64,000 bases of DNA, taken from positions 701-64,700 of the forward strand of contig JAEEXP010000003.1 of the NCBI GenBank assembly GCA_016287865.1, given 5' to 3'. A model generated the notes under the pieces. It worked only from the letters and a program-made list of their open reading frames with translations, was not told where the DNA came from and made no database searches. The DNA is from Bacillales bacterium. Its GTDB lineage: Bacteria; Bacillota_I; Bacilli_A; Izemoplasmatales; UBA1188. Every line of letters starts with the position of its first letter. Positions within the stretch are counted from its first letter, which is position 1. Made by a program: the position numbers and the translations under genes. Of the stretch, positions 1 through 64,000 are shown piece after piece.

Positions 1-1
1 T

Positions 2-112
2 AATACTTTAAATAATGAAGAAAGACTCGTACCTATTAGAGATGAATTTATAGAAGAATTAAATGAAGATGAAAATACTCTTTATTTAAAAGAAATAGAA
101 GGATTAATATAA
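2..112 (+). CDS. rimM: 3' end of 16S rRNA-processing protein RimM (partial, enters from window edge)
   Basis: Open frame from the window edge (NTLNNEERLVPIRDEFIEELNEDENTLYLKEIEGLI*). Its stop overlaps the trmD start as TAATG. rimM-trmD-rplS is the canonical order. Confidence 0.5.
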   Translation, partial: NTLNNEERLVPIRDEFIEELNEDENTLYLKEIEGLI

Positions 113-795
113 TGATTAGATTTGATATATTAACTCTTTTTCCTGGAATGATATCTCCAATGTTTGAAGATTCAATCCTAAAAAGAGCAATAGACAACAA
201 TTTAATAGAGATACATCTTCATGATTTTAGAGAATTCTCTAAGATGAAACACCATAACGTTGATGATTCACCTTATGGTGGTGGAGCTGGGATGGTTCTC
301 ATGATTGAGCCTATTTATGATTGTCTCCATTCCATTGATGGCTTTGACAAAGCTTTAAAGATTTTACTTACTCCTCAAGGAGTAAAGTATACTCAAGAAA
401 AGGCTAAGGAACTCAAAGAATATAATCATATTATTTTAATCTGTGGACATTATGAAGGTTTTGATGAAAGAGTAAGAACTTTAGTAGATACTGAAATGTC
501 TATTGGAGATTTCGTCTTAACTGGTGGAGAAATCCCTGCGATGGTAATCGTTGATAGTGTATCAAGATTAGTTCCTGGAGTGCTTCATAATGAAGAATCA
601 GCGCCTACTGATTCTTTTGAAGATAATTTACTTGAATTCCCACAATATACTAAACCATATGACTTTATGGGAATGAAAGTACCTGATGTACTTTTAAGTG
701 GAAATCATAAAGAAATAGATAAGTTTAGAAAGGAAGAAGCTCTTAAAAGAACTAAAGAGAGACGTCCTGATTTATTAGAAAAAAGACAAGGATAA
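112..795 (+). CDS. trmD: tRNA (guanine37-N1)-methyltransferase
   Basis: 227 aa. Typical TrmD start MIRFDILTLFPGM, plus DDSPYGGGAGMV and LICGHYEGFDERV motifs. Position is upstream of rplS. Confidence 0.95.
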   Translation: MIRFDILTLFPGMISPMFEDSILKRAIDNNLIEIHLHDFREFSKMKHHNVDDSPYGGGAGMVLMIEPIYDCLHSIDGFDKALKILLTPQGVKYTQEKAKELKEYNHIILICGHYEGFDERVRTLVDTEMSIGDFVLTGGEIPAMVIVDSVSRLVPGVLHNEESAPTDSFEDNLLEFPQYTKPYDFMGMKVPDVLLSGNHKEIDKFRKEEALKRTKERRPDLLEKRQG

Positions 796-809
796 ACTCC
801 TTGTTTTTT
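787..809 (+). terminator. Hairpin plus T-run overlapping the trmD stop (possible attenuating terminator before rplS)
   Basis: CAAGGA-taaac-TCCTTG followed by TTTTTT. Confidence 0.55.
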
Positions 810-924
810 AATGCTTGATTTTCATTAATATATATGATATATTATTCACGCTGTAAGAAATTATTCCGATATGCAGATGCACATGAATAATGGATTAAAG
901 TAATATTCTATTAGAGGTGAAAGT

Positions 925-1281
925 ATGTCACAGCAATTAATTGATGAGATTACTGCTCAATACCTCAAGAGCGATGCTCCAGAACTTCGTCCTGGTGATA
1001 CAGTTAAAGTAGCTGTTAAAATTGTTGAAAACGGTAAAGAAATCCGTCAACAAGTTTATGAAGGACTCATTATCGCTATTGAAGGTCACGGTGTATCTGA
1101 AACATTCACAGTAAGAAAGATCTCTTACGGTGTAGGTGTTGAAAGAACATTCGCAGTTCATTCTCCTAGAATCGCATCTATCGAAGTAGTTAAACACGGT
1201 AGAGTTAGAAGAGCTAAGCTCAACTACATTAGAGGTCTTAGTGCTAAAGATTCTAGAATCACAGAAAGAAGAGAAAAGTAG
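925..1281 (+). CDS. rplS: 50S ribosomal protein L19
   Basis: 118 aa, RPGDTVKV...V...[12 protein letters not shown] signature. RBS is AGAGGTGA. Confidence 0.95.
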
Positions 1282-1290
1282 TCTTAAAAG

Positions 1291-1318
1291 GAAACACTCA
1301 TTTGAGTGTTTTTCTTTT
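1291..1318 (+). terminator. Rho-independent terminator after rplS
   Basis: AACACTC-attt-GAGTGTT followed by TTTCTTTT. Confidence 0.8.
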
Positions 1319-1342
1319 GCTTTTGTTAAGATTTGGTGAAGA

Positions 1343-1369
1343 TTAGCACTCTACACTTGAAAGTGCTAA
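1343..1369 (+). promoter_or_regulatory. CIRCE (HrcA operator) inverted repeat upstream of hsp20
   Basis: TTAGCACTC-tacacttga-AAGTGCTAA against the consensus TTAGCACTC-N9-GAGTGCTAA (one mismatch). It lies 48 nt upstream of the sHSP start. Confidence 0.7.
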
Positions 1370-1416
1370 AAATTTGAATATAATATAGGTGTAAAGATAA
1401 AAAGGAGGAAAATATT

Positions 1417-1836
1417 ATGAGAAATGATTTAAGTATTTTTAATCCAGGATTTGACCTATTTGATCCATTCTTCCCTGATGATTTCTTCAAAAGAGAAGAG
1501 AAGGCTGAAAGAAACCTTTTAAAAACTGACGTAGTAGAAAACGAAAACAATTACGAACTTACTATGGATGTTCCAGGTCTTTCAAAAGAAGATGTAAATA
1601 TTCATCTTGAGAATGGATATCTTACAATCGCAGCTCACAAGAGCAAAAAAGAAGACGAAAACAAGAAACACTTCGTTCGTAAAGAACGTTACCACTATGA
1701 AGCTAAAAGAACTTTCTATGTTGGTGATATTAATGAAAATGAAATCACCGCAAAGATTGAGAACGGCGAATTATTAATCACTATTCCAAAAGAACAAGAA
1801 AAGAAAGAAGTTAGAAAACAAATTACAATTCAATAA
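1417..1836 (+). CDS. Small heat-shock protein, Hsp20/alpha-crystallin family
   Basis: 139 aa. Motifs TDVVENENNYELTMDVPGLSKEDVNIHLENGYLTI and NGELLITIPK match the alpha-crystallin domain. Strong RBS AAGGAGGA. Confidence 0.9.
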   Translation: MRNDLSIFNPGFDLFDPFFPDDFFKREEKAERNLLKTDVVENENNYELTMDVPGLSKEDVNIHLENGYLTIAAHKSKKEDENKKHFVRKERYHYEAKRTFYVGDINENEITAKIENGELLITIPKEQEKKEVRKQITIQ

Positions 1837-1849
1837 TTTTTCTTCTCCG

Positions 1850-1878
1850 AAGCACCTCAAATAGGGGTGCTTTTTCTT
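1850..1878 (+). terminator. Rho-independent terminator after hsp20
   Basis: AAGCACC-tcaaatag-GGGTGCTT followed by a T-run. Confidence 0.75.
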
Positions 1879-1926
1879 TATTTAATGTTAAAATAAAGAA
1901 GGAAATACAAAAACATTGGAATTATT

Positions 1927-2496
1927 ATGAAAAAGATCTTATTAACTGTTTTATGTTCAACATTAATACTTTGTTTAATTTCTTGTAAGAAAACTAGTAC
2001 TAAGATTAATGGTTGGGGCAAAGAAGAATTAATTGAAGAATTAAGCAAAAAGAACTATTCTATTTCTATGCGCGACGATACTTATGACAGTCATCCTTTA
2101 TATACATTTTCCTATGATAAGGATAATGATAAATTCATTGTTAAATATGAAGTGGATAATAAAGAATCTGACTATTCAAGATTTTTGTTTGCGTCAGTTG
2201 TTTGGAGCTGGGGTAATTTTGAAAAGGGCACAATGAAGATTGTGACAAAAATAAGTTATATCGAAAATAATCAAAACAAGGGCTATGAAAGAGAATATGA
2301 TATCAAATATCATAAAATTGACGCACCTCGATATTTTGAAATCGATTCATATGAAATAACAAAATCAATTGGTGAAGACGAAGAAACTATTATTAATTTC
2401 ACGACCGCTTCTACAATTCATTGTTTACAAGAAGCACTTGAATATTTTGATAACCAAATTAAGAAAATGACAAATAATAATTTAACTATAAGATGA
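1927..2496 (+). CDS. Hypothetical lipoprotein
   Basis: 189 aa. Signal peptide with lipobox LISC (MKKILLTVLCSTLILCLISC|KK). No family recognised. Confidence 0.7.
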   Translation: MKKILLTVLCSTLILCLISCKKTSTKINGWGKEELIEELSKKNYSISMRDDTYDSHPLYTFSYDKDNDKFIVKYEVDNKESDYSRFLFASVVWSWGNFEKGTMKIVTKISYIENNQNKGYEREYDIKYHKIDAPRYFEIDSYEITKSIGEDEETIINFTTASTIHCLQEALEYFDNQIKKMTNNNLTIR

Positions 2497-2507
2497 AGGA
2501 GAAATTT

Positions 2508-2693
2508 ATGGCTGATCAAGAACGTAAATATTGTGTAATGTTTGGAAGACATGAATATGTGATAGAAAAGTGGCCAGTTCGTCACTATTATTCTCCTGAT
2601 GATATTCCTAAAGATAAATTACTTACTTGGGAAGAAGCCTGGGATATTGTAAACACCCAAGATTATGGAGAAATTTGGGAAGTAGATAATTAA
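2508..2693 (+). CDS. Small hypothetical protein (61 aa)
   Basis: Start moved to the ATG at 2508, preceded by GAAGGAG. The ORF-track start at 2493 overlaps the upstream stop and has no RBS. Confidence 0.5.
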   Translation: MADQERKYCVMFGRHEYVIEKWPVRHYYSPDDIPKDKLLTWEEAWDIVNTQDYGEIWEVDN

Positions 2694-2698
2694 TAAAT

Positions 2699-2725
2699 AA
2701 GTTGGTTAATCCAACTTTTTTATTT
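2699..2725 (+). terminator. Rho-independent terminator (copy 1 of a duplicated terminator module)
   Basis: AAGTTGG-ttaat-CCAACTT followed by TTTTT. Confidence 0.8.
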
Positions 2726-2792
2726 TACTTGATTATTGAGTTAGTTAATACTAACATATATAAGGATTATTAATTTAAAGAGGTAGAAATAT

Positions 2793-3050
2793 ATGGAATC
2801 AAAAGGAACAGATGTTAAAATTTGGGGAGTTGTTTTATTGATATTAAACATTATAGCGACAATAGTAGGAGCTGTTAGTTTAATGGTTTATGGTGTTATT
2901 GGTGCCGGCATTGCTGTACTTATTATTGGAATTGCTGAATCAGCAATAACTTATTTAATTGTAAGCTGCATTGGCCAAACGGAAGAAAACACTCAAATAA
3001 TAATTAGAAAGCTTAATGCTATTAGTAAGGAATTACATAAACAAGAATAA
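2793..3050 (+). CDS. Small membrane protein, hypothetical
   Basis: 85 aa with two hydrophobic helices (VVLLILNIIATIVGAVSLMVYGVIGAGIAVLIIGIAESAITYLIV). RBS is AGAGGT. Confidence 0.6.
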   Translation: MESKGTDVKIWGVVLLILNIIATIVGAVSLMVYGVIGAGIAVLIIGIAESAITYLIVSCIGQTEENTQIIIRKLNAISKELHKQE

Positions 3051-3052
3051 AT

Positions 3053-3079
3053 AAGTTGGTTAAACCAACTTTTTATTTT
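3053..3079 (+). terminator. Rho-independent terminator (copy 2 of the duplicated terminator module)
   Basis: AAGTTGG-ttaaa-CCAACTT followed by TTTTATTTT. Nearly identical to 2699-2725. Confidence 0.8.
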
Positions 3080-3090
3080 ATAATAGATTT

Positions 3091-3561
3091 ATGAGTAAAG
3101 TTATCATGCTGATAGGCATACAAGGTTCAGGCAAATCCACATACGCAAGAGTAATGAATAAAGATAAAGGATACCCAATTGTTTCATCTGATTTAATTAG
3201 GACAGAAATGAATATTTGGGATGAAACTGATGTATTCCCGTATGTATATAAAAGATGTGCTGAATATATAGAGAATAATATTGATTTTATCTATGATGCG
3301 ACTAATATTACTCCAAAAGTTAGACAAAGATTCTTTGATAATATGAAAGAATATGGATTAACTAAATTTGAAGTAGAAGCTCATTACTTTACTGTAGATG
3401 TAGCTTTATCTAAAGAGAGAATTGAAAGAAGAAACCAAGATCCTAATGAAAGATACTTCCCAATAGAAGTACTTCAAAACTACGCAGATAACTTTGTAGC
3501 TCCAACACTTGATGAAGGATTTACTAAAATAGTAGTAATAGACCATTATTTCCATGACTGA
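3091..3561 (+). CDS. P-loop kinase-like ATP-binding protein (AAA_33 / polynucleotide-kinase-like)
   Basis: 156 aa. Walker A motif GIQGSGKST at the N-terminus, with the size and layout of small nucleotide/polynucleotide kinases. Confidence 0.7.
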   Translation: MSKVIMLIGIQGSGKSTYARVMNKDKGYPIVSSDLIRTEMNIWDETDVFPYVYKRCAEYIENNIDFIYDATNITPKVRQRFFDNMKEYGLTKFEVEAHYFTVDVALSKERIERRNQDPNERYFPIEVLQNYADNFVAPTLDEGFTKIVVIDHYFHD

Positions 3562-4084
3562 GACTATTTATATTAAACTTAAGAGATTTAGTAATGAAAT
3601 AGATAATTATATTAAGAGTATCCCGTTTGTGGATAGTCTTAATTTTACTAATCAAATTTATACTCTTAAGATTAATAAAGATAATCATGAGAATGTCTTA
3701 GATATTATTAAAGCTATAGAATATGATTTCTATGAATCATTCACTGTTTATTTTGATTTAATTGATTTAGAAGAACCTATGTTATATGAGCACTTAGATA
3801 AAGCTGACGGTAGATATAATACTCTATCAGATTTAATTATTTATTCTATGAAAAATAAACTTGATATTAGATATATCAAAGATAGAATATTAAGCCTATT
3901 AGATAAAGAAACAATCAACACTGCTTTAACTTTTATTAATATAGGTAATTCTATTAAGGCATCTAATGCACTATATATTCATAGAAATACCCTTAATTAT
4001 AGAATTGAATATATTAAGAAAAAGACAGGACTAGATTTAAAAGTATTTAAAGATCAATATGCATTCTATAGTTTAATGCTATAA
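3554..4084 (+). CDS. Putative transcriptional regulator with a PucR/CdaR-type C-terminal HTH
   Basis: 176 aa. The C-terminus IKASNALYIHRNTLNYRIEYIKKKTGLDL resembles the PucR-type HTH. It overlaps the kinase gene by 8 nt. Confidence 0.55.
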   Translation: MTETIYIKLKRFSNEIDNYIKSIPFVDSLNFTNQIYTLKINKDNHENVLDIIKAIEYDFYESFTVYFDLIDLEEPMLYEHLDKADGRYNTLSDLIIYSMKNKLDIRYIKDRILSLLDKETINTALTFINIGNSIKASNALYIHRNTLNYRIEYIKKKTGLDLKVFKDQYAFYSLML

Positions 4085-4149
4085 TTGTGCAAAATGTACA
4101 TATATTTAATTAATTAAATAAGATATAATGTGGCCATAAGGAGAACTTT

Positions 4150-5316
4150 ATGGCCAATTTAAAATTTGAACACATTGAAAAAGTATATGATAATGGAGTA
4201 CAAGCTGTCTTTGATTTTAACTTAGATGTTGAAGATAAAGACTTCGTTGTATTTGTAGGACCTTCTGGTTGTGGTAAATCTACAACATTAAGAATGGTGG
4301 CTGGACTTGAAGAAATCACATCAGGAAATTTATATATTGATGGTGTAAGAGTAAACGAAGTAGAACCAAAAGATAGAGATATCGCTATGGTATTCCAATC
4401 TTATGCATTATATCCTCATATGAGCGTATATGATAATATGGCATTTGGACTTAAGCTCAGACACTTCCCAAGCGCAGAAATTGATAAGAGAGTAAGAAAC
4501 GCTGCGGAAATCTTAGGTTTAACATCTTATCTTGATAGAAAACCTAAAGCTTTGTCTGGTGGACAACGTCAAAGAGTAGCATTAGGAAGAGCAATTGTCA
4601 GAAATGCAAAAGTATTCTTAATGGATGAACCTCTATCTAACTTAGACGCAAAACTCAGAGTTAAGATGAGAACAGAAATAGCTAAACTTCATAAACAACT
4701 TGGAGCTACAACTATTTATGTAACGCATGACCAAATTGAAGCCATGACTATGGCAACAAAAATAGTTATCATTAAAGATGGTGTTATCCAACAAGTTGGT
4801 GCACCAAAAGATATTTATGATAATCCAGCTAACTTATTTGTTGCGACATTCATTGGTACACCTGAAACTAATATTATTTTAGGTAAGGTTGATGATAAGA
4901 AAGTTTTCACATCTATTAGCGAAGAAGATGGTGAAGCAAAAGAAGGTTCATTAAAACTTAAAGTTAATGATAAAGACTTTAAGTTATTAAAGGATTTAGG
5001 ATATCTAAATAAAGAAGTATATTTAGGTATTAGACCAGAAGATATTAGTGATAAGGTTGATTCTAAAAAGGATGCGCCTACTATCACAGTCGCAACTACT
5101 GAACTTCTTGGTGCTGAAACATATATCCACTTTGAAGTGGACAAAGCTCATCTAATTGCTAAGGTTCCTGCAAGAGCGGATCTTAAAGATGATGATCAAA
5201 TTAAACTTGATTTCAATATGGATAAAGTACATTTCTTCGATAAAGAATCTACACTGGTGATTAAAGAAGGAATGGAGAAAGAAGAAATAATAGAAGGAGA
5301 AAAGGAGAGTGAGTAA
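4150..5316 (+). CDS. Sugar-type ABC transporter ATP-binding protein (MsmK/MsmX/UgpC/MalK-like), orphan
   Basis: 388 aa. Walker A GPSGCGKST, signature LSGGQRQR, Walker B FLMDEPLSNLD, and a MalK-like C-terminal regulatory domain. No adjacent permease or binding-protein gene. Confidence 0.9.
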   Translation: MANLKFEHIEKVYDNGVQAVFDFNLDVEDKDFVVFVGPSGCGKSTTLRMVAGLEEITSGNLYIDGVRVNEVEPKDRDIAMVFQSYALYPHMSVYDNMAFGLKLRHFPSAEIDKRVRNAAEILGLTSYLDRKPKALSGGQRQRVALGRAIVRNAKVFLMDEPLSNLDAKLRVKMRTEIAKLHKQLGATTIYVTHDQIEAMTMATKIVIIKDGVIQQVGAPKDIYDNPANLFVATFIGTPETNIILGKVDDKKVFTSISEEDGEAKEGSLKLKVNDKDFKLLKDLGYLNKEVYLGIRPEDISDKVDSKKDAPTITVATTELLGAETYIHFEVDKAHLIAKVPARADLKDDDQIKLDFNMDKVHFFDKESTLVIKEGMEKEEIIEGEKESE

Positions 5317-5336
5317 AAACTCTCCTTTATTTTTAT
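5304..5336 (+). terminator. Rho-independent terminator overlapping the ATPase stop
   Basis: GGAGAGT-gagtaaaa-ACTCTCC followed by TTTATTTTT. Confidence 0.8.
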
Positions 5337-5341
5337 AAAAT

Positions 5342-5737
5342 ATGAATTACCTATGCTTAATTAATAATATTCTATATGTAGATAATAAGGTAATTGATAA
5401 AACATTTAATAAATATATAGATGAATTAGCTTATCCTTACTTTAAAACTCTATCAAGCATAAGATTATCTACTAAAAAACTATTAAATATAAAGAAGAAT
5501 ATACCTTTATATATTTCAAGTAAGATATTATTAATTCCTATAATAATAAAGAATTATAAATACTATATTAATTACTATTCCTTATTTAAAATATCATATA
5601 AAAATAAAGAATTAATGATGTGTTTTAATGATGGAGAAACATTCTCACTTAATCTCTCATATTCTAAATATAAAACTTATGTGGAGAATAGTGAGAAAAT
5701 AGTGAGTTATTTAGGAAAATACACGTACAATAATTGA
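5342..5737 (+). CDS. ComK-like protein (short, very AT-rich)
   Basis: 131 aa. The central region (KKNIPLYISSKILLIPI....YYINYYSL..ISYKNKELMMCFNDGETFSLNLSYSKY) follows the pattern I recall for ComK (HKPPIMVDP..IFLFPT....WI......EVTFSNGK..ELPISYNSF). There is no RBS, and it starts 5 nt after a terminator. Confidence 0.4.
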   Translation: MNYLCLINNILYVDNKVIDKTFNKYIDELAYPYFKTLSSIRLSTKKLLNIKKNIPLYISSKILLIPIIIKNYKYYINYYSLFKISYKNKELMMCFNDGETFSLNLSYSKYKTYVENSEKIVSYLGKYTYNN

Positions 5738-5804
5738 ATAACTATTAATTTAAATGTATAATATTATTAAACTAATATTATAAATCAAAACAAGGAGATA
5801 TATA

Positions 5805-6998
5805 ATGAGCAAATTAATGATTACTGACCTTCAATTAAAAGGTAAAAAAGTATTAGTAAGAGTAGACTTTAACGTACCTATGAAGGATCAAAAGATTACC
5901 GACGACAACCGTATTGTCCAAGCTTTACCAACTATCAAATACGTAATTGAAAATGGTGGAAAAGCAATTCTATTTAGCCATCTTGGAAGAGTTAAGACTG
6001 AAGAAGATAAAGCTAAAGCATCTTTAGCTCCAGTAGCTAAGAGACTTGAAGAATTATTAGGCAAGAAGGTATTATTCGTTCCTCAAACTAGAGGTGCTGA
6101 ACTTGAAGCAGCTATCGCTAACTTAAAAGAAGGCGAAGTATTAATGTTTGAAAACACAAGATTTGAAGACATTAATGGCAAGAAAGAATCAGGAAACGAT
6201 CCTGAACTCGGTAAATACTGGGCATCACTCGGTGATGTATTCGTAAACGATGCATTTGGTACAGCTCACAGAGCTCATGCATCTAACGCTGGAATCAGTG
6301 CAAACATCGCTCAAACTGCAGCTGGTTTCTTAATGGAAAAAGAATTAAAGTTTATTGGTGGAGCTGTAGATAATCCAGCACATCCATTCGTAGCTATTCT
6401 TGGTGGTGCAAAAGTATCAGATAAGATTGGCGTTATTGAAAACTTATTAAAGAAAGCTGATAAGGTTATTATCGGTGGTGGAATGGCTTATACATTCTTC
6501 AAAGCTCAAGGCTGGAATGTTGGTGATTCTATCTGCGAACTTGATAAAGTAGAATTAGCTAAAGAATTACTTGAAAAGGGTAAAGGAAAGATTGTTCTTC
6601 CAGTTGATACTGTAATCGCTCCTGAATTCTCTAATGAAGCACCTTCTAAAGTAGTTAAATCTAATGAAATCCCTGATGGATTCCAAGGCTTAGATGTAGG
6701 ACCTGAAACATTAAAGTTATATGCTGAAACTGTTAAAGGTGCTAAGACTGTAGTATGGAATGGTCCAGTAGGCGTATTCGAATTCTCTAATTTCGCTAAA
6801 GGAACTTTAGCTTTATGCGAAATGTTAGCTAACCTTGAAGGAGCTATCACTATCGTTGGTGGTGGTGATTCTGCATCTGCAGCTATCTCTTTAGGTTATG
6901 CATCTAAATTTACTCACATCTCTACAGGTGGAGGAGCTTCTTTAGAATATCTTGAAGGTAAAGCTCTCCCAGGTGTAGAAGCTATTTCTAATAAATAG
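5805..6998 (+). CDS. pgk: Phosphoglycerate kinase
   Basis: 397 aa. Motifs [19 protein letters not shown] and GGGDS. Confidence 0.97.
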
Positions 6999-7000
6999 TA

Positions 7001-7555
7001 ATGTATGATAGTTCGAATCTTGGGACTAGACTAAGAAACCTTAGACTAGAAAACGAATTAACCCAAGAAGAATTAGCCAATAGAAGTGAATTAACTAAAG
7101 GTTATATATCACAACTTGAAAATAATCTCGCAAGCCCTTCAATTTCAACACTTGAAGATATACTTGAAGTCTTAGGTTCTTCATTAAGCGAATTCTTCGC
7201 TAATGATGAATCTCAAGAAAAAGTAGTATATCAAAAAGATGAATTCTTTGAAAAAGAAGATGAAGAATTAAAACACAAGATTGAATGGCTTGTGCCTAAT
7301 TCACTCAAATATGAGATGGAACCAATTCTTATTACCTTAAAACCTGGAGGTAAATCGGATTTTGATGAACCTCATCCAGGAGAAGAATTTGGTTATGTGC
7401 TTGATGGTGAAATTACTTTAAAACTAGGCAATAAGCACTATAAAGTCAAAAAGGGAGAAAGTTTCTACTATCCCGCATCTAAATCACATCAAATTGAAAA
7501 CAATACAAATAAGGTAGCGTTAGTCATTTGGATATCTACGCCACCAATGTTTTAA
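7001..7555 (+). CDS. XRE-family HTH regulator with a C-terminal cupin domain
   Basis: 184 aa. N-terminal LRNLRLENELTQEELANRSELTKGYISQLENN, then a C-terminal cupin (GEEFGYVLDGEITL...GESFYYPASKSHQIEN). It starts 2 nt after the pgk stop and ends 9 nt before tpiA. Confidence 0.8.
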   Translation: MYDSSNLGTRLRNLRLENELTQEELANRSELTKGYISQLENNLASPSISTLEDILEVLGSSLSEFFANDESQEKVVYQKDEFFEKEDEELKHKIEWLVPNSLKYEMEPILITLKPGGKSDFDEPHPGEEFGYVLDGEITLKLGNKHYKVKKGESFYYPASKSHQIENNTNKVALVIWISTPPMF

Positions 7556-7564
7556 AGGAGAAAC

Positions 7565-8323
7565 ATGAGAAAAAATATTATTGCTGGTAACTGGAAGATG
7601 TTCAAGACAAGAGGAGAAGCAATTAACTTCGTTCTTCAAGTCGCAGACAAAGTTCCAAGCCAAGACTTAGTTGAATCAGTTATCTGTGTTCAAGCCCCTG
7701 TCTTAAGAGACATGGTTAAACGCCAAGGTGATAACCTTAGAGTTGGTGCACAAAATGTACACTTCAAAGATTCAGGTGCATTCACTGGTGAAATTAGTGC
7801 AGTATTACTCGCTGAACTTGGTGTAACTTATGTAATCATTGGTCACTCTGAAAGAAGAGCTATGTTCAATGAAACTGATGAAACAGTTAATCTAAAGATT
7901 AAACAAGCTTTAGCATATGATCTTAAACCTATCGTATGCGTAGGTGAATCTTTAGATATTAGAGAAGCTGGCACAACTAAAGAATTCGTTAGTGCTCAAG
8001 TAGAAAAGGCTCTTGAAGGCGTAAGTGAATCTGAACTTGAACAAATCGTATTTGCTTATGAACCAATTTGGGCTATCGGTACAGGTAAAACTGCTACTCC
8101 AGAAATCGCTGAAGAAACTTGTAGAGACATCAGAAATACAATCGAAAGATTATATTCTAAAGATGCAGCTCAAAAGATGAGAATCCAATATGGAGGATCT
8201 GTAAAGACTTCTAATATTGTTGAACTCTTAGCACAAGAAGATATTGATGGTGCATTAATCGGTGGAGCATCACTTGTTCCTGAAGATTTCGTATTCATGG
8301 TTAATGCCGGAGTACAAAAATAA
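7565..8323 (+). CDS. tpiA: Triosephosphate isomerase
   Basis: 252 aa. Motifs IAGNWKM, IIGHSERR, AYEPIWAIGTG and YGGSV. Confidence 0.97.
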   Translation: MRKNIIAGNWKMFKTRGEAINFVLQVADKVPSQDLVESVICVQAPVLRDMVKRQGDNLRVGAQNVHFKDSGAFTGEISAVLLAELGVTYVIIGHSERRAMFNETDETVNLKIKQALAYDLKPIVCVGESLDIREAGTTKEFVSAQVEKALEGVSESELEQIVFAYEPIWAIGTGKTATPEIAEETCRDIRNTIERLYSKDAAQKMRIQYGGSVKTSNIVELLAQEDIDGALIGGASLVPEDFVFMVNAGVQK

Positions 8324-8337
8324 TTACTAATCATTTT

Positions 8338-8367
8338 AAAAAAACACGAGTAACATCGTGTTTTTTT
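8338..8367 (+). terminator. Rho-independent terminator after tpiA (part of duplicated module, copy A)
   Basis: AACACGA-gtaaca-TCGTGTT followed by TTTTT. Confidence 0.85.
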
Positions 8368-17224: not shown

Positions 17225-17827
17225 CTATCTGTTGTAGAATTCGACGATAAGGTTTTCCTTAATGTCTGTAAGGAATTCTTCTCTTTCAGGTAATCTAACG
17301 AACTTAGCTTGAAGCTTTTCTTCGTTGAATTCAAGGTATTGAGCTCTAGATAATGTAGCTTCTAATGATTCTTTAACAACTACTAAATCCTTATCAGCTT
17401 CTTTAACTGAAATAACTTGACCAACTTTAACTCTGATTGATGGGATATCGGCTTTCTTGCCATCAAGAGTGATGTGTCCATGACTAACGAGTTGTCTAGC
17501 TTGTTTTCTAGTCTTAGCGAAACCAGCTCTATAAACTAAGTTATCAAGACGGCATTCAAGTAAAGTTAAGAAGTTAGCACCTTGTTTACCTGTCTTAATC
17601 TTTTTAGCTTCAGCGAAAGTCTTACGGAATTGTTTTTCAGTTAAACCATAAATGTATCTAACTTTTTGCTTTTCAGCGAGTTGTGTTCCGTATTCAGTAT
17701 CTTTCTTTCTATCTTGGCCATGTTGACCAGGTGCATAGTTTCTCTTATTGAGTTCTTTTTCGTTTTCGAGTACTGAATAGTGTAATCTTCTAGACTTCTT
17801 CCAAACAGGTCCAGTGTATCTTGCCAT
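17225..17827 (-). CDS. rpsD: 30S ribosomal protein S4
   Basis: 200 aa, MARYTGPVWKKSRRL start, S4 domain LDNLVYRAGFAKTRKQARQLVSHGHI. Confidence 0.97.
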   Translation of the reverse strand: MARYTGPVWKKSRRLHYSVLENEKELNKRNYAPGQHGQDRKKDTEYGTQLAEKQKVRYIYGLTEKQFRKTFAEAKKIKTGKQGANFLTLLECRLDNLVYRAGFAKTRKQARQLVSHGHITLDGKKADIPSIRVKVGQVISVKEADKDLVVVKESLEATLSRAQYLEFNEEKLQAKFVRLPEREEFLTDIKENLIVEFYNR

Positions 17828-17992
17828 TGTATGATCCTCCTATTAATTACTTGTGCAATAGAGGAGTACTTATATTTCTTAAAGATTGCTTTGATAAGTT
17901 CGCCTTAAGCAGCAAAGACTACTTTTAAACCCTTAGGAACAATCTTGTTACAAAATAAATCGTACAGCTGCCTTTTATTACACAGCGTGATT

Positions 17993-18021
17993 AATATACC
18001 ACAATAATAGAATTATTGCAA
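17993..18021 (-). promoter_or_regulatory. Putative sigma-A promoter of rpsD (leaves a leader of about 155 nt)
   Basis: Minus strand: TTGCAA, 17-nt spacer, (TGg)TATATT. Confidence 0.5.
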
Positions 18022-18075
18022 GTGTTAAAAAATTCACACCTTTTACATATCTAAAGCCCAAATATTGAAGTTTGA

Positions 18076-18103
18076 TTGACAAAAACTCTTTTATGAAGAT
18101 AAT
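18076..18103 (+). promoter_or_regulatory. Putative promoter of binding-protein gene 1
   Basis: TTGACA, 16-nt spacer, GATAAT. Confidence 0.5.
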
Positions 18104-18189
18104 ATAAGGTGTAAAAATGCTTTTAGTTTAATGATAAATTTAATAAATTTATTATCTTTTAGCATTCAAAATATAAAAGGGGGGCTCAT

Positions 18190-19476
18190 ATGAAAAAACT
18201 ATTAATGTTTCAATTAATACTACTAATGTGTTTTTCATTTGTGCTTTTTGGATGCAGTAATAAGAAAAACAGTGAAGTAAATAAAATAATCGAAGAAGCC
18301 CAAAAGATGACTTTAGAAGAATTAGCTTCAAAAGCCATTGAAGAAGCCAATGGCAAAAATTTTCTATGCGTAGGAAGCTCTAGTAGAGGTAAAACTGCGC
18401 TTCAAATGTTTGTTGATTATTTAAAGAGTTTAAATTCTTCTTTTGATATGACATATGAATGGAATCAACCAAAGAATAATAAGATATTCGATGTTTTAAC
18501 TGTTGATTACAATAAAAGAAACAGTGAAATATCAATGACCCTTATTCAAGATGGCAACCAAATTGAATCAAAGATGGTTGATACTGGAATCTTAAAAAGA
18601 TTTATACCTAAAGAATGGGCAGAAGCCAATGAGATTGATATTAAGAAATATGATGGTCTTTTACCTCTTGAAACAATCAATAAAGTATTTATTTATAACT
18701 CGGTGGATGAAGGAATAGTATTTAATAACTGTTGGGATTATGTGCTTGATGGAAAACGTGGTCAATTTATGGATTTTAGTTATGAGACGGTAGGTAAGAA
18801 TTTCTTGTGTATGTTAACTCATCCTAAGTATGCTTTAGAATTAAAAGAAGCATTTTATAAATTATCTGCTGCGAAACAAACCGCTCTTCAACCAACTATA
18901 GACGCTATGGAAAGTGAGGCCAAATTACTTGGTCTTGACCAAAATGGAAAATACGCACTTGCTTGGATCAAGCGTTGGGTTGGTTCTGTAACCCTCACAA
19001 CAAATGACGGACCAATCTTAGCTGACCTAGTTAAGAATACTAGCATTGGCCAATTTGGATTATTAGTTTATTCTAAACTCAGATCAGTTGTTGAAACAGA
19101 AACATCATCTAGAAACAATGTTCAAGTAGCCGCATATAAGGATGGCTATCAAGGTTTTGGTGGATATGGATATTCTCACTATCTATTTGTAACTGATTCT
19201 GCACCACTTCCATGGACAGCTTGTGCATTTATTGCATATATCACTTGCACAGCTGATGGCTTTAGTTCTTGGGGTGATGATATGGGAAGTTATTCTTCAA
19301 ATCCAATAGTAGAAAGAGAAGTAGACGAAAGATACCACGATGAATCTCATTATGGTGATAGAGGACTTGACTGGTGGGTTAACGAAGGAAAACTTGTTCT
19401 TGAAGACCCAGAATATTGTAAGAAGGTACAAGGCACAGTTGGTTCATGGATTGAATTATTAGATAAAGCAGCTTAA
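18190..19476 (+). CDS. ABC transporter substrate-binding lipoprotein, paralog 1 (Fe3+/thiamine/polyamine-type cluster, substrate unknown)
   Basis: 428 aa, lipobox LFGC|S. It is a paralog of 19768-21054 and lies upstream of a fused permease and an ATPase. Confidence 0.7.
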   Translation: MKKLLMFQLILLMCFSFVLFGCSNKKNSEVNKIIEEAQKMTLEELASKAIEEANGKNFLCVGSSSRGKTALQMFVDYLKSLNSSFDMTYEWNQPKNNKIFDVLTVDYNKRNSEISMTLIQDGNQIESKMVDTGILKRFIPKEWAEANEIDIKKYDGLLPLETINKVFIYNSVDEGIVFNNCWDYVLDGKRGQFMDFSYETVGKNFLCMLTHPKYALELKEAFYKLSAAKQTALQPTIDAMESEAKLLGLDQNGKYALAWIKRWVGSVTLTTNDGPILADLVKNTSIGQFGLLVYSKLRSVVETETSSRNNVQVAAYKDGYQGFGGYGYSHYLFVTDSAPLPWTACAFIAYITCTADGFSSWGDDMGSYSSNPIVEREVDERYHDESHYGDRGLDWWVNEGKLVLEDPEYCKKVQGTVGSWIELLDKAA

Positions 19477-19496
19477 TATTAATCAAAATAATAATG

Positions 19497-19528
19497 ACTC
19501 TAAGACTTTAAGTTTTAGGGTCTTTTTT
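19497..19528 (+). terminator. Terminator after binding-protein gene 1
   Basis: GACTCTAAGAC-tttaa-GTTTTAGGGTC (two G-U pairs) followed by TTTTTT. Confidence 0.8.
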
Positions 19529-19657
19529 ATTATTATATCTAATTAAATTAAATCCAATAAAATACCAAAAACATTCAATTATTGCAAGCATTAATTTACA
19601 ATAAAATAAAAAATACTTATTTAATATAATTAAATAATAAAATCTATTATATAATGT

Positions 19658-19686
19658 TTGACATTGCGAAAAATAGGGATTATACT
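19658..19686 (+). promoter_or_regulatory. Putative promoter of binding-protein gene 2
   Basis: TTGACA, 17-nt spacer, TATACT. Confidence 0.55.
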
Positions 19687-19767
19687 TATTAATGTAAAAA
19701 ACGTTTTCATATAAAATTATTGCTAATTAAAAATACAAAAAATATAAACACAAAAAGGAGAGTTTGT

Positions 19768-21054
19768 ATGAAGAAATTTTCAATTTTAGCATTAACAGTA
19801 CTCGCTGCTCTTTCATTCGCACTCGTTGGATGTAAAAAGCAATCTAAGAGTAACACTCAAAAGATCATTGAAGAAGCTCAAACAATGACTCTTGAACAAT
19901 TAGCTAGAAAAGCTATTGAAGAATCTAAAGGCAAAAAATTCTATGGTGTTGGTAACTCAAGCCGTGGTAAGAGTGCCCTCCCACTATTCATCGATTATTT
20001 AAAGACTCTTGATTCTTCTTATACTCTTGAATTCGAATGGCAACAACCAAAGAACAACAAGATCTTTGACCAATTAAAAGCTGACTCATTAAAAGATGTT
20101 GGAACATTCGCAATGACATTAATTCAAGATGGTAACCAAATTGAAACTAAGATGGTTCAAACTGGCGTTCTTGATACTTTCATTCCAAAAGATTGGGCTG
20201 AAGCTAACAAGATTGACGTTAAGAAATATAATGGATATTTAGCACTCCAAACTTTAAATAAGGTATTCATGTATAACTGTGTTGATACAACAGTAGCATT
20301 CAATAACTGTTGGGACTTCGTAGCAGAAGGCAAACATGGTCAATTCATGGGTATTGATTCTGAAGTTGTTGGTAAGAACTTCCTTTATATGTTAACTGCT
20401 CCAAAATACGCTAAGAACTTAAAAGACGCATTTGATGCACTCCCAGCAGCATCTAAGACAGCTTTACAAGCTGAAATCGATGGACTTGCTCAACAAGCTA
20501 AGGACCTCGGTCTTGATGAAAATGGTAAATATGCATTAGCATGGATCAAACGTTGGGTTGGATCATACACTGCAGTATCTGATGATGGACCAATCTGTTC
20601 TAACCTCGTTAAATCAGATTCTCAAGGTCAATTCGGTTTACTCGTTTACTCTAAACTCAGATCAGTAGAAGAAACAGCTACTACATCTAAGAGCAATGTT
20701 AAGATCGCTGCATACCAAGACGGATATCAAGGTATGGGTGGATATGGCTACTGCCACTACTTATTCGTAACTGATAACTCACCACTCCCATGGACAGCTT
20801 GTGCATTCATCGCTTATATGACTTGTACAGTTGATGGATTCAGTGCTTGGGGTAAAGATATGGGTGGATATTCTTCTAACCCAGTAGTTGCTACAGGAAC
20901 AGAAACTAAGTATCAACACTTAACTAAAGAAGGCGACAAAGGATATGATTGGTGGGTTAACCAAGGTAAGCTCGTTCTTGAAGACCCTGCATATTGCGCA
21001 AGTGTAGCATTCACAGTTGGTGCTTGGATCGAAACACTCGATAAAGCTGCTTAA
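19768..21054 (+). CDS. ABC transporter substrate-binding lipoprotein, paralog 2
   Basis: 428 aa counted from MKKFSILALTVLAALSFALVGC|K, with AAAGGAG RBS. Long blocks are identical to paralog 1 (TLIQDGNQIE, YALAWIKRWVGS, GQFGLLVYSKLRSV, PLPWTACAFIAY). Confidence 0.8.
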   Translation: MKKFSILALTVLAALSFALVGCKKQSKSNTQKIIEEAQTMTLEQLARKAIEESKGKKFYGVGNSSRGKSALPLFIDYLKTLDSSYTLEFEWQQPKNNKIFDQLKADSLKDVGTFAMTLIQDGNQIETKMVQTGVLDTFIPKDWAEANKIDVKKYNGYLALQTLNKVFMYNCVDTTVAFNNCWDFVAEGKHGQFMGIDSEVVGKNFLYMLTAPKYAKNLKDAFDALPAASKTALQAEIDGLAQQAKDLGLDENGKYALAWIKRWVGSYTAVSDDGPICSNLVKSDSQGQFGLLVYSKLRSVEETATTSKSNVKIAAYQDGYQGMGGYGYCHYLFVTDNSPLPWTACAFIAYMTCTVDGFSAWGKDMGGYSSNPVVATGTETKYQHLTKEGDKGYDWWVNQGKLVLEDPAYCASVAFTVGAWIETLDKAA

Positions 21055-21143
21055 TATTAACTTATTTTAAAAGAATAAATAAGACAACTTATTTAAAATA
21101 AAGGCGTCAAATTATGGCGCCTTTAACTTTATAGGAGAAAGAT

Positions 21144-22973
21144 ATGGAAATGACAGAAGAAAGACCTATCTCTCGTTGGGCTTTATTCTGGGCTAAGACA
21201 AAGACATTCTTTTCTAAGCCACAGAATATAATCCTAGTTGTGATGGGTATCGTATGTACTTTTACAACCTTTGCACCTATTATCGCCATATTAAGTGATA
21301 CTGTTCAAGTACACGCTGGTACTATTGACCAATACTTATCTGGTAAAGCAGAAGGATTTACATTAGTAAACTATAAAGATTTATTTACTAGTAAATTAGC
21401 TAAAACAAATCTTTGGATTCCTCTACTAAATACAGTATTAGTTTCAGTATTATCGTGTGTATTTGCGATTCTATATGGTGGAATATTTGCTTTTCTTGTT
21501 ACAAGAACAAATTTAAAATGTAAAAAATACTTAAGTTCAATTTTTATCTTCCCATATATCATGCCACAATGGACATTAGCCACTGTGTGGAGTAACTTAT
21601 TCGACTCAGTAGCTGTTACTGGTACAAAGAATGGTCTCCTTGCTGGTTTCTTTGGAATTACAATGCCATCATGGTGGTGCCAAGGTTTGTTCCCGAGCTT
21701 TATAGTTCTTGGACTTCACTATGCACCATTCGCATATATTCTAATTGGTGGAATATTTAGAAATATGGATGCCAACTTAGAAGAAGCAGCAACTATTCTA
21801 GATACTCCTAAATGGAAGATTATGACTCACGTTACACTCCCACTAGTTAGACCAGCAATTTTATCTACAATACTTTTAGTATTTGGTTCTTCAATGGGAA
21901 GTTATCCAGTTCCTCACTTCTTAAGACTCACAACATTATCTACTAAGTATTTGGAGATGAACGCTAACTACGCAGGTGAAGCTTCAATACTTGCGGTAAT
22001 AATGATGCTTCTTGGTGTACTCATTATGTACTTCAACCAAAGAAGCTTAAAGAGTAGAAAGAGTTATACTACAGTAACTGGTAAATCAGGTCAAACTTCA
22101 GTAATTAATCTTGGTAAAGCAGGCAAATATATAATAGGTATACTATTTATAATACTTACATTCTTTACTAGTATTTATCCAATCATTTCATTTGCATTTG
22201 AAACATTTCTTCCAAACCCAGGAGACTATAGTTTCCTTAGAACTTGGGACTTTAAAGATTTAACTGCGAAGTGGTGGATTACAAGTGAAAACGTTACGGA
22301 AAACGGAATGTATGGACAAAAAGGTATGCTATTCAATTCAACTATTTGGAAAGGATTTGGCGGTACAATGCTTGTATCTGTTGCTTGTGCATTAACTGCT
22401 GGTACACTTGGTACACTCATTGGTTATGCCGTATCAAAGAATAGAAGATCTAGACTAGCTGGATATGTAAATAGTGTTGCATTCCTTCCATACTTAATGC
22501 CATCTATTGCGGTTGGTATTGCGTACTTCGTATTATTCTCAAATAAATACTTTAACCTCTATAATACTTATTTCTTAATTATTTTAGTAGGTACTGTTAA
22601 GTATATTCCATTCGCAAGTAGAAGCTCACTTAACTCAATGCTTCAATTATCTGGCGAAATCGAAGAAGCCGCTATAATTCAAGATATTCCGTGGCATAAG
22701 AGAATGACAAGAATTATAGTTCCTATTCAAAAATCATCAATTATAAGTGGATACTTACTACCATTTATGACATGCTTAAGAGAATTATCATTATTCATGT
22801 TATTATGCGTTCAAGGATTCATTCTATCTACTACACTAGACTACTTTGATGAAATGGGACTTTATGCATTCTCAAGTGGTATTAACTTAATTTTAATTGT
22901 AACTATTCTTATATGTAATGGCCTTATCAATAAGATCACAGGCGCAAGCCTTGATAAGGGAATTGGAGGATAA
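21144..22973 (+). CDS. Fused two-domain ABC permease (FbpB/ThiP/p69-type)
   Basis: 609 aa and many TM helices in two repeated halves. Size and layout fit COG1178-type permeases. Confidence 0.8.
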   Translation: MEMTEERPISRWALFWAKTKTFFSKPQNIILVVMGIVCTFTTFAPIIAILSDTVQVHAGTIDQYLSGKAEGFTLVNYKDLFTSKLAKTNLWIPLLNTVLVSVLSCVFAILYGGIFAFLVTRTNLKCKKYLSSIFIFPYIMPQWTLATVWSNLFDSVAVTGTKNGLLAGFFGITMPSWWCQGLFPSFIVLGLHYAPFAYILIGGIFRNMDANLEEAATILDTPKWKIMTHVTLPLVRPAILSTILLVFGSSMGSYPVPHFLRLTTLSTKYLEMNANYAGEASILAVIMMLLGVLIMYFNQRSLKSRKSYTTVTGKSGQTSVINLGKAGKYIIGILFIILTFFTSIYPIISFAFETFLPNPGDYSFLRTWDFKDLTAKWWITSENVTENGMYGQKGMLFNSTIWKGFGGTMLVSVACALTAGTLGTLIGYAVSKNRRSRLAGYVNSVAFLPYLMPSIAVGIAYFVLFSNKYFNLYNTYFLIILVGTVKYIPFASRSSLNSMLQLSGEIEEAAIIQDIPWHKRMTRIIVPIQKSSIISGYLLPFMTCLRELSLFMLLCVQGFILSTTLDYFDEMGLYAFSSGINLILIVTILICNGLINKITGASLDKGIGG

Positions 22974-22977
22974 AATC

Positions 22978-24255
22978 ATGCCTAAAATTGTATTAACCGA
23001 TGTAACAAAACGTTGGGGAAACTTCTATGCAGTTGATCATTTAAATCTCGTTATTGATGACCAATCATTTGTTACACTACTTGGACCTTCTGGTTGTGGT
23101 AAAACTACAACATTAAGAATGATTGCGGGTCTTGAAACACCTACATCAGGAAGAATTGAAATTGGAGATCAAGTAGTATTTGATAGTGAAAAGGGAATCA
23201 ATATTCCAGCAAATAAACGACACGTAGGTTTCTTATTCCAAAACTATGCCTTATGGCCAAACATGACAGTGTATCAAAACATTTCATTTGGTCTTAAGAA
23301 CAGTAAGAAATATACTAAAGAAGAAATAGATGAAATTGTACAAAGAGTATCTCACATCGTAAAGATTGAAATGTTTATGGATAGATATCCATCTGAATTA
23401 TCAGGTGGACAACAACAAAGAGTTGCTATCGCAAGAACTTTAGCTCCACAACCACAAGTAATCTTTATGGATGAACCTCTATCTAACCTTGATGCTAAAC
23501 TCAGACTTGAAATGAGAGCTGAACTTCAACGTCTTCATTTAGATACTGGATGTACATTTGTTTATGTTACACATGACCAAATGGAAGCTATGACACTCGC
23601 TACAAGAATCTGTTTAATTGATAATGGTGTACTCCAACAATATGATGCACCACTAGATGTATATAATAGACCTAACAATCTATTTGTCGCAGACTTCGTA
23701 GGTAGCCCATCTATCAACTTTGTTGATGCGCATGGAGTACAAGCTGAAGACGGCTCTATGGACTTTAGTGTCTTCAGTGGACTTAAAGCAAAATTTAAAT
23801 TCGCAAATAAGACTGATATTAAGAAGTTCAGAGAAGAAGAATCTTCTTTAATGAACGCTAAAGCTGAGGAAGCTGAAGAGGCTTCTAAAGATAAGAAACA
23901 CGTTGAAAAAGGAAATAAAGACGTTAAATTCAACTATCATATCGCAAGAGTTGATGAAGATAAAGATGCATCGCCTGAAGCTACACTTGATGACTATGTA
24001 TTAGGTATTAGACCTGAAGCTATCAAGGTAGTAAGTAAAGGTGGTATTGAGGCTGAAGTATATAGTGCCATGCCTACAGGTATGGAAACTACACTCCGTC
24101 TCCGTATTGGAAACTTTATTCTTACTGGTGTAGTATTTGGTGGAATCACTTATAAGATCGGTCAAACTGTAAATATCAAGTTTGAAGGCGATGGTATCTC
24201 ATTATTTAGCCGTGAAAGCGGAAGAATAATTGATACTGGTGCACTAGAAGTTTAA
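22978..24255 (+). CDS. ABC transporter ATP-binding protein (PotA/FbpC/MalK-like) with a charged C-terminal insertion
   Basis: 425 aa counted from MPKIVLTDV, with GGAGGA RBS. Motifs GPSGCGKTT, LSGGQQQR and FMDEPLSNLD. The ORF-track start at 22918 overlaps the permease. Confidence 0.9.
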   Translation: MPKIVLTDVTKRWGNFYAVDHLNLVIDDQSFVTLLGPSGCGKTTTLRMIAGLETPTSGRIEIGDQVVFDSEKGINIPANKRHVGFLFQNYALWPNMTVYQNISFGLKNSKKYTKEEIDEIVQRVSHIVKIEMFMDRYPSELSGGQQQRVAIARTLAPQPQVIFMDEPLSNLDAKLRLEMRAELQRLHLDTGCTFVYVTHDQMEAMTLATRICLIDNGVLQQYDAPLDVYNRPNNLFVADFVGSPSINFVDAHGVQAEDGSMDFSVFSGLKAKFKFANKTDIKKFREEESSLMNAKAEEAEEASKDKKHVEKGNKDVKFNYHIARVDEDKDASPEATLDDYVLGIRPEAIKVVSKGGIEAEVYSAMPTGMETTLRLRIGNFILTGVVFGGITYKIGQTVNIKFEGDGISLFSRESGRIIDTGALEV

Positions 24256-24272
24256 TAACTATATAATTAATT

Positions 24273-24306
24273 GACTCTAAGGTTTAGTGCCTTAGAGTCT
24301 TTTTTA
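24273..24306 (+). terminator. Strong terminator ending the ABC operon
   Basis: GACTCTAAGG-tttagtg-CCTTAGAGTC followed by TTTTTT. Confidence 0.9.
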
Positions 24307-24339
24307 TGCTACAATATTTAAAGAAATATTGAGGTAATT

Positions 24340-25587
24340 ATGGGAACACAATTAATTGTTAGATATGGAGATCTAAATTTAAAAGGTAAAAATAAGAAAT
24401 ATTTTATTAAGATGGCTAATTCATTAGTTCTTGAAAAACTAGAAGGATTAGATGTTGATTTTAGATATTTTGGTGAAAGAGGATATATCGATACTAAAAA
24501 TGAAAAATTAGAAGATGTAATTGAAAGATTAAATCTTGTATCAGGTATCAACTCATATAGTATTTATACTAAATGTGCACTTGATATGGATGAAATCTAT
24601 AAGCTTGCACTAGAATGTTACGACAAGAATCATAAAGAAGGCGAATCATTTAAGATTGAGGCTAGAAGAACTAATAAGAACTTTGAATATGATTCATTTG
24701 AAATAATGCATTTGGTCGCTGCTCATATTTTTAAGAATAGAGAAAACTGTAAAGCTGAAATGCATCATCCGGATTTAACTATTCATATTGAAATAAGAGA
24801 AGATGGTGCATATGTATTAACTAATAATATTAAAGCTATGGGTGGATATCCTACAGGTACTGGAGGAAAGTGTTTACTCATGATGAGTGGAGGAATTGAT
24901 TCACCTGTTGCGGCATTTAGTTTAATTAAACAAGGTATGACAGTTGAACTTATTCACTATGAATCTACACCACTCACATCTATTGAATCAGCACAAAAAG
25001 TAATTGATTTAGCTAAGAGAATTTGTAGATATACAAGAGGTTCAAAGATCTATTTAAATATGGTTCCATTTACTAAAGTTCATGAAGAAATTTTATCTAA
25101 AGTAGATGAATCATATTTAGTAACTATTATGAGAAGATGTATGTATAGAATAGCCACAAGAATCGCTATTTATAGGAAAATTCCGGCTATTGCGAATGGT
25201 GAATCTTTAGGCCAAGTTGCATCACAAACAATTGAGTCTATGCATACAATTAATGCAGTAACTAATCTTCCAATTTTAAGACCACTTTTAACTACTGATA
25301 AAAGAGATATCTTAGAAATTTCAAGAAAGATTAATACCTATGATATTTCTATTAGACCATTTGAAGATTGCTGTACAGTTTATATTCCTAAAAACCCAGC
25401 TACTAAACCAAGAATTAAAGAAGCTGAGTATCAAGAATCTAAAGGTAACTTTGATCAATTAATCGAAGAAGCATCATTAAATACAAAGAGAATATTAATC
25501 ACAAAAGACACAGATATTGATTTAGCTTCACTAGGATTTACTGTGAGTGAAGCAATTGATGAATATAATAAAGAAAAAGGAGAATAA
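24340..25587 (+). CDS. thiI: tRNA 4-thiouridine(8) synthase ThiI (no rhodanese domain)
   Basis: 415 aa. Start is IVRYGDLNLKGKN (THUMP-type N-terminus). PP-loop motif MMSGGIDSPVAA. Confidence 0.92.
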   Translation: MGTQLIVRYGDLNLKGKNKKYFIKMANSLVLEKLEGLDVDFRYFGERGYIDTKNEKLEDVIERLNLVSGINSYSIYTKCALDMDEIYKLALECYDKNHKEGESFKIEARRTNKNFEYDSFEIMHLVAAHIFKNRENCKAEMHHPDLTIHIEIREDGAYVLTNNIKAMGGYPTGTGGKCLLMMSGGIDSPVAAFSLIKQGMTVELIHYESTPLTSIESAQKVIDLAKRICRYTRGSKIYLNMVPFTKVHEEILSKVDESYLVTIMRRCMYRIATRIAIYRKIPAIANGESLGQVASQTIESMHTINAVTNLPILRPLLTTDKRDILEISRKINTYDISIRPFEDCCTVYIPKNPATKPRIKEAEYQESKGNFDQLIEEASLNTKRILITKDTDIDLASLGFTVSEAIDEYNKEKGE

Positions 25588-25588
25588 G

Positions 25589-27340
25589 ATGTACGATTGG
25601 GATTTAAACAAGATTTATAACGGAATTGAATCACCCGAATTTAAAAGTGATTTAAAAAAGATTGACACATTAATTGATGAATTAGATAAGTATTCATTTG
25701 ATAAACCTAATGATATGGCACTCGCAAGAGGCTTCTTCATTAAGGAACAAGAACTCTTTAAGTTGTTAGGCGGAATCGGAAACTACTTAAGTCTTCGTCT
25801 TTCTGTGAATACTGAAGACTTAGAAGCTTTAAAAGCTATGGGTGCACTTGAAAATGTATATCCAAGAGTTTCACCAGTAGAAGTTAAGTTTACTAAATAT
25901 ATTAAAAACTTTGATAATTTTGAAGAATTAGCTAAGAGCGATGAAGAATTTAAGAAGTTCCCTTACTATGTATCTAAGTTAGTAGATGAAGCTAAGAGAG
26001 CTTTAAGTGATGAAACTGAAATTTTATTATCTAAATTAAGTAGATCATCATCAAGTGCTTGGGAAAGATTATTTGATACATTAACTTCTACACTTGAAGT
26101 TGATTATAATGGTGAAGTTATATCTTTGCCTGAGGTTAGAAACTTAGCTTATTCAGCAGATGAAAAAGTAAGAAAAGAAGCTTATGAAGCAGAAATAAAA
26201 TCTTATAGAAAGATTGAAAAATCTATTGCGGCTTCCCTTTCATCTATTAAACAAGAAACTACTACTATGGCACTTGAAAGAGGCTATGAATCACCTCTTG
26301 ATAGAACTTTAAAACAATCAGGAATGACTAAAAAGACTCTTGATGCTCTAGTAGGAGCTATTGAAGAATACTATCCATATTTCAGAGCTTATCTTAAGAG
26401 AAAAGGAGAACTCTTAGGTCATAAAAATGGTCTTCCATTCTATGATTTATTTGCTCCAATGGGTAAGAATGATACTAAGTTTAGTGTAGAAGAAGCCAAT
26501 GGTTATCTCGTTAAAGCATTTACTGAATTTTACCCAGAAATAGGGAAATTCATGAAGAAGACAATGGATAATAACGCCATTGACTATATGCCTAAAAAAG
26601 GTAAAGTAGGTGGTGCATTCTGCAGTGGTGTATTCAAAATTAAAGAACCAAGAATCTTAGCTAACTTTGATGGTTCATTTAATTCAGTTTGTACACTTGC
26701 TCATGAACTTGGACATGGTTTCCATGATGAACTTATGTGGCCTTATCCAGAAATCTGTAGCGATTATCCAATGCAACTTGCAGAGACTGCATCAACATTT
26801 AATGAAACATATATTAAAGACTATGCAATCTTAAATTCTAAAGATAAGAATGAAAAGATTAATATTCTTGAAGCTATGATTTCGGATGATAACCAAGTAA
26901 TCGTTGACATTATGTCTAGATACTATTTTGAAACATCTGTATTTGAAAAGAGTGATGAAGCTGCATTAACTCCTGAAGAATTAAAAGAATTAATGAAAGA
27001 TGCACAACTTAGAAGTTATGGTGATGGACTTGATCCTGAATTCTTACATCCTTATATGTGGTGTTGTAAAGGTCATTATTATAGTACTGGTCTTTCATTC
27101 TATAATTTCCCTTATGCATTTGGTCAATTATTTGCATACGGTCTATATAATCTTTATAAAGAAAAAGGAGCAGAAGAATTCTTCCCACTTTATAAGAAAG
27201 TATTAATTAATGCAGGTCAAATGCCTATTAGAGAATGTGTTCTTCAAGCAAACATCGATGTTGAAGATATTAACTTCTGGAGAAAATCATTAGACATCTG
27301 TAAAGGTCATATTGAAGAATTCTTAGAGTTAACAAAATAA
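25589..27340 (+). CDS. pepF: Oligoendopeptidase F family (M3B) metallopeptidase
   Basis: 583 aa counted from MYDWDLNKIY, with AAAGGAGA RBS. Zinc motif HELGHGFH. Confidence 0.88.
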   Translation: MYDWDLNKIYNGIESPEFKSDLKKIDTLIDELDKYSFDKPNDMALARGFFIKEQELFKLLGGIGNYLSLRLSVNTEDLEALKAMGALENVYPRVSPVEVKFTKYIKNFDNFEELAKSDEEFKKFPYYVSKLVDEAKRALSDETEILLSKLSRSSSSAWERLFDTLTSTLEVDYNGEVISLPEVRNLAYSADEKVRKEAYEAEIKSYRKIEKSIAASLSSIKQETTTMALERGYESPLDRTLKQSGMTKKTLDALVGAIEEYYPYFRAYLKRKGELLGHKNGLPFYDLFAPMGKNDTKFSVEEANGYLVKAFTEFYPEIGKFMKKTMDNNAIDYMPKKGKVGGAFCSGVFKIKEPRILANFDGSFNSVCTLAHELGHGFHDELMWPYPEICSDYPMQLAETASTFNETYIKDYAILNSKDKNEKINILEAMISDDNQVIVDIMSRYYFETSVFEKSDEAALTPEELKELMKDAQLRSYGDGLDPEFLHPYMWCCKGHYYSTGLSFYNFPYAFGQLFAYGLYNLYKEKGAEEFFPLYKKVLINAGQMPIRECVLQANIDVEDINFWRKSLDICKGHIEEFLELTK

Positions 27341-27350
27341 GAAATATATG

Positions 27351-27377
27351 GGTTAGGTGTACGCCTAACCTTTTTCT
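27351..27377 (+). terminator. Terminator after pepF
   Basis: GGTTAGG-tgtacg-CCTAACC followed by TTTTTC. Confidence 0.85.
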
Positions 27378-27504
27378 TTGACAAAAATTATAATTTTTAT
27401 TTGACTAGTATATTCAATAGTGTTATTATATTTCCGGTACATTTTTAATTAACCCACAAAAGCCCTTATTTTAAAAATAAAATAATAAGGAGATAATTAG
27501 AAAA

Positions 27505-27936
27505 ATGAGTACTTATATGCAAAAACCAGCCGAAGTTAATAGACAATGGTATCTTATTGACGCTACTGGCAAAACACTTGGTAGACTTGCTACCGAAATC
27601 GCTAACTTACTTAGAGGTAAGAATAAACCAACTTTCACACCTCATGTAGACTGTGGAGATTATGTTGTTGTAATCAATGCCGAAAAAATCCACGTTACTG
27701 GCAACAAGATGGACGACAAACTCTACTACAATCACTCTGGATATCCAGGAGGATTAAGAGTAAGAAACCTTAAGACTGTTCTTGAAAAGAAGCCAACTGA
27801 AGCTTTAGAAAGAGCTGTTAAAGGTATGCTTCCTCACAATCATTTAGGAGCTCAAGTATATAGAAAGTTATTTGTATATGCTGGAAGCGATTATGAACAA
27901 AAGGCACAAAAGCCTGTTGTTTATGAGGTTAAGTAG
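27505..27936 (+). CDS. rplM: 50S ribosomal protein L13
   Basis: 143 aa, W(Y)LIDA.GK.LGRLA and KPTFTPH motifs. Confidence 0.95.
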
Positions 27937-27944
27937 GAGGAATT

Positions 27945-28346
27945 ATGGCTAAGATAGCAAAGAAGGATTTTACAGGAACTGGTAGAAGAAAAAGTTCTGT
28001 AGCAAGAGTTATTCTTGTTCCTGGTACAGGTGTTATAACAATTAACGGACGTGAATTCGAAGAATACATCCCTAACGGACTTTCTAGATTAGACGTTCTT
28101 CAACCAATGGTTGCTACTGAAACTGCTACTACACTTGATGTTATTGCATCAGTTGATGGCGGCGGAATCACAGGTCAAGCAGGTGCAATCCGTTTAGGTA
28201 TCGCAAGAGCTTTACTCAAGGTTAACCCTGAGTATAGAAAAGTTCTTAAACCTCTTGGATTCTTAACTCGTGACCCTAGAGCTGTTGAAAGAAAGAAACC
28301 TGGTCTTAAGAAAGCTAGACGTGCTCCTCAATTCAGCAAACGTTAG
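27945..28346 (+). CDS. rpsI: 30S ribosomal protein S9
   Basis: 133 aa, [12 protein letters not shown] start and C-terminal [12 protein letters not shown]. Confidence 0.95.
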
Positions 28347-28356
28347 TTATATAAAG

Positions 28357-28380
28357 AATGCCCAAATTGGGCATTTTTTA
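28357..28380 (+). terminator. Terminator after rpsI
   Basis: AATGCCC-aaatt-GGGCATT followed by TTTT. Confidence 0.85.
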
Positions 28381-28630
28381 TTGCATAAATTCGTCAAAAA
28401 TCATAGTAAAAATAGATCATTTTAATAATAAATTTATAGGTATATTTATACCAATTTTAATACTCTATAATTATTAATATTTTAATATAAATAAATATTT
28501 ATATAAAAAAGTAGTTGACTATTTGACAAAAAGGGTATATATTTATAAATTGCGGTAAAATGTGCGCTTTATTAATTATTAATTAATTAATATAGGCGTT
28601 TTATCAGTATAAATAAGAGAGGTAGACACG

Positions 28631-31600
28631 TTGTACAGTTTAGTAAAATATGGAAAGAAACACGTAAGAAGAAATTTCCGTCAAGCAAAACACATTCTTG
28701 AACTCCCTAATCTAATCGAGAACCAACTTGATTCTTTCAAAGAATTCACAGAAGTTGGCTTAAAAGAATTGTTTGAAGACATCTCTCCGGTTACTCATTT
28801 ATATGGACCTAACCAAGAGAAGAGAATTGAACTCTATTTTAATGGTTATCACTTTGATGAACCTAAATATTCAATTCTTGAGTGTAAAGAAAGAGAAACA
28901 TCTTACACTAAGTCTTTAAGATGCGAAGTTCAATTACACATTTCTGAAACTGGTGAAGTAAAAGAAAACAAAAATGTATTTATGGCAGATTTCCCTTGGA
29001 TGACTCCAACAGGTACATTTATCATCAATGGTGCAGAAAGAGTTGTAGTTAACCAAATCATTAGATCTTCTGGTGTTTTATTCAAAGAAGAAGTTGATAG
29101 TAAACTTGGTAAGTCAACTATCATTGGTCAAGTAATCCCTACAAGAGGTGCTTGGATTGAATTTGAAACAGGTTCAAAGGATATCTTATATGCAAAAGTT
29201 GATAGATCTAAAAAGATTTATTTACCAGAATTCTTAAAATCAATTGGTATTGAAACACATGATATGATGAAAGAATTATTCGGTGCAACAGACCTTTTAG
29301 TTAAGACTCTTGAAAAAGACCCATCTAAAGATTATGAAGAAGCTATGAAGAACCTTTACATGAAGGTTAAAGGTGATGACATCCCAGTTGAAGGTGTTAA
29401 GAACTATCTTCAATCTCATTTAATGGATCATAGAAGATACGACCTCATGGAAGTTGGTCGTTATAAATTCAATAAGAAACTCGACTTCGTTGAAAGAGCT
29501 ATTGGTAACTACTTAGCTAAAGATTATGTAATCACAGCTAAACATGATGAATACCATGATCAAGAAGAAATGGTACTCGCTAAAGGTACTTATGTAGATA
29601 AGGACATTGCTAAGATCTTAAGAGACAATAGAAGTGACTTCAGAAGAACTTTAAAACTTGAAAATGCTTTAACAGACGATCTCAATTTACCAATCATCGT
29701 TGAAGAAATCCAAGTATATACAGCTGCTAACCCAGTAAATACTGTTAAAATTGTTGGTTCATATTTTGAAGAAGAAAGACAATATATCACAACATCTGAT
29801 ATGATTGCTGCTACATCTTATTGGTTAAACCTCTTTGATCACGTTGGTAATTATGACGACGTTGATAACTTAGCTAACAGAAGACTCCGTTTAACTGGTG
29901 AATTATTATCTAACCAAATCAGAGTTGGTCTTGCTAAGCTTGAAAAGAGCATCCTTGAAAAGATGACTACTAAAGATCCTAACGATATGACAGCTCAAAA
30001 CTTAATAAACATCAAACCTCTCCAATCAGCTATTAAGGATTTCTTTGGTTCAAGTCAATTATCACAATTTATGGCTCAAACTAACCCACTAGATGAAATC
30101 ACTCACAAGAGAAGAATGTCAGCTTTAGGTCCAGGCGGAATCACTAGAGATAGAGCTGGTATCGAAGTCAGAGACGTACACCCTACTCACTATGGTAGAA
30201 TTTGTCCTATCGAAACACCTGAAGGACAAAACATCGGTCTTATTACTTCTCTTGCTACATACGCTAAGGTTAATAAATATGGTTTCATCATGACTCCATA
30301 CTATAAAGTTGTTAATGGTATCGTTACTGATGAACATATCTATATGACAGCTGATGAAGAAGCTGAACACTATATTGCAGAAGCAAATACTGAATTAAAT
30401 GACGATTGTTCATTCAAGCATGACAGAATCTATGCTAGACATGACCAAGAAACAGCCCTCTATCCAAAAGAAATGATAGACTTCATGGATGTTTCACCAA
30501 AACAAATTATGTCTGTATCAGCATCTTGTATTCCATTCCTTGAACACGATGACGCTAACAGAACACTTATGGGTTCTAACATGCAACGTCAATCAATTCC
30601 ACTACTTAAGCCTCAAGCTCCATTCGTAGGAACTGGTATCGAATACAGAGCTGCACACGATTCAGGTGTTGCATGTATCTGTGAAGATGATGGTATCGTT
30701 GAATACGTTGATGGTCTTGAAGTTAAAGTAAGACAAGACAAAGATGGTGAATTAAAAGTTTATAAACTCAATAAATTCATCCGTTCTAACCAAGGTACTT
30801 GTGTTAACCAAACACCAATCGTTGAAATCGGTGAAAAAGTTGCTAAAGGTGATATCCTCGCAGATGGTCCATCTATGGATCAAGGCGAACTCGCTTTAGG
30901 TAGAAACGTTTTAATCGGATTCATGACTTGGGAAGGTTATAACTACGAGGACGCTGTAGTTATGAACGAAAACTTAGTTAAGAACGATGTTTATACATCT
31001 ATCCATATTGAAAGATATGAAATCCAAGCTAGAGATACTAAACTTGGTAAAGAAGAAATCACAAGAGAAATCCCTAACGCAGGTGATGCTATCAAACGTC
31101 AACTTGACGCTGATGGAATTGTTATCCCAGGCTCACTTGTAAAAGAAGGCGATATCTTAGTAGGTAAGATTACACCTAAGGGTGTATCTGACCCAACTGG
31201 TGAAGAAAGATTATTACTTGCTATCTTCGGTGCTAAATCAAGAGATGTACGTGATACATCACTTAAAGTTCCACATGGTGGAGAAGGTATCGTTCAAGCA
31301 GTAAGACATTTCACTAGAGAAAATGATAAAGAATTAATCTCTGGTGTAAATGAAGTTGTAAGAGTATATATCGTACAAAAGAGAAAGATTCGTGTCGGTG
31401 ATAAGATGTCAGGACGTCACGGTAACAAAGGTGTTATTTCAAACATCCTACCACAAGAGGATATGCCATTCCTCGCTGATGGTACACCACTAGATATTCT
31501 TTTAAACCCACAAGGTGTTCCATCTCGTATGAACATCGGTCAGGTTCTTGAAGTTCATCTAGGTATGGCTTGTAGAAAGCTTGGTGTACTAGCTGCAACA

Positions 31601-32152
31601 GAAGTCTTTGACTGCTGCCGTGATGAAGACTTAGAAGCTATGATGGCTGAAGCAGGTATGTCACCTGATGGAAAAGTTGAAGTATATGATGGTAGAACTG
31701 GTGATAAGTTCGATAACAGAATCACAGTTGGTGTTATGTACATGATCAAACTTGACCACATGGTTGATGATAAACTTCATGCTAGATCTGTTGGTCCGTA
31801 TGTATTAGTTACTCAACAACCTATTGGTGGTAAAGCACAAAACGGTGGACAAAGATTTGGTGAAATGGAAGTTTGGGCTCTTGAAGCATATGGTGCTGCA
31901 TACACTCTCCAAGAAATGCTCACTATCAAATCAGATGATATCTTAGGACGTAATAAAGTTTATAGAGCTATCACTGAAGGCAAAGAAATTCCTGAACCTA
32001 ACCTACCTGAATCATTCAGAGTATTAACAAGAGAACTTAGATCTCTCGGTATCTTCGTAGAACTTAAAGATGCGAAGACTGGTGAGAACGTAGTTGATAA
32101 ATCATTAGTAGATGAAGAAACAGATAACTTCATCAAGAAAAACCATGTCTAG
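28631..32152 (+). CDS. rpoB: DNA-directed RNA polymerase subunit beta (TTG start)
   Basis: 1173 aa. N-terminus ..YGKKHVRRNF....LELPNLIE.Q..SF. RBS AGAGAGGT lies 7 nt before the TTG. Confidence 0.98.
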   Translation: MYSLVKYGKKHVRRNFRQAKHILELPNLIENQLDSFKEFTEVGLKELFEDISPVTHLYGPNQEKRIELYFNGYHFDEPKYSILECKERETSYTKSLRCEVQLHISETGEVKENKNVFMADFPWMTPTGTFIINGAERVVVNQIIRSSGVLFKEEVDSKLGKSTIIGQVIPTRGAWIEFETGSKDILYAKVDRSKKIYLPEFLKSIGIETHDMMKELFGATDLLVKTLEKDPSKDYEEAMKNLYMKVKGDDIPVEGVKNYLQSHLMDHRRYDLMEVGRYKFNKKLDFVERAIGNYLAKDYVITAKHDEYHDQEEMVLAKGTYVDKDIAKILRDNRSDFRRTLKLENALTDDLNLPIIVEEIQVYTAANPVNTVKIVGSYFEEERQYITTSDMIAATSYWLNLFDHVGNYDDVDNLANRRLRLTGELLSNQIRVGLAKLEKSILEKMTTKDPNDMTAQNLINIKPLQSAIKDFFGSSQLSQFMAQTNPLDEITHKRRMSALGPGGITRDRAGIEVRDVHPTHYGRICPIETPEGQNIGLITSLATYAKVNKYGFIMTPYYKVVNGIVTDEHIYMTADEEAEHYIAEANTELNDDCSFKHDRIYARHDQETALYPKEMIDFMDVSPKQIMSVSASCIPFLEHDDANRTLMGSNMQRQSIPLLKPQAPFVGTGIEYRAAHDSGVACICEDDGIVEYVDGLEVKVRQDKDGELKVYKLNKFIRSNQGTCVNQTPIVEIGEKVAKGDILADGPSMDQGELALGRNVLIGFMTWEGYNYEDAVVMNENLVKNDVYTSIHIERYEIQARDTKLGKEEITREIPNAGDAIKRQLDADGIVIPGSLVKEGDILVGKITPKGVSDPTGEERLLLAIFGAKSRDVRDTSLKVPHGGEGIVQAVRHFTRENDKELISGVNEVVRVYIVQKRKIRVGDKMSGRHGNKGVISNILPQEDMPFLADGTPLDILLNPQGVPSRMNIGQVLEVHLGMACRKLGVLAATEVFDCCRDEDLEAMMAEAGMSPDGKVEVYDGRTGDKFDNRITVGVMYMIKLDHMVDDKLHARSVGPYVLVTQQPIGGKAQNGGQRFGEMEVWALEAYGAAYTLQEMLTIKSDDILGRNKVYRAITEGKEIPEPNLPESFRVLTRELRSLGIFVELKDAKTGENVVDKSLVDEETDNFIKKNHV

Positions 32153-32163
32153 GAGGTTAAAAA

Positions 32164-35100
32164 ATGAGTCAAAAATATTCATATTTAAAAATCAGACTTG
32201 CTAACCCTGAAGAAATTGAAAAGTGGTCTTCTGGAGAAGTTATTAATGCAGAAACAATCAACTATAGAACATTAAAACCTGAACGTGGCGGTTTATTCGC
32301 AGAAGAAATCTTTGGTCCAACTAAAGACTATCAATGCGCATGTGCTCAAAGAAGCAAAAAGAACGTTACATATGAAAATAAGAAATGTCCTATTTGTGGT
32401 GTAGAAATCACTGAATCAAGAGTAAGAAGAGAAAGAATGGGTCATATCAAACTCGCAGCTCCAGTAGTTCACAGTTGGTATTTAAAGAGTACTCCTTCTA
32501 AACTTGCATTACTTCTTGATATGAAGACATCTGATCTTGAATCAGTTGTAAGATATGCATCATATATTGTTGTTGAACCAGGTGAAACTGATCTTGGTTA
32601 TAAACAATTACTCCAAGAATTTGAACTTTATCAAGCTATTTCTAAATGGGGTAACTCATTTACTGCACTTAAAGGAGCTGAGGCTGTTAAGTATATGCTT
32701 AAGAAGCTTGACCTTGAAAAGGAAGTTCTTGAATTAAGAAAAGAATTAAAGAGTTCTTCTAAACAAAAGAGAGAAAAAGTTATTAAGAGACTTGAAGTTG
32801 TTGAAGACTTAAAGAACTCTGATAACAGACCTACATCAATGGTACTTGATGTACTCCCAGTTATTCCACCAGATCTAAGACCTATGGTTCAACTTGATGG
32901 TGGTAGATTCGCTACAACTGGTTTAAATGATCTTTATAGAAAGATTATCAACAGAAATAATCGTCTTAAAGATTATAAGAAAAAGAATACTCCAGACTTA
33001 ATCGTTAACAACGAAAAGAGATTACTCCAAGACGCTGTTGATGATTTAATTGATAACTCAAAGAGTAAGAGAAAGAGTGCAAACGAAAGACAACATCCTA
33101 AGAAAGGTTTATCTGACCAATTAAGAGGTAAACAAGGTCGTTTCAGACAAAACCTCCTTGGTAAGAGAGTTGACTACTCAGGACGTTCAGTTATCGTCGT
33201 TGGACCAACTCTTAGAATGCATCAATGTGGTGTTCCAAGAGAAATGGCTCTTACACTCTTCAAGCCTTTCGTTATCAGAGACCTTCTTGATAGAGGCGTA
33301 GCTGAAAACATTAGAAAGGCTAAAACAATGATTGAAAACAAGGATGATAAGATTTGGGCATCTTTAGAAAAGGTTGTTCTCGAACATCCAGTACTCTTAA
33401 ACCGTGCCCCGACTCTTCACAGACTTGGTATTCAAGCATTTGAACCAATCCTAATCGATGGTAAGGCTATCCAACTTCACCCACTCGCATGTCCAGCCTT
33501 CAACGCTGACTTCGATGGTGACCAAATGCCTATCCACGTTCCGCTATCAGAAGAAGCTCAAGCTGAAGCTAGAATCATGATGCTTGCTTCAAATAATATC
33601 CTTAACCCTCGTGACGGTAAACCAGTTGCGACTCCTTCACAAGATATGGTTCTTGGTAACTATTACTTAACACAAGAAATGGCTGGTGAACCAGGTGAAG
33701 GTAGAGTATTTAAAGATATTAACGAAGCCCAAATGGCATATGAACTTGGTGAAATTACTCTTCACACAAGAATTGCCTTCAAAGCTGAAAGCTTCCCTTA
33801 TATGACTCCATATTCTCATAATGATGATTTCCTTATCACTACATATGGTAAAGTTGTATTCAACACAATCCTCTCTAAAGGATTCCCATACTTAAATGAA
33901 CCTTCAACTGAAAACTTAACTGGTCAAACTCCAGACAAGTATTTCTGTCCAATGGGTAAAGATATCAAAGAATTCATCAAGGAACTCGACCAAAAGAGAC
34001 TTGATCAATACAATGAAGATATTAGAACTAAAGGCAAATCAGATTTAAATTCTAAAGGTGTATGCGTTCCATTTAAGAAAGGCTTCCTTGGAAAGATTAT
34101 TTCTGAAACATTCAAGAGATATAAATCAAGCGAAACATCTAAGATGCTTGATAGAATGAAAGACTTAGGTTTCAAATATTGTACTAAATCAGGTGTTACA
34201 GTTTGTGCATTTGATATTCAAGTATACAAAGGTAAGAAAGAAATCGTTGAAGCTGCTCAAGCTAAAGTTGACCAAATCAACGAAGACTTCGAACTTGGTT
34301 TAATGACTGAAACTCAAAGACATGAAGCTATCACTGGTAACGGTGGTGTTTGGGATGAAGCAAATAAGAAAGTTACTAAGAACCTTATTTCTGACCTCGA
34401 ACTCAATCACTCTGACAACCATACATACATGATGTATGACTCAGGTGCCCGTGGTAAAGCATCTAACTATACACAACTTTCTGGTATGCGTGGTCTTATG
34501 AACGATACTAAGGGTCAAGCAATTGAAACTCCAGTTACATCTTGTTTCCGTGAAGGTATCACAATGAGAGAATTCTTCATTTCATCTCACGGTTCAAGAA
34601 AAGGTTCTACAGATACAGCCTTAAAGACTGCGGACTCTGGTTACTTAACTAGACGTCTAGTTGACGTATCACAAGAAGTAGTTGTAAGAGAATATGACTG
34701 TGGCACTGATAGAGGTGTTATGGTTAGTGAAGTTCTTGATGATGATGGAAAAGTAATTCAATCACTCGAAGATAGAACAATTGGTAGATTCACTTATAAA
34801 GAATTAACTGATCCACAAACTGGTGAAGTATTACTTGAAAAGGGTGAATATATCACTGAAGATAAAGCTAAACTCTTTAAAGCTCATGGAATTAAAGAAG
34901 TTGGTATTAGAACTGTATGTACATGTAATTCTAAGAATGGTATTTGCGTAAAGTGCTATGGTAGAAATATGGCTACATCTGATATCGTTGAAGTTGGTGA
35001 AGCTGTAGGTGTTATCGCATCTCAATCAATCGGTGAACCAGGTACCCAACTTACAATGCGTACATTCCATACTGGTGGTCTAGCCGGTGGTGATATCACA

Positions 35101-35850
35101 TCAGGTCTTCCAAGAGTTCAAGAATTATTCGAAGCTAGAACTCCAAAAGGTGAAGCTGTTATCTCTGAAATCACTGGTAAAGTTGTTGAACTTACAGAAA
35201 CACACGCTGTTATTAAGGGTGCAGTTGCTGAAAGAACATACACTTTAAAACAAGGTTATAAAGTACTTGTTAATAAGGGTGACATTGTTGTTGCTGGTCA
35301 ACCATTAACTAAAGGTTCTATTAACTTAAAAGATTTACTTAGAATCACTAATGTTGAAACAGTTCAACAATACATCATTAAAGAAGTTCAAAAGGTATAC
35401 GCAAAAGAAGGTGTACCAATCAATGATAAACACATTGAAATTATCGTTCATCAAATGACTAAGAGATTAAATGTTAAGCTTGAAGGTGACACTAAGTTAC
35501 TTCCAGGACAACTTATCTCTTCTAACCAATATGCTGAAGCTAACCAAGAAGCATTACTCTCTGGTGGTAAACCAGCTGTAGCTATTCCAGTACTCCTTGG
35601 TATTACTAAAGCTGCATTAAAGAGTGATTCATTCTTAAGTGCTGCATCATTCCAAGAAACTACAAGAGTATTAACTGAAGCTGCTATCCGTGGTCAAATC
35701 GATACTCTACAAGGTTTAAAGGAAAACGTAATTATTGGTGGTCTTATTCCTGCTGGTACTGGTATCTTAAAAGATACTAGATTCGAATACGAAGGAAAAC
35801 AAAAAGAAGAAGCTGTTGATGACGCTAACTTCGAGGACTTCGATAATTAA
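32164..35850 (+). CDS. rpoC: DNA-directed RNA polymerase subunit beta'
   Basis: 1228 aa. Motifs NADFDGDQM and [14 protein letters not shown], plus an N-terminal Cys4 zinc site. Confidence 0.98.
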
Positions 35851-35856
35851 TAAAAT

Positions 35857-35888
35857 ATAAGCCACTTCACGGTGGCTTATATTTATAT
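35857..35888 (+). terminator. Hairpin after rpoC (weak T-tract)
   Basis: AAGCCAC-ttcacg-GTGGCTT followed by ATATTTAT. Confidence 0.55.
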
Positions 35889-35941
35889 AAATAGGTATTA
35901 TATATATTTATATATTATATATACTAATATAGGAGGCAAAA

Positions 35942-36793
35942 ATGTTCTGTCAAAATTGTGGAAACAATGTAAAAGATACTGATATATATTGTCCATATTG
36001 TGGATCTAAAATTGAAAGAGGAGATAAAGCGCCTGAAGTTAAGCCAGTAAGCTTTGATGAACCAGTAAATAAAATGAAGTGGGTTCAACCTGTAATGATT
36101 CCACTATTCATTGTTACTTTATTATTATGGTTCCTTGGATTCTTCTTATACGTTATTATTACTGTATTAACTGTGAAAGATCCACTAGATTTATCTAATT
36201 ATATCAATCTAACATTACCAATTATTCAACTTGTATTAAGTGTATTATGTTTATCACTTGGTATCTTCTTTAAAGTAAAGAAATATCAAACAGTTAAAAA
36301 TATAGTTGCGGGTGCGCTTGGTACCATCGCATCTTTAATTGCTGTTCTAGCGCTTGGCCTTGCAAGTGGTTATTTAAATAAAGCACCTAAGTTATCTTTA
36401 ACTAGTGAATATTATTTAGATATGAAAGTAGTAGAACCATTAGTTCCAACTCAATTTGATAGTAAAGTATTTTTAGTTGAGGGATTAAATGAAGATGGTG
36501 AAATGGAAACAGTACCTGCATATATTTATCTTAAGTTCACAAGCAACGCTGAAATAGCATTATTCGAAGCTGAAATTGAAAATAGCACTAGATGGAATAA
36601 AGCAGAAGTAAATAAGAAGCAAGTTATTGACTATGATTATTACTTAGTTTATAACTATGAAACAAAGAAATTTGATTCATCTGATTTAGCTAATTCATTC
36701 ATTCTATTCTACGCTAAAGAATACCATTCAATGGTTATGATTCCAGGTGTTATATTATCATATTTCGCTGCTTTCGAGGATTCAATTCAATAA
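35942..36793 (+). CDS. Zinc-ribbon membrane protein, hypothetical
   Basis: 283 aa. N-terminal CQNCGN..x..CPYCGSKI zinc ribbon, then 4 TM helices and a C-terminal soluble domain. Confidence 0.65.
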   Translation: MFCQNCGNNVKDTDIYCPYCGSKIERGDKAPEVKPVSFDEPVNKMKWVQPVMIPLFIVTLLLWFLGFFLYVIITVLTVKDPLDLSNYINLTLPIIQLVLSVLCLSLGIFFKVKKYQTVKNIVAGALGTIASLIAVLALGLASGYLNKAPKLSLTSEYYLDMKVVEPLVPTQFDSKVFLVEGLNEDGEMETVPAYIYLKFTSNAEIALFEAEIENSTRWNKAEVNKKQVIDYDYYLVYNYETKKFDSSDLANSFILFYAKEYHSMVMIPGVILSYFAAFEDSIQ

Positions 36794-36801
36794 TTATGTA
36801 G

Positions 36802-36830
36802 AAACCGCTAAAATTAGCGGTTTTTATTTT
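36802..36830 (+). terminator. Terminator
   Basis: AAACCGCTAA-aa-TTAGCGGTTT followed by TTATTTT. Confidence 0.9.
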
Positions 36831-36942
36831 GTTAAAATTAGAAATTTCACACATTTTAAGCCATTATTTACACTTTTTATTGCAATAATATATTATTGTA
36901 ATTATAATTTAGGTAATAAAATTTAAAAATAAGGAGAAAAAT

Positions 36943-38349
36943 ATGAGAAAAGTACTACCTAGATTATTTAATATACTTTCGTTTATCATAGCTACTTTCA
37001 TCATCTTACCTTTCCCTTTAATGTCACAATTCTTTGGATCTTTAGTTAAACATCCAGTAGAATCATATACATTCTTTGATAAGGTATGGAACGGATTAGC
37101 TTTGTTCTTTAATAATTTTGAATATACACAACTTGCAATCATTCCAATTGGACTTGCTGCAATTGCATTATTATTCTTTATTATTTCTATGATTGATTAT
37201 TGGGCACATAAGAAAGAAACTACTCTTGCTTTAATGAATGCTGCAATTAACCCAATTGCTTATGTTGGTATCTATTCAGCTATTCTTGGTATCTTTGTAA
37301 CTTTCTTTGCTCCATATAATGTTTCAATGCATTTCAATCAATGGGATTACTATGGACTTCTAAACCTTGGTGGAGTTGGTGCATGGATTAATGCTAAGAT
37401 CTTAGATGGTAACGCTGCTAACTTAATTGTTGCTGTTGCATTCTATGTTGCATTACTCTTAACATTAGTTTCATTCACATTCTTCAGAAGAAGACTTCAA
37501 TATAAGAATACATTTGTAAGATTCCTTGAATTCGTATTCATCGCTCTTGTAAGTTTCTTATCAATGAAGGGTTTATTCGATTATGTATCTATGTTCCGTG
37601 TTGGTGGTGAAGTTCAAACATATGCTCAATATGTAGCAAATGGTGGACATGTATTCACATTCTTTGAATTATTCGGATTTGGTGGAACAACACAACAATT
37701 ACTTGGATTCCAATCTCAAATCTTTACAGGTAACTTCTTAGCATATGTACCTTACATGGTAGCAGGCCTTGCATTAATCATCTTTATCGTTATCGGTATC
37801 GTTGATATGTCTATTGATAGAAATGCTCAAGCTCGTTCTAAGGGAAAGAAAAAAGTTGAACCAAGAAGAGATTATAAGCCAGTAGAAGAAACTAATAAGC
37901 CAGTTGAAGAATTTAGACCAAACATTGAGGAACAACCTCAAGAAGATGAAGAATTATTCGTAATTCCAAAACCTGAAGAAGAACTCGTTACTGAAGTTGA
38001 AGAAAAGACAATCATCAGACAAGTAGTTTATGAAAAGAGTGATCTTAATGAAGTATTTGGTACTGATTTTGAATTCAGAAACTGCTCAATGGTTAGAAGA
38101 GAAGGATTCAATGAATACTTCGTTAATAAACAAAAGTTCTTAACTTTAACTAATTCTAAGAAATCTATTTCATTCAGACTTGAACTTGATAAAGCTATTA
38201 GACTTATTATCCAATACCCACTAGTAGGTAAGGATAAATATGAAAACCATAAGATTTGGTTCAAGATTGATGATATTAGTATCTTAAATAAAGATATTAT
38301 TATTCAAATTATCAAGGACGCATATACTACAGTCCTTCAAAACCAATAA
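36943..38349 (+). CDS. Polytopic membrane protein with an acidic linker and a C-terminal YjbR/MmcQ-like domain
   Basis: 468 aa. About 8 TM helices, then a KGKKKVEPRRDYKP...EE-rich linker. The C-terminus ends ...YENHKIWFKIDDISILNKDIIIQIIKDAYTTV, resembling the YjbR family ending (..H.NK.HW..V.LD..I.D..L..LI..SY..V). Confidence 0.65.
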   Translation: MRKVLPRLFNILSFIIATFIILPFPLMSQFFGSLVKHPVESYTFFDKVWNGLALFFNNFEYTQLAIIPIGLAAIALLFFIISMIDYWAHKKETTLALMNAAINPIAYVGIYSAILGIFVTFFAPYNVSMHFNQWDYYGLLNLGGVGAWINAKILDGNAANLIVAVAFYVALLLTLVSFTFFRRRLQYKNTFVRFLEFVFIALVSFLSMKGLFDYVSMFRVGGEVQTYAQYVANGGHVFTFFELFGFGGTTQQLLGFQSQIFTGNFLAYVPYMVAGLALIIFIVIGIVDMSIDRNAQARSKGKKKVEPRRDYKPVEETNKPVEEFRPNIEEQPQEDEELFVIPKPEEELVTEVEEKTIIRQVVYEKSDLNEVFGTDFEFRNCSMVRREGFNEYFVNKQKFLTLTNSKKSISFRLELDKAIRLIIQYPLVGKDKYENHKIWFKIDDISILNKDIIIQIIKDAYTTVLQNQ

Positions 38350-38361
38350 TAATAAAATAAT

Positions 38362-38390
38362 AAAGAGGCCTTATAGGCCTTTTTATTTTT
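38362..38390 (+). terminator. Terminator
   Basis: AGAGGCC-ttat-AGGCCTTT followed by TTATTTTT. Confidence 0.8.
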
Positions 38391-38443
38391 TATGTTATAA
38401 TTAGTTGAGTTAGAAATATTCATAAATATATAGGAGAAAAGAA

Positions 38444-41419
38444 ATGAAAAGAAGTAAAACAATAGTGTTTTTATTTGTTTCTATGCTTGTTTCATTGTTA
38501 TTTTTAGGAGCTTGTAAAGATAAAACAACTACCACAACTAAAAGAGAGCCTAATTTAATTAATGTTTCAGTGCAATATATTAAAAGTGATTATGCATTTA
38601 ATACTGGAGACACAAACATTCCTTATAATGAAGGAATCACATTTAACGCTTCAGACTTTAAGTTAGTTGAAGAATTTGATGATGGATCTACTAAGGATGT
38701 AACTGATGGTTTCTCTTTTGTTATATATAAATTAACTGGTTCAGGTGATGTAGCTCAAACTGGAAACTTAATGCCAGGTGATTATAGAATCGACTTTGCA
38801 TATAAAGGTTATACAAACTTTATTAATTTTTGTATATCACCTATAAATGTAAAAGATAGTGATATTACATCTTCACTTAATGCTTCATATCCTTATAATC
38901 CAAATGGTTCAGTAGAACCAGACTTTACTTTGTCTTATAAGAATACTTTATTAGTTAAAGAAGAAGATTATATTATTCTAAATTATGGAGCTAATAATGA
39001 AGTTGGAGAAAACTCAGGTGTTGTTAATATTCAATTTAGAGGAATATATACAGGTACAACTACATTAACATTCTCCATTACACCAATTCAGATTGGTGAT
39101 GTAGTATTAACTGATAAAGAAGTAATATACTCACCAAATAGAGACTTTAGAGAAGATGCAGAAACTATTAACTTATTTTCAAATCCAATTGAAGGCGTTG
39201 ATAGAATTGAATATTCATATAAAAGTGAGAATCAAACAGTTGAAGGTCCAATCAATAATGTTGGAAGTTATACTGTTACTGCACATATCATAGTTCTTCC
39301 TGGATATCAAGCAGTAGAAGACAAAGTATTTACTCTTTCTGTAAATAAATTTGATATAACTACTCTAAATCTAAGTGTTTCTCTTCCAAAAGAGGTCGAA
39401 TATACTGGACATAAATTTAAAGTTAGTGATTTTGAAGACGCAATTAAAGTAGTAATGGGTGATATAACATATTCAGTTGAAATGAATGAAGGTGCTGACA
39501 TAGATAATCTTAAAGCATCAACTACTGATACAAAGGGTCAATATACTATCACCGCAGAAGGCAATTATGGCGGAGCTATAATTGTAAGATATGACATTCT
39601 TCCGTTTGATGTAAGAAATGTTAGCGTTGAAACAGAAGACTTTTATGAATATGATTCAACTGAAAAACATATTAAGATAGTATTTAGAACTGAATTTGAT
39701 AAAGATGGAAATCCAATTAAAATAGAACTTGAATTAGGTAAAGACTATACAATTGAATATTCTAATAATATAAATGCCTCAACTTCTGATTATGCATCAT
39801 ATGTTATTACTGGTAGGGGCAATTATTGTGGAATGGTTACAGGACGATTCTATATACATCCTGTTGAGATTAAATTTGAATTAGATGAATATTATTATGC
39901 TCATCCAGAAACAACATATAATGGAAAAGATCAAAAAGATTATTTACTTGCGTTAAATAAAGCTCTTCCAGAACAGGTTGAAGTAACTTATTATGATGCA
40001 GATAATAAAGAAGTTACTGAACTTAAGAATGCAAATACATATATGTCTCGTTTAGGCCAATATGTATCTGCCAATTTCGATATTAAAGATGAATATAAAG
40101 GAAACTATTATTTAAGTGGTGCTGATTCATTTGCTGACTTAATCAAAATTAATCCTAAAGTATTAGGAACTTGCCAAGAAGAATATTCAACTAGTACTCT
40201 TGAATCTTTTGAAGGCACAAAGAATTTAGATTATGGTTATGGTTTAACTGATTATTATTACTACACATATAGTGGCAGTCCATATGCACCAAAAGTAACT
40301 ATTAAAACTATACTTGACTCTGAAGAATATACTCTTGTTGAAGGAGTGGACTATAAACTAGAATATTCTGGTGATAATTATTATGCTGATTATAAAACAT
40401 CACTAACAGTGACTGATGCAGGCCACTACTATGTACACGTCGTATATTATATGGACGAAACACAAAACTTTGCCGCATATGAAGGAATGAATGGTGCATA
40501 TAAAGTCTATGGTGAATTTAGTAGAATGCTTGAATTTGTTGTTACAAAGAAAGAATTATCTGAAACTTCAGAAATTGCTGAGTGGCCAACTGTTCAAAAA
40601 CTAATCTGGACAGACTATGGATACTTTAATCCGTATAGCAAAACTACAACTACAACAATGGAAGTTGAAATTAGAGAAAAGACAGAAGAAGTATCATTTA
40701 GAATTTTAGATCCAGAACTTGATGGTGATGGTGGAGTTTATGTATTAGCAGAATCAAAGAACTACATTTTGCCTGAAAAGAAAGTTATTGCTGTGGAAAC
40801 TACTCCATTTAGTTATTTCAATGTTTCAGGACAATCTTTATCTACTGATGACCTTAAATCAACAACTACATTCCATATATTTGATAAATTAGATATTGGA
40901 GTGAATGGTTCTACAGGATGTATTGTTCAATATTCTTTCAATGATACTGATAATAGAGCATATATTGCTACTAGCGAGGGAAATAATAAGATTAGTACAT
41001 TAATCGCAACTCCATTCTATTATAAAGAACAATATAGTCAATTTACTAAATGTTATATCACAATTAAATATAATAGTCGCACTATTGCGAGTCATGAATT
41101 TAATGTAGATAGAGATTTCTTAGAATATGCTGCAATATATGATGATGATACTAAGGTTGGTGATTTAATGGATAGCCAATTTGGCGCAACAAGTGCTTCT
41201 GTCAATGAAGGCCAAACAATAAAGTTTAAAGTAAAAGAAGAATATTCTAATATAGTTATTCGTTATAAATATACAAACAATGCTTATGACTCATGGAAAG
41301 TAAATAATCCTTTTGAATATACCGCACAAGCACAAGATGAAGGAATTAAAATCGTATTATATAGTAATAACGAGATATTCTATACTTTGACATTAAACTT
41401 TGTTCATCCAACAACATAA
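38444..41419 (+). CDS. Large surface lipoprotein with MBG/Ig-like repeats
   Basis: 991 aa, lipobox LGAC|K. Recurring (D/E)Y.I.Y..N......V.I.G.G(N/I)Y.G.....F.I.P segments (for example LGKDYTIEYSNNINASTSDYASYVITGRGNYCGMVTGRFYIHP). Confidence 0.8.
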   Translation: MKRSKTIVFLFVSMLVSLLFLGACKDKTTTTTKREPNLINVSVQYIKSDYAFNTGDTNIPYNEGITFNASDFKLVEEFDDGSTKDVTDGFSFVIYKLTGSGDVAQTGNLMPGDYRIDFAYKGYTNFINFCISPINVKDSDITSSLNASYPYNPNGSVEPDFTLSYKNTLLVKEEDYIILNYGANNEVGENSGVVNIQFRGIYTGTTTLTFSITPIQIGDVVLTDKEVIYSPNRDFREDAETINLFSNPIEGVDRIEYSYKSENQTVEGPINNVGSYTVTAHIIVLPGYQAVEDKVFTLSVNKFDITTLNLSVSLPKEVEYTGHKFKVSDFEDAIKVVMGDITYSVEMNEGADIDNLKASTTDTKGQYTITAEGNYGGAIIVRYDILPFDVRNVSVETEDFYEYDSTEKHIKIVFRTEFDKDGNPIKIELELGKDYTIEYSNNINASTSDYASYVITGRGNYCGMVTGRFYIHPVEIKFELDEYYYAHPETTYNGKDQKDYLLALNKALPEQVEVTYYDADNKEVTELKNANTYMSRLGQYVSANFDIKDEYKGNYYLSGADSFADLIKINPKVLGTCQEEYSTSTLESFEGTKNLDYGYGLTDYYYYTYSGSPYAPKVTIKTILDSEEYTLVEGVDYKLEYSGDNYYADYKTSLTVTDAGHYYVHVVYYMDETQNFAAYEGMNGAYKVYGEFSRMLEFVVTKKELSETSEIAEWPTVQKLIWTDYGYFNPYSKTTTTTMEVEIREKTEEVSFRILDPELDGDGGVYVLAESKNYILPEKKVIAVETTPFSYFNVSGQSLSTDDLKSTTTFHIFDKLDIGVNGSTGCIVQYSFNDTDNRAYIATSEGNNKISTLIATPFYYKEQYSQFTKCYITIKYNSRTIASHEFNVDRDFLEYAAIYDDDTKVGDLMDSQFGATSASVNEGQTIKFKVKEEYSNIVIRYKYTNNAYDSWKVNNPFEYTAQAQDEGIKIVLYSNNEIFYTLTLNFVHPTT

Positions 41420-41435
41420 TAAAGGAAATAATTAG

Positions 41436-43082
41436 ATGAGTTTAAATAAAACAGCACGCAAAATCCTAAAGCACATATTATTATTCGCACTACTAATTGT
41501 TTTGGGTGCTGCTTTAGGCGCGGGATCTGTCTATATTTGGAATGCTTTTTCTAAATATCATTATAATGGCGCTCTATATAGTGATTCAGAAGATTACGTT
41601 AATAACTATGGGTATAATTACTTTAAAGAAACCAATAAAGCTCAAGAGGAATTATATATAGAACTCTATCATGTAGCCAAAGACTTTGAACACAAAAATA
41701 AAAATCTCATAAGAGGAGTTGGAAGCGATTATGGAACACTATATAAAATATATACAAAAGATTCCACACTTTCACTTGATGAACTTACACAGGTGTTCGT
41801 AGTATTTGAAAAAGATAATCCAGAGTTTTATTTTCTCACAACTGTACATAATTCAGTTAAGGAATATGTTAAATTTGAAATATCTAAAGATTATTTAAAA
41901 GCTAAAGATAGAAATAGAATAAATAGTTTAATTGAAAATAAACTATTAGAAGTTGATGAAATAGTTAATAAGTGCACAACCACTTATGATAAGGTTATGG
42001 CTGTTTCTAATTATATTATTTCCAATATGACATATGCTCGTGATGAAAACTTTGAGCCATCTCAAGAAAGATGGGCGCATAATATGGTGGGTTTCTTTGA
42101 AAGAGGAGCAGGTGTTTGTGAAACATATTGTGAAACTCTAAAATTTATGCTTAATAGGTATAAAGTTGACTCTAAAGAAGCTTGGGGCGAAAATCATGCT
42201 TGGAATATTGTAAATATTGATGGATATAATTATGTTTTTGACTTAACTAATGAATTAACTGGTTATTCAGAAAAAACATATTTCCAACTAATGCAAGGTT
42301 TATATGATAAGAAGGGTGAATACGACACTACAATGTATCCGCTTCATAATATGGCAAAGACAGATTTATCTGACAATCTATTAACACTAAAAGAAGATGG
42401 ACAGGTAATAGCTGTGTCTCATAGTATGGACTATATAATGAGTTTATTTAATAATAAAAATTATGAAATTGATGTTCAAAATGATAAGAATCGCTCATTA
42501 TATCTATCTGAAATAAATACTTCATATCAAACACTAACCTTTAAATCAACTGGAACTCATTCGTTACGTGTGTATTTGTATGATGCTTTGATAATAAATA
42601 AAAATGTTACATTCTATGATGCAACAATTACTGGCATTGGTGTTTTATACATAAGTAACGCTACTCTTAATTTATTAGGTACTAGCACATCTATTTTTGG
42701 TGATGTAGCGGGTAATGCAAATTCAACAATAAATATAGATACCACTGCTCAATCATATTTTTATTGTAAATGTACATATATAAATACATTAATTTCTTCA
42801 AAGCCAGTAGTAATCGGGAGATCGTGTCATATTGGTGAGTATATAGGTGATTATATTTATATTAAGTGTACTAATGATTCTCATATATCTCAAGTAATCA
42901 ATATAGATAAATATGAATCAAACAAGATAGTTTTAGAATCTAGTTATAAAGGGAATAAACTAATTATCTCAAACGTATCTATAACCAGTGAATATCTTGA
43001 AGTGTATTACATTAATAATACTGATGAAAATAATGTTATTTTAGATATTAATTTTAACGACATTAAAATAATAAAACAATAA
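41436..43082 (+). CDS. Membrane-anchored transglutaminase-like (Cys-His-Asp) domain protein
   Basis: 548 aa with an N-terminal TM helix. Core GAGVCETYCETLKFMLNRYKV....ENHAWNIVNIDGYNYVFDLT shows the spaced C, H and D of the transglutaminase-like cysteine protease fold. Confidence 0.7.
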   Translation: MSLNKTARKILKHILLFALLIVLGAALGAGSVYIWNAFSKYHYNGALYSDSEDYVNNYGYNYFKETNKAQEELYIELYHVAKDFEHKNKNLIRGVGSDYGTLYKIYTKDSTLSLDELTQVFVVFEKDNPEFYFLTTVHNSVKEYVKFEISKDYLKAKDRNRINSLIENKLLEVDEIVNKCTTTYDKVMAVSNYIISNMTYARDENFEPSQERWAHNMVGFFERGAGVCETYCETLKFMLNRYKVDSKEAWGENHAWNIVNIDGYNYVFDLTNELTGYSEKTYFQLMQGLYDKKGEYDTTMYPLHNMAKTDLSDNLLTLKEDGQVIAVSHSMDYIMSLFNNKNYEIDVQNDKNRSLYLSEINTSYQTLTFKSTGTHSLRVYLYDALIINKNVTFYDATITGIGVLYISNATLNLLGTSTSIFGDVAGNANSTINIDTTAQSYFYCKCTYINTLISSKPVVIGRSCHIGEYIGDYIYIKCTNDSHISQVINIDKYESNKIVLESSYKGNKLIISNVSITSEYLEVYYINNTDENNVILDINFNDIKIIKQ

Positions 43083-43083
43083 A

Positions 43084-43120
43084 GAAAAAGACAATGAATT
43101 CGCTCCATTGTCTTTTATTC
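43084..43120. terminator. Bidirectional terminator between convergent genes
   Basis: AAGACAATG-aattcgctc-CATTGTCTT flanked by an A-run and a T-run. Confidence 0.8.
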
Positions 43121-44161
43121 ATATTCTTTTAATTCTTTAGATAGTTCATCTATTGCTTCATCAATGGTTCCTCTAAAGACTGTTTTTCCTTTTTTAAATA
43201 AAACTCCTTGTCCACTAACGAATGCGACTCCAAGATCAGCTTCTCTAGCTTCTCCAGGTCCATTCACGATACATCCCATTACTGCGACTTTAATGTTTTT
43301 CTTAATATGTTTAATTCTTTCATTAACTAAAGATGCGTAATGTTCTAAATCAATTTCAGTTCTCCCACATGTAGGACAACTAATTAAATCCGCAGAGTTA
43401 TGTAAGTTTAAAGCTCTTAAGATATCTTTTGCTGCAGTAACCTCTCTTAAAGGATTTCCAGTAATAGACACTCTGATAGTATCCCCAATTCCTGAAAGAA
43501 GAAGATTGCCTAAGGCAATAGCAGATTTAGTAATCGCATTATCACCCATACCAGCTTCAGTCACTCCAAGGTGTAATGGATAATCATAAATCTGACTAAC
43601 TTTTTCGTATGCTTCAATTGTTTCTAAAGTAGATGACATCTTAATAGATAATATGATATTAGTTAATCCATATTCTTCACATAGCGATACATAGTATTTA
43701 AGTGATTCAACTGCCTTATCTACAATAGGCATATCAGTATTTTTAAATTTAGGATTAAGTGAACCTGAGTTTACCCCAATTCTTACTGGAGTATTATGAG
43801 TGATTGCTGAGTCGACCAATTTCTTTAGGTTTTCATCAGCGCCAATATTTCCTGGGTTAAATCTAATCCCATCAACCCCAGCTTCAATGGCTTCGATACC
43901 TAATAAATAATCAAAGTGAATGTCTGCAACAATCGGAATAGACACATTCTCTTTGATTTTTTTAATCATACGAGCGTCTTCAATTGTTTTAACTGCAACT
44001 CTAACTAGTTCACAACCTTCATCTTCTAAAGCTTTAATTTCCTTTAAGCATTCATCATATTCACTTGGAAGATAAGTAGACATAGATTGAATGAGGATTG
44101 GATAATCCCCACCAATATATTTGTTTCCTACTTTAACAACTCTTGTTTTTCGTCTTTCCAT
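43115..44161 (-). CDS. ispG: 4-hydroxy-3-methylbut-2-en-1-yl diphosphate synthase (MEP pathway)
   Basis: 348 aa. Start RRKTR.V.VGN..IGGD.PI.IQSM, and a C-terminal CPTCGR...MGC.VNGPGE cluster. Confidence 0.95.
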   Translation of the reverse strand: MERRKTRVVKVGNKYIGGDYPILIQSMSTYLPSEYDECLKEIKALEDEGCELVRVAVKTIEDARMIKKIKENVSIPIVADIHFDYLLGIEAIEAGVDGIRFNPGNIGADENLKKLVDSAITHNTPVRIGVNSGSLNPKFKNTDMPIVDKAVESLKYYVSLCEEYGLTNIILSIKMSSTLETIEAYEKVSQIYDYPLHLGVTEAGMGDNAITKSAIALGNLLLSGIGDTIRVSITGNPLREVTAAKDILRALNLHNSADLISCPTCGRTEIDLEHYASLVNERIKHIKKNIKVAVMGCIVNGPGEAREADLGVAFVSGQGVLFKKGKTVFRGTIDEAIDELSKELKEYE

Positions 44162-44165
44162 AATA

Positions 44166-45839
44166 TTACTCTTTATTCAAAATCATTTCTTTAGCGTATT
44201 CAAGTTGGCTTTCAGTTACCTTACCACCTGAAATCATAAGCGCAACTTCATAGATCTTTTCATCTAAATTTAATTCCTTAATACTTGTGTAAGTTCTGCC
44301 ACCTTTAACATCTTTACTAATTTTAATATGGTTCTTAGATAGTGATGCGACTTGAGGGAGGTGTGTAATAGAGATTACTTGAGTATTTAGCGATATTTCA
44401 TAAATCTTTTTAGCTACATCTCTTGCGACTTTTCCACTAATACCTGTGTCTATTTCATCAAATATTACAGTCTCAATTTTCTGACTCTTAATGAATAATG
44501 CCTTAATACTTAACATAATTCTTGATGATTCACCACCAGAGATAGTTTTAGATAAAGTTTTAAGTCCTTCACCGATATTTGTTTCAATTAAGAAATCAAC
44601 TTCATCAAGACCATCAGCTTTAAAGATTAGGCCTCTATAATCATCCTCTTTAACTACGTCTTTAAATGATACTTCAAATACCGCAGTTAAAGATAAATCT
44701 TTCATATTCTTTTCTAGTTCATTCTTGATAGATTTAGCTATCTCTTTTCTAATCTTAGTTAATTCTAAACCCTTAGAATAAACTTTATCATATGAATCTT
44801 TTAACTCTTCAAGTTTATTCTTAATGAGTTCATCAAATGATTCATCTGATGAAAGAAGTTTCTTTAGTTCATCTTTATAATCAACGAGTTCATCTAGAGA
44901 TTTCTTATATTTCTTTTTAAGATTATCAATATCGTTTAATCTAGTCTCAAGTTCATTGAGTCTATTTGGATCGTATTCAATTCTCTTAAAATCTTTCTTA
45001 ATATTATCGAAGATTGAATCTATTTCATAATAGTAATCATTAATCTTTTCACTATATTCTTTATAGTCTTCTTTAAAAGATGAGATATCTTCAATTAACT
45101 TTTGTGATTCATATAGTTTATCAGTGAAGTCTTCTCTAATGAGTGAATCTAGATTTTGATAGATTGAATAGAACTTATCAAAGTTTTTAAGAATACTAAT
45201 CTCTTCATTGATTTTAATGTCTTCACCTTTTTCAAGTGCCATCTCATCAAGTTCTTTTAAACTATATTCTAAATAATCTCTTCTTTCATTGAATTCTTTA
45301 GCTTTTTCAAGTAAGTCTAAATATTCTTTTCTAACTTTATTAAAGAGAGAAAGAAGAAGGGAATATTCACTCTTATATTCATTTGTGAGTTCATATTTAA
45401 AGTTATCAATAATCTCTAAATAGTTTTCAGGATTTAAAATCTTTTCATTATCAAACTGCATATGAATATCAGCGAGATATTTAGATATATTCTTTAAATC
45501 ACTTAAAGTAATAGACACAGAGTTAACTTTAATATAACTATTCTTAGTTGAGATAACTCTTTCAATAACAAGTTCATCCACTGGATTCACATTAAGTTTA
45601 GTTAATAGTGATTTCAAATAAATATTATTGTGTGAAAAATAACCAGTGATAATAGCTTTATCACATCCAGTTCTAATAAGTTCTGTGGATGCACGTTCAC
45701 CAAGAAGTAATGATAGTGAATCAATAATAAGCGATTTACCTGCGCCTGTTTCACCAGTTAAGACAGTAAGTCCATCCTTAAAAGTGATATCTATATTTTC
45801 AATTATTGCGAAGTTTTGAACGATGAGTCTTTTAAGCAT
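44166..45839 (-). CDS. recN: DNA repair protein RecN
   Basis: 557 aa. Start L.I.NFAIIE....F..GL.VLTGETGAGKS, followed by a long coiled coil. C-terminal signature SGGE and FDEID.G..G. Confidence 0.92.
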   Translation of the reverse strand: MLKRLIVQNFAIIENIDITFKDGLTVLTGETGAGKSLIIDSLSLLLGERASTELIRTGCDKAIITGYFSHNNIYLKSLLTKLNVNPVDELVIERVISTKNSYIKVNSVSITLSDLKNISKYLADIHMQFDNEKILNPENYLEIIDNFKYELTNEYKSEYSLLLSLFNKVRKEYLDLLEKAKEFNERRDYLEYSLKELDEMALEKGEDIKINEEISILKNFDKFYSIYQNLDSLIREDFTDKLYESQKLIEDISSFKEDYKEYSEKINDYYYEIDSIFDNIKKDFKRIEYDPNRLNELETRLNDIDNLKKKYKKSLDELVDYKDELKKLLSSDESFDELIKNKLEELKDSYDKVYSKGLELTKIRKEIAKSIKNELEKNMKDLSLTAVFEVSFKDVVKEDDYRGLIFKADGLDEVDFLIETNIGEGLKTLSKTISGGESSRIMLSIKALFIKSQKIETVIFDEIDTGISGKVARDVAKKIYEISLNTQVISITHLPQVASLSKNHIKISKDVKGGRTYTSIKELNLDEKIYEVALMISGGKVTESQLEYAKEMILNKE

Positions 45840-45947
45840 AATTAATCCTCTATATTAATTATACTCAAAAATACACAATATACTTCGAAATTAATTTATA
45901 AGAAATTGTTGTATAATGTATAAGGATAATAAATAAGGAGATAAACA

Positions 45948-46970
45948 ATGAATTTATTTACTAAATTATATGACAATTTAAAAGCTAAAAGAAAGACTAT
46001 TGTATTCACTGAAGGAATGGATGAAAGAATCCAAAACGCCGCAGAAAGAATTCTTACTGAAGATATTATGGGTGTTATCCTTTGTGGAAATAAAGAAGAA
46101 GTATTAGCTTCAGCTAAAGCTAATGGTCATGATGTATCTAAAGCTACAATCATTGATCCACTTTCATTTGATGAATTTGGCCAAATGGTTGATTTAATGA
46201 CTGAACTTAGAAAAGGCAAAATGACTCACGAAGAATGCGAAGAATTATGTAAGAAATCAAACTACTTCGGAACAATGCTCGTTAAGATGGGTAAGGCTGA
46301 CGCTCTTCTTGGTGGTGCCACATATTCAACAGCTGATACAGTACGTCCAGCTCTTCAAATTATAAAGACTAGAAAAGGTGCTAACTTAGTATCTTCATCA
46401 TTCATTCTCTTTAGAGAAAAAGATGGTAAAGATGAAGTTATCTCTATGGGTGACTGTGCAATTAACTTATCTTATGAAGATACAGTTAATAAAGAAACTG
46501 GTGAAGTTATTTTATCAGGTGCAAGAAAACTTGGTGAAGTAGCAGTTGAAACAGCAAGAACTGCAGCATACTTCGGAATTGATCCTAAAGTTGCAATCCT
46601 TTCATTCTCAACATATGGTTCTGGAAAAGGTGGAACAGTTAAACTCTCACATGATGCAGTAGCTGAAGCTAGAGCTATTGATCCAAATCTAGTTGTTGAT
46701 GGTGAATTCCAATTCGACGCAGCTGTATCAGAAGTAGTAGCTAAGACTAAATGTCCTGAATCAAAAGTTGCTGGTAAAGCTAATGTATTCATCTTCCCAT
46801 TAATTGAAGCTGGAAACATTGGTTATAAGATTGCTCAAAGACTTGGTGGATTTGAAGCTTATGGACCAATCCTTCAAGGTTTAAATGCTCCAATCAATGA
46901 CTTATCTCGTGGTTGTACTGCTGATGAAGTATACAAGATGGCAGTAATCACTGCAGGTATGGCTGAATAA
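45948..46970 (+). CDS. pta: Phosphate acetyltransferase
   Basis: 340 aa. Motifs IVFTEG.DERI, ADALLGGA and GPILQGLN.PINDLSRGC. Confidence 0.93.
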   Translation: MNLFTKLYDNLKAKRKTIVFTEGMDERIQNAAERILTEDIMGVILCGNKEEVLASAKANGHDVSKATIIDPLSFDEFGQMVDLMTELRKGKMTHEECEELCKKSNYFGTMLVKMGKADALLGGATYSTADTVRPALQIIKTRKGANLVSSSFILFREKDGKDEVISMGDCAINLSYEDTVNKETGEVILSGARKLGEVAVETARTAAYFGIDPKVAILSFSTYGSGKGGTVKLSHDAVAEARAIDPNLVVDGEFQFDAAVSEVVAKTKCPESKVAGKANVFIFPLIEAGNIGYKIAQRLGGFEAYGPILQGLNAPINDLSRGCTADEVYKMAVITAGMAE

Positions 46971-46980
46971 TAAACGATAA

Positions 46981-47009
46981 AGAGTGATGCCTAGCGCATC
47001 ACTTTTTTC
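46981..47009 (+). terminator. Terminator after pta
   Basis: AGTGATGC-ctag-GCATCACT followed by TTTTTT. Confidence 0.9.
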
Positions 47010-47063
47010 TTTAGTATTTCTAAAAATAATGTATAATATTTTTAGCACCCTAAGGAGGCTTAT

Positions 47064-48743
47064 ATGATTAAAGAGTTAAAAAGTGAAATTCAAAGTTACG
47101 TTAATAAAAGATTAAATGAGATTTACTCTCTCGAATTTAATACTGTGATAGAAAACCCTAAAAATCCTCAATTAGGTGATTTAGCTATTCCTAGTTTCTC
47201 TTTATGTAAAGTATTAAAGAAAAGCCCTGTAGAGTGCGCAGAAGTAATCAAGAATATTCTTCTTGAACTTGATTACTTTAGCTCAGTTGAATGTGTTGGT
47301 GCATATGTTAATGCTAAATATTCAAGAACTCATTTAGCTGAAAAAGTATTTAAGAACTTATCTTTTGATAAAGCTGAATCAAATGGTAAGACAGTATGTA
47401 TCGACTATTCAAGTCCAAACATCGCTAAACCATTCTCAATTGGACACTTACGTTCAACTATTATTGGCCAATCACTTGGTAATGTACTTGAATATAAAGG
47501 TTACAAAGTAGTTAGAATTGATCACCTAGGTGATTTTGGTACTCAATTTGGTAAATTAATTTGGGCATTTAAGAACTGGGGTAATATGGATGACGTTCTT
47601 AAAGACCCAATTAATACACTTGTTGGACTATATGTAAGATTTAATCAAGAAGCTGAAAAGAATCCAGCACTTGATGATGAAGCAAGAAAGATCTTTAAAG
47701 AACTTGAAGAAGGCAATGCTGAATATAGAGAACTTTGGAATAAATTTAAGAATTACTCTTTAAAAGAATTTATGAGAATGTATGAATTATTAAATGTACA
47801 CTTTGATAAGTTCTCAAGTGAAGCTGAAGCTTCAAGAAAATCAGCTTACATCATTGGTGAACTTAAAAAGAAAGGATTACTTGTTGAAGACCAAGGTGCT
47901 CAAGTGGTATTCCTTTCAGATCCACTCCCACCAGCAATCATTCAAAAGAGCGATGGTTCAACTTTATATATCACTCGTGACTTAGAAGAAGTTTGGGATA
48001 GATATAAAGAATTCAAGTTTGATAAGATGTTATACTGCGTAGGTAACGAACAAAAACTTTATTTTAACCAAGTAAAAGAAGTATTAGCTAAGATGGACGC
48101 TCCATTTGCTAGTGGTGTATCACATGTTGCATTCGGTTTAATTCTAAGAGATGGTAAAAAGATGTCTACAAGAACTGGAACTGCAGTTAAACTTGAAGAC
48201 GTATTAAATGAATCTATTAGACTAGCTAAAGCTCATATTGATGAAAAGAATCCTAATCTTGAAGGAAAAGATGAAATCGCAACTAAGATTGGTGTTTCAG
48301 CTATTATCTTTAATGACCTTAAGAACTTTAGAGAAAATGAATATGAATTTGACCTTGAATCAGCTACTAGATTTGAAGGTCAAACTGGACCATATATTGA
48401 ATATACATCAGTAAGAATTGGTTCAATCTTAGAATCAGCTAATTTTGATCCATCTAAAGTTGATTATTCATTATATGAAAATGAAATTATGTTTGAAATA
48501 GTTAAGAAGATAGATGAATTTAATGATGTATTAGATAAGGTAGTAGAAGAATACGCTCCACATTATCTAGCTAAATATCTACTTCAACTTTCAACTCTCT
48601 TTAATTCATTCTACGCAAAAGAAAGAGTGTTAATTGATGATGAAGTTGAAAGAAATACTAAACTTAATTTATTAAAAGGAATCAAGAACACTATTGATAA
48701 AGGCTTAACTTTACTCAATATGAGCGTTCTTGAAAAGATGTAG
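47064..48743 (+). CDS. argS: Arginine--tRNA ligase
   Basis: 559 aa. Motifs SSPNIAKPFSIGHLRST (HIGH-type) and KMSTRTG (KMSKS-type). Confidence 0.95.
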   Translation: MIKELKSEIQSYVNKRLNEIYSLEFNTVIENPKNPQLGDLAIPSFSLCKVLKKSPVECAEVIKNILLELDYFSSVECVGAYVNAKYSRTHLAEKVFKNLSFDKAESNGKTVCIDYSSPNIAKPFSIGHLRSTIIGQSLGNVLEYKGYKVVRIDHLGDFGTQFGKLIWAFKNWGNMDDVLKDPINTLVGLYVRFNQEAEKNPALDDEARKIFKELEEGNAEYRELWNKFKNYSLKEFMRMYELLNVHFDKFSSEAEASRKSAYIIGELKKKGLLVEDQGAQVVFLSDPLPPAIIQKSDGSTLYITRDLEEVWDRYKEFKFDKMLYCVGNEQKLYFNQVKEVLAKMDAPFASGVSHVAFGLILRDGKKMSTRTGTAVKLEDVLNESIRLAKAHIDEKNPNLEGKDEIATKIGVSAIIFNDLKNFRENEYEFDLESATRFEGQTGPYIEYTSVRIGSILESANFDPSKVDYSLYENEIMFEIVKKIDEFNDVLDKVVEEYAPHYLAKYLLQLSTLFNSFYAKERVLIDDEVERNTKLNLLKGIKNTIDKGLTLLNMSVLEKM

Positions 48744-48760
48744 GATTATTCCTACATTAT

Positions 48761-48848
48761 GCTCGCGTGGCGAAACTGGTAGACGCAGCAGACTCAAAAT
48801 CTGCCGAATGAAGAATTCATGTGGGTTCGATTCCCACCGTGAGCACCA
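48761..48848 (+). tRNA. tRNA-Leu (anticodon CAA), class II with long variable arm, CCA encoded
   Basis: Folded by hand. Acceptor GCTCGCG/CGTGAGC, anticodon stem GCAGA/TCTGC with loop CT-CAA-AA (anticodon 48795-48797). T-arm GTGGG-TTCGATT-CCCAC, 3' ACCA. Confidence 0.9.
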
Positions 48849-48860
48849 CTATAACTATTG

Positions 48861-48886
48861 ATGGGGCTCAGCCCCATTTAATTTTT
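48861..48886 (+). terminator. Terminator after tRNA-Leu
   Basis: TGGGGC-tca-GCCCCA followed by TTTAATTTTT. Confidence 0.7.
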
Positions 48887-48987
48887 ACAAACCAATAGTT
48901 GAGTTTAATCCTCCCATTAACTCAACCACCAGTTTGTAGACTCTTATCAATAAAACATTTACACTATAGGCATAAAGGAGGCCTTCT

Positions 48988-49605
48988 ATGGATCAAATTA
49001 AAATAGGTAAATTTATCCAAGAAAAAAGAAAGAGTAAAAATCTTACTCAATTAGAATTAGCTGAAAAGCTAAATATAACTGATAGAGCTATATCTAAGTG
49101 GGAATGTGGTAAATCACTTCCAGATGCGTCTATCATGTTAGAACTATGCGAAATATTAGACATTAGTGTAAATGAATTATTAACTGGGGAGGAGTTAGAA
49201 ATGAAAGACTATGATAAACAAGCAGAGTTAAATCTACTTGAACTTAAAAGACAAAAAGAAGCATCTGATAAGAGACTTCTAAATATGGAAATAGCAACTG
49301 GTGTTACAGGAACTATAATCTTTGTATCAGCTATATTACTCGCATCTTTATTAGACTTACCAGCATGGCTTAGAATAGTAATCATCGCGATATCATTTGT
49401 ATTAGTACTTGTTATGTGTTTCTTCTTAGTAAGAATAGAACAAGTTGCTGGATACTATGAATGCAAACACTGCCATCATAGATATGTTCCAACATATAAA
49501 CAAGTAAATTTAGCTATGCATATGGGTAGAACTAGATATATGAAATGCCCTAAATGTGGTAAAAAGAGTTGGCAAAAGAAAGTACTATCAGACACCGAAG
49601 AATAA
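48988..49605 (+). CDS. Membrane-bound XRE-family regulator with a C-terminal Cys4 zinc ribbon
   Basis: 205 aa. HTH LTQLELAEKLNITDRAISKWECGKSLPD, 2 TM helices, then CKHC...x...CPKCG. Confidence 0.8.
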   Translation: MDQIKIGKFIQEKRKSKNLTQLELAEKLNITDRAISKWECGKSLPDASIMLELCEILDISVNELLTGEELEMKDYDKQAELNLLELKRQKEASDKRLLNMEIATGVTGTIIFVSAILLASLLDLPAWLRIVIIAISFVLVLVMCFFLVRIEQVAGYYECKHCHHRYVPTYKQVNLAMHMGRTRYMKCPKCGKKSWQKKVLSDTEE

Positions 49606-49624
49606 TTATTTGTGAAAAAGATAT

Positions 49625-49656
49625 GGGATAATCCGCCGTGATTATCCCTTTTCTTA
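49625..49656 (+). terminator. Terminator
   Basis: GGGATAATC-cgccgt-GATTATCCC followed by TTTTCTT. Confidence 0.9.
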
Positions 49657-49728
49657 TGGTTTTATATTGTGCGTTATTGTTTGAGATTTATTTAATTATT
49701 ATAATTAGAACATCATAAGGAGGTTATT

Positions 49729-50112
49729 ATGAAAAGAACATTTTTAAAGATTTTATCTTTGTTTCTATGTTTATCAGTAGTAGGTATTCTTTCTGGCTGT
49801 AATCTTAAGGGATTAACTGTGGATGAAGCTAAAGCTAATCTTGAGGCAGCTGGATATACGGTTACTGTAAGAGATGGAGAAGAGTTTGTTGACTCTGGCG
49901 ATTGTCAATTTGATACTATCTTCTCTGTTGAACTTGAAAAGTATTTATATGCAGAAAAAGGAGAAGAAAAGATTCATATGTATTTTTTTGTTACTGTTGA
50001 TACAGCATCAAGAAATTATGACTTTATGTATATGGATGGACTTAGAACAGGCCAAAACAATAAGACAGTATATTTTGGTACTAAACAAGCTATAAAGGAT
50101 TCTAAGATTTAA
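49729..50112 (+). CDS. Small lipoprotein, hypothetical
   Basis: 127 aa, lipobox LSGC|N, AAGGAGG RBS. The segment LTVDEAKANLEAAGYTVTV is PASTA-like. Confidence 0.7.
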   Translation: MKRTFLKILSLFLCLSVVGILSGCNLKGLTVDEAKANLEAAGYTVTVRDGEEFVDSGDCQFDTIFSVELEKYLYAEKGEEKIHMYFFVTVDTASRNYDFMYMDGLRTGQNNKTVYFGTKQAIKDSKI

Positions 50113-50127
50113 TTATTGGAGGCATAA

Positions 50128-50940
50128 ATGAACGTAATTATTGAATTTATTAAACAACAAACAGGAACTACAAGCGATGGAATAGCTATTGCTATGTTTG
50201 TAGTTGCAATATTAATCGCAATATTTGGACTTATTGGTGTAGGTATTTCTATTGCATTATTCTTTAAATATCATACATTAAATAAAACAAAGAATAGTTG
50301 TGGACTTACAGGCCAAGATGTAGCAAGAAAGATTCTTGATGAAAATGGTCTCGAAAACATTAAGATTAAATGTACTGGTTCTATCTTATGGGGTAACTCA
50401 TATTCTCATTATTTCAAGAAGTTAAGACTTAGAAGATTTACTTATAAGAAAGATTCAGTAACATCACTCGCCATGGCAGCTCAAAAATCTTCTTTAGCTA
50501 TTATGGATAAAGAAGGTGATCCAGTTATGAAGGCACGTAATGTATTAATTCCTCTACAATTCTTTGGACCATTTATGTTTGTCCCACTAGTAATTGTGGG
50601 TATCGTTATTGATGTATTACTCGCAGTTAAGAATGGCGGAAAACCTAATTTCCTCTTCACATTCATTATGGCTGGGGTTGGTGTTGCATTCTATGCAGTA
50701 GCATTTGCTCTTACTGGTGTAATCTTAAAAGCAGAAACTAAAGCTCAAGCTAAATCTATTGAAATATTAAGAAAAGATAATTTAGCAACAGAACAAGAAA
50801 TTGAATGGATTAAAGAATTATATAAATACTATAATCTTGAATACGTTAATAATATGATTCTTGCCTTCCTTGAATTATTACTTAGAGTTCTTCAACTCGT
50901 CGCATCTATTCAAGGATCGTCAGCTAGATCAAGTGAATAA
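50128..50940 (+). CDS. YugP-like (Zn_peptidase_2 family) membrane protein with a degenerate active site
   Basis: 270 aa. GLTGQDVARKILDENGLENI matches the family's conserved N-terminal block. QKSSL (50482-50496) occupies the position where I recall the HExxH motif (..AAHEVGHA..). Confidence 0.65.
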   Translation: MNVIIEFIKQQTGTTSDGIAIAMFVVAILIAIFGLIGVGISIALFFKYHTLNKTKNSCGLTGQDVARKILDENGLENIKIKCTGSILWGNSYSHYFKKLRLRRFTYKKDSVTSLAMAAQKSSLAIMDKEGDPVMKARNVLIPLQFFGPFMFVPLVIVGIVIDVLLAVKNGGKPNFLFTFIMAGVGVAFYAVAFALTGVILKAETKAQAKSIEILRKDNLATEQEIEWIKELYKYYNLEYVNNMILAFLELLLRVLQLVASIQGSSARSSE

Positions 50941-50951
50941 TAAAGAATTAC

Positions 50952-51533
50952 ATGAACAAAGCTCAACTTAATAAGATTAAAACTGGATTACTGTTTGTAC
51001 AGATGATCCTGATAGTTATTCTTATTATATCTTCAACTTATTTACTTATCTTCTCTATTCAAAATCATCTAGGTGGTTGGATGATCACATCATATGCATT
51101 AATCTTACTTTCTGTAGTATCTTTAGGCATATATGGTGTGATTGGATATAGATATAGTAGTCAATACTATATCTTATCTATCGTTCCATTTATGTTTGCG
51201 ACATTTGTAAACATATTAATTCCAACTCGTGGAATAATTCAAGAAACATTATTAATATTATTATTAATGTGTTTATTAGTTTTCACTCTTAAACAAAAAG
51301 AACCTGCGGTATTAAATATAGTTGGAGTAGGAATGGTTGCGATTGCATTAATATTCTCAATCTATTCTTCACTAACCGCAAACACACAATTCTTAGGAGA
51401 TGTTTCAACTAACTGGCCAACATATGCGGCTATGTATCTATCAATCTTTACTCCAACAATTGTGTCATTCACATATCTTGTCTCATATAATGTAAGAATC
51501 GCAAGATATATGGATATTGAAAACGAAAACTAA
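50952..51533 (+). CDS. Polytopic membrane protein, hypothetical
   Basis: 193 aa with about 6 TM helices. It is the last gene before the terminator. Confidence 0.6.
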   Translation: MNKAQLNKIKTGLLFVQMILIVILIISSTYLLIFSIQNHLGGWMITSYALILLSVVSLGIYGVIGYRYSSQYYILSIVPFMFATFVNILIPTRGIIQETLLILLLMCLLVFTLKQKEPAVLNIVGVGMVAIALIFSIYSSLTANTQFLGDVSTNWPTYAAMYLSIFTPTIVSFTYLVSYNVRIARYMDIENEN

Positions 51534-51546
51534 ACTAATATTCTAA

Positions 51547-51575
51547 AAGGGACAGCTAAACGCTGTCCTTTTTGT
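51547..51575 (+). terminator. Terminator
   Basis: GGACAGC-taaac-GCTGTCC followed by TTTTTG. Confidence 0.9.
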
Positions 51576-51665
51576 TTAGTTTTATGTTAATTTTAATCAT
51601 TTTAAATAATAGGTATTTATAAAATTATTATTATCGATATAATAATACTAAAAAGAGGATTGATT

Positions 51666-52370
51666 ATGGATAATAAAAAGATTAATGAAGATTTAGTTAA
51701 ATTCTGGGATACAGCTTTAACTATAAGTGCCGAAGACAAAGAAGAAGCTTTAAAATACACTGACCTAGATTATAAAGAACTAGCTCCTTCAGTAAAACTA
51801 TTAAACGCAGTTAGTGAACTTGGACAATGCGAAAACGTACTTGATTATGGATGTGGCACTGCGTGGGGCGCAATCGTTGCTCTTAAAGCTGGAGTAAAAA
51901 AGGTAGATGCGGTAGACCTAGGTGAAAACATCATTGATAGTGCAAAGTTCTACGCTAAACTTTATAACGCAGAAAAAGGTTTTAATGCGTTTAAAGTAGA
52001 TGAGAATTGGTTAAATGAAGTAAAAGATGATACTTATGATGGAATAATCTGCAGTAATGTGCTTGATGTTGTTACTGAAGATATCAGTCTATCAATCATT
52101 AATAATCTATCAAGAGTATTAAAGAAAGGATCTCTTGCCGTTATTGGGCTTAACTTCTATATGTCAGAAGAAAAAGCTAAAGCGCGTGGCATTGAACTCG
52201 TTGATGGTAATAAGTTATTCCAAAATGGTGTTCTTAGACTTTTAAGTCTATCAGATGAAGAATGGTCTAATATATTTAGCCAATACTTTAACATTATTAA
52301 ACTTGATCACTTTGCTTGGGAAGGTGAACCAGTAGAATCAAGAAGATTATTTATCCTTGAAAAGCAATAA
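51666..52370 (+). CDS. Class I SAM-dependent methyltransferase
   Basis: 234 aa counted from the ATG at 51666, with AAGAGGA RBS. Motif I is VLDYGCGTAWG. Confidence 0.8.
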   Translation: MDNKKINEDLVKFWDTALTISAEDKEEALKYTDLDYKELAPSVKLLNAVSELGQCENVLDYGCGTAWGAIVALKAGVKKVDAVDLGENIIDSAKFYAKLYNAEKGFNAFKVDENWLNEVKDDTYDGIICSNVLDVVTEDISLSIINNLSRVLKKGSLAVIGLNFYMSEEKAKARGIELVDGNKLFQNGVLRLLSLSDEEWSNIFSQYFNIIKLDHFAWEGEPVESRRLFILEKQ

Positions 52371-52371
52371 T

Positions 52372-52887
52372 ATGAAAACTGATATTTTATATGCAAAAAG
52401 ACTACAGTTAAAAGAAATAGAAGATAAAGATAAAGATGACATGTTATCTATTTTAACTGACCCTAAAGTATATAAATCATATATGATTCCTGATTTATTA
52501 ACTATAGAAGCTAAAGATAATTTCTTTAATAGAATTAAAAACGCAACTCTATCAAATGATAGAATTGCATATGGAATATATTTAAATAATAAGATTATTG
52601 GTTTTATTAATGAAGTAGAAAGAATAAATGATTCTATAGAAGTAGGATACTTTATCTCATCTTTATATTGGAATCAAGGATATGCCTCTGAGGCTTTATC
52701 TACAATGATTAAAGAATTCTTTAGATTAGGATTTAAAGAAGTCAAAGCGGGACACTTCGACTTCAATATTGCCTCAGCTAAAGTTATGATCAAATGTGGA
52801 ATGATAAAAACGGAAGAAGAAGATATAATAGAATATAGAGAGAAGAAATATAAGTGCATTTATTATTCTATAAAGAATATAAAATAG
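52372..52887 (+). CDS. GNAT-family N-acetyltransferase (RimJ/RimL-like)
   Basis: About 171 aa. Motifs IGFINEV and WNQGYASEAL...F fit GNAT motif A. Start is uncertain (TTG 52357 or ATG 52372). Confidence 0.75.
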   Translation: MKTDILYAKRLQLKEIEDKDKDDMLSILTDPKVYKSYMIPDLLTIEAKDNFFNRIKNATLSNDRIAYGIYLNNKIIGFINEVERINDSIEVGYFISSLYWNQGYASEALSTMIKEFFRLGFKEVKAGHFDFNIASAKVMIKCGMIKTEEEDIIEYREKKYKCIYYSIKNIK

Positions 52888-52897
52888 CGGAGGTTTT

Positions 52898-53470
52898 ATG
52901 AAGAAGTTATTAAGTTTATTATTACTATTTATCTTTAGTTTTAGTCTTGCGGGATGTTTTAATATCTATGAAGATAAAAGCAAAAGAGATATGGAGTTAG
53001 TAGATGTTAAAATCTATGACAAAGATAATAATGAAATAAAAGGAACTTATAAAAACTTTTTTGGCGATCGTAGCCCTAAAAACAAAAACGCAAATCTTGA
53101 TAAGTTAAATAGTGCTGCGCCAGTATTTAACTATTATGTTATAGATGCTTCATTAAATGAATCATATACTATTAAATTTTATTTTTATTCACAAAAAAGA
53201 TTTAAACTTACTAAGATCACTTTGTTCGATGAGGATACTACTTATGCGGATAATAAGTTTGAAGTAACTGATATAGTTAAAGAAGATAAAAACTATGTCG
53301 CAACATTGAAAGTTGAAAATGTAACTGAATCTAATAATTTCTATTATGTGGGACTCTGGTATAAAGGTGATATGCAATACTACTTCGGTACTATGGGAAG
53401 CAACACTTATATCAAAGGTGCATACTTAGAATTACCTAAAGAAGAAGAAAACACAGGATGGACATATTAA
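52898..53470 (+). CDS. Hypothetical lipoprotein
   Basis: 190 aa, lipobox LAGC|F, GGAGG RBS. Confidence 0.7.
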   Translation: MKKLLSLLLLFIFSFSLAGCFNIYEDKSKRDMELVDVKIYDKDNNEIKGTYKNFFGDRSPKNKNANLDKLNSAAPVFNYYVIDASLNESYTIKFYFYSQKRFKLTKITLFDEDTTYADNKFEVTDIVKEDKNYVATLKVENVTESNNFYYVGLWYKGDMQYYFGTMGSNTYIKGAYLELPKEEENTGWTY

Positions 53471-53760
53471 TTTATGCATTATTAATAACTATACTCTCTG
53501 AAGAGCTAGTTCTATTAATAATGAAAGTGAAAGATAGTAGATTATATTTATCATTACTAATAATTAATATAATTACTAACCTTTCAATGAATATAATTCT
53601 TCAGTTTGTGTCTAATTATTATTTATGGTTATACATACTTGAAGGCTGTGTATTTATAATTGAAGGATTAGTACATTTATTAATTATGAATGATATTAAA
53701 AAAGCGATAATTATATCACTTGTATGTAATTTATGCAGTTATTTAATTGGATTAATATAA
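53458..53760 (+). CDS. Small polytopic membrane protein, hypothetical
   Basis: 100 aa with 3 TM helices. It overlaps the lipoprotein gene by 13 nt. Confidence 0.5.
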   Translation: MDILIYALLITILSEELVLLIMKVKDSRLYLSLLIINIITNLSMNIILQFVSNYYLWLYILEGCVFIIEGLVHLLIMNDIKKAIIISLVCNLCSYLIGLI

Positions 53761-53761
53761 A

Positions 53762-53789
53762 AAGAATGAGACGGTTACGCCTCATTCTT
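53762..53789. terminator. Bidirectional hairpin between convergent genes (overlaps the FNT gene 3' end)
   Basis: AAGAATGAG-acggttacgc-CTCATTCTT followed by TTTG. Confidence 0.65.
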
Positions 53790-54467
53790 TTTGTTTATTA
53801 TTTTTAATAATAATACTCCAGGAATAGTTCCGATACTATTGCCTAGAAGACATATAGCTATATTGATTATAGCTCCCCACATTCCCCAAACATTTCCTAT
53901 TGTGAAATAAAACATATTTGCGACAACATGTTCAAATCCTGCGAATACAAAGAGGAAGATGAAGAAGAATAAGACAATTATACCCTTAGGTTTTAGTCTA
54001 TTCATGTTAAATCCTTTTACCGCAAGGTATACACATACTCCACAGAATACAGATTTTAAGAAGATAGAGAGTCCATCATTAAATGTATCAATAGTAGTTT
54101 TTGCGTCGGCTATTGCGATTGCTCTATCCATTATCTCTCTTGCGCCAATTAATCCATCAATTATAAGCATTGATATAAGACCAATAATGATTGAACCAAT
54201 TAAGTTTCCAATAAACATAATAGGAAGACTTAAATAGAATGATTTTTCTTGTTTTTCTTCAAAGATGAGCCCAATCTTACCTGTGTATAAATGTAGGCCA
54301 AATGTACATACCATAAAAAGACCGATAGGGAATAGTAATGCGCCAATTGCTTTACCTAAATCTCCCTTAATATATGTAGTTGAAATAATGAATAGTAAGC
54401 CACCTAGTCCAATCGCAATACCTGCGAGGATTCCCATAAGTAGTGAATATAATAATTTCTTTGCCAT
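53775..54467 (-). CDS. Formate/nitrite transporter (FNT) family channel, short form
   Basis: 230 aa. Motifs LHLYTGKIG and FAGFEHVVANMFY (equivalent to the GFEHSIANM signature). Confidence 0.85.
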   Translation of the reverse strand: MAKKLLYSLLMGILAGIAIGLGGLLFIISTTYIKGDLGKAIGALLFPIGLFMVCTFGLHLYTGKIGLIFEEKQEKSFYLSLPIMFIGNLIGSIIIGLISMLIIDGLIGAREIMDRAIAIADAKTTIDTFNDGLSIFLKSVFCGVCVYLAVKGFNMNRLKPKGIIVLFFFIFLFVFAGFEHVVANMFYFTIGNVWGMWGAIINIAICLLGNSIGTIPGVLLLKIINKKNEA

Positions 54468-54554
54468 AAAAACCTCTTTTTATCTATTATATTATAGTTT
54501 ATATTTATTTACTAATATTAAAAAAAGAATATAATAGTTAGGGTAGTTAATAAT

Positions 54555-55856
54555 ATGTTGTACACAATAATAGTATCTATAATAGCTTTAATAGCTATGA
54601 TCACTCTAATAATAGTAAAACCATCTATAAGAATAGGAAATCATGAATATGATACTTTTTATTTACCTATACTTCTTGGCGCAATTATTATTATGTTTAA
54701 TCTAGAATTTGATAAGAGCGAATTAAAAGATATTATCTTTAGTAATTCTAAATTAAACCCAATTAAGATTCTATTACTATTTATTTCTATCTCATTCTTA
54801 TCAATATCTCTTGATGAATCAGGATTCTTTTCATATATCGCATCTAAATATATTAATAGATTTAAAAGTAGCCAATATGCGCTATTTTTTGGACTTTATT
54901 TATTAATTTCAATATTAACTATATTTACTTCAAATGATATAGTTATTTTAACCTTTACTCCATTTATTTTATATTTTTCAAAGAAAGGAAATATTAATCC
55001 AATTCCTTATCTTGTGATGGAGTTTGTCGCAGCGAATACTTATTCAATTATTCTTCCAATAGGTAATCCTACTAATATTTATCTTACGAGTATTTTTAGT
55101 ATAGATTTCTTAACTTATATTAAGAATATGATTATCCCAGCTTTAATAATAGGCGCGTCAACTATACTAATGATATTCTTACTATTTAGAAAAGACTTAA
55201 AGAAAGAAATAGTAGTACTCGATATAGATGAAGCTAAGATTAAAGATAAAGTAGGTTGTATTATATCTTTAATCGTTTTAGCTTCAACTACTATTCTTTT
55301 AGTTATAAGTAATTATATAGATCTTGAAATGTGGATTATCGCAAGTATGGCTGCCTTACTTTTATTAATATTTTTAATAGTTTATACAATTGTAAGACAT
55401 GATAGACATTACTTTATTAATCCAATTAAAAGAATTCCTTATTCTTTAATTCCTTTTGTATTATCAATGTTTATAATTATCTTAAGCATTAATCAACTTG
55501 GATTATTTGAAAGAGTATATAATTCTATTGAAAGTATTGAAAATGTAAATATTAGATACGCTATCTATTTATTATCTTCAACATTATCTGCGAATATCGT
55601 AAACAATATCCCAATGACTATTGGATTTGGTTCAATATTACTTAATTCAACTAATATGAATTATGTATATTTAAGTATTATTGGTTCTAATATTGGAGCG
55701 ATATTAACTCCGCTTGGAGCTCTCGCAGGTATTATGTGGATGAGAATACTTAAACATAATAATGTGAAATATAATTTTATAGATTTTACTAAAAACGGTG
55801 TGGTTATTTTAGTTCCTTCACTAATTCTCTTAATACTATATACACTTTTTATTTAG
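54555..55856 (+). CDS. ArsB/NhaD-superfamily permease (anion/citrate-transporter-like)
   Basis: 433 aa and very hydrophobic. Motifs NDIVILTFTP and PIGNPTNIY are typical of this superfamily. Confidence 0.7.
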   Translation: MLYTIIVSIIALIAMITLIIVKPSIRIGNHEYDTFYLPILLGAIIIMFNLEFDKSELKDIIFSNSKLNPIKILLLFISISFLSISLDESGFFSYIASKYINRFKSSQYALFFGLYLLISILTIFTSNDIVILTFTPFILYFSKKGNINPIPYLVMEFVAANTYSIILPIGNPTNIYLTSIFSIDFLTYIKNMIIPALIIGASTILMIFLLFRKDLKKEIVVLDIDEAKIKDKVGCIISLIVLASTTILLVISNYIDLEMWIIASMAALLLLIFLIVYTIVRHDRHYFINPIKRIPYSLIPFVLSMFIIILSINQLGLFERVYNSIESIENVNIRYAIYLLSSTLSANIVNNIPMTIGFGSILLNSTNMNYVYLSIIGSNIGAILTPLGALAGIMWMRILKHNNVKYNFIDFTKNGVVILVPSLILLILYTLFI

Positions 55857-55921
55857 TAATCTCTTATTACTATATTACTTTTAACTTAATAATATGATAT
55901 TATTAAACGTAAGAAGAAACT

Positions 55922-57130
55922 ATGAAAGCAAAAAAGAAAGTATTAAAGAAACACAACTTCGTGTTTAAAATTGTGAAAGCCGTATCTTTCCTATTCACAC
56001 GTATTAATTTGGGTTTTAGATCAAAGGATAAATATAAAATAAAGAAGGGTGAAAGAGTAATGGTTTTATCTAACCATCAGACAGACTTTGACCCGTTTTG
56101 TGTTATCTCATCATTTAATAAACCATTATACGCTGTCGCAACTGACCATATCTTTAGTGGTAAATATGGAAAAGTTCTTCATGATACACTTGGCGCAATC
56201 CCTAAGAAAAAAGGTATTACTGATTTAAGATGTGTAATGGAAATGATGAGCGTTATGAAAGAAGGAGGGTCTATTTTACTTTTCCCAGAAGGTAATAGAA
56301 CTTACGCTGAATTCCAATTCTATATTGGGTTAAGCCTCGTTCAAATGATTAAGAAGTTTCAATGCACAGTAATTCTTTATAACCTTCATGGTGGAACCGG
56401 AATAAGACCTAGATTCTCTCACAAGAAAACTAAAGGATATTTCACTGGAAACATTAAGAGAATTATGTATCCAGAAGAATACAATAAGTTAAGTGATGAA
56501 GAATTCTTAAATATTGTTAAAGATAATCTTAAAGTATTTGATAGTGAAAATGGTCATGAATATAAGAGTAAGATTAGAGCGGAATACTTAGAGAGAATGT
56601 TATTTGTTTGCCCTAAGTGTGGAAAGTTTAACACTCTATATTCAAAAGGTGAACACCTATTCTGTAATGAATGTGGTCTAACTGTTAAATATAATAGTCA
56701 TCTTCATTTAGAATCAGATGACCCATCATTTAAGTTTGAAAGACTTCTTGATTGGTGGAACTATGATAAGAAGTGGATTAGAGACTATAAAGTAGAAGAA
56801 GACAAGGTAATCTTTGAAGATAATGAAATGGAATTAATTACTGTTAATCCATTTGAAGATAAGAAATTATTAAAAGAAGGTAAATTATCTCTTACTGATA
56901 AATATTTAATATTTGAAGATATTAAATTTGAATTATCTAAACTTGAAATCGCATCTGTAGTTAGTGGTTCAAGATTAATATTTAAAGTGGGTGATACATC
57001 TTATATGGTTAAGGGTGATGAAAGAAAATCAAGATTTAACCCACTTAAATATGTGCTTATGTTTAACAAACTAGACACAGATATGAAGATTAATAAGAGA
57101 GATAATTATTATACATTGGAGGACAACTAA
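55922..57130 (+). CDS. Lysophospholipid (PlsC-like) acyltransferase with zinc-ribbon and C-terminal extension
   Basis: 402 aa. HX4D box (SNHQTDFDP), FPEGNRT, then CPKCG...x...CNECG and a C-terminal domain of about 120 aa. Confidence 0.8.
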   Translation: MKAKKKVLKKHNFVFKIVKAVSFLFTRINLGFRSKDKYKIKKGERVMVLSNHQTDFDPFCVISSFNKPLYAVATDHIFSGKYGKVLHDTLGAIPKKKGITDLRCVMEMMSVMKEGGSILLFPEGNRTYAEFQFYIGLSLVQMIKKFQCTVILYNLHGGTGIRPRFSHKKTKGYFTGNIKRIMYPEEYNKLSDEEFLNIVKDNLKVFDSENGHEYKSKIRAEYLERMLFVCPKCGKFNTLYSKGEHLFCNECGLTVKYNSHLHLESDDPSFKFERLLDWWNYDKKWIRDYKVEEDKVIFEDNEMELITVNPFEDKKLLKEGKLSLTDKYLIFEDIKFELSKLEIASVVSGSRLIFKVGDTSYMVKGDERKSRFNPLKYVLMFNKLDTDMKINKRDNYYTLEDN

Positions 57131-57131
57131 T

Positions 57132-58586
57132 ATGTTTTTAGCTGAGGGAGCTTGGAGTTTTGATTTAACTCAATTTGACTCCGTATGGAAATTCGCACTT
57201 GAAGTAGTACTATTACTTATATTTTTACTTATTGGAAACTTAATTAGAAGAGTAGTGCCATTCTTAAGAAAGGCATTTATACCTAGTGCCTTACTTGGTG
57301 GATTATTACTTCTTGGAGTAAGTATCTTCTTTGATAAAGTATTAAATTTCCCATTATTTGACGCAAGACATATGCAAATAATTACTTATCACTCTTTAGC
57401 TATTGGATTTATTGCTATGAGTCTTAAGGCAGTAGATAAATCTAAGAAACAAAAGATTGGAATGATGGCTACTCAAAATGGTATGATCACAGGTGGAACT
57501 TATATGCTTCAAGCTGTGCTTGGTCTTGGTGTATCGCTAATATTCTTTGCGCTTGGCGCTGAAAAGTTTTATGGTGCTGGTGTAATCCTACCTTTAGGTT
57601 TTGGACAAGGTCCTGGAAATGCACTTACTTGGGATATTAACTTTACTAATATGCTTAATGCTGAAGGTGCACAAATCTTCTTTGGTGAAGGATCATTTGG
57701 ACTCACTATCGCATCAGTTGGTTTCATTGTCGCATCAGTTGTCGGTGTTACTTATATTGAAATCTTTAAAAAGAAAGGACAAATTAAACCTAAAACTGAA
57801 AATCTTGAAAGAAAGGTTAGTGACTTTGAAGATGAAGGCGAAATTGAAGATAGTGAATCAGTGGATAAAACATCTATTCAAATCGCATTAGTAGCGCTCT
57901 GTTACGTCCTCGCATTTGGAATTATGTTCCTTCTTGCTAAAGTATCTGAATGGACTGGTATCGCAGTATTTAATTCAATTGCTTGGGGATTCAATTTCAT
58001 CTTTGGTGTACTCACAGCTACACTTGTTAAAGCTTTAATTAATTTCTTTAGAAAGAAAAATATTATTAAGAAACAATATATTAATAACTATCAAATGGAT
58101 AGAATCTCAGGCTTTGCCTTTGATTTAATGATTATTGCGGGTGTTGCCGCAATTGATATCGCAATTGTTAGAGATTATGCATGGCTCATTGTTGCTCTAT
58201 GTGCTGTTGGTACTATCGCAACACTAGTTTATGTAAGACTTATGACTAAACTTTGTTTCAAAGACTTCTCTCATGAAGCATTCCTAGTTAACTTTGGTAC
58301 ACTCACAGGTACCGCATCTAATGGTATGATTTTACTAAGAGAAGTAGATCCTAACTTTGAAACTCCAACCGCAGATATCTATATTCTTTCACAATTCACT
58401 GCGACTTTATGTGTTGCACCACTCCTATTCCTCTTAAATATGTGTGGTAAATCACTCACTGGTTGCTTCATTGCTCTTGGAATATTCTTAGTACTATTTG
58501 GTGTATATACTACATTCCTAGTATTAACTTCAAAAGGTATTATATTTAAGGGTAAAAAGAAAGAAACTGTTGAAGAGACTAAATAA
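57132..58586 (+). CDS. Sodium/glutamate symporter family (GltS-like) transporter
   Basis: 484 aa. The N-terminal pattern ...LLLIFLLIGNLIRR.VPFLRKAFIPSALLGGLLLL resembles GltS. It has an acidic central loop. It starts 2 nt after the upstream stop. Confidence 0.65.
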   Translation: MFLAEGAWSFDLTQFDSVWKFALEVVLLLIFLLIGNLIRRVVPFLRKAFIPSALLGGLLLLGVSIFFDKVLNFPLFDARHMQIITYHSLAIGFIAMSLKAVDKSKKQKIGMMATQNGMITGGTYMLQAVLGLGVSLIFFALGAEKFYGAGVILPLGFGQGPGNALTWDINFTNMLNAEGAQIFFGEGSFGLTIASVGFIVASVVGVTYIEIFKKKGQIKPKTENLERKVSDFEDEGEIEDSESVDKTSIQIALVALCYVLAFGIMFLLAKVSEWTGIAVFNSIAWGFNFIFGVLTATLVKALINFFRKKNIIKKQYINNYQMDRISGFAFDLMIIAGVAAIDIAIVRDYAWLIVALCAVGTIATLVYVRLMTKLCFKDFSHEAFLVNFGTLTGTASNGMILLREVDPNFETPTADIYILSQFTATLCVAPLLFLLNMCGKSLTGCFIALGIFLVLFGVYTTFLVLTSKGIIFKGKKKETVEETK

Positions 58587-58606
58587 TTCACAAATTTTAT
58601 ACAACT

Positions 58607-58648
58607 AAGCTCCAAGTTATAAGAAATTTGGAGCTTTATTTTATTTTT
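58607..58648 (+). terminator. Terminator
   Basis: AAGCTCCAA-12 nt-TTGGAGCTT followed by TATTTTATTTTT. Confidence 0.85.
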
Positions 58649-58697
58649 GTATTTTTGATTTGTTATAATTTTCTTAAGAAAACAAAAGGTGATTATT

Positions 58698-61334
58698 ATG
58701 AAAAAGAAACTATGCTTAATCTTATTTTTAATACTTACTATCTTTTCATCATTCTTTTTAACTTCATGTAAAAAGAAAGAAGTTGAACCCGATGAAGAAA
58801 TAGATGATATTATTGATGGATATAATCCTTGGGAAGGAATGAATAATGGTGATGTCATTCCTCAAGATAAATATGACGCTAAATATGATGTACATTACGC
58901 AGAAGTACCAGTAATGTCATATTTTGGTTCGTCTGATGGATATGAAATATTGAATGCCGTATATTCTGATGATGTATTCTTAAAAGATTCAAATGTATAT
59001 AATCACTTCCTTGGAAGAATGTCTATTGGTTTAGCTTTATCATCTTATACACTTGAATTAACCGACAAAAAGTATGTATCTAATGACTTATTTGGATTCT
59101 TGGTTAGATGTGGATTTGATGATTTTAGTACCGAACAATACTATCAAGAAACATCACAGTATACTGTCGCATCATTAATTGGTTCTAAGAAAATAGAAAA
59201 GGATGGTGAAGAATTCACCTTAATTGGTATAGGTATTAGAAGTGGTAAGTACTATAACGAATGGATGAGTAACTTTGAAGTTGAGAATGAAAACCTCCAC
59301 CAAGGTTTTAATTATGCTGCTTCACTCGTAGTTGAAAGAGTATTAAGCTATATTCTTCAATATAATATCACTGGAAAAGTTAAATGTTGGGTTGCGGGAT
59401 TTAGTAGAGGTGCCGCAATATCTAATTTAGTTGCCTCAAAATTAAATAACGTAAAGAGTATTGGAAAAGAAAATGTATACGCTTATACATTCGCAACTCC
59501 AAGAGGCGTAAGAGAAGTAGATGATCAATCTAAGTACGATAATATCTTTAATATCGTTGGCGCATCTGACCCAGTAACTCAATTCGCTCCTGCTGATTGG
59601 GGATATCAAAGATTTGGTCAAGATTTATATCTTCCAGGTTCAGAATTCAATAGTAATTTCTCTTTAGTTTATTCTCGTGTTCAAGAGTTTGTATCACAGT
59701 TTAATTTCACTACTTACTATAGTGCGGGACTAAACTTAAGAATTAGATTACTTCTTGGATACTTAACTGAATTCTCAAAGAATGCTGGAGATTATTCTGC
59801 ATATATTCAAGGCGAATTCATTAGAGTAATAGGCCAAAAATCATTAAATAATATCGTTGAAGGTTTTTCTTCAATCATAGGCAAATATAGTTACTTTGAT
59901 GGATTTAATGAAAAAGACTTAAATAATCTAGTTGATTATATTTTAGGTATCGGGCTTACACTCAATGGTAAAAAAGGATATTTAAAGGATGAAAAAGGAT
60001 CATCGACTAATTCATTTAGACTTTTAATGCATGAACATTATCCAGAACTATATTATGGAATGATGTATTATTCTAGTGAAGAAGAATTATTTAATACTAA
60101 TGATAAGTTTGCCTATGTAATGCTTGATAAGAGTGCTGAATATGAACTATATGATACAGTAAACAATAAACTTGTCTTAAGTATAAATAATAAAGGCGAA
60201 AGAATTTTAAGTGATTACGCGAAAGATAGTCACTTAGAAATTCCAGTTTTAAACTTTAAACCATATAACGTTTTAGTTCTTCCATATGATTTAAACTATG
60301 AACTTAAATATTCTGGACTTAAAAAAGATTCAGAAATAAAATATGTTGAATGTGCTAGAAACTTCACAACTAACCTTACTTTAAATTCTAAAAAGATAAA
60401 TAGTGGTGATGGAGTTGCGCTTAAAGTTAATTCTGAATCAATGGTTGATAGTACTTCATTTAATAGTGAAAGCATTAAAGCTTCAGGCTTTGCGACTATG
60501 CTTAAGATTAACAAAGCTGGACTTACTTGGAAAGTTAAATTAATCTATATCGCTATAGGTATTACACTACTTATTTCAATTATTCCAGTATTAAGCTATG
60601 GAGTATTCACACTAATTAGTAGGAAAAAGTTTAGATTATCAGTGGTATTAAACGCTATCCTTCTTGTGGGTGTTGCAGTAGAAGAAGAATTATCTTATTG
60701 GTTCTTTAGATTTAATATATTCTTATTCTTACTATGGAAAGTGCTTTTAGTTATTGGAATAGTTCTTTCAATAGTATTATTTAGGAAGCACAGAAACAAT
60801 AAACAATTCTATATTGGTATGTTACCATTCTTATTCTTTGGTTTAGCCGTGGTATTCTTAATAGATACTAATATGGAAATTGGTTTATACGCTTTAGCTT
60901 TAGCTTCAGTATCTTTATTTATCTATTTCTTTATGCTTGAAAGGCCAAACACAAGACAAATCGCAATTGGATCAGCTATTACAATTATTCTTGAAGGTAT
61001 TAATTTCTTAATTATTTATAGACTTGTTTATTCATTTGCGCAAGTAATGGCATTCGCTATCCCATTTATTTCAATGATTATGGTTATGGCATTGAATAAA
61101 GGACCACATAGAAGATTTGTCGCATATTCATTTGTCTTAACAATCGTTCTTCTTGCGGCATACTATCTTGCAGTTAAAACAGTAATGCCACACTTACTCT
61201 TTAAGATTTCTTTATTCGCATCATTAATTATCGCATCATTCGCTGACATTCATTTTAATAAAGAGGTTGAACCAGTTAAAATAGAAGAAGAGAATAAAGA
61301 GATTAAAGAAGAAGTAATAACAGAAACAGTTTAA
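58698..61334 (+). CDS. Lipoprotein with a class-3-lipase-like alpha/beta-hydrolase ectodomain fused to a C-terminal polytopic membrane domain
   Basis: 878 aa counted from the ATG at 58698. Lipobox LTSC|K, nucleophile elbow GFSRG (59397-59411). Candidate Asp lies in GASDPVTQF and candidate His in LMHEHYPELYY. About 8-9 TM helices fill the last 270 aa or so. Confidence 0.8.
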   Translation: MKKKLCLILFLILTIFSSFFLTSCKKKEVEPDEEIDDIIDGYNPWEGMNNGDVIPQDKYDAKYDVHYAEVPVMSYFGSSDGYEILNAVYSDDVFLKDSNVYNHFLGRMSIGLALSSYTLELTDKKYVSNDLFGFLVRCGFDDFSTEQYYQETSQYTVASLIGSKKIEKDGEEFTLIGIGIRSGKYYNEWMSNFEVENENLHQGFNYAASLVVERVLSYILQYNITGKVKCWVAGFSRGAAISNLVASKLNNVKSIGKENVYAYTFATPRGVREVDDQSKYDNIFNIVGASDPVTQFAPADWGYQRFGQDLYLPGSEFNSNFSLVYSRVQEFVSQFNFTTYYSAGLNLRIRLLLGYLTEFSKNAGDYSAYIQGEFIRVIGQKSLNNIVEGFSSIIGKYSYFDGFNEKDLNNLVDYILGIGLTLNGKKGYLKDEKGSSTNSFRLLMHEHYPELYYGMMYYSSEEELFNTNDKFAYVMLDKSAEYELYDTVNNKLVLSINNKGERILSDYAKDSHLEIPVLNFKPYNVLVLPYDLNYELKYSGLKKDSEIKYVECARNFTTNLTLNSKKINSGDGVALKVNSESMVDSTSFNSESIKASGFATMLKINKAGLTWKVKLIYIAIGITLLISIIPVLSYGVFTLISRKKFRLSVVLNAILLVGVAVEEELSYWFFRFNIFLFLLWKVLLVIGIVLSIVLFRKHRNNKQFYIGMLPFLFFGLAVVFLIDTNMEIGLYALALASVSLFIYFFMLERPNTRQIAIGSAITIILEGINFLIIYRLVYSFAQVMAFAIPFISMIMVMALNKGPHRRFVAYSFVLTIVLLAAYYLAVKTVMPHLLFKISLFASLIIASFADIHFNKEVEPVKIEEENKEIKEEVITETV

Positions 61335-61336
61335 TT

Positions 61337-61363
61337 AAGAGGCCTTAGCGCCTCTTTTTTTAT
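61337..61363 (+). terminator. Terminator
   Basis: AGAGGC-cttagc-GCCTCT followed by TTTTTTT. Confidence 0.9.
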
Positions 61364-61426
61364 TTAGTAGAGTTAACTAAATGAATAGTAGAGTGCATAT
61401 TTATCATACATAAATATAATTTAAGT

Positions 61427-62938
61427 ATGGAAAAGAAAGTTGTGATTATAGGCGCAGGAATATCTGGACTTAGTGCTGGAATATATGCGCTTGATAGTGG
61501 ATACGATGTAGATATTTATGAACTCCATTCAATCCCTGGAGGCGAGTGTACTGGTTGGACTCGTAAGGGTACTTTTATTGATGGTTGTGCACACTGGATA
61601 GTTGGCACAAATAAAAAGAGTAACCTTTATCCTTTGTGGATTCATACTGGAGCTTTTGATGAGGACACTAAAATATATCCAACTGAATACTTTACTAAAT
61701 ACGATATTAATGGTGAAGTTGTGACTATTTATAGCGATAGAGAAAAACTAAGAGAAGAACTATTAAGAGTCGCACCTGAAGACGAAAAAGAAATAAATAA
61801 ACTCGTTAAAGATATTGGCACATATGGACGTTGCATTATCCCAGCTCAATATCCAGTATCTTATATGGGCCCAGTTGAATTATTAAGTTTCGCCTTTAGT
61901 TATCTTCCATTTATTTTCTTATATCTCAAATGTAAGAACTTATCTATGGTTGATTTAATCAATAGATATAAATCTCCTATCTTAAGAGAATTATTCTCAA
62001 GAACTTTCACGTCTAGTTATAACGTAAATAGTTTCTACTACACCTTAAAAGCTCTATCAGAAAATGATGGCGGAGTAGTGGAAGGTGGTTCACTTAAGAT
62101 TGCGACTAATATGGCTCATAGATTTGCTGAACTTGGTGGAAATATTCATTATAAATCAGAAGTAGAAGAAATCATCGTAGAAAATAAAGTCGCAACCGGA
62201 ATAAAACTTAAAGATGGAACTATTATTAACGCTGATTACGTTATAGCGACTTCAGATATGCACCATACTCTATATAATTTATTAAAGGATAAATATACTC
62301 CAAGAAGTTATAGACTATCATTTGAAAATAGAAAGGACTATCCACTTAACTGTGAATTACTTTTAGCTTATAAAGTTAAAAAGGATGTATCTGAACTTCC
62401 TAAGATGATTAACTTTAGAGTAGATCCATTTAATATCGATTCAGAAACAATCATCACTTCAATCTCAGTTAGAAACCATGCGTTTAATAAAGAATTATAT
62501 AGCGTAGGAAATACTTTATTTACTGTAGGACTAGAAGTAACTGACAAGGCATATGATTATTTCAAATCATTAGATAAAGAAACATATAATAAGAAAAAGA
62601 ATGAAATTGGTGAAAGAGTAAAAGAAGAAATTAAGAAATATTATAATTTCACTGATGAAGACATTGAATTAATTGATGTCGCAACTCCTTTAACTTATGA
62701 AAGATATTGTCATGCGTATAAGGGTTCATATATGTCGTTTATTGCGACTAAGCAATCTAAATGGCTTATGCATAAATCAACATTAAAAGGAGTTAAGAAT
62801 CTTTATTTAGCCGGACAATGGTTAATGCCTCCTGGAGGTCTTCCTATCGCACTATTTACTGGAAAATATGCAGTATGTAGAATAATTAGGAAGGAACACG
62901 GATACATTGGATTTAGAAGAAGAATTAGAAATTCTTAA
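61427..62938 (+). CDS. CrtI/phytoene-desaturase-family FAD-dependent oxidoreductase (second copy in window)
   Basis: 503 aa. N-terminus KVVIIGAGISGLSAGIYALDSGYDVDIYELHSIPGGECT, C-terminus NLYLAGQWLMPPGGLP. Confidence 0.8.
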   Translation: MEKKVVIIGAGISGLSAGIYALDSGYDVDIYELHSIPGGECTGWTRKGTFIDGCAHWIVGTNKKSNLYPLWIHTGAFDEDTKIYPTEYFTKYDINGEVVTIYSDREKLREELLRVAPEDEKEINKLVKDIGTYGRCIIPAQYPVSYMGPVELLSFAFSYLPFIFLYLKCKNLSMVDLINRYKSPILRELFSRTFTSSYNVNSFYYTLKALSENDGGVVEGGSLKIATNMAHRFAELGGNIHYKSEVEEIIVENKVATGIKLKDGTIINADYVIATSDMHHTLYNLLKDKYTPRSYRLSFENRKDYPLNCELLLAYKVKKDVSELPKMINFRVDPFNIDSETIITSISVRNHAFNKELYSVGNTLFTVGLEVTDKAYDYFKSLDKETYNKKKNEIGERVKEEIKKYYNFTDEDIELIDVATPLTYERYCHAYKGSYMSFIATKQSKWLMHKSTLKGVKNLYLAGQWLMPPGGLPIALFTGKYAVCRIIRKEHGYIGFRRRIRNS

Positions 62939-62950
62939 ATAAATACTGAC

Positions 62951-62988
62951 ATTTTTGAAGATGTCAGTATTTTTATTTGATTATTAAC
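62951..62988 (+). terminator. Terminator
   Basis: ATACTGACAT-ttttgaag-ATGTCAGTAT followed by TTTTATTT. Confidence 0.9.
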
Positions 62989-63044
62989 TATTATAGTGAT
63001 AGAATTATGTCCGCAGGGCAATTTTTCCTGTGTAGAGGCAAATT

Positions 63045-64000
63045 ATGGGAAGTATGAATTTTATTCTTTATTTAGGAGTACTCTTACTACTTGGACTCGC
63101 ATCAACTAGAGTAGTTAAATTACTTAAACTTCCAAACGTTACTGGATATTTGGTAGTTGGACTTCTTTCTGCAATTATCTGTATTGTATTTGATAAGTTC
63201 GTCTTTAAAGATACAGAACTCGCAGAAGGATTAAATAAATTAAATAGTATTGTATCAAATGTAGCATTAGGTTTTATTGCCTTATCAATTGGTGAAGAAT
63301 TTAAACTATCTAAGATTAAAGCAAATGGCCCAAGAATGGCGGTTATCACAATAGTGCAAGCTTTAATGGCAACCCTTCTTGTAGACATTGGATTAATCCT
63401 CGCTTGTAAGTTCTTAGGACTTAATATTGGTATTGCAATTTGTCTTGGTGCAATCGCTACTGCGACTGCCCCAGCTGCAACATTAATGGTAATTCATCAA
63501 TATAAAGCTAGAGGACCGCTAGTAGATACCCTTCTTCCAGTAGTTGCGGGAGATGATGCAGTAGGTCTAGTTGTATTCTCTATTTCAATTTCTATTGCGA
63601 AGATATTTGTGAGTGGCGCAAAAGTTTCAATTGTTTCACTTCTTGTGATTCCACTAATTGAAATTGTTGGTTCACTCGCTGTTGGATTTGTATATGGTTT
63701 CTTAATGCACTTCTTAATTAAGTTCTTTAAATCAAGAAACAATCACGCAATCGTAATTATTGCGTTTACACTTCTTGGTGCTGGAACTTGTATCGCCTTA
63801 AATAGAATCACTATTGCCGGTGAATCTATGGAATTTAGTAACTTACTTTGCTGTATGATGATTGGTGCAGTATATGTAAATGTTGCGAAGACAGAAGAAC
63901 GTCCTATTATTGATAGAGATGTTGAACTTATTGATAGATGGACTCCATTCCTATTCATGTTATTCTTTGTATTAAGTGGTACACACTTAGCAACAAGTGC
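63045..64000 (+). CDS. Cation:proton antiporter (CPA2/Kef-type Na+/H+ exchanger family), 5' part, runs off window end
   Basis: Not in the ORF track because it is open-ended. My translation reads MGSMNFILYLGVLLLLGLASTRVVKLLKLPNVTGYLVVGLL...GEEFKLSKI...ATAPAATLMV. AGAGG RBS is present. The three minus-strand ORFs at 63068-63958 are its antisense shadows. Confidence 0.8.
   Translation, partial: MGSMNFILYLGVLLLLGLASTRVVKLLKLPNVTGYLVVGLLSAIICIVFDKFVFKDTELAEGLNKLNSIVSNVALGFIALSIGEEFKLSKIKANGPRMAVITIVQALMATLLVDIGLILACKFLGLNIGIAICLGAIATATAPAATLMVIHQYKARGPLVDTLLPVVAGDDAVGLVVFSISISIAKIFVSGAKVSIVSLLVIPLIEIVGSLAVGFVYGFLMHFLIKFFKSRNNHAIVIIAFTLLGAGTCIALNRITIAGESMEFSNLLCCMMIGAVYVNVAKTEERPIIDRDVELIDRWTPFLFMLFFVLSGTHLATS

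Follow-up and report, generated by a model that had tools for sequence, protein, structure and literature searches.

A predicted surface lipase fused to a YhhN-derived membrane domain that has lost the YhhN catalytic residues

The window analyzed here, a 64,000-nucleotide stretch of DNA from an Izemoplasmatales bacterium, codes for an 878-residue protein (P0001) in which a predicted class-3 lipase or esterase is followed by a polytopic membrane domain of YhhN descent. We consider it likely (probability about 0.6) that P0001 is a surface lipase which scavenges acyl chains and is attached to the membrane by a YhhN-derived module without catalytic activity. Each of the two domains represents a known kind; their fusion is, within the literature that can be searched, a large undescribed family. 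A description of a fusion between Lipase_3 and YhhN was not found in the searchable literature (by its title, the single paper mentioning both deals with an unrelated fungal subject), and all named database records of homologues are hypothetical proteins.

The fusion gene and its signals

A sequence-only reading of this DNA had delineated the ORF, an LTSC lipobox, and the segments GFSRG, GASDPVTQF, and LMHEHYPELYY. All of these were confirmed at their places in the sequence. The gene and its signals are as follows (the promoter and ribosome-binding elements are putative, as read from the sequence).

58607..58636, + strand: terminator-like hairpin (12-pair stem, then a T-run), closing the upstream gene for a 484-aa membrane protein
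58661-58669, + strand: putative extended -10 box TGnTATAAT
58687-58692, + strand: putative ribosome-binding site AGGTGA, 5 nt 5' of ATG 58698
58698..61334, + strand: CDS of the lipase/YhhN-derived fusion protein P0001, 878 aa, stop codon included
58698..58769, + strand: signal peptide with lipobox L21-T22-S23-C24 (Cys24 codon 58767-58769)
61337..61356, + strand: terminator-like hairpin immediately 3' of the stop codon of the fusion gene

ATG 58698 is the probable start codon. The -10 box was not listed by a consensus promoter scan because its -35 element is weak. The gene lies between two terminators and is monocistronic. That the ORF represents a real gene is indicated by about 20 full-length homologues in the protein collection, by at least 584 relatives from four phyla in a collection of species-representative genomes, and by a dN/dS of 0.12 for the whole gene when compared to a 94%-identical orthologue.

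The lipobox fits the pattern [LVI][ASTVI][GAS]C and is preceded by a K-rich n-region and a hydrophobic h-region. Lgt is encoded in the host genome (E 1.5e-50). With lipobox and Lgt, P0001 has the hallmarks of a bacterial lipoprotein, and its acylation is predicted. The double anchoring, by lipid and by membrane helices, which had been remarked upon is not a trait of the family: the lipobox Cys is found in only 8 of the 20 full-length homologues.

The lipase ectodomain

The proposal of a Ser-Asp-His set in class-3-lipase order holds up, being backed by a Pfam match, a profile alignment, and a nearly invariant triad. The following subregions were distinguished.

58869..59630, + strand: alpha/beta-hydrolase core, class-3 lipase (Pfam Lipase_3, family-profile alignment, Foldseek)
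59403-59405, + strand: codon of the nucleophile Ser236 in G-F-S-R-G
59568-59570, + strand: codon of Asp291 in GASDPVTQF
59631..60032, + strand: helical insert (about 134 aa) separating Asp291 from His447 (model helices 321-443)
60036-60038, + strand: codon of His447 in LMHEHYPELYY (motif E-H-x4-Y), candidate third triad residue
60093..60476, + strand: Ig-like beta-sandwich domain adjoining the membrane (model strands 470-593)

Pfam Lipase_3 (PF01764) matches residues 191-299 (E 1.7e-9; 38.2 bits at a cut-off of 22 bits) and also matches all 20 full-length homologues. When the family profile is aligned with solved structures, Ser236 and Asp291 coincide with the GHSLG and (R)D(I)VP motifs of 5xk2, 3ngm, and 4tgl. 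Ser236 and Asp291 are conserved in 100 of 100 relatives, His447 and Y452 in 99 each. His447 is the sole invariant histidine and has the right place in the triad order; the sequence alignments with solved lipases do not extend to it, and it is a candidate triad member, predicted from invariance and order. Taken by its sequence, the ectodomain is a predicted class-3 lipase or esterase with an intact Ser-Asp-His set. The association with Tle1/DUF2235 phospholipases, which had been made from the GFSRGA elbow, was rejected: PF09994 has no match to P0001, and the three of 20 homologues with any match reach only E >= 0.11.

An AlphaFold2 model was available for P0001 (pLDDT 79.7, pTM 0.76), in which the ectodomain has the predicted alpha/beta-hydrolase fold of the Lipase_3 family. 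Foldseek returned Aspergillus niger feruloyl esterase A (FaeA, 2bjh; E 4e-4) as the best match, 1tic with a TM-score of 0.54 on the target, and EDS1/PAD4 with probability 1.00. Class-3 lipases and esterases (Rhizomucor miehei and Rhizopus lipases, 4tgl and 1tic; Aspergillus diacylglycerol lipase, 5xk2; FaeA) have the same hydrolase core, and the G-x-S-x-G elbow, the Asp strand-loop motif, and the order Ser-Asp-His are common to them and P0001. They comprise about 270 aa, whereas the ectodomain of P0001 has about 575 aa. The stretch between Asp and His is a helical insert of about 134 aa in P0001, compared to about 55 residues in fungal lipases, and may serve as a cap or lid. At this insert, Foldseek matched the lipase-like domains of EDS1/PAD4. 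The plant proteins EDS1, PAD4, and SAG101, which are among the top Foldseek matches, combine a class-3 lipase fold with a long Asp-His stretch; they are cytosolic signalling proteins, and their likeness to P0001 is one of fold only (TM-scores 0.17-0.26 on target). Unlike class-3 lipases, P0001 additionally carries nine transmembrane (TM) helices and the Ig-like beta-sandwich. The latter has weak Foldseek matches to Ig domains, and its residues P529, D531, and Y534 are invariant among the full-length homologues.

That the best structural match of the ectodomain is a feruloyl esterase is a point against a lipid substrate. P0001 could be a feruloyl or other carboxyl-esterase whose targets are esters of plant cell walls in the rumen, with the membrane domain as a mere anchor. 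FaeA is a Lipase_3 member and is also found among the profile matches, and the family occurs mostly in ruminant-gut bacteria. We nevertheless regard this as improbable. The best sequence match of the family profile among solved structures is the diacylglycerol lipase 5xk2 (E 1e-6), and the fusion to YhhN in relatives (see below) argues for lipid substrates. Moreover, the carriers are mostly fatty-acid auxotrophs, and in the 1.3-Mb genome no plant-polymer-degrading genes adjoin the fusion gene.

The membrane domain and its descent from YhhN

Eight to nine TM helices had been proposed; the AlphaFold2 model has nine (611-641, 647-669, 674-695, 709-721, 726-747, 752-772, 778-798, 803-824, and 829-852), the last of which ends ..ASLIIASFADIHF. 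The TM domain is modelled confidently (pLDDT 80.6).

60528..60620, + strand: extra TM helix TM0 (model helix 611-641), followed by the basic stretch SRKKFR
60636..61253, + strand: eight-TM YhhN-derived domain, from profile comparisons (helices span 647-852)
61254..61331, + strand: acidic tail on the cytoplasmic side, with low conservation and modelled as disordered

YhhN proteins have eight TM helices in an N-in/C-in orientation (PMC9052158). An exported ectodomain can therefore be combined with such a bundle only if there is an additional helix, and TM0 would take the chain from the outside to the cytoplasm. For the eight-helix bundle of P0001, an N-in/C-in orientation is likewise suggested by its basic loops and by the export of the ectodomain. 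In a small clade of relatives, TM0 is present alone, without the bundle.

Direct searches of P0001 did not reveal YhhN. Pfam YhhN (PF07947) did not match P0001 at E <= 1, nor did it match the fusion gene at E <= 10 in a six-frame search of its own genome. In the NCBIfam search, YhhN was not detected and no family was assigned. A PDB sequence search returned lipases only, and direct hhalign of the C-terminus against stand-alone YhhN gave a probability of only 16%. The link to YhhN thus required intermediates. Among the full-length homologues, 5 of 20 are matched by Pfam YhhN (best E 7e-12), and in 11 carrier genomes YhhN matches above the Pfam cut-off (31-81 bits) fall within ORFs of 850-980 aa. 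A C-terminal profile of the window's clade matches the C-termini of such YhhN-matching fusions with 1e-27 to 1e-45, and by hhalign the C-termini of the window's clade and of the intact fusions are related with 99.95% probability (E 7.7e-38, 278 columns). The C-termini of the intact fusions, in turn, are related to stand-alone YhhN with 97% (E 1e-10, hhalign). Through these intermediates, the membrane domain is linked to YhhN by common descent.

By sequence, the PDB contains no chain of the YhhN family. Foldseek of the C-terminal model found nothing significant; the best matches, at E 0.76, were TM domains of class-C GPCRs, XPR1, and proteorhodopsin. A GPCR/rhodopsin-like topology has been reported for YhhN (PMC9052158), with which the GPCR and proteorhodopsin matches are faintly in line, an agreement that does not count as evidence.

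Loss of the catalytic residues

The YhhN/TMEM86A/TMEM86B lysoplasmalogenases (PF07947) include Legionella Lpg1991 and M. tuberculosis YhhN (PMC3137066; PMC9052158; PMC11994398). The bundle of P0001 matches them in its eight helices, its length, the order of the helices, and the lysine in TM2 (K681); it differs by the extra N-terminal TM helix and by its fusion behind a large extracellular enzyme. According to mutagenesis of TMEM86A/B, the activity of TMEM86A needs K43, G81, D82, H104, G182, S189, D190, and Y213 (PMC11994398). Two independent alignments (MAFFT and hhalign) gave the identical result that the corresponding residues of P0001 are K681, V718, V719, S737, V808, T815, I816, and L839, so that only the lysine is kept. 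Since seven of the eight required residues are replaced and Pfam YhhN has no direct match, the bundle belongs to the YhhN family by descent while failing the catalytic definition of that family. Of the guess that this domain is a YhhN-type lipid enzyme, the descent has stood and the activity has not.

The loss is a property of the whole clade. Stand-alone YhhN proteins keep D1, D2, and the Tyr (21 of 21). Of 16 close relatives of P0001, not one has retained D1, His, D2, or Tyr. In the window's clade (support 100), both aspartates are missing in 21 of 22 members, their positions being filled by hydrophobic or amide residues, and His and Tyr are lost too. Lysoplasmalogenase catalysis by the membrane domain of P0001 can therefore hardly be expected from its sequence, and neither can the second (vinyl-ether) step in the clade at large.

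The motif K-[GA]-D-H-x-S-D-[YF] is kept by relatives from Coriobacteriia (Atopobiaceae), Christensenellales, and Spirochaetales (loci L005, L007, L009, L014, L010, L022, and L018). These uncharacterized MAG proteins of 850-980 aa have the same architecture as P0001, and share with it the invariant lipase triad, TM0, and the motifs E-x-E-x2-Y-W and W-K. Because they keep the YhhN motif and exceed the Pfam cut-off, in contrast to the window's clade, they may be truly bifunctional. For P0001 itself, an active lipase and an active YhhN-type lysoplasmalogenase in one chain are very unlikely, even though its architecture derives from such a fusion, Lys681 and Glu664 are conserved, and purifying selection acts on the TM domain. 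Both aspartates needed by TMEM86A/B are gone, and the host genome has two canonical stand-alone YhhN genes which could do the lysoplasmalogenase job. A domain devoid of the YhhN residues might yet catalyze a different reaction.

A take-over by stand-alone YhhN genes was considered as a reason for the decay of the fused domain; such genes are present alongside intact fusions as well as degenerate ones, a distribution that speaks neither for nor against it.

Purifying selection on the membrane domain

Compared to the 94%-identical orthologue, dN/dS is 0.084 for the TM domain and 0.123 for the ectodomain. For the TM part, 28 of the differences are synonymous and 9 non-synonymous, and its protein sequence is 98% identical. 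No member of the 22-member clade has lost any of the nine helices or the reading frame. Together with the confident model, these data leave hardly any room for the C-terminal domain being a relic in decay that is turning into a pseudodomain without present function, despite the lost catalytic residues, the faster divergence of the TM part over long distances (about 17% identity vs. about 38% for the ectodomain), and the relatives that are devoid of the domain. As the catalytic residues are lost yet purifying selection persists, we take the bundle to be a non-catalytic membrane module. Strong purifying selection on eight helices that are a "mere anchor" is not self-evident.

Distribution and gene neighborhood

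The relatives were checked for fused versus split genes, as the sequence-only reading had suggested, and the two parts proved to be fused. Relatives with short ORFs were not accompanied by a separate gene for the C-terminal domain, and a search of 1.84 billion proteins gave no stand-alone relatives: its nine matches were all fusions or apparent fusion fragments. The host genome has no paralogue of the fusion gene. Within the window's genus, the gene is absent from seven of eight congeners and is a partial copy in the eighth.

No conserved gene neighborhood was found; the most recurrent flanking family is UvrA (11 loci). The PlsC-like acyltransferase (55922-57130) and the CrtI-family flavoenzyme (61427-62938), to which attention had been drawn, are indeed neighbors of the fusion gene. 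A functional link is not supported, as two terminators intervene and only the 94%-identical orthologue has the same arrangement, which is absent at the loci of 80 relatives and around the 52%-identical ones.

The patchy, habitat-linked spread over four phyla and the absence from congeners are typical of accessory interaction genes. With a lipase exposed on the surface of a wall-less cell, this pattern would suit a contact-dependent phospholipase that harms host cells, protozoa, or rival bacteria, serving antagonism or cytotoxicity rather than nutrition. Against this speaks that there is no conserved immunity-like or secretion-system neighbor and no Tle-type signature, and that the protein stays integral to the producer's own membrane; we rate such a role as quite improbable. 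Nutrition and membrane damage can coexist.

The host and its fatty acid supply

The host genome (1.33 Mb) gave no match for a PBP, for SEDS, or for a ketoacyl synthase, and it carries five DegV genes. Judged from its gene content, the host is a predicted wall-less, mollicute-like gut bacterium that is unable to make its own fatty acids. The idea of lipid scavenging, raised earlier, fits this genome with its DegV genes and without a ketoacyl synthase. A ketoacyl synthase match is also missing in 17 of 20 other carrier genomes, including locus-derived MAGs that may be incomplete. The link between gene and auxotrophy is not specific: a ketoacyl synthase is missing from each of the 10 genomes in the window's genus and family, yet the gene is complete in the window's genome alone and partial in one other. 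This comparison with non-carriers covered that genus and family.

A model for P0001

We infer the substrates, the scavenging role, and the present job of the inactive domain as follows. The lipoprotein-type signal peptide would export the protein, placing the ectodomain of about 575 aa (hydrolase core, helical insert, and Ig-like sandwich) on the outer membrane face of the wall-less cell. The chain would cross the membrane once via TM0 and continue into the eight-helix bundle, a descendant of a YhhN/TMEM86-type lysoplasmalogenase. The ancestral form of the family persists in Coriobacteriia, Christensenellales, and some spirochaetes. Its lipase probably cleaved the sn-2 acyl chain from plasmalogen-type lipids, leaving a lysolipid whose vinyl ether would then have been cut by the fused YhhN. 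The bundle of the window's clade likely anchors and orients the lipase at the bilayer and possibly receives hydrophobic products. Fatty acids set free by the lipase would nourish a cell devoid of a fatty-acid synthase, with acyl chains being taken up via DegV/FakB-type proteins.

A more far-reaching version sees the family as a one-polypeptide surface machine against plasmalogen and ester lipids, and the bundle of the window's clade as a lipid conduit or acceptor instead of a passive anchor. The lipase would make a lysolipid which the YhhN bundle beneath extracts from the outer leaflet to cut its vinyl ether; in the window's clade, catalysis would have been lost and the lipid-binding cavity kept, so that a fatty acid or lysolipid is passed into the membrane for Fak-type uptake. 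We consider this version rather unlikely.

A surface lipase held by a non-catalytic module, as we prefer to read P0001, has a counterpart in P65 of Mycoplasma hyopneumoniae, likewise a lipobox-anchored lipolytic lipoprotein on a lipid-auxotrophic, wall-less cell. Such surface lipoproteins of mollicutes are lipases from different hydrolase families (GDSL), devoid of a polytopic C-terminal domain.

Implications

As a "Rosetta-stone" fusion, the family joins the lysoplasmalogenase step to a class-3 lipase. Microbial lipids of the rumen are rich in plasmalogens (PMC3587585), and the fusion suggests a testable bacterial route by which fatty-acid auxotrophs may scavenge plasmalogens and other lipids. 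The copy in the window is a clear-cut case from nature in which a membrane enzyme domain is devoid of its catalytic residues and still strongly selected, and would be useful for asking about non-catalytic roles of YhhN folds. Rumen lipolysis sets which fatty acids reach biohydrogenation. Because it governs this supply, new rumen lipases are of applied interest.

Gene and lipase ectodomain

The gene for P0001 is its own transcription unit, as it is flanked by terminator-like hairpins on both sides. Its G+C content (ca. 30%) is similar to that of the surrounding DNA.

Features of the P0001 gene (window coordinates) and protein (residues, AlphaFold2 model)
58607-58636: terminator-like hairpin closing the upstream gene
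58661-58669, plus strand: TGnTATAAT box, read from the sequence
5 nt upstream of ATG 58698, plus strand: AGGTGA site, read from the sequence
58698-61334, plus strand: P0001 coding sequence (878 aa), start codon ATG 58698
61337-61356: terminator-like hairpin after the P0001 stop codon
Residues 58-311: alpha/beta core
Residues 321-443: helical insert between Asp291 and His447
Residues 470-593: beta-sandwich
Residues 611-641: first TM helix, followed by SRKKFR
Residues 647-852: remaining eight TM helices

The sequence-only reading had described a lipobox (LTSC, Cys24) and the motifs GFSRG (Ser236, codon 59403-59405), GASDPVTQF (with Asp291) and LMHEHYPELYY (with His447), all of which were found in place. 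Pfam Lipase_3 matches residues 191-299 (38.2 bits, cut-off 22). A profile from alignment A1 (20 full-length homologues) retrieves class-3 lipases of known structure as well as feruloyl esterase A, with diacylglycerol lipase 5xk2 scoring highest (E 1e-6); in these alignments, Ser236 falls on the serine in GHSLG and Asp291 on the aspartate in (R)D(I)VP, two motifs of solved class-3 lipases. With the AlphaFold2 model (pLDDT 79.7, pTM 0.76), Foldseek retrieved FaeA (2bjh, E 4e-4), Rhizopus lipase (1tic, TM 0.54 on target) and the lipase-like domains of EDS1/PAD4 for the ectodomain; the beta-sandwich is accounted for by weak Ig-domain matches. Ser236 and Asp291 are invariant among 100 family members, 99 of which also have His447, the remaining one being a truncated sequence with a gap there. 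Ser236-Asp291-His447 is named as the candidate catalytic triad. A relationship to Tle1/DUF2235, also proposed earlier, found no support in a Pfam search of P0001 and its homologues.

Membrane domain

The model contains nine TM helices. Since the ectodomain is exported, helix 611-641 would take the chain inside, and helices 647-852 would then be arranged N-in/C-in, as has been reported for the YhhN proteins (PMC9052158), the TMEM86-type lysoplasmalogenase family (PF07947). P0001 itself has no YhhN match, neither in a Pfam search of the protein nor in a six-frame search of its own genome. Five of the 20 full-length homologues match Pfam YhhN, and matches above cut-off (31-81 bits) occur within ORFs of 850-980 aa in 11 carrier genomes. 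An HMM of the C-terminus of the window's clade matches the C-termini of these YhhN-matching fusions (1e-27 to 1e-45). In profile-profile comparison, the window's clade matches intact fusions with 99.95% probability (E 7.7e-38, 278 columns), and these match stand-alone YhhN proteins with 97% (E 1e-10); the direct comparison of the window's clade with stand-alone YhhN is weak (16%), yet in the same register. Because relatives thus link the P0001 C-terminus to YhhN, the eight-helix domain is judged to descend from it. The very tentative YhhN resemblance of the sequence-only reading hence holds as common descent, but the catalytic residues are lost.

For TMEM86A/B, eight residues were proposed to be catalytic (K43, G81, D82, H104, G182, S189, D190, Y213), all but one of which proved necessary upon mutagenesis (PMC11994398). 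Fusions were compared with 21 stand-alone YhhN proteins from the window's genome and its relatives.

State of the eight proposed catalytic positions
Stand-alone YhhN: both Asp, the second Gly and Tyr kept in 21/21
Coriobacteriia fusions: all eight kept in loci L005, L007, L009 and L014; Ala at the second Gly in L008
Christensenellales/Clostridia fusions: K-A-D-H-[AS]-S-D-F kept in many; Glu at the second Asp in one subclade
Large Erysipelotrichaceae/Solobacterium clade: K-A-D-Y-G-S-G-Y
Window's clade (22 rows, support 100): neither Asp present in 21/22

In P0001, the positions are K681, V718, V719, S737, V808, T815, I816 and L839, with MAFFT and hhalign agreeing on the mapping. Several clade members have G-N in place of the YhhN G-D. 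Judged from these residues, the vinyl-ether hydrolysis step is almost certainly gone in the window's clade.

A large fusion clade from Erysipelotrichaceae, Solobacterium, Lachnospiraceae and Mogibacterium (loci L020, L030-L032, L039, L044, L047, L050, L052-L055, L060, L061, L063-L068, L070-L072, L075-L077, L079 and L080) carries a fixed altered pattern, K-A-D-Y-G-[SA]-G-[YH], which retains the first Asp and has Tyr in place of His and Gly in place of the second Asp. Because the pattern is constant, it suggests activity that is changed rather than lost.

The window's genome also has two stand-alone YhhN genes outside the window. The copy on contig C18 (15154-15858) keeps all eight residues (K/GD/H/G/SD/Y); that on contig C75 (3715-4383) keeps both Asp, the second Gly and Tyr, with A-D, Q and C-D at its other critical positions.

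Maintenance of the membrane domain

Despite its loss of catalytic residues, the TM domain is still maintained. At the DNA level, it differs from the 94%-identical orthologue (locus L109) by 28 synonymous and 9 non-synonymous changes (dN/dS 0.084), the ectodomain by 87.9 and 51.1 (dN/dS 0.123). Nine helices are retained across the window's clade, and Glu664 (motif E-x-E-x2-Y-W, outer end of TM1) and a TM2 lysine are conserved family-wide in fusions. No relative, those with short ORFs included, was found to encode the domain separately, the split-gene alternative raised in the sequence-only reading; among 1.84 billion representatives, residues 598-878 have no stand-alone relatives, only fusions or apparent fragments thereof. 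Members of one small clade (L027, L034, L049, L058; ca. 670-720 aa) have just the single anchor helix, after which they end, and no eight-helix domain elsewhere in the locus. The ORF at 7626-9716 of locus L046 stops within the YhhN-derived domain, covering 3-146 of its 287 HMM positions, while the contig continues; a frameshift, a pseudogene or misassembly could explain this.

Distribution and neighbours

The gene is single-copy in its genome. It was not found in seven of eight other species of the genus (one has a partial copy), and 22 genomes sampled elsewhere in the family and order also lack it. Relatives occur in Bacillota, Actinomycetota, Spirochaetota and Mycoplasmatota, and ruminants are given as the source in 57 of 80 record titles; the distribution is patchy and tied to habitat rather than lineage. 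Two diverged fusion copies per genome occur in an Atopobiaceae MAG (L006, L008) and a Solobacterium MAG (L028, L057).

The PlsC-like and CrtI-like neighbours, noted in the sequence-only reading, are shared, like a 484-aa protein, only with the 94%-identical orthologue; they are absent near 52%-identical relatives and across 80 genome loci, where no other recurring neighbour was found. The PlsC-type acyltransferase (55922-57130, plus strand; Pfam Acyltransferase, E 1e-9) continues into a zinc-ribbon-like segment (ca. residues 228-259) and then into additional C-terminal sequence. The 484-aa polytopic membrane protein (57132-58586, plus strand), which lacks Pfam and NCBIfam matches, starts 2 nt after the PlsC-like stop codon, and the pair is retained in L109. 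Upstream of P0004, a 52%-identical relative, locus L105 carries two NTP_transf_2/HepT-like toxin-antitoxin-type gene pairs (358-1163 and 3623-4407).

Host and proposed function

The genome assembly (1.33 Mb, 96% complete) has no match to a ketoacyl synthase, a PBP transpeptidase or a SEDS protein (FtsW/RodA-type) and encodes five DegV/FakB-type proteins and Lgt. Because of this gene content, the host is taken to be mollicute-like, lacking a cell wall, auxotrophic for fatty acids and equipped with a lipoprotein pathway. Ketoacyl synthase is missing from 17/20 other carrier genomes versus 1/14 control genomes. All 10 genomes of the window's genus and family lack it, with or without the P0001 gene, and elsewhere in the order 17/21 genomes have it; for the window's own lineage, the association is unspecific.

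The few named database records of P0001-type proteins are annotated as hypothetical. The searchable literature yielded no relevant account of a lipase-YhhN fusion, the sole co-mention being under an unrelated fungal title.

Most likely, P0001 is a surface lipase whose inferred substrates are exogenous ester lipids and whose released acyl chains supply a cell dependent on importing them. The architecture seen across the family suggests an ancestral protein that attacked plasmalogen-type lipids in two steps, in which the lipase would deacylate sn-2 outside the cell and the YhhN part would hydrolyze the vinyl ether within the membrane. Lysoplasmalogen is the known YhhN substrate (PMC3137066, PMC9052158), and rumen microbial biomass is rich in plasmalogen-type lipids (PMC3587585). 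In the window's clade, the retained bundle would serve as an anchor or orienting platform, or might perhaps accept hydrophobic products.
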